From the NCBI GenBank assembly GCA_036568285.1, contig DATCSV010000334.1, forward strand, positions 1 through 30,151: a DNA stretch of 30,151 nucleotides, written 5' to 3'. Shown here in pieces: positions 1 through 30,151 of this stretch. The notes below the pieces were generated by a model. That model was not told the DNA's origin. It made no database searches and worked only from the letters and a program-made list of their open reading frames with translations. Position 1 is the first letter of the stretch. Every line of letters begins with the position of its first letter. Source of the stretch: Flavipsychrobacter sp. (GTDB taxonomy: Bacteria; Bacteroidota; Bacteroidia; Chitinophagales; Chitinophagaceae). The translations under genes were made by a program, and so were the position numbers.

Positions 1-1400
1 AAATCGTTAACGGCGAGTGTAGTGATCTTTTTCAGTTTACCGGTATCAGGTTGAAACTGGCCGATATCTGCCACCAGCATATCTTCATAGGTTAGTTGAT
101 TTTTAAACAGCATCTGCAGGTAAAACTCAGGCTTTGCATAATCGCTCTCGTATTTGCGCTGTGCCTGTAGCAGACTTAGGGAATACACCATGCCTACGCC
201 CACCAGGCAAGCTGCCGCAAATAAAATTTTCACCGCTATTCCTTTGCGGGAGATAAACTGTATAAATGCCGCTAAAGGCAACCCAAGCAAAGGATACATG
301 TGCAGCATAGGACGCGACCCCAAACCGTTGATGTAGTTGTAGCAGAACCAGGAGTAAATGACGTAAATGAACAGGGGGAGTATCACAAATACCGGCAAGC
401 GCCATTGTCTTACGTTGTTGCGAAGCGGCAGGCCGGCTAAAGCGAAGATCATAACCGGTGCGTAGGGCAGCCAGCCGTTGCCCGTTGAAAAAAGACCCTC
501 TATAATTTTGGGATCAGTCCAGTTGAAAGACTGGCCCAGATAGCTATCATAAAAGAACTGACCGGTAACCAATTTCCAATATAATATTTGCGGTATCGCC
601 GGCAGGAGAAAACAAAGTGCTGCCAAAGTTATCCTGCCGTAATGTTGCCGGATAAACTGCCAGCGTTGCCGCAGGGTTGTTTTATTATAAACCCCATATA
701 GCAGTGGGATAAGCAGGCATAATATATCGCTGGGACGCATTATAGTAATAAGGCCTGCAGTAATGCCTGTTGCAATAAAGTGCCAGGTGCTGGGCTGCTC
801 ATATAGTCGCACTGTCAGGTACATCAGCAAGGCATATAAAAAGAACAACGGGATGTGGCTCATGCCGGCCTGGGCAAATGTAAACCACAGCATATTTGTG
901 CCCATAAGTACCAACACTGTTGCCAGGAATGCATGCAGGTGGTTGAAATATCTTCTGAGTATCCTGTACACCAGCAACAGGCCCAACAGGCTGTATACTA
1001 TACTGCTTGCTAATATACCTGCAGCATACGAACTGCCGTAGCCGTTGGCAGGCAGTCCCGCCATTTTCTCGTACAGATGTGCCGCAAGAAAGAAAGGCGT
1101 TTCCATCAAAGCGACAGCATATGTGTATTGGTTGAGCCAGTAAGGCAGCCCGGCTTCTATACCGAACTGTTTGCTCCAGCTCGTATAGTGCAACACACCT
1201 TCCGGTATGCCCGCATCAGCAGGCAGTTGTGCCATGTCCTGCAGGTTGTCATATATGAATGCTGAGGGCAGGTACACATAATAGCCCATCACATCGCCAT
1301 AAAAAACGAAGCGTTCGCCGGAGTTATACTTTCCTGTTAGAATAAAGCCGGATACCAGTATGGTTGCGATGATAAGCAGTGAGATTAACTTACGCGGCAT
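1..1400 (-). CDS. Multi-pass membrane protein, probable GT-C-fold (ArnT/PMT-like) glycosyltransferase; runs off the left edge (>=466 aa)
   Basis: Not in the ORF track because it has no stop inside the window. Hand translation from ATG 1400: MPRKLISLLIIATILVSGFILTGKYNSGERFVFYGDVMGYYVYLPSAF...NQYTYAVALMETPFFLAAH...LITIMRPSD...NGLGSRPMLHMYP...LQMLFKNQLTYEDMLVADIGQFQPD. It has many hydrophobic helices, an acidic D-x-x-GYY-x-YLP motif in the first outside loop and an RP motif after a mid-protein helix, all typical of GT-C enzymes. Confidence 0.7.
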   Translation of the reverse strand, partial: MPRKLISLLIIATILVSGFILTGKYNSGERFVFYGDVMGYYVYLPSAFIYDNLQDMAQLPADAGIPEGVLHYTSWSKQFGIEAGLPYWLNQYTYAVALMETPFFLAAHLYEKMAGLPANGYGSSYAAGILASSIVYSLLGLLLVYRILRRYFNHLHAFLATVLVLMGTNMLWFTFAQAGMSHIPLFFLYALLMYLTVRLYEQPSTWHFIATGITAGLITIMRPSDILCLLIPLLYGVYNKTTLRQRWQFIRQHYGRITLAALCFLLPAIPQILYWKLVTGQFFYDSYLGQSFNWTDPKIIEGLFSTGNGWLPYAPVMIFALAGLPLRNNVRQWRLPVFVILPLFIYVIYSWFCYNYINGLGSRPMLHMYPLLGLPLAAFIQFISRKGIAVKILFAAACLVGVGMVYSLSLLQAQRKYESDYAKPEFYLQMLFKNQLTYEDMLVADIGQFQPDTGKLKKITTLAVND

Positions 1401-1483
1401 TTAAAGGGCTGTTTCGCTTGTAATATAAATATTATTCTGCAGTGGAGGCGTGGGGGGATATTTATTGCGCTGCCGAAATACAC

Positions 1484-1491
1484 TACTTTTG
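1484..1491 (+). promoter_or_regulatory. Bacteroidota housekeeping-sigma -7 box (TAnnTTTG) for pdxJ
   Basis: TACTTTTG is an exact consensus match, 4 nt upstream of ATG 1496. Confidence 0.65.
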
Positions 1492-1495
1492 CGCT

Positions 1496-2215
1496 ATGTC
1501 CACCAAGCTTTCAGTTAACATCAATAAGATAGCCACGCTGCGCAATAGCAGGGGCGGTAATGTACCTGATGTGTTACAGGCAGCTATCAATTGCCAGTTG
1601 TTTGGCGCAGATGGCATTACCGTACACCCGCGTCCCGACGAAAGGCATATACGGTACGATGATGTACGCCGTATTAAGCCCGTAATCACCACGGAATTCA
1701 ATATTGAGGGCAACCCTAAAGTAGACAAGTTTGTGAACCTGGTACTGGAAACGAGGCCGGAGCAGGTAACGTTGGTGCCCGATACTGAAGGACAACTGAC
1801 ATCAGACCACGGATGGGATACTATAAAAGAAGCGGCTTATCTCAGGGAAATAATAGAAGTGTTTAAAAAGGCAGGTATCCGCGTGTCGATTTTTGTAGAC
1901 CCGGTGCCGGATATGGTAGCCGCTGCCGCCGATACAGGTACAGACAGGATAGAACTATATACAGAAGCCTACGCAAAAAACTACCGTGCAGATAAAGAAA
2001 AGGCCGTAGCGCCGTATGCGCAGGCAGCACGGGTAGCCATCGAAAAGAACCTGGGTATAAACGCCGGGCATGACCTGGATATGGACAACCTTCAATACTT
2101 CTCAAAAGCAGTTCCGGGCTTGCTGGAAGTGTCTATTGGACATGCGCTTATTGCCGATGCTTTGTATTATGGGCTGGAAAACACCATACAGCTATACAAG
2201 CGTAAGCTCAAGTAG
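1496..2215 (+). CDS. pdxJ: Pyridoxine 5'-phosphate synthase
   Basis: [55 protein letters not shown] and EVSIGHALI are PdxJ motifs. Start moved from the track's GTG 1442 to ATG 1496 (MSTKLSVN), which fits the family N-terminus and the promoter position. Confidence 0.97.
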
Positions 2216-2219
2216 TTTC

Positions 2220-2248
2220 GTTAACAAGCTAATAACATTTCATTAACA
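2220..2248 (+). promoter_or_regulatory. Three direct repeats (TTAACA/ATAACA/TTAACA) at 11-bp period, candidate winged-helix regulator site
   Basis: GTTAACAAGCT-AATAACATTTC-ATTAACA, with hexamers starting at 2221, 2232 and 2243. Confidence 0.4.
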
Positions 2249-2385
2249 AGTCGTGTGAGGTATATGTCGCTTATATACAGCTGATTACCATGCTTAAACA
2301 GGTGGCATTTTTCTTCATTTAATTGCAGTGCCCCGATTTGCAGAGGCCAAAGCAAAGAACTAAGTACAAGCGTATTAACATTTGA

Positions 2386-2393
2386 TACTTTTG
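2386..2393 (+). promoter_or_regulatory. -7 promoter box for the giant T9SS cargo/PorP operon
   Basis: TACTTTTG is an exact TAnnTTTG match about 100 nt upstream of ATG 2497. Confidence 0.55.
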
Positions 2394-2496
2394 TATCCAG
2401 AGAGGATAAAAGGGATAAAAAACTATACCGCAATGTCACCCCGCCTTTTACCTGCGTAACATATAGAGAGTTTTATTTAACGGTACTGAAAAATTT

Positions 2497-5400
2497 ATGA
2501 TCAGGAAATTGTATGCGCTGGCCATATTAATCATGGCATTGTCAGCATCGTTCAACACGTATGCACAGGTGCCTGTTGCATCGTTCACGGCAAGCAAAAC
2601 ATCGGGCTGTTCGCCAGTGGTGGTGCAGTTCACCGACCAGAGCACCGGCAGCCCTACCAGTTGGCTCTGGGATTTGGGCAACGGCGGTAGCTCCACGCTA
2701 CAAAACCCATCTGCTACCTACATTACACCGGGTACCTACACCATTATCCTCACAGCTACCAATGCTAATGGAAGCACCAACGATACCAGCTATATAACGG
2801 TATATGCTGCTCCAACGGTGGCGTTTACGGCAGACAGCAGCACGGCCTGCGGCAGCAAAACGGTTACATTCACCAACCTGACCACGCCCGGTGCGGGTGG
2901 AGCGGTCTCCTACTTCTGGGATTTCGGCGATGGTGATTCTTCTACAGCAGTGAATCCCACGCACACCTATACCTACCCCGGCAATTTTGCCGTGTCATTG
3001 GTGGTAGTTAACAGCAACGGCTGTACGGGTACACTGACGAAAAGCAATTACATAACTGTAATAGGGAAACCTACGACGGCATTCACTGCTAATAACACTT
3101 CAGGATGCAACGCGCCCTTCCAGGTGACATTTACCAATAGCAGCACCAATGCCGTTAGCTACCAGTGGAGTTTTGGAGATGGTAATAGCTCCACGGCCGC
3201 CAATCCCACACATACCTACACCGCCCCCGGCACTTATAATGTGCGGCTGATAAGCACCGGTGCCAATGGCTGTAAGGACACGCTTACCAAAAATGCTTAT
3301 ATCGTCATAGGGCAGGTGAACGCCAATTTTGCTACCAGTAGCCCCGTTTGCGCCGGGCAGACCATTACGTTTACTAATACCACCACGCCGGGACCCGGTG
3401 GCAGCAGGCTTTGGAACTTTGGCAACGGCGGTACCAGCACGGTACTGAATCCTGTTTATACGTATAGCACTACGGGCACCTATACCGTTACACTTATTGA
3501 GCAGTATGCAAATAACTGCAATGACACGGTACAAAAAACAGTAACTGTCAATGCTAAACCTTCAGCAGGATTTGTTTCAGCAGACACGGTAGGTTGTGCA
3601 GTGCCCTTCTCTGCAAGTTTTACCAATACATCAACGGGTGCATCTTCGTACGCATGGTCGTTCGGCACGGGCACGTCAACCGCTACCAACCCAACACATA
3701 TCTATAATGCACTGGGTATATACGCAGTAACATTAGTGGCTACATCAGGCAACGGCTGTAAAGACACGTTCCGGAGGAATAATTATATAAAGATACGTGT
3801 GCCTGTAGCAACACTGGCAGCCAGCCCCGACAGTACCTGTGCCAATACACCTGTGCAGTTTACCTCAACGCTCAACTCACCTTTGAATGCCAGTAACTAT
3901 CGTTGGGATTTCGGCGATGGCAGCAGTATTGTCAACTGCGCGGGCTGTAAGAATCAGACACATACTTATAGCAGCAGTGGTACTTATACCGTTACATTGG
4001 TAGTTACTACTGCAAGTGGCTGCCACGATACCGTTACCAGGAATGTTCTTGTCAGCTCGAAACCAACAGCGGGTTTTACAGGGAGTCCGCTTACTATTTG
4101 TCCTGACGCGACCGTGGGTTTCACCAACTCATCTACAGGTGCCAATTCCTATTTCTGGATGTGGGGAGATGGCTTCACTGATACAACCACTAACCCCGGG
4201 CATACGTACAACAGCGCAGGAACCTATACCGTTACATTAGTAGCAAGCAACAATGGATGTAAGGATACACTGACACGTACCAACTATGTAACAGTTCAAT
4301 TACCTCATGCTGATTTTTACCCGACATTCCAGTGCAGTAGCAGGCTTTCGTACACATTCCTCGACAGCTCTATTGGCGCCAATACTTATTTATGGGATTT
4401 TGGTGATGGTAATACATCCACCACCGCAGGCAACGTAACACATACGTATACAACTCCGGGATATTATAATGTCCAGCTCAAAGTGTACAATACGTTAACC
4501 GGCTGCTACGATACTATCACGAAGAAGATAAGTGCGATACCGGTAACTACTCCATCATTTTCCGCAGCAGATACCACGCTATGCCCCAAAGACCTGCTTA
4601 GCCTGACAAGGGCATTGGCTACCGGCCTTACTTACAAGTGGTATATCGGGCCGTTCATCAGCACGAGCCAGGCACCAACAGTTAACTTCACCTACGACCT
4701 GGTAGGACCCATTACTGTTAAGCTGGTTGCTACGGACAGCTTTGGCTGTAAAGACAGCCTGGTGAAAACTAATTACCTCAAATACGGTGGGGCCAATGTG
4801 GACTTTACTGCCAGCACAACCAACCCGTGCAAGAATGCACCGCTGGTATTCCAGGATATCAGTACGCCCGGATCGTTTTCGATAGTGAACAGGTATTGGG
4901 ACTTCGGAGATGGCACACAGGCCAGTACAACATCGGACACCATTACCCATTCATTTAATAATTCCGGCCCATATACCATTAAACTGGTAGTGACGGATGC
5001 TAATGGCTGTAAAGACTCGCTGACCAAGGTGCATTTTGTCTACTCACATAAGCCTACCGCACAATTTCATACCGGCGACACGATAGTGTGCGCGGGAGAT
5101 ACAGTGAACTTTACTAACAATTCAGGTGGTACCAGTTTCACTTCATTCTGGCAGTTTGGTGATGGCGGCACTTCGTTTAATATTACGCCGTGGCATATAT
5201 ACAGCTCGGTGGGCAATTACACAGTCAAGCTAACTATTACAGACAGCTTTGGGTGCAAGGATTCTATGACCAGGGTGAATTACGTTAAGGTGCAGAAACC
5301 AACAGCAGCCTTTACTATGAGCGATACTGTGGCTGACTGTCCGCCAATTACTGTGTACATGACCAATACTTCTACCAACAGCGTTTCGTATGCATGGACG

Positions 5401-8400
5401 TTTGGCAACAACAACCAGTCTTCTTTCACCAATCCCTCAACCACCTATACATACCCGGGTGTATATACCGTAAGACTGGTGGCTACCAATGTGGCGGGTT
5501 GTAAAGATTCTACTACTAAGACGGTAACGGTCAATGGCCCCACCGGCTCGTTCTCTTATACACCCATTACCGGATGTACACCGCTTACTGTCCAGTTTAC
5601 AGCTGTATCCAATAATACTACTTCGTATATATGGGATATGAATAATGGTTTCACGCAAACAACAGGAACAGGTTCGTATTCGTACACTTATACCCAGCGC
5701 GGCCGGTATGTGCCCAAACTGATATTGAGCGATGGTGCGCTTTGCCAGGTACCTATTCAAAATGCAGATACCATAACGGTAGATGAAATGGAAGCCGACT
5801 TCTCTTATACCGCGGCCGGTAATTTATGTAATACAGACACGGTACTTTTTGACGACACCATTTTTCACACACTATCCGGTATCACATCGCGTGCATGGAC
5901 CTTCGGCGACGGCGGCACCAGCACGGCAGAAGATCCTTCGCATTATTATGCGACTCCCGGCACCTACCAGGTAAGGTTGATCATCAACAATACCAATGGC
6001 TGTGCAGATACGGTTATTAAAACAGTTGTTGTACATGGTTTGCCACCGGTGAATATAACTGCGAGTGCAGACTCCATATGCCCGGGGCAGGCTACAGGCA
6101 TACAGCTTACAGCCACCGGTGCGTCTGTGTATAGCTGGACTCCGGCTACGGGATTGAGCTGCACCAACTGTGCCAATCCTACGGCAAATCCGCAATCAAC
6201 AACAATTTATATTGTTACCGGTACCGATACAAACGGCTGTGAAAATTATGACACAGTAACCATTCACCTGAAGCCCAAGCCCGTAATAACTATAACGGGC
6301 GATACCACCATCTGCGAAGGCGAAACAACACAACTGACAGCATCGGGTGCGATCAGCCATGCCTGGACACCGGCTACAGGACTATCCTGTACGCCTTGTT
6401 CTAACCCCGTGGCTTCACCATCTACCACAACAGGTTATACTATTATCGGTACAAACGGCTCGGGCTGTAAAGACACTGCGGAACTGACTATTACCGTTTT
6501 GACAAAGCCTGTAGTAACAACGAACAGTAATCAGACAATATGTAATAGTGATACAGCCCTTTTAACAGCCACAGGTGCCAACAGCTATGTTTGGTTGCCC
6601 GCTGCTACTTTATCATGCAGTACTTGCGACAGCACGTTGGCGTTTCCAGCTGTTACTACTGCCTATTCAGTTATCGGTACATCTGCCAATGGCTGTAAAG
6701 ACACCGCGGCAGTTACTGTGCAGGTAGATACGCTACCGGTGGTAAGCGCAGGCGCAGATAAAGAAATATGCATTGGCAGCAGCACAATGCTACTGGCAAC
6801 AGGTGCAAATACATACGCATGGACACCTGCCACAGGGTTAAGCAATGCCAACGCTGCCAACCCCACAGCTAATCCTACAGTAAGTACCACATATATTGTA
6901 ACAGGTACCAATGGGAACAACTGTTCTGCTACGGACACGGTGATTGTAACAGTGCATCCCCTGCCTACTGTAAGTGCAGGCACCGATAAGACGATATGTA
7001 AAGGTATCGGGGTAACGCTACAGGCTACGGGTGCTGATACTTTTACGTGGACACCCGCAACGGGGTTGTCATGCACCAATTGTGCTAACCCCATAGCCAA
7101 CCCTGCAACTACTACCACCTACGTAGTAACCGGTGCAGACAGCAATGGCTGCTCTGCCAAAGACACAGTGACTGTTTTTGTAAATCCACAACCAACCGTT
7201 GGTGCAGGAAGTGATAAAACCATCTGCCTCAACGATTCTGTACAACTGCTGGCTACGGGAGCGTCAACTTATACATGGTCGCCGGGTACAGGTTTGAGTT
7301 GTACCAATTGTGCCACCCCTACAGCCGGGCCAGCGGTTACTACTACATATACAGTTATTGGCACCGATGCCAATGGATGTAAGGATACTGCTTCGGTAAC
7401 TGTGAATGTAAACCCCTTACCGGTTATCGGTGCAGGGGCTAACAAATCAATATGCATCGGCGGCAGTGTCCAGCTCACTGCCACGGGTGGTAGTTCTTAT
7501 ATATGGTCGCCCAACTCTACACTGTCTTGCGGTAACTGTACCAGCCCCATAGCTACGCCTACTACCACCACCACTTACACCATAACAGGTACAGATACTA
7601 ATCTCTGTACAAGTACGGGACAAATTACCGTTGTTGTTAACCCGCTGCCTACCGTAAGCGCCGGCAGCGCACAAAGCATATGCCAGGGTGACTCAGTTCA
7701 GTTGCAGGCAACAGGTGCAGCAAGCTACACATGGTCGCCGGCCACCGGCTTGTCGCAGAACAATATTCCCAATCCTAAAGCCAGCCCGGCTGCCACTACC
7801 ACGTATACCGTTACAGGTACTGATGCTAACGGCTGTGTCAATACTGCCACGGTTACCGTGACGGTGAAACCAAGCCCTGTGGTAACAGCAGGAGCCGATG
7901 TAGCAATATGCCTCGGAAGTTCCGTGCAATTGCAGGCCACAGGCGCGGGAGCTTCGGGTACGTATAAGTGGGTGCCGGGCATAGGGCTCAGCTGCTCCAA
8001 CTGCCCTAACCCGGTAGCTTCGCCAACAGGCACTATTACTTATATCGTCACAGGTACTGCATCCAACCAATGTACCGATACAGATACAATAACTGTAAAA
8101 GTGAACCCGCTGCCTACAGTATCTGCAGGTGCTAATGTGAGCATATGCAAAAGGGATTCCACGCAACTACAGGCTACCGGTGCTGATACTTATACATGGT
8201 CGCCGGCTACTAAGTTGTCATGCCTGGGTTGCCAGTCGCCGTTTGCTAAGCCGGATACTACTATTACATATACTGTTGTAGGCGTGGATACCAACGGCTG
8301 TAAAGACACTGCATCAGTCACAGTTACAGTAAAACCTTTGCCGGTCATTTCCGTATCAGCGTCGCGCAGCAAAATATGTGAAAACGATACGGTACAATTG

Positions 8401-9780
8401 CTGGCAACGGGCGGTTCGCCTTATAGCTGGCTGCCCAACAACGGCCTTTCTTGTCCGACCTGCGCTAATCCTGTAGCTACTTTGCAGTATCCAACGACCT
8501 TCCAGGTAACCGGTTTCCTGAACGGCTGTGGTGATACAGCCAGCGTGTTTGTAGATGTAATTCCCAAACCGCCGGTATCTGCCGGGCCCGATAAAGAATT
8601 CTGTATAGGTGGCTCCTCTACGCTGAATGCAACAGGTGCCGGGACATATACCTGGTCGCCGGCCGGAGGGCTGAGCTGTACCAATTGCCCCTCACCGGTG
8701 GCTAATCCCACAGCTACCACTGTATACATAGTTACAGGTGTAGACAGCATCGGCTGCAAGGCTACAGATAATGTGACCGTTACGGTTAACCCGCTGCCAC
8801 TGATAAATGCGGGTGAAGATAAAACAGCCTGCGAAGGGCAACCTGTTCAGCTGAATGCAACGGGCGGTGTTAGTTACACCTGGTCTCCGGCTGCCGGGCT
8901 CAGTTGTACTGCCTGTGCTGACCCACTGGCTACCATCAACAGCACGGCTGCTTATACTGTGACGGGTACTGATGCCAAAGGCTGTGCCAATACAGATGAA
9001 ATAGTGGTGAATGTGATCAACAGGCAAGACGTGACTTACAGCAAGGACGACTCGATATGTATAGGCGAAGAGATCATGCTATCTGCTGCAGGTGGCACCA
9101 ACTATACCTGGTGGCCGGCACAGGGGCTGAGCAATACGCAGGGTGAAAGTGTTGTAGCTAAACCTTCAGGCACTACAAAGTATGGTGTTGTTATCAGGCA
9201 GGGCGACTGTTTTACAGATACAGGTTATGTAACCGTATATGTGTTCAGCTATCCTGAAATAGATGCCGGTCCGGACCTGGACATGAGAGGTGGTACGGAA
9301 GTACGGATAGAAACCAGGAGCAGTAATGTGAAGAGCTACCTGTGGACACCTGCTGAGGGATTGAACTGTACGGGCTGCGCTAATCCCGTAGCTTCACCCA
9401 GGCGCACTACTACCTACCTGGTAGAGGTCACATCCCCGCAGGGCTGTACGGCCAAAGATGATGTAACGGTGCATGTGACCTGCAGCGGCGACCAGCTCTT
9501 TATAGCCAACACCTTTACACCTAATAACGACGGCGTCAATGACCTGTTCTTCCCGCAGGGAAAAGGGTTGACGAATGTACAGCGCTTCAGCGTGTACACC
9601 CGTTGGGGCGAACTGGTATTCGACAGGCAGAATATGCCGCTGAACGACCCCAACTATGGCTGGGATGGTACGTTCAAAGGCGACCCGCTGAAACCGGATG
9701 TATTTGTGTATGTGGTAAGGGCTGTTTGTGACGATGGTCAGCCGATTGAAATAAAGGGCGATATATCATTAATACGATAA
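2497..9780 (+). CDS. 2427-aa PKD/Ig-repeat surface protein with type-B T9SS C-terminal domain (gliding motility-associated CTD, CHU_C-like); SprB-like cargo
   Basis: Sec signal peptide ending ...NTYAQ, 14 PKD domains (WDFGDG...HTY...G.Y.V.L) and 15 repeats of ~76 aa. The C-terminus FIANTFTPNNDGVNDLF...VYTRWGELVF...WDGTFKG...YVV...KGDISLIR is the type-B CTD. A PorP/SprF gene follows directly. Confidence 0.93.
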   Translation: MIRKLYALAILIMALSASFNTYAQVPVASFTASKTSGCSPVVVQFTDQSTGSPTSWLWDLGNGGSSTLQNPSATYITPGTYTIILTATNANGSTNDTSYITVYAAPTVAFTADSSTACGSKTVTFTNLTTPGAGGAVSYFWDFGDGDSSTAVNPTHTYTYPGNFAVSLVVVNSNGCTGTLTKSNYITVIGKPTTAFTANNTSGCNAPFQVTFTNSSTNAVSYQWSFGDGNSSTAANPTHTYTAPGTYNVRLISTGANGCKDTLTKNAYIVIGQVNANFATSSPVCAGQTITFTNTTTPGPGGSRLWNFGNGGTSTVLNPVYTYSTTGTYTVTLIEQYANNCNDTVQKTVTVNAKPSAGFVSADTVGCAVPFSASFTNTSTGASSYAWSFGTGTSTATNPTHIYNALGIYAVTLVATSGNGCKDTFRRNNYIKIRVPVATLAASPDSTCANTPVQFTSTLNSPLNASNYRWDFGDGSSIVNCAGCKNQTHTYSSSGTYTVTLVVTTASGCHDTVTRNVLVSSKPTAGFTGSPLTICPDATVGFTNSSTGANSYFWMWGDGFTDTTTNPGHTYNSAGTYTVTLVASNNGCKDTLTRTNYVTVQLPHADFYPTFQCSSRLSYTFLDSSIGANTYLWDFGDGNTSTTAGNVTHTYTTPGYYNVQLKVYNTLTGCYDTITKKISAIPVTTPSFSAADTTLCPKDLLSLTRALATGLTYKWYIGPFISTSQAPTVNFTYDLVGPITVKLVATDSFGCKDSLVKTNYLKYGGANVDFTASTTNPCKNAPLVFQDISTPGSFSIVNRYWDFGDGTQASTTSDTITHSFNNSGPYTIKLVVTDANGCKDSLTKVHFVYSHKPTAQFHTGDTIVCAGDTVNFTNNSGGTSFTSFWQFGDGGTSFNITPWHIYSSVGNYTVKLTITDSFGCKDSMTRVNYVKVQKPTAAFTMSDTVADCPPITVYMTNTSTNSVSYAWTFGNNNQSSFTNPSTTYTYPGVYTVRLVATNVAGCKDSTTKTVTVNGPTGSFSYTPITGCTPLTVQFTAVSNNTTSYIWDMNNGFTQTTGTGSYSYTYTQRGRYVPKLILSDGALCQVPIQNADTITVDEMEADFSYTAAGNLCNTDTVLFDDTIFHTLSGITSRAWTFGDGGTSTAEDPSHYYATPGTYQVRLIINNTNGCADTVIKTVVVHGLPPVNITASADSICPGQATGIQLTATGASVYSWTPATGLSCTNCANPTANPQSTTIYIVTGTDTNGCENYDTVTIHLKPKPVITITGDTTICEGETTQLTASGAISHAWTPATGLSCTPCSNPVASPSTTTGYTIIGTNGSGCKDTAELTITVLTKPVVTTNSNQTICNSDTALLTATGANSYVWLPAATLSCSTCDSTLAFPAVTTAYSVIGTSANGCKDTAAVTVQVDTLPVVSAGADKEICIGSSTMLLATGANTYAWTPATGLSNANAANPTANPTVSTTYIVTGTNGNNCSATDTVIVTVHPLPTVSAGTDKTICKGIGVTLQATGADTFTWTPATGLSCTNCANPIANPATTTTYVVTGADSNGCSAKDTVTVFVNPQPTVGAGSDKTICLNDSVQLLATGASTYTWSPGTGLSCTNCATPTAGPAVTTTYTVIGTDANGCKDTASVTVNVNPLPVIGAGANKSICIGGSVQLTATGGSSYIWSPNSTLSCGNCTSPIATPTTTTTYTITGTDTNLCTSTGQITVVVNPLPTVSAGSAQSICQGDSVQLQATGAASYTWSPATGLSQNNIPNPKASPAATTTYTVTGTDANGCVNTATVTVTVKPSPVVTAGADVAICLGSSVQLQATGAGASGTYKWVPGIGLSCSNCPNPVASPTGTITYIVTGTASNQCTDTDTITVKVNPLPTVSAGANVSICKRDSTQLQATGADTYTWSPATKLSCLGCQSPFAKPDTTITYTVVGVDTNGCKDTASVTVTVKPLPVISVSASRSKICENDTVQLLATGGSPYSWLPNNGLSCPTCANPVATLQYPTTFQVTGFLNGCGDTASVFVDVIPKPPVSAGPDKEFCIGGSSTLNATGAGTYTWSPAGGLSCTNCPSPVANPTATTVYIVTGVDSIGCKATDNVTVTVNPLPLINAGEDKTACEGQPVQLNATGGVSYTWSPAAGLSCTACADPLATINSTAAYTVTGTDAKGCANTDEIVVNVINRQDVTYSKDDSICIGEEIMLSAAGGTNYTWWPAQGLSNTQGESVVAKPSGTTKYGVVIRQGDCFTDTGYVTVYVFSYPEIDAGPDLDMRGGTEVRIETRSSNVKSYLWTPAEGLNCTGCANPVASPRRTTTYLVEVTSPQGCTAKDDVTVHVTCSGDQLFIANTFTPNNDGVNDLFFPQGKGLTNVQRFSVYTRWGELVFDRQNMPLNDPNYGWDGTFKGDPLKPDVFVYVVRAVCDDGQPIEIKGDISLIR
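2569..6036 (+). repeat. 14 tandem PKD-type domains (protein-level repeat)
   Basis: Manual alignment of ~80-87-aa units: P.A.F......C....V.F.N.S......W.FGDG......P.H.Y...G.Y.V.L......GC.D...... Confidence 0.85.
6037..9480 (+). repeat. 15 tandem ~76-aa Cys-rich Ig-like repeats (protein-level repeat)
   Basis: Consensus PLP.VSAG.D..IC.G.SVQL.ATGA..Y.W.PATGLSC.NC.NP.A.P..TTTY.VTGTD.NGC..T..VTV.V; 3444 nt/15 = ~230 nt per unit. Confidence 0.9.
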
Positions 9781-9805
9781 AAGAGAATTTTTTAAAAAAG
9801 AGAGT

Positions 9806-10867
9806 ATGAAAAGATATGTGGGGATGATTCTTGTAGTACTGGTGGCTGTTTCGGGCCGTGCGCAGGATATACATTTTTCCCAGTTTTACGAGAACGCTAT
9901 TATGCGCAATCCCGGGCTGACGGGTATCTTCAGTGGTGATTATAAAGTAGGGGCTAACTACCGCACCCAATGGAGTAATATATCCGTACCGTTCCGGACG
10001 TTCCTGGTGTCTGCGGAAACAAGAGTGGTTACCAACAGGCAGGTGGGCGATTACCTGAGTTTTGGCGTAGCTGCTACCTATGATATGGCCGGCAGCATCA
10101 GCTTCAACAGCCTGCAGGTATATCCTGCACTCAACTACAATAAGTCGCTCGAAGACAAGCGTAATTCTTATCTGTCAGTAGGCTTTGCAGGTGGGTATAT
10201 CCAGCGCTCTATTGATTTTTCCAAAGCTACCTTCAGCACGCAATACGTTAACGGCAGCTATTCATCCACCAATATGTCCGGCGAAAACTTCAATAATACC
10301 ACCCTGGAAAATTACGACGTAGCGGCAGGTATCAGCCTCAACAGCTCCGCCGGTCCCGCCAATATCGTTAATTACTATGTTGGTTTTTCAGCATTTCACC
10401 TCAATAAGCCTAAGCACGCTTTCAAAGACGACAATGTATTGATAGTACTGGCTACCAAGTATGCAGCGAATGCAGGTTTTAGCTGGAGGATCAACAACCA
10501 GTTTGGCCTGGTGGCACATATGGATTATTACAAGCAAGGCACCTATACACAACTTATAGGCGGTGGTATGGCCAGTTGGCAAACGGCAAGCGAAACGGGC
10601 AATAACTTCAAGATCTACGCAGGACTGTTTGTGCGGGCTAAAGATGCTATCATCCCTACAGTCAAGATCGATTACGACATTTATTCGCTTACTTTTTCTT
10701 ACGATGTCAACTCATCCAGCCTGCAGCCCTATACAAGGGGCGCCGGCGGCACCGAACTTTCATTGTTCATCAGGGGCAGGTACAAAAAGAATGCCCAATA
10801 CGGGTCCAATGTTAGTTGCCCCCGCTTCGACCATATGTTGCAGGGCGACCCCGGTATGTATAACTAA
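9806..10867 (+). CDS. PorP/SprF-family T9SS outer-membrane protein
   Basis: AQDIHFSQFYENAIMRNPGLTG, YRTQW and the C-terminal FSYDV...GGTELSL are PorP/SprF hallmarks. It lies 25 nt downstream of a type-B CTD gene, the canonical pairing. Confidence 0.93.
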   Translation: MKRYVGMILVVLVAVSGRAQDIHFSQFYENAIMRNPGLTGIFSGDYKVGANYRTQWSNISVPFRTFLVSAETRVVTNRQVGDYLSFGVAATYDMAGSISFNSLQVYPALNYNKSLEDKRNSYLSVGFAGGYIQRSIDFSKATFSTQYVNGSYSSTNMSGENFNNTTLENYDVAAGISLNSSAGPANIVNYYVGFSAFHLNKPKHAFKDDNVLIVLATKYAANAGFSWRINNQFGLVAHMDYYKQGTYTQLIGGGMASWQTASETGNNFKIYAGLFVRAKDAIIPTVKIDYDIYSLTFSYDVNSSSLQPYTRGAGGTELSLFIRGRYKKNAQYGSNVSCPRFDHMLQGDPGMYN

Positions 10868-10880
10868 ACACAACACCGGG

Positions 10881-10920
10881 TAAAAAATAAAATCGGCGTG
10901 CCAGGGTGGTACGCCGATTT
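10881..10920. terminator. Probable bidirectional intrinsic terminator between the PorP/SprF gene and the response regulator
   Basis: AAATCGGCGT-GCC-AGGGT-GGT-ACGCCGATTT hairpin (10890-10920), followed on the minus strand by TATTTTTTA. Confidence 0.8.
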
Positions 10921-10944
10921 GTGTTATATCGTCCTATAGATATG

Positions 10945-11655
10945 CTATTCTGTGGGTTCCTTAGCACCGTCAAATACAAACTTGAAGCCGATGCCATGTA
11001 TGGTCTGTAGCTCCACGCCCGGCTGATCTTTCAGGTATTTGCGCACTTTGGTGATGAACACGTCCATGCTCCTGCCCAGGAAGTAATCTTCCTTGCCCCA
11101 TACGTTCAGCAGTATCTCATCGCGCTTCAGTACCTTATTGGCATTGTTGCACAGGTATTTTATCAGGTCGGCTTCGCGTTGGGTCAGTTGTTTGTCTTTA
11201 ACCCCGCCTTTCAGCGTCAGGTTATTGTAGTCAAACTCCAGGTTGCCCAGTTTGATGGAATCCGCCATTTCTTCCTCGTGCTTCATGGTACGCTTCAGGA
11301 ACACCTCTAAGCGCAGCAGCAGCTCCTGCATATTGAAGGGCTTGGTGATATAATCGTCGGCACCACTGCGGAAACCGGCTATCTTATCATCGTCCATCGA
11401 TTTGGAAGTAAGCAGCAGGATAGGGATATGCTGGTTTTTCTGCCTTATCTGGTTGGCCAGGCTCATACCGTCCTTTTTTGGGAGCATTACGTCCAGCAGG
11501 CAAATGTCAAAATTATGTTTCATAAACTGCGCCCAGGCAGCTTCGGCATCGGGGCAATGCACCACGTCGTAGCCATTTTTGGCCAGGCTGTCTTTTACTA
11601 CATAACTCAGCGTTGCATCGTCTTCTACAAGTAGTATTTTCGCTTTATCCGCCAT
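10945..11655 (-). CDS. OmpR/PhoB-family response regulator (RprY-like), orphan
   Basis: Receiver ILLVEDD...LLDVMLPKKDG...LLTSK...GADDYITKPF; winged helix LTQREADLIKYL...RDEILLNVWG...RSMDVFITKVRKYL...TIHGIGFKF. No adjacent kinase. Confidence 0.93.
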   Translation of the reverse strand: MADKAKILLVEDDATLSYVVKDSLAKNGYDVVHCPDAEAAWAQFMKHNFDICLLDVMLPKKDGMSLANQIRQKNQHIPILLLTSKSMDDDKIAGFRSGADDYITKPFNMQELLLRLEVFLKRTMKHEEEMADSIKLGNLEFDYNNLTLKGGVKDKQLTQREADLIKYLCNNANKVLKRDEILLNVWGKEDYFLGRSMDVFITKVRKYLKDQPGVELQTIHGIGFKFVFDGAKEPTE

Positions 11656-12018
11656 ATATTAATGTTGATATTATTTCCCGGTAATCGACTTTTTAGAAAA
11701 AGTATCTCTTTCTTTCCGATTTGCAAGATACAAATCCCCTTCCGCATGTATATATATTTTCCGGAAAAATCTTCCATCCGGCATAATAGTGCTTCTCAAC
11801 TGCTGTTGGGGTGTATGGCCAAATCTGCTACAAGATAATTGATAAACTTATAATATGGAAGTGCGGAGGTATGAAATATGCACTATTACTTGTATGTGAA
11901 ATGCTTCCTAAAAGGTACATGTATCTACATGCCGGGCTATTATGCGAAATGGCATCGGAATCTGCGGCTGGCTGGCATATTATCTGTACCTTAGTATGAA
12001 TGACTAAATTTCAATATA

Positions 12019-13578
12019 ATGAAATGTGTAGCCATATTGTTTTCAGTTCTGTTCTTTTCTGTCGCCGCAATTTCACAACCAGCTATCCAATGGCAAAAAG
12101 CCTACGGTGGTACCGCCCTGGATTGGTTGGGTGACGTAATACAAACCAAAGATGGCGGGTACCTCTTATTGGGCAAAATAAGCGGACTGAAAGCCGACGG
12201 TGATATATCCGGCAAGCACGCTGGCTATGATTATTGGTTAGTCAAAACAGATAGCCTGGGTGTCATTCAGTGGGAGAGAAACTATGGCGGGGATAACGCA
12301 GATGAGGGCAATAGCATAGTTGCGGCAAAGGATGGGGGCTACCTGTTGTTCGGAAATTCAAACTCCGGTGATAATGACGTTACCAATAATTACGGGCTGG
12401 CGGATTATTGGCTGGTGAAAGTAACGGCCAACGGTACGCTGAGCTGGCAGAAAAATTACTGCGGCTCCGGTTTTGATATCGGGAAGACGATCAGGGCAAC
12501 ATCAGACGGGGGGTATATAATGGTGGGATATACCAATTCGGACGATTATGATGTTTCGATGGTTAAAGGAGACCGTGACATCTGGGTACTGAAAGTAAAT
12601 GCAACAGGCGATATACAGTGGGAAAAATCCTATGGAGGCTCCGGTATCGACCTGGGAAATGATATACAGGAGGTAAGCGGAGGTGGGTATATCATTTGCG
12701 GAAGTACAACATCATCCGATAGCGATTTGACGAATAACTATGGGCTGGCGGATTACTGGCTGATAAGGATAACTGCGACAGGCGTCATCAGTTGGCAAAA
12801 GAACTATGGAGGTAGTATGGACGATGAGGCATTTTCGGTGGCCGTTTCTGACGACGGAGGATATATAGTGGCAGGGAGTTCAGCCTCTAACAACCGGGAT
12901 GTATCAGGTAATCATGGAGGTAAGGATGCCTGGATCGTAAAAACAGATGCATCGGGAGCTATAGTTTGGCAAAAATCATTGGGAGGTTCTGGAGATGAGT
13001 CTGCCATGATGGTGCAGCAACAAGCAGGTGGGAAATACATACTGGCGGGAAAAACATCATCAGCTGACGGAGATGTGCAGGGATTGCACGGTACAATGGC
13101 AGATATGTGGGTGATGGCGCTATATAGCAATGGTACGTTCAGGTGGACGAAAACTATAGGCGGAACATCTGCTGATGAAGGGCGTGTCGTACGTGAGACA
13201 ACAGATGGTGGGTACATAGTCGGTGGCCATAGTGAATCTGCCGATGGTGATGCCACAGGTTCCGGCAATCATAACAGTTGGGATTATTGGTTGGTCAAAC
13301 TAAGCGCAGCTGTAAACATAGATAATACTGAATATGCACAGGATACTAAAGTGTATCCCACTGTCACCAAAGGTGTGGTTTATGTGTCATTGGGTGCCGG
13401 TACAGAGGATTCAGAACTGAGGGTTTATAACCTTTCCGGCCAATTGATAAGTACCGATGCCACGACCAATGCTGAGAGGATGATTGATCTTTCCGGCCAT
13501 CCGGCAGGAACATACTATCTGCATGTAATTCACCCAAAGCACAAGTCTGTACATAAGTTGGTTTATATGGCTGAATAG
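12019..13578 (+). CDS. Secreted seven-bladed beta-propeller-type protein with type-A T9SS CTD
   Basis: Signal peptide; 7 repeats of W.K.YGG...D.......DGGY...G.S.S.D.D......G..DYWLVK; C-terminal VYPT...GVVYV...LRVYNLSGQLI...IDLSGHPAGTYYLHV...KL. Confidence 0.85.
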   Translation: MKCVAILFSVLFFSVAAISQPAIQWQKAYGGTALDWLGDVIQTKDGGYLLLGKISGLKADGDISGKHAGYDYWLVKTDSLGVIQWERNYGGDNADEGNSIVAAKDGGYLLFGNSNSGDNDVTNNYGLADYWLVKVTANGTLSWQKNYCGSGFDIGKTIRATSDGGYIMVGYTNSDDYDVSMVKGDRDIWVLKVNATGDIQWEKSYGGSGIDLGNDIQEVSGGGYIICGSTTSSDSDLTNNYGLADYWLIRITATGVISWQKNYGGSMDDEAFSVAVSDDGGYIVAGSSASNNRDVSGNHGGKDAWIVKTDASGAIVWQKSLGGSGDESAMMVQQQAGGKYILAGKTSSADGDVQGLHGTMADMWVMALYSNGTFRWTKTIGGTSADEGRVVRETTDGGYIVGGHSESADGDATGSGNHNSWDYWLVKLSAAVNIDNTEYAQDTKVYPTVTKGVVYVSLGAGTEDSELRVYNLSGQLISTDATTNAERMIDLSGHPAGTYYLHVIHPKHKSVHKLVYMAE

Positions 13579-13616
13579 AGAAGCGAAATCGCATGTCTTT
13601 TTTATTATATTTTGCG

Positions 13617-13624
13617 TATATTTG
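13617..13624 (+). promoter_or_regulatory. -7 promoter box
   Basis: TATATTTG is an exact TAnnTTTG match 39 nt after the preceding stop codon. Confidence 0.45.
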
Positions 13625-13728
13625 CTATAGTAAATATGTACAGCCAGGCAGCACACCAAACCATAGATTATGAAACACGAACATCACCCTCTCAACCCAA
13701 GCAACATATTGTTACCATCAGCTTCCAT

Positions 13729-13753
13729 CCCCAACCAGCAGTTGGGGCTTTTT
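13729..13753 (+). terminator. Intrinsic terminator (plus strand)
   Basis: CCCCAAC-CAGCA-GTTGGGG followed by CTTTTT. Confidence 0.65.
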
Positions 13754-14061
13754 ATTATCCCTACCTCCCCGGGAAAGACACCTGCAGAGTTAACAAAAGT
13801 TAACAAAGTGTATTGCAACGAAATGATTATCAGTTATTTACCAGAACAGGTTATTGCCTGCCGGTTAAGGCATTTCGCACATATTCGGTATAGTCAGTTA
13901 ACAACCGAACGCAGTGAGCTCAACGAGACAAATGAAAAAGACATGAATTATCAGGTTAACATAAACGTCAATACAACTTGTTACGATTTTAACCTGTCAA
14001 CCCGCTACCCTTTTAAGCCATTAACCTTATCTTGCAGCCTGATAAAAACAAATATTAAGCA

Positions 14062-14715
14062 ATGCCACTGATAGCGCCTTCCATACTTTCCGCCGATTTT
14101 CTGAACCTGGGCCGTGATATAGAAATGGTGAACAACAGCGAAGCCGATTGGTTTCACCTGGACGTGATGGACGGGCGTTTTGTACCCAATATCAGCTATG
14201 GTATGTCCATCATCAAAACCATGAAGAAGGTGGCTACTAAAACCTTCGATGTACACCTGATGATCGTGGAACCCGAAAAGTATTTCTCAGATTTCAAAGA
14301 TGCCGGCGCGGATATACTGACAGTACACTACGAGGCCAGTACCCATCTGCACCGCAATATACAGGCCATCAAAGCCTTGGGTATGAAGGCAGGGGTATCG
14401 CTCAATCCGCACACTCCCGTTCAGGTGCTGGAAGATATTATAGCAGATATTGACCTGGTGTTGATCATGAGCGTTAACCCCGGCTTCGGCGGACAGAAGT
14501 TTATACCGCAGGCGCTGGAAAAGGTAAAGAAAGTAAAAAAGATGATTACGGACAGTGGTAGCAGTGCCCTGATAGAAGTAGACGGCGGCGTAACACTGGA
14601 TAACGCCCCCACACTCGTGGCTGCAGGTGCCGATGTGCTGGTGGCAGGTAATACCGTATTTTCTTCGCCCGACCCCGCAGCAACCATTCAACAACTGAAA
14701 CAGGCAGGGAAATAA
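14062..14715 (+). CDS. rpe: Ribulose-phosphate 3-epimerase
   Basis: IAPSILSADF, HLDVMDGRFVPNIS, DVHLMI, TVHYEA, LIMSVNPGFGGQKF, IEVDGGV, VAG. Confidence 0.98.
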   Translation: MPLIAPSILSADFLNLGRDIEMVNNSEADWFHLDVMDGRFVPNISYGMSIIKTMKKVATKTFDVHLMIVEPEKYFSDFKDAGADILTVHYEASTHLHRNIQAIKALGMKAGVSLNPHTPVQVLEDIIADIDLVLIMSVNPGFGGQKFIPQALEKVKKVKKMITDSGSSALIEVDGGVTLDNAPTLVAAGADVLVAGNTVFSSPDPAATIQQLKQAGK

Positions 14716-14743
14716 ACTTTCAACTATTACCGTTAACAGACAG

Positions 14744-17194
14744 ATGCAGAAGCTCACCGTATTTATTGTCCTCCTCATGGCGCTGGCTACAACGGGCCTC
14801 GCGCAGCAGTTTGCCTATATTAAAGGCCGTGTTACTAACGAGCGGGGCAGGGGGATAGAAGCGGTGACGGTAGCGGTAAGCGGTACGGGCATCGGCACCG
14901 GCACCGACAGGAAGGGTAATTACGAGCTGCAGGTACCCGCCAACACTACCATTACTGTAGCATTTACCTATGTGGGCTACGAAACACAGACCCAATCGCT
15001 GACGATGGTGCCGGGGCAAAGCAAGACCATCGACATACAACTGGAAGAGTCAGCCACCCAACTGGAGGAGGTGACTAAAACAGCCGACCGCAGCGAAGAG
15101 GCCGGAAATATAAAACTGGATGTGAGTAAAGCAGGGCTGATTCCCACTGTGGGTTTCGGCAGCGGCGTGGAAGCGTTGATAAAGACCTATGTAGGCAGCA
15201 ACAATGAACTGACCTCTCAATATAATGTACGCGGTGGCAACTACGATGAGAACCTGGTGTATGTCAACGATTTTGAAATATACCGCCCGTTCCTTACCCG
15301 TAGCGGACAGCAGGAAGGGATGAGTTTCGTGAACGCCGACCTGGTGTCCGGGGTGAATTTCTCGATAGGTGGTTTTCAGTCTAAATACGGCGATAAGATG
15401 TCGAGCGTATTGGATGTCAATTACAAAAATCCAACAGAATTTGGCGGACGTGCAATGATAAGCGCCCTGGGAGCCAGCCTGGCCCTGGAGGGAGCATCTA
15501 AAAACGGGAAACTGACCTGGCTGGCCGGTGCCCGTCAAAAAAGCAACCAATACCTGCTACAGTCTCAACCTACCAAGGGTGTGTACAACCCCTCTTTTAC
15601 CGATGTACAGGCTGATATCAAATATCATTTCAGCCCCAAATGGGAGGTAGAACTGATAGGCAACTATGCCCGCAACCGTTTCAACTTTGTGCCGGAAGAA
15701 CAGACCAGCAGCTTCGGGCTTATCAACAAGGCGTTCCAGCTACGCGTGTTCTACGACGGACAGGAAATTGACCAGTTTGACTCCCGTTTCGGGGGTGTGT
15801 CTACTACCTTCAAACCCAATAGTAAGTTACGCCTTAAATTACTCGCCTCAGGTTTCCAGACCAATGAGAAAGAAACCTATGACTTCATGGGTGAGTACCT
15901 GCTGGGCGAGTTGGAGACGGACCTGGGCAAGGAAGATTTCGGCCAGTTAAAGACCTACCTCGGTACCGGCCTTATACATACGTATGCCCGCAATTACCTG
16001 CAGGTAAACGTAGGCGACATAGGGCACCGGGGCAGCTACGACGGCGGCAAACACTTTATACAATGGGGACTGGGTGCAAATATTACATCCATCAGCGATA
16101 AGCTGAACGAATGGGAGCGCCGCGATTCAGCGGGTTTTACGCAGCCCTTTGACCCCAATAGCCTGGAGCTGACAAAAGTGTACGCTTCTTCATCCGATTT
16201 TAACTATATCAGGTATACCGGCTACCTGCAGGATAATTTCAAACTAAGCGACTCCATCGACCTGACAGGTTCTATCGGGGCAAGATTCAACTACAGCACG
16301 CTGAACGGTGAACTACTCGTCAGCCCCCGCGCACATCTTGCTTACAAGCCGGAATGGAAGAATGATATTGTTTTCAAATTGGCGGGCGGGCTCTATCAAC
16401 AGCCACCGTTCTATCGTGAGATGCGCGACCTGAATGGTAATGTCAACCAATCGCTGAAGGCGCAGAAGTCGTTCCATATATTATTGGGCAGTGATTATAA
16501 CTTCCTGGGCTGGGGACGACCATTCAAGCTGACTACAGAGGTATATTATAAAGGCCTCTGGGACATTGTGCCCTACGAGTATGATAATGTACGCATCCGC
16601 TACTTCGGCAAAAACAACGCCGTCGGCCGTATTTATGGAGGAGAAGTACGTATATATGGTGATATAGTAAAAGATGCCACATCGTGGATAAGCGTAGGTA
16701 TTATGAAAGCGGAGGAAAACCTAACTGACGACATCATCGTATACAAAAATACAGCAGGTGCAGATAGTGCTACGGTGGAGCCGGGCTATGTGCCCCGCCC
16801 TGCCGACCAGCGTTTTATGCTGGGCATGTATTTTGAGGACTACCTGCCCCGCAACAAAAATTTTAAAATGCACCTGAATCTCATGTATTCCACGGGGTTG
16901 CCTTTCGGCCCTCCCGACCAGAAGCGATACGGCGATACATTGCGCCTGCCGCAATATATACGTGTAGATATAGGTTTCTCGGCCCTGCTGCTGGATGGCA
17001 GCAAACATAAGGATAAGAAGTTGCTCAACAGCTTCAAGAAAATCTGGTTCAGTGCAGAGGCGTTCAACCTGCTGGGTATACAAAATACATTATCTTACAC
17101 CTGGATACAGGATCAGAGCAGCGGCCTTACTTTTGCAGTACCCAACCGCCTTACATCGCGGCTGATTAATGCTAAACTGATAGTGGATTTCTGA
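14744..17194 (+). CDS. TonB-dependent receptor with N-terminal carboxypeptidase-regulatory-like domain
   Basis: Signal peptide; IKGRVTNERG...VTVAV...GTGTDRKGNYEL...FTYVGYE N-domain; plug NNELTSQYNVRGGNYDENLVYVNDFEIYRPF...GGFQSKYGDKMSSVLDV; barrel ending in Phe (…KLIVDF). Confidence 0.9.
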   Translation: MQKLTVFIVLLMALATTGLAQQFAYIKGRVTNERGRGIEAVTVAVSGTGIGTGTDRKGNYELQVPANTTITVAFTYVGYETQTQSLTMVPGQSKTIDIQLEESATQLEEVTKTADRSEEAGNIKLDVSKAGLIPTVGFGSGVEALIKTYVGSNNELTSQYNVRGGNYDENLVYVNDFEIYRPFLTRSGQQEGMSFVNADLVSGVNFSIGGFQSKYGDKMSSVLDVNYKNPTEFGGRAMISALGASLALEGASKNGKLTWLAGARQKSNQYLLQSQPTKGVYNPSFTDVQADIKYHFSPKWEVELIGNYARNRFNFVPEEQTSSFGLINKAFQLRVFYDGQEIDQFDSRFGGVSTTFKPNSKLRLKLLASGFQTNEKETYDFMGEYLLGELETDLGKEDFGQLKTYLGTGLIHTYARNYLQVNVGDIGHRGSYDGGKHFIQWGLGANITSISDKLNEWERRDSAGFTQPFDPNSLELTKVYASSSDFNYIRYTGYLQDNFKLSDSIDLTGSIGARFNYSTLNGELLVSPRAHLAYKPEWKNDIVFKLAGGLYQQPPFYREMRDLNGNVNQSLKAQKSFHILLGSDYNFLGWGRPFKLTTEVYYKGLWDIVPYEYDNVRIRYFGKNNAVGRIYGGEVRIYGDIVKDATSWISVGIMKAEENLTDDIIVYKNTAGADSATVEPGYVPRPADQRFMLGMYFEDYLPRNKNFKMHLNLMYSTGLPFGPPDQKRYGDTLRLPQYIRVDIGFSALLLDGSKHKDKKLLNSFKKIWFSAEAFNLLGIQNTLSYTWIQDQSSGLTFAVPNRLTSRLINAKLIVDF

Positions 17195-17219
17195 TTTGGA
17201 AACAGAAAAATAATAAGAG

Positions 17220-17447
17220 ATGAAAAACATATTATTTATCGTATTTGTGCTTATTACAGGAGCAACTGCCTGCAAAAAGAAAGACACATATGGCTATACC
17301 TGCCGCTGCCAGGACAAGAACTCGGGGCAGACAGATACCATTTATACGCTTAGGGTACCCACATCCGGCGAGGCCTCGTACCGTTGTAAAGACTTTGCAG
17401 ACACCGCCAATGCCTCTGGCAAGAATATAGAATGTAAAATCGACTAA
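17220..17447 (+). CDS. Small Cys-rich lipoprotein (75 aa)
   Basis: MKN + hydrophobic stretch + ATAC lipobox (C18), then KKKD; mature part has YTCRC...ASYRC...ECKID. Confidence 0.8.
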   Translation: MKNILFIVFVLITGATACKKKDTYGYTCRCQDKNSGQTDTIYTLRVPTSGEASYRCKDFADTANASGKNIECKID

Positions 17448-17568
17448 ATTGAGCGATTTTATTATTTATGACAAATACATGGCAGCAAGGCTATAAAATT
17501 AGTCGAGAGTTTTATAATTTTGTTAACTTAGCCTTTCGTTTGGCTACTAAGCATAAATGTTCTGAAAA

Positions 17569-17787
17569 ATGAAAAAAATATTAATACTGGCAGCTTCTAC
17601 AATAATATTCACTTCTTGCACCAAGGAGTATGTGTGTGAATGCAGCGACTCCGTTAGTGATGAGAAGAGTGAAATGACATACTGGACAAACCAGAAATCT
17701 CATGCCAGGCGCCTGTGCGAAGATTGGGCTACCCGTCAACGTAGCGTATTCCCCGACAGGGATCAACTAACTTGTACAATTAAGTAA
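17569..17787 (+). CDS. Small Cys-rich lipoprotein (72 aa), paralog of the preceding gene
   Basis: MKK + hydrophobic stretch + FTSC lipobox (C17); mature part has YVCEC...ARRLC...TCTIK. Confidence 0.8.
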   Translation: MKKILILAASTIIFTSCTKEYVCECSDSVSDEKSEMTYWTNQKSHARRLCEDWATRQRSVFPDRDQLTCTIK

Positions 17788-17795
17788 ATTATCTT

Positions 17796-17818
17796 AACCG
17801 GCTTTCGCCGGTTTTTTT
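17796..17818 (+). terminator. Intrinsic terminator
   Basis: AACCGGC-TTTC-GCCGGTT followed by TTTTT, 8 nt after the stop. Confidence 0.9.
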
Positions 17819-17873
17819 ATAGCATGCACCTCTATGACTGATTCTCACCATTGCTATATTTAAGGGAATTTTA

Positions 17874-17881
17874 TATATTTG
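17874..17881 (+). promoter_or_regulatory. -7 promoter box
   Basis: TATATTTG, 11 nt upstream of ATG 17893. Confidence 0.55.
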
Positions 17882-17892
17882 TAGTAGCCCCA

Positions 17893-18174
17893 ATGAGTCA
17901 CGTAGGCGAAACCATAGGCATCTTTAAAGATATGGCGGAAGCTATTTCGGCCAGGCACTTAGCTAATATCAGGCTAATGGCTGCCGAAAAAGGGGCGCGC
18001 CCGCCTTTTGATGACCTGATGGCACAGTTGAAACTAATGGAGCAGGAACTAACCGGACAGGGAGTAAAATTCATTGAAAAGCACAATGGAACACCTGCCG
18101 AACGGGAAGCACTTACCGAAGAATTAAAAGGTGCTATCCGCGCCACAATTGAGGGATTTATCCGGCAGTTATAA
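17893..18174 (+). CDS. Hypothetical helical protein (93 aa)
   Basis: ORF with its own -7 box. Start moved from TTG 17851 to ATG 17893 (MSHVGETIGIF). Amphipathic helical pattern, no signal peptide. Confidence 0.7.
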   Translation: MSHVGETIGIFKDMAEAISARHLANIRLMAAEKGARPPFDDLMAQLKLMEQELTGQGVKFIEKHNGTPAEREALTEELKGAIRATIEGFIRQL

Positions 18175-18271
18175 GTCTCACATTAAAATCGGTATAAAAC
18201 AGCTGCATCCTCGGTACAAGGCAGGTTGTGTCCCTCATTTTAGCTATCTTTAAATACGAAAATTGTAACTA

Positions 18272-21200
18272 ATGGTAAACGTTATACCCAAAAGTATAAT
18301 AGCTGTTGTATTGCTCCTACTGGGCGTAGGCTTTTCAGGAGGAACGGTATTGGCAAAGGAAGGAACATCGATATCTCAACAGCAGGTTGCGGGCTTCGTT
18401 CGCAATGTAGGGCAGGTAAGAGACCAGCATAATAATCTCCGTAGCGAAATAGATTTCAAACTACCCGCCGGCGCGCTGAATATTTTTATTGGTGCAGGCG
18501 AACTGCATTATCAATGGGCGAAACCACGAACACGCGATGAAGAGGGGACTGTGCTGCAGTATGAGGGGTATCGGCTGGATGTGACATTACATGGTGCGAA
18601 TACAAACGTGCAGCCCATTGCCGAGCAACCGTTAAACCAATATGAGCGGTATTATACAAACGGCCTTGACGGTGCCGTAGCCCATACCTGCAAAAAAATA
18701 GTGTATAAAAATATTTACCCGCAGATAGACTGGGTATTATACCTGACAGAGCAAGGCTTGAAATATGACTTCGTTGTGCACCCCGGTGGAAACGCAGGGG
18801 ATATAAAAATAACATATGCCGGTGCGGAAAAACTCGTGGCAGAGAATGGCAATATTACAGCTACTACCCCTATGGGTACCGTTACAGAAAATGCCCCGTA
18901 TACCTACTACGCACATTCAGATATTTCTATCCCATCGGAGTATGTACTGGAGGGTAATACTATCAGTTTTAAGCTAGCTCAGAACAACGGCAATATAGTA
19001 ATAGACCCTTCACTGGAGTGGGCCACGTATATGGGTGGCAGTTCAGGAGACTTTGGTTTATGTGCTTCATCCGATACAGCCGGTAATGTGTATATGGCAG
19101 GCATTACAGCCAGTGCGTCCTCATCAAACGTTTATACTTCTGGTGCACACCAGATACTCTTTGGGGGTAACGACGACGGCGTTGTTACCAAATACACAGC
19201 GGGTGGTGTACGCCAGTGGTCCACATATTACGGTGGCGCAGGCAAAGAAGCAATCAACTCCATAACTGTTGATAGGGAAAACAATATTATATTTTGTGGT
19301 TATACCGACACATCTTATACAGGCATAGTTCCTAGTAGCGGCACTGTCCACCAGGCAACATATGGCGGCGGCGACAATGATGTTTTCCTGGTAAAAATGA
19401 ACCCAAATGGTGTACGCCAGTGGTCAACGTACTATGGAGGAGATAGTAGTGAACGGGATGGTAACTATTACCAGTGTGGGGTAGTTTGCGATACGGCCCT
19501 GAATATATACCTGGCAGGTGTAACCGCAAGTGACACCGGTATTGCCACCACAACCACCGGTGTTCAACAAACTACAAGGGCAGGCGGATATGATGGTTTT
19601 TTAGCTAAATTCAATGCGGGTGGCGTGCGCATATGGGGTACTTATTACGGGGGTGCAAATGATGATCGTTTTACCATTGCAGGCGCCGACAGTGCAGGCG
19701 TTGTATATGTTGCGGGAAATTTCCAAAGCACCGGTATGGGTACATCGCTTACGCATTCACCAAGCAAACCCGGAGGTTCAAGTGTAGATGTACTAATTGC
19801 CAAATTCAACCCGGCGGCCGGTAGCCTTATATGGGCTACGTATTATGGTGGATCACTGATTGACGAAGCCCGCGGCCTGGTTGTCGGCGACAGCAGTATG
19901 GTGTACATATGCGGATCCACACAAAGCTCAAGTGGTATTGCAAGCTCGGTAGCGCAGCAAACCGTGCACGGTGGCGGGTATGATATGTTCCTGGCTAAGT
20001 TTGACAGCACGGGTAACCGCAAATGGGGCACGTACCTGGGTGGTTCCAGCCTCGATCATGGTGGTAACGTTGTACTGGATCACAAAGGTCTGCTAAATAC
20101 AACCGGCATTACTTTCAGCACTTCCGGTATTGTAACTCCTGACGCTTTCAATCCGACCATTGGTGGAGGTATTGATGCCTTCATTGCTATATATACATCG
20201 GGAGGCAATAAAACATGGGGCACATACTATGGCGGTTCAGGCAATGATTATGGTTTTGGTGTGGCAAGGGGCAAGTCTTCAGGCCATATATACTTTACAG
20301 GAAATACAGAAAGCAGTTCTGATATATCCTACAATGGAAGCCAAAACGCGTACGGTGGCAACAATGATGCCTTCATGGTAAAAATAACCCCGGATACCAG
20401 CGTTTCTATTGTGAAAACCTCCGTACAATCTGTCTACTGCGAGACCGATACATTCACGCTTGGTTATGTAGTTACGGAGCCTTTCCGTCCCGGCAACGTG
20501 TTTACGGCTCAGTTGTCCAACAGTTCGGGCAGTTTTACATCACCGACGAATATCGGCACTTATGCGGGGAATCAGCCGGGCACTATCAATGTAAGTTTGC
20601 CCGCCGGCGCCACCGGTACCGGTTTCCGCATCAGGATCATCGCTACGTCACCGGTCGACACATCTTACGACAACGACTTTAATATAAACATCAAACCATT
20701 GCCGGTAAAACCGGTAGCGACCAGCAACAGCTCAGCCTGCAGCAACGATACACTTAAGCTATTCTCCACGGTATCAACTTCCGGCTCAACTTATAGCTGG
20801 ACAGGTCCCGACAGCTATACCGCCGCTACGCGAAATGCTATACGCACCAATATGACGGCAGCGACGCATTCAGGTAGTTATATCGTCACTGCTGATCTGA
20901 ACGGCTGTACCAGGAAAGATACTACTACCGTTGTAATACGGCAGGCTGCTCCAAAACCCAATCTTACCAGCAATGCTCCATTGTGCAGCGGCGACAACCT
21001 GAACATGACGGCCACCAACCTGACCCAGGGCCTGGGAATGAAATGGACCGGGCCTACCAGCTTCTCAGATACAGGAACAACCAGCGCAACAACCGCAACT
21101 AAAAGCAGGCTGAATGTCAGCACTTCGGATGCGGGCAATTATATATTCACGATTTGGATGAACAACTGTGCCAGCCGCGATACCGTGGCGGTAACTATTG

Positions 21201-23455
21201 CCCAGAAGCCTGATCCTGTTACTGCAGGCAGCAATAGCCCTGTATGTTCTCATGAAACACTGCAATTGACGGCCAATACGCCTACATCGGGCGTGGTATA
21301 CAACTGGACCGGCCCTTCTTTCATTGCCAATAACCAGCAAAACCCTACCAGGACAAACCTTCAAACCTCTTACTCCGGCAACTACATTGTGGAAGCTGAT
21401 ATGCTGGGCTGCAAAGTGAGGGATACGGTAACAGTTGTTATTAATCAATCTCCCGACAAGCCTGTGGCATCAGCTAATAAAACAGCTATATGTAGCGACG
21501 AAGACCTTGTGTTGACCGGTACCAACATATCTTCAGGCGCTACGGCCACATGGAGAGGACCTAACGGCTACGGGCCATTCTCCAATCCGCACACAAGGCA
21601 GAACATACAGGTGAACCACTCGGGTGATTACATACTAACATCTGAACGTTCTAACGGCTGCAAGCAAAGCGACACGGTAACCGTTACTGTAACCCAGTCT
21701 TATCCTCTGCCCATTAGTCTTGTTGCTGATCCGGGTACAATAGTTTGTCCCACCACATCCATGAAGTTCTTTGCACAGGGGAAACCGGGAAATGCCAGTA
21801 TTAAATGGACAGACCCGGCATTGCAAACGACCCTGAACGTAGATACATTGAGGATACCAAATATGAGCTATTCAGATTCCGGATGGTATTTTGTAGAAGT
21901 AGTCACCGGAGCTTGTTCTCTGGCTGTCGACTCAATACACGTATCGGTTGTTGACACTATATCGCCACCGGTACTTACACTTCCGCCGTATGATTGTGAA
22001 GGTGACTCTATGAAAGTAATTTTCTCTCACCCGTATCTGATAAAATTTGATGTAATCGCACCGGGCGACTCGGTGTTAGGCATTGCAGGTGTTACAATCA
22101 ATCCCCTGGATAAAAACAAACACCATGGCAGGTGGATAGTACGTGTCGAATCCGGTGGATGTAAAGCCGCAGACACGGGCTATCTTGACGTCCGCCCAAG
22201 TCCGGCCAAGCCCGTATCAAATAATAACGGGCCTATATGCGAAGGTGAAACACTTGACTTGACTGCCAACAGCACAACACCCGGTGTCACTTATAGTTGG
22301 AAAGGGCCTACCGGCTATAGTTCTAATAGCCAGAACCCATCTATTCCGGATGTAGACTCCGGTACTCATGCCGGGTATTATATAGCCCGTGCATTTACCA
22401 ACGGCTGCTACTCTACACCGGATAGTACCCTGGTAGCTATTATACCCAACCCCAAACCGGAAATTAATACCAACAGCCCTGTATGTGAGGGTGCAGAGAT
22501 CAGCATGTGGGTAACGCCTAATCCGGATGAAACTTATTCGTGGGCCAGCGTGAATGACCCCGGCTTCAGTAGTTCAGGGCCTGGCGCGGCTCGTAGCAAT
22601 GCTGGCCTCAACGATGGTGGCGGCTATGTGGTTACCGCAGTATCGGGCGCTACAGGATGTAGGGGCAGAGATACAGCCGATATAAGCATTATACCGTTGC
22701 CAGGTGTACCCGAAGCAGTATATAACGGGCCGCTCTGCGAAGGAGATACTATGGTACTGGATGTAAACGACACTTCTACCAATGTATCCTATGTATGGAC
22801 GGGTCCCGGCGGCTTCACGTATTTAGACAAAAAAGCCTTTGTATTTGGTGTGGCCATTGCAGGTTCCGGCCAGTATATAGTAACGGCGGAAAGAGGCGGC
22901 AAATGCAGGCGGCAGGATACCCTGGATGTGTTGGTAAAACCGCGACCACCCAGGCCGGATATCAGCAGCAACAGCCCGCTGGCTTCAGGTGAAACGCTGG
23001 AGCTGGAAATGAAAAACCCGGTGCCGGGAGCATCTTTCCAATGGAGAGGCCCCAATGGCTATGGGTCATTAGCGCAAAACCCGGTAATAGATAATGCGAC
23101 CACCGCAGCTTCGGGCACATACTCATTAGTGACAACACTAAATGGCTGCAGCAGTTCGGCAATCACAATAGTTGTAGTAAATGCAACTGGCGCCGAAGTA
23201 GAAGAACTGATATTGTTTCCCAATCCGAACAAGGGCAACTTTACTGTAAAAGCAAAAGTGAGCAGGGACCAGATAATGCCATATGAAGTAGTGAACGTAC
23301 TGGGCATGGTAGTGTATGCCGACGTAGTGCAAACCCGGAACCTGGAAATGGAACAGGAAATAAGTATGGACGGTTGGCTAACCAGCGGTGTGTATATATT
23401 CCGTATTATGATGTCGGGGCAAAGCAAGGAGATACTCTTCAGCGTTGTCCGGTAA
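18272..23455 (+). CDS. 1727-aa T9SS type-A cargo: N-terminal beta domain, SBBP seven-bladed propeller, Ig-like stalk
   Basis: Signal peptide; N-domain ending NIVIDP; 7 repeats of W.TYYGG...D...; an FTAQLSNSSGSF...GTGFRIRI domain; 10 repeats of SNSP.C.G.TL.L...W.GP...G.Y...GC; CTD LILFPNPNKGNFTV...LTSGVYIFRI. Confidence 0.9.
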   Translation: MVNVIPKSIIAVVLLLLGVGFSGGTVLAKEGTSISQQQVAGFVRNVGQVRDQHNNLRSEIDFKLPAGALNIFIGAGELHYQWAKPRTRDEEGTVLQYEGYRLDVTLHGANTNVQPIAEQPLNQYERYYTNGLDGAVAHTCKKIVYKNIYPQIDWVLYLTEQGLKYDFVVHPGGNAGDIKITYAGAEKLVAENGNITATTPMGTVTENAPYTYYAHSDISIPSEYVLEGNTISFKLAQNNGNIVIDPSLEWATYMGGSSGDFGLCASSDTAGNVYMAGITASASSSNVYTSGAHQILFGGNDDGVVTKYTAGGVRQWSTYYGGAGKEAINSITVDRENNIIFCGYTDTSYTGIVPSSGTVHQATYGGGDNDVFLVKMNPNGVRQWSTYYGGDSSERDGNYYQCGVVCDTALNIYLAGVTASDTGIATTTTGVQQTTRAGGYDGFLAKFNAGGVRIWGTYYGGANDDRFTIAGADSAGVVYVAGNFQSTGMGTSLTHSPSKPGGSSVDVLIAKFNPAAGSLIWATYYGGSLIDEARGLVVGDSSMVYICGSTQSSSGIASSVAQQTVHGGGYDMFLAKFDSTGNRKWGTYLGGSSLDHGGNVVLDHKGLLNTTGITFSTSGIVTPDAFNPTIGGGIDAFIAIYTSGGNKTWGTYYGGSGNDYGFGVARGKSSGHIYFTGNTESSSDISYNGSQNAYGGNNDAFMVKITPDTSVSIVKTSVQSVYCETDTFTLGYVVTEPFRPGNVFTAQLSNSSGSFTSPTNIGTYAGNQPGTINVSLPAGATGTGFRIRIIATSPVDTSYDNDFNINIKPLPVKPVATSNSSACSNDTLKLFSTVSTSGSTYSWTGPDSYTAATRNAIRTNMTAATHSGSYIVTADLNGCTRKDTTTVVIRQAAPKPNLTSNAPLCSGDNLNMTATNLTQGLGMKWTGPTSFSDTGTTSATTATKSRLNVSTSDAGNYIFTIWMNNCASRDTVAVTIAQKPDPVTAGSNSPVCSHETLQLTANTPTSGVVYNWTGPSFIANNQQNPTRTNLQTSYSGNYIVEADMLGCKVRDTVTVVINQSPDKPVASANKTAICSDEDLVLTGTNISSGATATWRGPNGYGPFSNPHTRQNIQVNHSGDYILTSERSNGCKQSDTVTVTVTQSYPLPISLVADPGTIVCPTTSMKFFAQGKPGNASIKWTDPALQTTLNVDTLRIPNMSYSDSGWYFVEVVTGACSLAVDSIHVSVVDTISPPVLTLPPYDCEGDSMKVIFSHPYLIKFDVIAPGDSVLGIAGVTINPLDKNKHHGRWIVRVESGGCKAADTGYLDVRPSPAKPVSNNNGPICEGETLDLTANSTTPGVTYSWKGPTGYSSNSQNPSIPDVDSGTHAGYYIARAFTNGCYSTPDSTLVAIIPNPKPEINTNSPVCEGAEISMWVTPNPDETYSWASVNDPGFSSSGPGAARSNAGLNDGGGYVVTAVSGATGCRGRDTADISIIPLPGVPEAVYNGPLCEGDTMVLDVNDTSTNVSYVWTGPGGFTYLDKKAFVFGVAIAGSGQYIVTAERGGKCRRQDTLDVLVKPRPPRPDISSNSPLASGETLELEMKNPVPGASFQWRGPNGYGSLAQNPVIDNATTAASGTYSLVTTLNGCSSSAITIVVVNATGAEVEELILFPNPNKGNFTVKAKVSRDQIMPYEVVNVLGMVVYADVVQTRNLEMEQEISMDGWLTSGVYIFRIMMSGQSKEILFSVVR

Positions 23456-23496
23456 TACGCTGAATTTTCTTTAACTTAGTTGGTTACAAAACCACA

Positions 23497-24291
23497 ATGT
23501 TTATGCGTAATAAAGTATTTAAGCCTGTTGCCCTGCTGCTGTTATCGGTAGCGACTTTTGTAACCAGCTGCAAAAAAGAAGCGAAAGATAACAGTGATGT
23601 TACCATTGTAAACCGGATAGACAGGCCGATAACAGTGGATCTATATGTTTCTGCAGACGATTATGCAAATAATAGTAACCTGCAGGAAAGGATAGTGATA
23701 GAGCCCAATGAGAATAAAATATTGCCCGGCGGCACCTTTGCCAAGAGCACTACTTACCACATGGACTGGTATTCCGAAGATTATTATTACAACAACTGGT
23801 ATAATGACGATTACCCGGTAACAGGCAACAGGGTGCGTATACAGCCCGAACCCGGCAGTAATACCTATTACCTGGATCCGGGACTGAAAGGACAAGGCCG
23901 CAAAGCCTTTTTGAAAGGAGGTGGCACGGAAACCACCTGGATATCTATAGGCGCTTTCCTGTACAGCGGCACCTTTGGATATACCAACGAATGGAATACG
24001 CTTACGCCAAACGAACGATACCGCACTATAACTATCAAAAAGGGTTTTAACGCTGAATACCTTCATAAAGACGCAACAGGTACATTGGTGACAGAAAACC
24101 TGCGATTCATGGTACAGCAGACTGAAGTGCCGTACATTGAGTTTAAGAACGCCGCAGGACAGGCAGCAGGTAATATGACAGGCGGCAAACTGCCCACAGG
24201 CTCAGCACCCGATTATTACAGCAGTTCAATAGATACAGTTATGGCCTTGTTTCCTGACAACGAATACCTGTTTATGATGGTAAGAAAGTAG
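23497..24291 (+). CDS. Lipoprotein of unknown function (264 aa)
   Basis: Basic N-terminus, hydrophobic core, VTSC lipobox followed by KKEAKD; 41 nt downstream of the T9SS cargo. Confidence 0.8.
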   Translation: MFMRNKVFKPVALLLLSVATFVTSCKKEAKDNSDVTIVNRIDRPITVDLYVSADDYANNSNLQERIVIEPNENKILPGGTFAKSTTYHMDWYSEDYYYNNWYNDDYPVTGNRVRIQPEPGSNTYYLDPGLKGQGRKAFLKGGGTETTWISIGAFLYSGTFGYTNEWNTLTPNERYRTITIKKGFNAEYLHKDATGTLVTENLRFMVQQTEVPYIEFKNAAGQAAGNMTGGKLPTGSAPDYYSSSIDTVMALFPDNEYLFMMVRK

Positions 24292-24398
24292 CAGCGTTTT
24301 TTTTGAAAGCGCATATCAGCGAAGTATTGCAATAAGGCGCCGAAAAAATTAACGCACCAATTTTACATTAAGATTGTAATAACTGACAGATATATGTA

Positions 24399-24421
24399 TA
24401 TTTACACAAATTTCGTAAATA
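24399..24421. promoter_or_regulatory. Palindromic operator candidate overlapping the promoter of the tandem-HTH gene
   Basis: TATTTAC-ACAAATTTC-GTAAATA has perfect 7-bp arms, abuts ATG 24422 and overlaps a -7-like TATATTTA (24397-24404). Confidence 0.45.
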
Positions 24422-24862
24422 ATGCCTCCAAAAGCGAAACACGTAAAAGATGTTAAGCCGCTGCAACTGAAGCAGGCTGCAGCTATACTGATGAAGCGCC
24501 GCAACATTGCTACAAAAGGCGAAATAGCAGCTAAAATTAAAGTGACACCGTATTACTATTCTAAGGTGATAAATGGTGAAACACCGCTGACAGAAGCCTT
24601 TCTCGAAAAGTTCCTGAAATATGCACGCGCCGGTAGTGTCAACGAAATACTGGCCTCTAAGAAGCCGCCAAAGAATATGTACGAAGTAATTGCAGAAGGA
24701 CTGCAGGCGTATATGGAAGCTAAGAAGGTGACACAGGCAGAACTGGCCGGCCACCTTAAGACAGACCAGCAGATACTCAGCCGCATATTACACTGCAAAA
24801 AGAAACTCTTCACGCCTGATATGCTGATAGAAATATTAAGGCTGATAAAGTATAAGATATAA
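24422..24862 (+). CDS. Transcriptional regulator with two tandem XRE/Cro-type HTH domains
   Basis: HTH1: TKGEIAAKIKVTPYYYSKVINGETPLT. HTH2: KKVTQAELAGHLKTDQQILSRILHCKKK. Confidence 0.8.
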   Translation: MPPKAKHVKDVKPLQLKQAAAILMKRRNIATKGEIAAKIKVTPYYYSKVINGETPLTEAFLEKFLKYARAGSVNEILASKKPPKNMYEVIAEGLQAYMEAKKVTQAELAGHLKTDQQILSRILHCKKKLFTPDMLIEILRLIKYKI

Positions 24863-24877
24863 GAGATGGAATTTCTA

Positions 24878-24907
24878 AAGAAGCCCCGGCAACTGCCGGG
24901 GCTTCTT
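24878..24907. terminator. Bidirectional terminator between convergent genes
   Basis: Perfect 13-bp stem AAGAAGCCCCGGC-AACT-GCCGGGGCTTCTT. Confidence 0.9.
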
Positions 24908-24911
24908 CGTA

Positions 24912-25574
24912 TTATTCGGACTTAACAATGCCATACTTTATAGCAAATAGCACCAATCCCGTTTTAGACCTGATATTGAACTTGGTAAATAGAGACTCGC
25001 GGTAGCCATCTACAGTACGGCGGCTTACTTCCATAGCATTGGCTATCTGCTCGTACGTAGGTTCTTTTTCGTCACAAACCAGTTTAAGGAAATCACGCTC
25101 GCGCTGGCTTACCTGGCCGAGTACCTGCTGCCGCTCGTCCAGCACAACTTCATTAGGAGATAGAAGTGCCTTAGCCAACATTTCATTGTGGTAATAGCCC
25201 GTACCTGTGACATCACTTATTGCTTTGCGCAGTACGTCAGCGGTTGAGCTCTTTGGCAGGTAACCCCTGATGCCCAGCCTGAAGAGGTTGATGATAGTGC
25301 GTTCGTCCGTTTCCAGTGTAAGTATCAGTACTGGTACTTTAGAGCCCTTTTGTTTGAGTGCTATCACAGTTTGCGTGCCGTCCATTACCGGCATGGCCAG
25401 GTCCATAATTATCAGGTCGGGCGGGCTTTGAAATGGGTATTCATTGATGAGTTCTTCGCCGTTATCGTACTCGCCTGTTACTTTGTAATTACCCAGGCGT
25501 TCTACCAGGGCTTTTAACCCGTTGCGCACTATCGGGTGGTCGTCTACCAGGAAGATATTTATCGCGTGTGACAT
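24912..25574 (-). CDS. NarL/FixJ-family response regulator (REC + LuxR HTH)
   Basis: IFLVDDHPIVRNGL...IIMDLAMPVMDG...LILT...GIRGYLPK; VSQRERDFLKL...TYEQIANAMEVSRRTVDGYRESLFTKFNIRSKTGLVLFAIKYG. Confidence 0.96.
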   Translation of the reverse strand: MSHAINIFLVDDHPIVRNGLKALVERLGNYKVTGEYDNGEELINEYPFQSPPDLIIMDLAMPVMDGTQTVIALKQKGSKVPVLILTLETDERTIINLFRLGIRGYLPKSSTADVLRKAISDVTGTGYYHNEMLAKALLSPNEVVLDERQQVLGQVSQRERDFLKLVCDEKEPTYEQIANAMEVSRRTVDGYRESLFTKFNIRSKTGLVLFAIKYGIVKSE

Positions 25575-25577
25575 GAT

Positions 25578-26348
25578 TTAGCTCTCTGAGAAGGTAAATA
25601 TACTGCCTTTGCCGGTAGCCGCTGTTATATTCAACGATACGCCCGCCAATTTAGCCCGTTTCTGCAGGTTGTGCAGGCCGGACCCCTTGCCGGATGCCAA
25701 CACCTGTTCTTTATCAAATCCCCTGCCGTCATCTTTTATCTCCAGCATGAAGCTGTTGCCACCCCGCATGGTGATATGGATGTTTTTTGCCGTGGCATGT
25801 TTCAGGGCATTGTTCAGCACTTCCTGCAGCATCCTGAATATCATGATGCGCTTTCCCTTGTCGAAGGACGGTTCTATACCATCTGTAGTCCAATGTACTT
25901 TCAGCCTCCTGAGCTGCGACAGCCTGTTCGCTTCTTTTTCTATGGCGTAATTAAGCCCTTGTGTTTCCAGGTAGTCGGTATTGAGGCTGTGGCTGAGCAG
26001 GCGCACCTGGTCTATGGTATCACTCAGGGTATTATCAACAGGTGCCAGTTTCTGAGCTATTTCTTCGTTGTCCAGTTTTTCCTGCTCCAGCTGCAGCCTG
26101 ATGAGCGTGAGCAGTTGGCCGATGTTGTCATGCAGCTCGCGGGCCACATTAGTGAGCACCTGTTCCTGTACTTCATTTTCTACGATGCGCAGTTCCTTTT
26201 CATATTCCACCTGCATCTGTGCTATCTTCACCTCCTGCTGCACATGGCGGCGGTTGGCCAGTATCATAATGATGATAACACCGGCTACCAAAAGTAAGAT
26301 CAGCATAGTGCTGACGGCAATCGTAAGTACAATATCATTCTCTAACAT
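25578..26348 (-). CDS. HisKA_3-type sensor histidine kinase with one N-terminal TM helix and no sensor domain
   Basis: H box ARELHDNIGQLL; N box FRMLQEVLNNALKHA; G1 DDGRGF; G2 GSGLHNL. Start taken as ATG 26348 (MLENDIV), overlapping the upstream gene by 14 nt; the track's start at 26372 is an alternative. Confidence 0.93.
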   Translation of the reverse strand: MLENDIVLTIAVSTMLILLLVAGVIIIMILANRRHVQQEVKIAQMQVEYEKELRIVENEVQEQVLTNVARELHDNIGQLLTLIRLQLEQEKLDNEEIAQKLAPVDNTLSDTIDQVRLLSHSLNTDYLETQGLNYAIEKEANRLSQLRRLKVHWTTDGIEPSFDKGKRIMIFRMLQEVLNNALKHATAKNIHITMRGGNSFMLEIKDDGRGFDKEQVLASGKGSGLHNLQKRAKLAGVSLNITAATGKGSIFTFSES

Positions 26349-26988
26349 AAGCTCTCTTAGCCTGGCGGCCATAAAGATAGAAAGCTATGGCGACTAATGC
26401 GTAACGTAGAATTGCAGCAGCGAAATTGATCTTAAACAGCTTGCCAGCCAATTGCATATTGTTGCTAGTGAGATAGTTCATTAATCCAAATAATGGAATA
26501 ATCGTCGCATAATAGATAATGATTGCCATCGCTATAAGAAACAAAGGCTGTTTGTATAGTTTTTTATGGTTGAAAATTGAATTGTCTATTAAAAGGACTA
26601 AATAGAAAATAATATAGAAAATTGCGTTGGTAATTACAGTCCAATTGTTGAATACATTAATACCATTTACTATTGTAATGATAATCCATACTATTGTTAA
26701 ACACGGTATAAGATACTTGACAACTTGCCTAATATTTGAGCTTGTAAGTAATAACCAGCATGCACTGCCTAAAAGCCACACTTCTATAACGGTATAAATG
26801 TTGTACAACAGTACATTATTATACCCGGCATACTTTTGAACTGCCCAGGCTACAATATCGTTGACAAATGCCAAAAAGACTTGCAGTAGTAGGAGCTTGT
26901 ACGGCAGGGCGAGTTTGTTTATGCAGTAAAAGCCTGCAAGAATGGCCAATAATTCGAATAAAGAAGTAGCAACTGTATAAGCCTGCAT
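26335..26988 (-). CDS. Uncharacterised 7-TM membrane protein, candidate detached sensor
   Basis: Seven hydrophobic segments by eye (about aa 3-23, 32-50, 59-81, 93-110, 116-134, 149-170, 184-207) with intramembrane polar residues (E12, D44, YN..TVIE, N..R-Y). Its stop overlaps the kinase start. Confidence 0.8.
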   Translation of the reverse strand: MQAYTVATSLFELLAILAGFYCINKLALPYKLLLLQVFLAFVNDIVAWAVQKYAGYNNVLLYNIYTVIEVWLLGSACWLLLTSSNIRQVVKYLIPCLTIVWIIITIVNGINVFNNWTVITNAIFYIIFYLVLLIDNSIFNHKKLYKQPLFLIAMAIIIYYATIIPLFGLMNYLTSNNMQLAGKLFKINFAAAILRYALVAIAFYLYGRQAKRAYVRE

Positions 26989-27009
26989 GGCTTTGCTTTT
27001 TTATTCGAA

Positions 27010-27804
27010 TTATTGAGCATCAACAGCTGGCTGGATGTAAACATTACAATTAGGTGGGCACAGAGACGAATAATCCGCCCCCTTATTATGAAACATACTT
27101 ATGTAGGTGTTATTATCCAGCATAGGATTGCCGCCGCTATCCGATAAATAAACTACCAACCCATGCGGCCACTGTACATGGCTGTATGCGGGATTGTCCT
27201 GGGTATAAGAGCAGGCTGCAAAATGCACACCGGCATTTTCGGGACTGCCGTTCTCGCTATACATCAGCTTTATTTCCGTAGCCCAGGGCAGTACCAGGTT
27301 TTTTACAAATTTATGCGGGCCATCTGCTAATCGTTCCATTACAGCTGCCTGGGGTTCTGTTTTGTAGAAGAAGCTATCCAGGTACATCATCCCGAAAAGC
27401 TGTTCATCGTTGGTTACGGAAAATACTCCGTTATTTATCTCGTACCATTTGCAATTAGTGGTATCCAGGTCGTAGATAGCCTCTGCACCGGGTGGTACAG
27501 GCTGTGCAGACGGTACCATACGGCACAGCTGCATGCGCAGGTATATTTCTCCCGGCACGGGTGCGAAACAGTGTACAAACCTGAGCGCGACCTCCGCCTC
27601 CGGAGTACCGGAGGTATTCACATAGTCGGTCACTGCGGCCTGCAGGTCATTCCATTGCGCGTTTATTACATGGCCACCAAAAGACGCCTCTGCATGTGTA
27701 TAGTAATAATGCAGGTCGAAATTGGCGCGGCCATTCATATATGATTCGAGGCTGATGACGCGCGGGTCGGTTGAATTGTCTCCTATCTCTATTCTTACGG
27801 GCAT
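27010..27804 (-). CDS. Hypothetical soluble protein ending in a CPPNC motif; first gene of the 7TM-HK-RR operon
   Basis: 264 aa from ATG 27804 (track start 27831 is an alternative). No signal peptide. DYSSLCPPNC near the C-terminus (motif at 27046-27060). 21 nt upstream of the 7-TM gene. Confidence 0.8.
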   Translation of the reverse strand: MPVRIEIGDNSTDPRVISLESYMNGRANFDLHYYYTHAEASFGGHVINAQWNDLQAAVTDYVNTSGTPEAEVALRFVHCFAPVPGEIYLRMQLCRMVPSAQPVPPGAEAIYDLDTTNCKWYEINNGVFSVTNDEQLFGMMYLDSFFYKTEPQAAVMERLADGPHKFVKNLVLPWATEIKLMYSENGSPENAGVHFAACSYTQDNPAYSHVQWPHGLVVYLSDSGGNPMLDNNTYISMFHNKGADYSSLCPPNCNVYIQPAVDAQ

Positions 27805-28023
27805 AGCAGTTTGTTTGAGTGTGTGCCACAAAGTAAGATATTTCTGTATGACTTAACAAGCCCACCCGTGAAAAATACCCCCCTTCATTTGCACATATTC
27901 CCGTTGTACTGTTATTAAGCGTTCTGCACTTTTGTATTGCGGTCAAGAAACAGTGTTTGGTAAAACAACCGCTGATAATAAGAATTATCCTCTTTACCTG
28001 TAAACCCGTCACTATGAGGCAAA

Positions 28024-28632
28024 ATGAACATGCGATGTATGATAAGGATTAGCTATACCGGCGGCAACGATAAGATAGGAGCAGCAGTGAGGAATGTCAA
28101 TAAAATGTTTGCACATGTTGCCTTCCTGGATGCTATTTATAACAGTAAAAATTTTGACATGGCGACGATTTCACCCCAGGAGATAACAGACCTGTTTTGC
28201 AATACGGACCTGGAACTGACAGTTGACACCTATTGGCCCTTGCAACTTTCCAGCATGGCTGATGCCTATGACGACAGGCTGAATCCGACGGTAATACGCC
28301 TGAACAGGTTGAAGCTGAACAGGCCGGTACACAGCATATGCAATACCCTGGTGCATCAATGCGTACACGCCCTGAACGCCTGCTATCCTTCGCTCTACTT
28401 CGGCCATGGCGACAACGACCCTGAGGGTAAAGAAAACACAGCCCCTTTCCGGATAGCCGGGCTGGCACAACAGATAGTTGCGCGGGATAAAAAAGTGGTG
28501 CAACCCATGTTGCATGAGGAGTCCTGCAATGTACAGGCAACTGATGGGAACCACCGGCAAATCCAGGAAGCCCTTTACCATGGAGGCATTTTCTGCATAT
28601 ATGATATGATGAGCATACTGGAAGCCAACTAG
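28024..28632 (+). CDS. Zinc metalloprotease-like protein with HExxH changed to HQxxH
   Basis: IRLNRLKLNRPVHSICNTLVHQCVHALN...FGHGDN: a zincin-like helix plus a third His, but codon CAA (Gln) at the catalytic Glu position. Confidence 0.6.
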   Translation: MNMRCMIRISYTGGNDKIGAAVRNVNKMFAHVAFLDAIYNSKNFDMATISPQEITDLFCNTDLELTVDTYWPLQLSSMADAYDDRLNPTVIRLNRLKLNRPVHSICNTLVHQCVHALNACYPSLYFGHGDNDPEGKENTAPFRIAGLAQQIVARDKKVVQPMLHEESCNVQATDGNHRQIQEALYHGGIFCIYDMMSILEAN

Positions 28633-28651
28633 CACTTCCACGGTAAGAACA

Positions 28652-28777
28652 TCATTTCACTACGAAATACCCCAGCAACAACCAAGCTATACCCTTAGCC
28701 AGGAAGAAGATGAAGCCCCAGACACCGATTTTCTTCAGCCATTTCATCAACTTGTTTTGTTTGTGTACCGCTTCCAT
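28652..28777 (-). CDS. 41-aa membrane microprotein (not in the ORF track)
   Basis: MEAVHKQNKLMKWLKKIGVWGFIFFLAKGIAWLLLGYFVVK*. Its ATG overlaps the upstream TGA (TGATG), indicating translational coupling. Basic amphipathic stretch followed by a hydrophobic stretch. Confidence 0.75.
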   Translation of the reverse strand: MEAVHKQNKLMKWLKKIGVWGFIFFLAKGIAWLLLGYFVVK

Positions 28778-29106
28778 CAGTGAGCAATGATTTCATAAGT
28801 TTTGAAATCGCTGCTCATAGGGGCGGAGCGGCCTTCTTCTTTCGCCTTTGCCAGGTCAGCAAAGCCACGTTTATGCCCTTGTATGAAAGCATCGGATTTT
28901 GTCCAGTCTTTAAAAGCCGCTTCAGTCTCCCAATAGCTCACTATCAGGTAATTATCTCCCTCTTTAGCAGGACGTAGCACATGCATTTCTATAAAACCGG
29001 GCATGGTGTCGATGGCATGGGCACGGCTTCCGAACAGTTCTTCGAAACGCTCGCGGTATTCAGGCGTACAGTTGATATAATTAACAGCAACAAATTTCTT
29101 TTCCAT
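28777..29106 (-). CDS. ABM-family monooxygenase, IsdG/HmoA-like putative heme-degrading enzyme
   Basis: FVAVN...RFEELFGSR...IDTMPGF..M.VLRP...YLIVSYWETEAAFKDWTKSDAFIQGH retains Asn, Trp and His at the positions of the IsdG N7/W67/H77 triad. Confidence 0.8.
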   Translation of the reverse strand: MEKKFVAVNYINCTPEYRERFEELFGSRAHAIDTMPGFIEMHVLRPAKEGDNYLIVSYWETEAAFKDWTKSDAFIQGHKRGFADLAKAKEEGRSAPMSSDFKTYEIIAH

Positions 29107-29148
29107 GCAGCAAAGCTATGTCTGTCACAATTCTGTCAGTTGCTGCAT
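29105..29148. promoter_or_regulatory. Composite control region of the monooxygenase: -7 box, 11-bp-period direct repeat and enclosing 9-bp inverted repeat
   Basis: Minus-strand TAGCTTTG (29111-29118) 4 nt before the ATG; CTGTCAC-AATT-CTGTCAG (29122-29139); ATGCAGCAA (29105-29113)...TTGCTGCAT (29140-29148). Confidence 0.5.
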
Positions 29149-29184
29149 CGGGAAAATCATTTTAGATATCGGGAAGATCGGTGT

Positions 29185-29892
29185 TTATCCTTCCAGGTGG
29201 AGCGATATGACAATCATACGCGTACTGAGTACGTCAATAGCATTACTCAGGGGGATATTGGGATCTCTGAAAAGTTGGTTCCCCAATCCCTGGCTTAACT
29301 TGATCTCAGGCGAAAAAATGAAGTTCGGGTAGTAAAATTCAAAACCTACTCCTAATTCATAACCAAAGTCGGCTGCAGAAACCTTGATAAATTCATCCTT
29401 TCTGCGCGAGCGAGCATTTGCAGCCATGTCATAATCGAACTTGACACCCGTAATGGCGTAGAAACGGAAATTCTTTATCCTATCACTCTTGAACTTGAGT
29501 TGCAGCGGCAGGTGCATATATATCGACTCTACTGTACGGTTAGATATGCTGTCATTACCGGCGACATCCCGAACGTTCAGGCCTACCTTCTTTTCGGCAA
29601 AGGCTAATGATGGCACAAAACGCAGATCGACAAAACTACCGAGCCTGAGATTGCCCATCAACCCGAGGTTGAAGCCCGGCCCGGATGAGGGCTGTATCGA
29701 TTTAAAAGTGTCGTTATCTACAAAACTTTGAGAGTATTTTATGCGGTAGGAAGAAGAGTTGTACCCAAAAGTAATACCGAAATAGTACGGCTTGGCGTCA
29801 TGTTCAGGCATATTCAGCACCTTACGCTGCGCTACAGCAGGTGCGGCCATAAAAACTGCCAGGGCTATTACTAATATGTGTTTGATCCGCAT
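29185..29892 (-). CDS. porT: T9SS outer-membrane beta-barrel protein PorT/SprT
   Basis: Signal peptide; LNMPEHDAKPYYFGITFGYN, PGFNLGLMGNLRL..F.DLRFVPSL.F, ES.Y..LPL.LKFKSDR..NFR.Y...G, G.EFY...F.FSPEIK.S.G.N, C-terminal ISLHLEG. First ATG used (a TTG precedes it at 29895). Confidence 0.85.
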   Translation of the reverse strand: MRIKHILVIALAVFMAAPAVAQRKVLNMPEHDAKPYYFGITFGYNSSSYRIKYSQSFVDNDTFKSIQPSSGPGFNLGLMGNLRLGSFVDLRFVPSLAFAEKKVGLNVRDVAGNDSISNRTVESIYMHLPLQLKFKSDRIKNFRFYAITGVKFDYDMAANARSRRKDEFIKVSAADFGYELGVGFEFYYPNFIFSPEIKLSQGLGNQLFRDPNIPLSNAIDVLSTRMIVISLHLEG

Positions 29893-29925
29893 CAAGAATG
29901 TTATCGGTAAATATAACGAACGGGA

Positions 29926-29944
29926 CGAAGATACAGTATGTTAA
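29926..29944 (-). promoter_or_regulatory. Candidate porT promoter (variant -7 box TATCTTCG preceded by TTAACA-N5)
   Basis: The minus strand reads TTAACA-TACTG-TATCTTCG; one mismatch to TAnnTTTG. Confidence 0.4.
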
Positions 29945-29983
29945 AACGTTATAAAAGTTTAGAACTACTTAAAAATCATGTTC

Positions 29984-30151
29984 CTATATGGTTAATCCCT
30001 CCTTTTCACGCATCTCCTTTATGAAATCGGTACCGCAAGCCAGTTTTTTGGCTGCGGGCGATTTAAGGTCTATCATTCGCCAGAATGGGGTGATTTGGGA
30101 TATACTTTTGCCTTTCATCAGTTCTTCCCATGAGTTCTCTGCTACTATGCG
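29984..30151 (-). CDS. C-terminal 55 aa of a probable alkyltransferase-like (MGMT/ATL-related) DNA-binding protein; truncated by the right edge
   Basis: RIVAENSWEELMKGKSISQITPFWRMIDLKSPAAKKLACGTDFIKEMREKEGLTI*. TPFWRM resembles the PCHRV/PWWRV motif position and 'EG' is near the C-terminus. Confidence 0.5.
   Translation of the reverse strand, partial: RIVAENSWEELMKGKSISQITPFWRMIDLKSPAAKKLACGTDFIKEMREKEGLTI

Follow-up and report, generated by a model that had tools for sequence, protein, structure and literature searches.

A possible four-part split-sensor two-component system in Chitinophagaceae, with a Cys-Pro tail protein and a stand-alone seven-helix protein as candidate input unit

The end of a gene for a protein with a Cys-Pro tail and most of the adjacent gene, for a stand-alone seven-transmembrane (7-TM) protein, are exchanged together between near-identical strains, while the kinase and regulator genes of the same operon stay almost unchanged. 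We read the four genes as an undescribed split-sensor two-component system in which the tail and 7-TM proteins would be the input unit, a reading that we regard as finely balanced. Its parts differ in strength: the 7-TM protein is probably the kinase input, and we lean slightly towards the tail acting on the 7-TM protein. No published description of the cassette was found in the literature searched, within the limits of the search terms.

The operon and its products

The source organism is a soil Chitinophagaceae bacterium. The minus strand of the window (the whole 30,151-nt stretch of DNA analysed) carries, in order, genes for a CPPNC-tailed protein, a 7-TM protein, a one-TM HisKA_3 kinase and a NarL regulator. 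ORF coordinates bear out the spacing given in the first-pass annotation, namely 21 nt, a 14-nt overlap and 3 nt; the 7-TM/kinase overlap grows to 38 nt if the earlier kinase ATG at 26372 is used. The features of the locus are:

24878..24907, no strand assigned, hairpin, 13-bp stem, located where the regulator and HTH genes converge
24912..25574, minus strand, NarL/LuxR-type response regulator gene (ORF, 220 aa)
25578..26348, minus strand, HisKA_3 kinase gene (ORF, 256 aa, one TM; alternative ATG at 26372)
26335..26988, minus strand, stand-alone 7-TM gene (ORF, 217 aa, GPCR-like fold, N-out/C-in)
26395..27084, minus strand, exchangeable cassette (mismatch profile against contig L003, blastn break)
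27010..27804, minus strand, tail-protein gene (ORF, 264 aa, leaderless, internally duplicated alpha/beta core, CPPNC loop)
27829..27859, minus strand, putative Bacteroidota-type promoter TTG ... TACTTTG (inferred from conserved columns of the upstream alignment)
27865..27903, minus strand, operator-like imperfect inverted repeat, CGGGAATATGTGCA, 6 nt, GGGGGGTATTTTTCACGGG, adjoining the upstream side of the putative -33 element
28039..28632, plus strand, divergent zincin-like gene whose metal motif is degenerate (HQCVH, no catalytic Glu)

The four ORFs are real genes because dN/dS, measured against one orthologous locus, is 0.04-0.12 for each, and all four are under purifying selection; within one allele type no positive selection was seen (dN/dS about 0.1). 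None of the RNA runs contained this locus. The hairpin (nine GC pairs in the stem, 4-nt loop) that had been called a terminator is present; its T-run on the operon strand is a weak one.

Kinase and regulator belong to the HisKA_3/NarL-type two-component class. Pfam matches lay above gathering scores for both the kinase (HisKA_3, 5e-10; HATPase_c, 3.5e-12) and the regulator (Response_reg, 4.3e-25; GerE, 6.8e-9), and the H box HDNIGQ, the N, G1 and G2 boxes and the receiver residues DD...D...T...K are readable in the translations. The kinase has a single hydrophobic segment with about 7 residues ahead of it and no input domain, in agreement with the minimal outside stub first noticed. Its nearest NCBIfam models, MctS, UhpB (4e-26), NarQ and LiaS (64 bits against a cutoff of 450), all fall far below cutoff. 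PADLOC models of anti-phage defence gave no match save a marginal one to the HTH region of the regulator.

The gene overlapping the kinase start had been read as encoding a 7-TM protein, and seven helices indeed appear in its AF2 model (pLDDT 96). VIA-align superposed about 200 residues of the model on LYCHOS and on GPCRs of classes A, B, C and D and of the adhesion type (Z 12-14), and Foldseek matched it to GPCRs and proteorhodopsin (TM about 0.5-0.58, with non-significant E-values); as modelled, the protein has a GPCR-like heptahelical fold, a likeness of fold alone and not homology. Longer PAS-containing proteins gave weak fold matches only. The positive-inside rule, applied to 104 homologues, gives an N-out/C-in topology, and the conserved polar positions E/D44, N58, N63, E69 and W101 lie in the outer half.

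This family is absent from Pfam and NCBIfam, numbers at least 2,417 clusters at 50% identity, and was found in 27 of 400 genomes and 20 of 179 genera, the window's own counted. The best 150 of the 2,417 matches are all about 150-230 aa; 7TM-kinase fusions, which the first-pass annotation had proposed to look for, did not occur among them. As that annotation supposed, the protein matches no enzyme or transporter family in Pfam, NCBIfam or fold searches, and its best fold matches are all receptors.

The tail protein likewise belongs to a family absent from Pfam and NCBIfam. As described earlier, the window's copy carries CPPNC and has no export signal; the motif does not end the protein, however, but lies 11 residues before the C-terminus. 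The 36 homologues (53-98% identity), all of which start with MPV, keep H78, C79, C198, WPHG, FHNKGAD and C249-P-P-x-C253 invariant, and within the clade the tail of this 264-aa protein is fairly conserved as C-P-P-x-C-N-x-Y-I-x-P. In the AF2 model (pLDDT 80) the last strand packs into the fold and the loop at 240-252 is of low confidence. VIA returned a weak, clamp-like, duplicated match (Z about 6) that carries no functional meaning, and Foldseek found no match in the PDB and, in AFDB, only uncharacterised relatives; searches with the protein and ten diverse homologues gave no Pfam, NCBIfam or PADLOC match. The long form is rare: it occurs in 1 of the 400 genomes sampled from the phylum and in 16 of 400 from the family, and in 9 of 151 genera if that of the window is included.

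Joint exchange and conservation of the cassette

Contig L003 matches the window without a mismatch over 27085-27745 and with almost none in the kinase and regulator genes, but shows 5-21 mismatches per 30 nt inside 26395-27084, where the blastn alignment also breaks; between 26419 and 27071, 651 nt are replaced by 643 nt. The exchangeable block comprises tail codons ~241-264, the 21-nt spacer and 7-TM codons 1-~198. Locus L040 represents a second replacement, with kinase and regulator 86% and 90% identical but the tail-protein core 59% and the 7-TM protein 40%, and many deeply divergent 7-TM alleles exist. In run X4, whose contigs simply end, a third allele may be present. The boundaries of the cassette lie in FHNKGAD and AFYLYGRQ, which are the two best-conserved motifs, and co-transfer of the tail could therefore just reflect which sites allow recombination between diverged alleles.

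Four-gene order is kept in 20 of 21 Chitinophagaceae loci, with the first protein down to 23-28% identity, so that the genes are co-conserved as the split-sensor reading supposed; the 7-TM/one-TM kinase core recurs across Bacteroidota, in line with the similar gene strings mentioned in the first-pass annotation. Among 27 loci collected via the 7-TM protein alone, a short HisKA_3 kinase directly follows the 7-TM gene in about 20, and a ~500-aa one-TM kinase of another class in six more. The upstream same-strand gene encodes a C-P-x-x-C tail in 19 of the 27 (background, 7 of 4,986 ORFs of the window's own genome); the remaining eight retain the 7-TM protein and kinase. The tail-bearing upstream proteins range from 103 to 310 aa and have varied export signals, several being clearly exported. 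Of the features of the upstream gene, only the C-P-x-x-C tail accompanies the 7-TM gene throughout the phylum.

Some loci depart from this layout. L034 has the tail/7-TM pair and neither kinase nor regulator, and on contig C340 of the window's own genome there is a second cassette, divergent in sequence, whose CPANC protein is of the lipoprotein type. In three same-genus loci, genes for thioredoxin, rhodanese, peroxiredoxin and TauE lie directly beside the cassette; no such redox genes accompany it in the window or in other genera.

Control region and proposed mechanism

Bacteroidota promoters follow the consensus TTG / TAnnTTTG, and the putative promoter was recognised in an alignment of 16 upstream regions from several genera. 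In the same alignment the core of the adjoining inverted repeat, GGGTATTTTTCACGG, is nearly invariant. Whether the operon is autoregulated through this repeat we would put at evens; the suggestion comes from the conserved repeat itself. A search of the window's own genome for a regulon, using the operator core, returned besides the operon only a different repeated motif, and the second cassette has no clear copy. The divergent zincin-like gene stands beside the cassette in 14 of 21 loci bearing the long tail protein. Its product has a weak SprT-like Pfam match and zincin-like neighbours in Atlas, and its homologues conserve H-[QGAS]-C-[VI]-H, FGH and NTAP, with the catalytic Glu present in 0 of 14.

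In the proposed mechanism, the GPCR-fold protein would be the missing sensor of the kinase and would couple to it via an invariant C-terminal extension of TM7, AFYLYGRQAKRAYV, which alone among the parts of the 7-TM protein escapes the swap. In the upstream protein, the Cys-Pro loop would be the cognate, allele-specific partner of the bundle. It would serve as a ligand, either attached or delivered locally, and its being disulfide-bonded or reduced, present or removed, would set kinase output. The phosphorylated regulator would act at the inverted repeat, autoregulating the operon and probably also controlling the zincin-like gene. A detached 7-TM receptor with a CPPxC partner had been suggested from the start, and co-conservation, the GPCR-like fold, one-TM kinases of two classes downstream and joint exchange all favour it. 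On the other hand, a simple external-ligand role is awkward here because the tail protein carries no signal for export and the 7-TM protein has its conserved polar residues in the outer half. Complex prediction with the 7-TM protein, kinase residues 1-110 and the tail protein scored 0.00, which according to the tool is evidence neither way.

A more specific form of this proposal, which we think unlikely, is that a Bacteroidota GPCR-fold receptor, apart from its kinase, reads its partner's Cys-Pro disulfide loop, and that many mutually exclusive, recombining allele pairs mediate self/non-self or kin-group recognition. To our knowledge there is next to no peptide-type or kin-specific signalling on record for Bacteroidota, and such loop-receptor allele recognition, if true, would be the first pherotype-like signalling described there. 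The cassette would also provide, in a bacterium, a receptor of GPCR shape together with a candidate ligand linked to it genetically, the partner of a heptahelical receptor being defined only by a five-residue Cys-Pro loop. Signal input to sensor-less ("intramembrane") kinases is a standing question, for which the cassette is a compact, widespread and testable case; the natural allele swaps are ready-made specificity experiments, and the conserved operator suits a reporter.

Related systems and alternative readings

Like UhpC/UhpB/UhpA of E. coli, the cassette would have a separate polytopic membrane protein that signals to a HisKA_3-class kinase and thence to a NarL-type regulator. UhpC, however, is homologous to MFS transporters and spans the membrane 12 times, and UhpB has a multi-TM domain of its own, whereas the cassette has a 7-TM GPCR-fold partner, a one-helix kinase and a third, tail-bearing protein. 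The LiaFSR and VraTSR systems of Firmicutes likewise have a NarL-type regulator, an accessory membrane protein from the same operon and a HisKA_3 kinase of the intramembrane type that exposes only a minimal loop, but neither LiaF nor VraT is related in sequence or architecture, neither is hypervariable and neither has a Cys-Pro tail partner; neither upstream protein matched their family in Pfam or NCBIfam at E≤1. Heptahelical bundles also serve as histidine kinase input in 7TMR-DISM and 5TMR-LYT/BtsS-LytS proteins, where they form one chain with the kinase and fall into Pfam families. The bundle of the cassette is a separate polypeptide, and Pfam gave no match of note for 104 members of its family (0 of 104 to 7TMR-DISM_7TM or 5TM-5TMR_LYT).

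With ComQXPA of Bacillus subtilis the cassette shares the order cytoplasmic protein, signal element, membrane sensor, HisKA_3 kinase and NarL-type regulator and, by analogy of pattern only, the polymorphism, a variable block from the end of the first gene through the sensor while the kinase core and regulator stay constant. In the cassette a separate gene encodes the sensor, which in ComQXPA is the N-terminus of ComP; no match to the ComQ isoprenyl transferase (polyprenyl synthase) or to ComX was found in the first protein, the fold of which is not terpenoid-synthase-like. The staphylococcal agr system (AgrB-AgrD-AgrC-AgrA) is alike in having allelic specificity groups that arise from a joint swap of signal and receptor. 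It differs in its HPK10 kinase with a fused 6-7 TM sensor and its LytTR regulator, against HisKA_3 with one TM and GerE here, and no AgrB or AgrD homologue was found in the cassette.

Polymorphism of swapped signal and receptor is the pattern of agrBDC and comQXP, and it is matched by the swap of tail and receptor in otherwise identical loci and by the many divergent 7-TM alleles. Such a match could point to a pheromone system in which the Cys-Pro peptide is cut off, diffuses and is sensed by the 7-TM protein of the same allele, the alleles forming groups that do not cross-talk, as in agr and ComQXPA; kinase and regulator classes equal to those of ComP and ComA, and a likely autoregulatory operator, are consistent with this. 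The operon nevertheless includes no gene for processing or export, and the adjoining zincin-like protein lacks the catalytic Glu in 14 of 14 homologues. Moreover, the 264 residues form a well-folded and strongly conserved domain, unlike a leader, the final strand is built into that fold, and the tail is rather conserved within the clade, all of which makes a diffusing pheromone quite improbable. A different reading starts from the 8 of 27 loci that lack the Cys motif and keep the 7-TM protein and kinase: the 7-TM protein may sense an unrelated cue (a lipid, a small molecule or membrane state), with the CPPxC protein as an accessory regulator or co-transcribed output, similar to LiaF, SaeP/Q or LiaI/H, and possibly a thiol or metal switch. 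The window's tail protein, which has no leader and many invariant Cys and His residues, and the redox genes abutting the cassette in three same-genus loci fit this too. It seems a minority possibility, since what is conserved beside the 7-TM gene is the motif and not the domain, in proteins that differ widely in kind and export class, the redox neighbours do not recur in the window or in other genera, and a hypervariable pair would be unexpected for a generic stress sensor.

Strict adjacency of the tail and 7-TM genes, the orphan pair in L034 and the conserved intramembrane acidic and polar residues would also suit a 7-TM protein that is a membrane enzyme or exporter, modifying, cleaving or translocating the Cys-Pro tail in the manner of AgrB, CAAX proteases or ICMT, with the kinase reading the product or the envelope state. 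Yet the 7-TM protein has neither sequence nor fold similarity to AgrB, CPBP/Rce1 or ICMT, its best fold matches being receptors as noted, its loops are too short for an active-site domain, and the kinase would still be left without an input; we consider this very unlikely. A single sensor kinase split by a frameshift was ruled out, as the 7-TM family is stand-alone and every locus has two separate ORFs.

A tail motif beside a seven-helix gene

The strongest result of the analysis is the association of the 7-TM gene with a C-P-x-x-C motif encoded immediately upstream. The four-gene unit (cassette) lies in the window as follows:

27010-27804, minus strand: tail protein gene (ORF)
26335-26988, minus strand: 7-TM gene (ORF)
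25578-26348, also open from 26372, minus strand: kinase gene (ORF; HisKA_3/HATPase_c by Pfam and NCBIfam)
24912-25574, minus strand: regulator gene (ORF; receiver/GerE by Pfam and NCBIfam)
24878-24907: hairpin with a 13-bp stem, between the regulator gene and the convergent HTH gene

The ORF coordinates bear out the first-pass annotation's spacing of 21 nt, a 14-nt overlap and 3 nt in gene order, and its one-helix kinase with a short stub, about 7 residues preceding a single hydrophobic helix and then the HisKA_3 domain. It was also right that the tail protein has no signal peptide; CPPNC, placed at the very end, is in fact followed by 11 residues. Neither the tail protein nor the 7-TM protein had any Pfam or NCBIfam match, and dN/dS values of 0.04-0.12 against an orthologous locus indicate purifying selection on all four genes.

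Co-conservation, likewise predicted, held: the order tail protein, 7-TM protein, kinase, regulator was kept on every contig examined, and 20 of the 21 loci analysed with flanks had all four genes, L034 alone having just the first two. The 7-TM gene was duplicated in 2 of these 21. Database relatives numbered 36 for the tail protein (53-98% identity) and 22 for the 7-TM protein (35-100%). The long tail protein occurred in 16/400 genomes of its own family and 1/400 other Bacteroidota genomes (9/151 genera, the window's own included). The searched literature yielded no description of the cassette. At L031, L039 and L049/L071 the single kinase gene is preceded by two or three 7-TM paralogues in tandem.

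The wider module was sampled with the 7-TM profile alone in 400 Bacteroidota genomes, of which 27 had the gene (20/179 genera, again including the window's own). In about 20 of the 27 loci the genes directly after it encoded a short HisKA_3 kinase with one TM helix and a NarL regulator; at six loci belonging to another family, the kinase that came next was also one-TM but ~500 aa long and of a different class. That both kinase classes have one TM helix argues that the 7-TM protein is a portable partner of kinases with a single membrane helix.

At 19 of these 27 loci, the immediately upstream same-strand gene encoded a protein with C-P-x-x-C within a few residues of the C-terminus; the background frequency of the motif within the last 30 residues was 7/4,986 ORFs (at least 100 aa) in the window's own genome. 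The upstream proteins span 103 to 310 aa and have in common only a short core, a G-[IV]-R-[IY]-Y-[FY] strand and the subsequent hairpin. An N-terminal signal anchor or a lipoprotein signal is present in some of them and absent from others, and none of ten matched Pfam or NCBIfam. One of the seven background ORFs marks a second, divergent cassette outside the window (contig C340 of the same genome, 2579-5989), which was missed by the 7-TM profile search at E<=0.001. Its products are a lipoprotein-type protein of 166 aa that ends in ...CPANCPPSG..., a 7-TM protein of 217 aa, a kinase with one TM helix and two NarL-type regulators; the gene for a third regulator lies upstream.

Structural models and a split-sensor reading

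A 7-TM profile search over 1.84 billion representatives gave 2,417 clusters; the best 150 contained no 7TM-kinase fusion, since all are ~150-230 aa. Pfam had no meaningful match in any of 104 diverse members, whose K+R counts indicate an N-out/C-in topology. The AF2 model (pLDDT 96) has seven helices with short loops. It aligned with GPCRs of several classes and LYCHOS (VIA-align, Z 12-14) and with GPCRs and proteorhodopsin (Foldseek, TM ~0.5-0.58); matching AFDB clusters were same-size uncharacterised proteins. The fold searches gave receptors only, so the match to an unrelated enzyme or transporter family that the first-pass annotation named as refuting its reading was not found. Conserved polar positions (E/D44, N58, N63, E69, W101) are located mostly in the outer half, and the cytoplasmic end of TM7 holds R195, Y196 and an invariant AFYLYGRQAKRAYV segment.

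The tail protein, like all its homologues, starts MPV. In its AF2 model (pLDDT 80), two alpha/beta halves resemble each other, CPPNC sits in a disordered loop (240-252) and the last strand packs back into the domain. Foldseek matched the model to no solved structure, and VIA gave a Z of only ~6 with PCNA/beta-clamp-type duplicated domains. Among its Cys and His residues, H78, C79, C198, H214, C249 and C253 are invariant, and C94 and H239 almost so.

Together, the comparative evidence supports a split sensor in which the 7-TM protein would be the input and the one-TM kinase the transmitter, and it also supports a functional connection of the 7-TM protein with the Cys-Pro tail. The tail may be a ligand that stays attached, a peptide that is released, or a redox or metal switch. 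Its location poses the main difficulty: the window's tail protein is leaderless, yet several homologues are clearly extracytoplasmic and the conserved polar residues of the 7-TM protein face outward.

Exchange of the tail and 7-TM gene

In the tail-protein core (27085-27745), contig L003, from a different sample, matched the window with 0 mismatches, and its kinase and regulator genes were almost identical (proteins 100%). From 27084 to 26395 there were 5-21 mismatches per 30 nt. This block takes in the last ~24 tail-protein codons, the spacer and, in the 7-TM gene, ~198 codons; the two 7-TM proteins are 59% identical. Comparison of public contigs showed 651 nt replaced by 643 nt between 26419 and 27071, with the window allele also present in a second sample; the nearest database relative of the L003 allele was at <=64% identity. 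GC content drops to 0.40 across the 7-TM gene (26001-27000) versus 0.47-0.50 in the flanks, a trough within the exchangeable cassette.

L040 shows a second, older replacement: its tail-protein core is 59% and its 7-TM protein 40% identical, versus 86-94% for neighbours, and dN is 4-8 times that of kinase and regulator. Exchange boundaries coincide with the most conserved motifs, FHNKGAD (tail protein) and AFYLYGRQ (7-TM protein). Recombination between diverged alleles is possible at these motifs too, so co-transfer of the tail hints at co-adaptation without proving it.

Upstream region and neighbouring genes

Sixteen upstream regions from several genera share CGGGAATATGTGCA, 6 nt, GGGGGGTATTTTTCACGGG (27865-27903 in the window), with a perfect inverted repeat CGTGAAAAA/TTTTTCACG at this position in some genera and a promoter-like pair, TTG ... 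TACTTTG, directly downstream. The repeat is probably the operator of the cassette regulator. The window and L003 also differ in a second, small patch at intergenic positions 27835-27953, just upstream of the conserved putative operator; 13 mismatches fall within 27895-27924, and the operator itself is retained. Three further ORFs lie near the cassette:

28039-28632, plus strand: zincin-like gene, divergently transcribed
24422-24862, plus strand: double-HTH (Xre-type) gene
28652-28777, minus strand: 41-aa ORF, directly after the ABM-domain gene

The zincin-like gene accompanies the cassette in 14/21 flanked loci. The encoded metal motif reads H-[QGAS]-C-[VI]-H (HQCVH in the window) and never HExxH; Glu is replaced by Q, G, A or S in 14/14 homologues and the Cys within the motif is invariant. 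The site appears to be a non-canonical metal site that has been conserved, and not a recent inactivation or sequencing error. The 41-aa ORF is probably a real gene, because it is called in four related contigs (L003, L007, L072, L074).

The double-HTH protein is 98-100% identical in L040, L074 and L075, whose neighbouring genes are only 64-90% identical; other loci of the same genus lack the gene, and there the regulator is followed instead by genes for thioredoxin, rhodanese, peroxiredoxin and TauE. The double-HTH gene appears to belong to an inserted HTH-lipoprotein-T9SS cargo block. Elsewhere in the genome, GGGTGTTTTTC[CA]CGGTTGCGGGGG, which may represent a promoter or regulator site family, is repeated upstream of small lipoprotein-like genes (contigs C96, with three copies, C44, C73, C213 and C243); it resembles the cassette operator core, yet is distinct from it.
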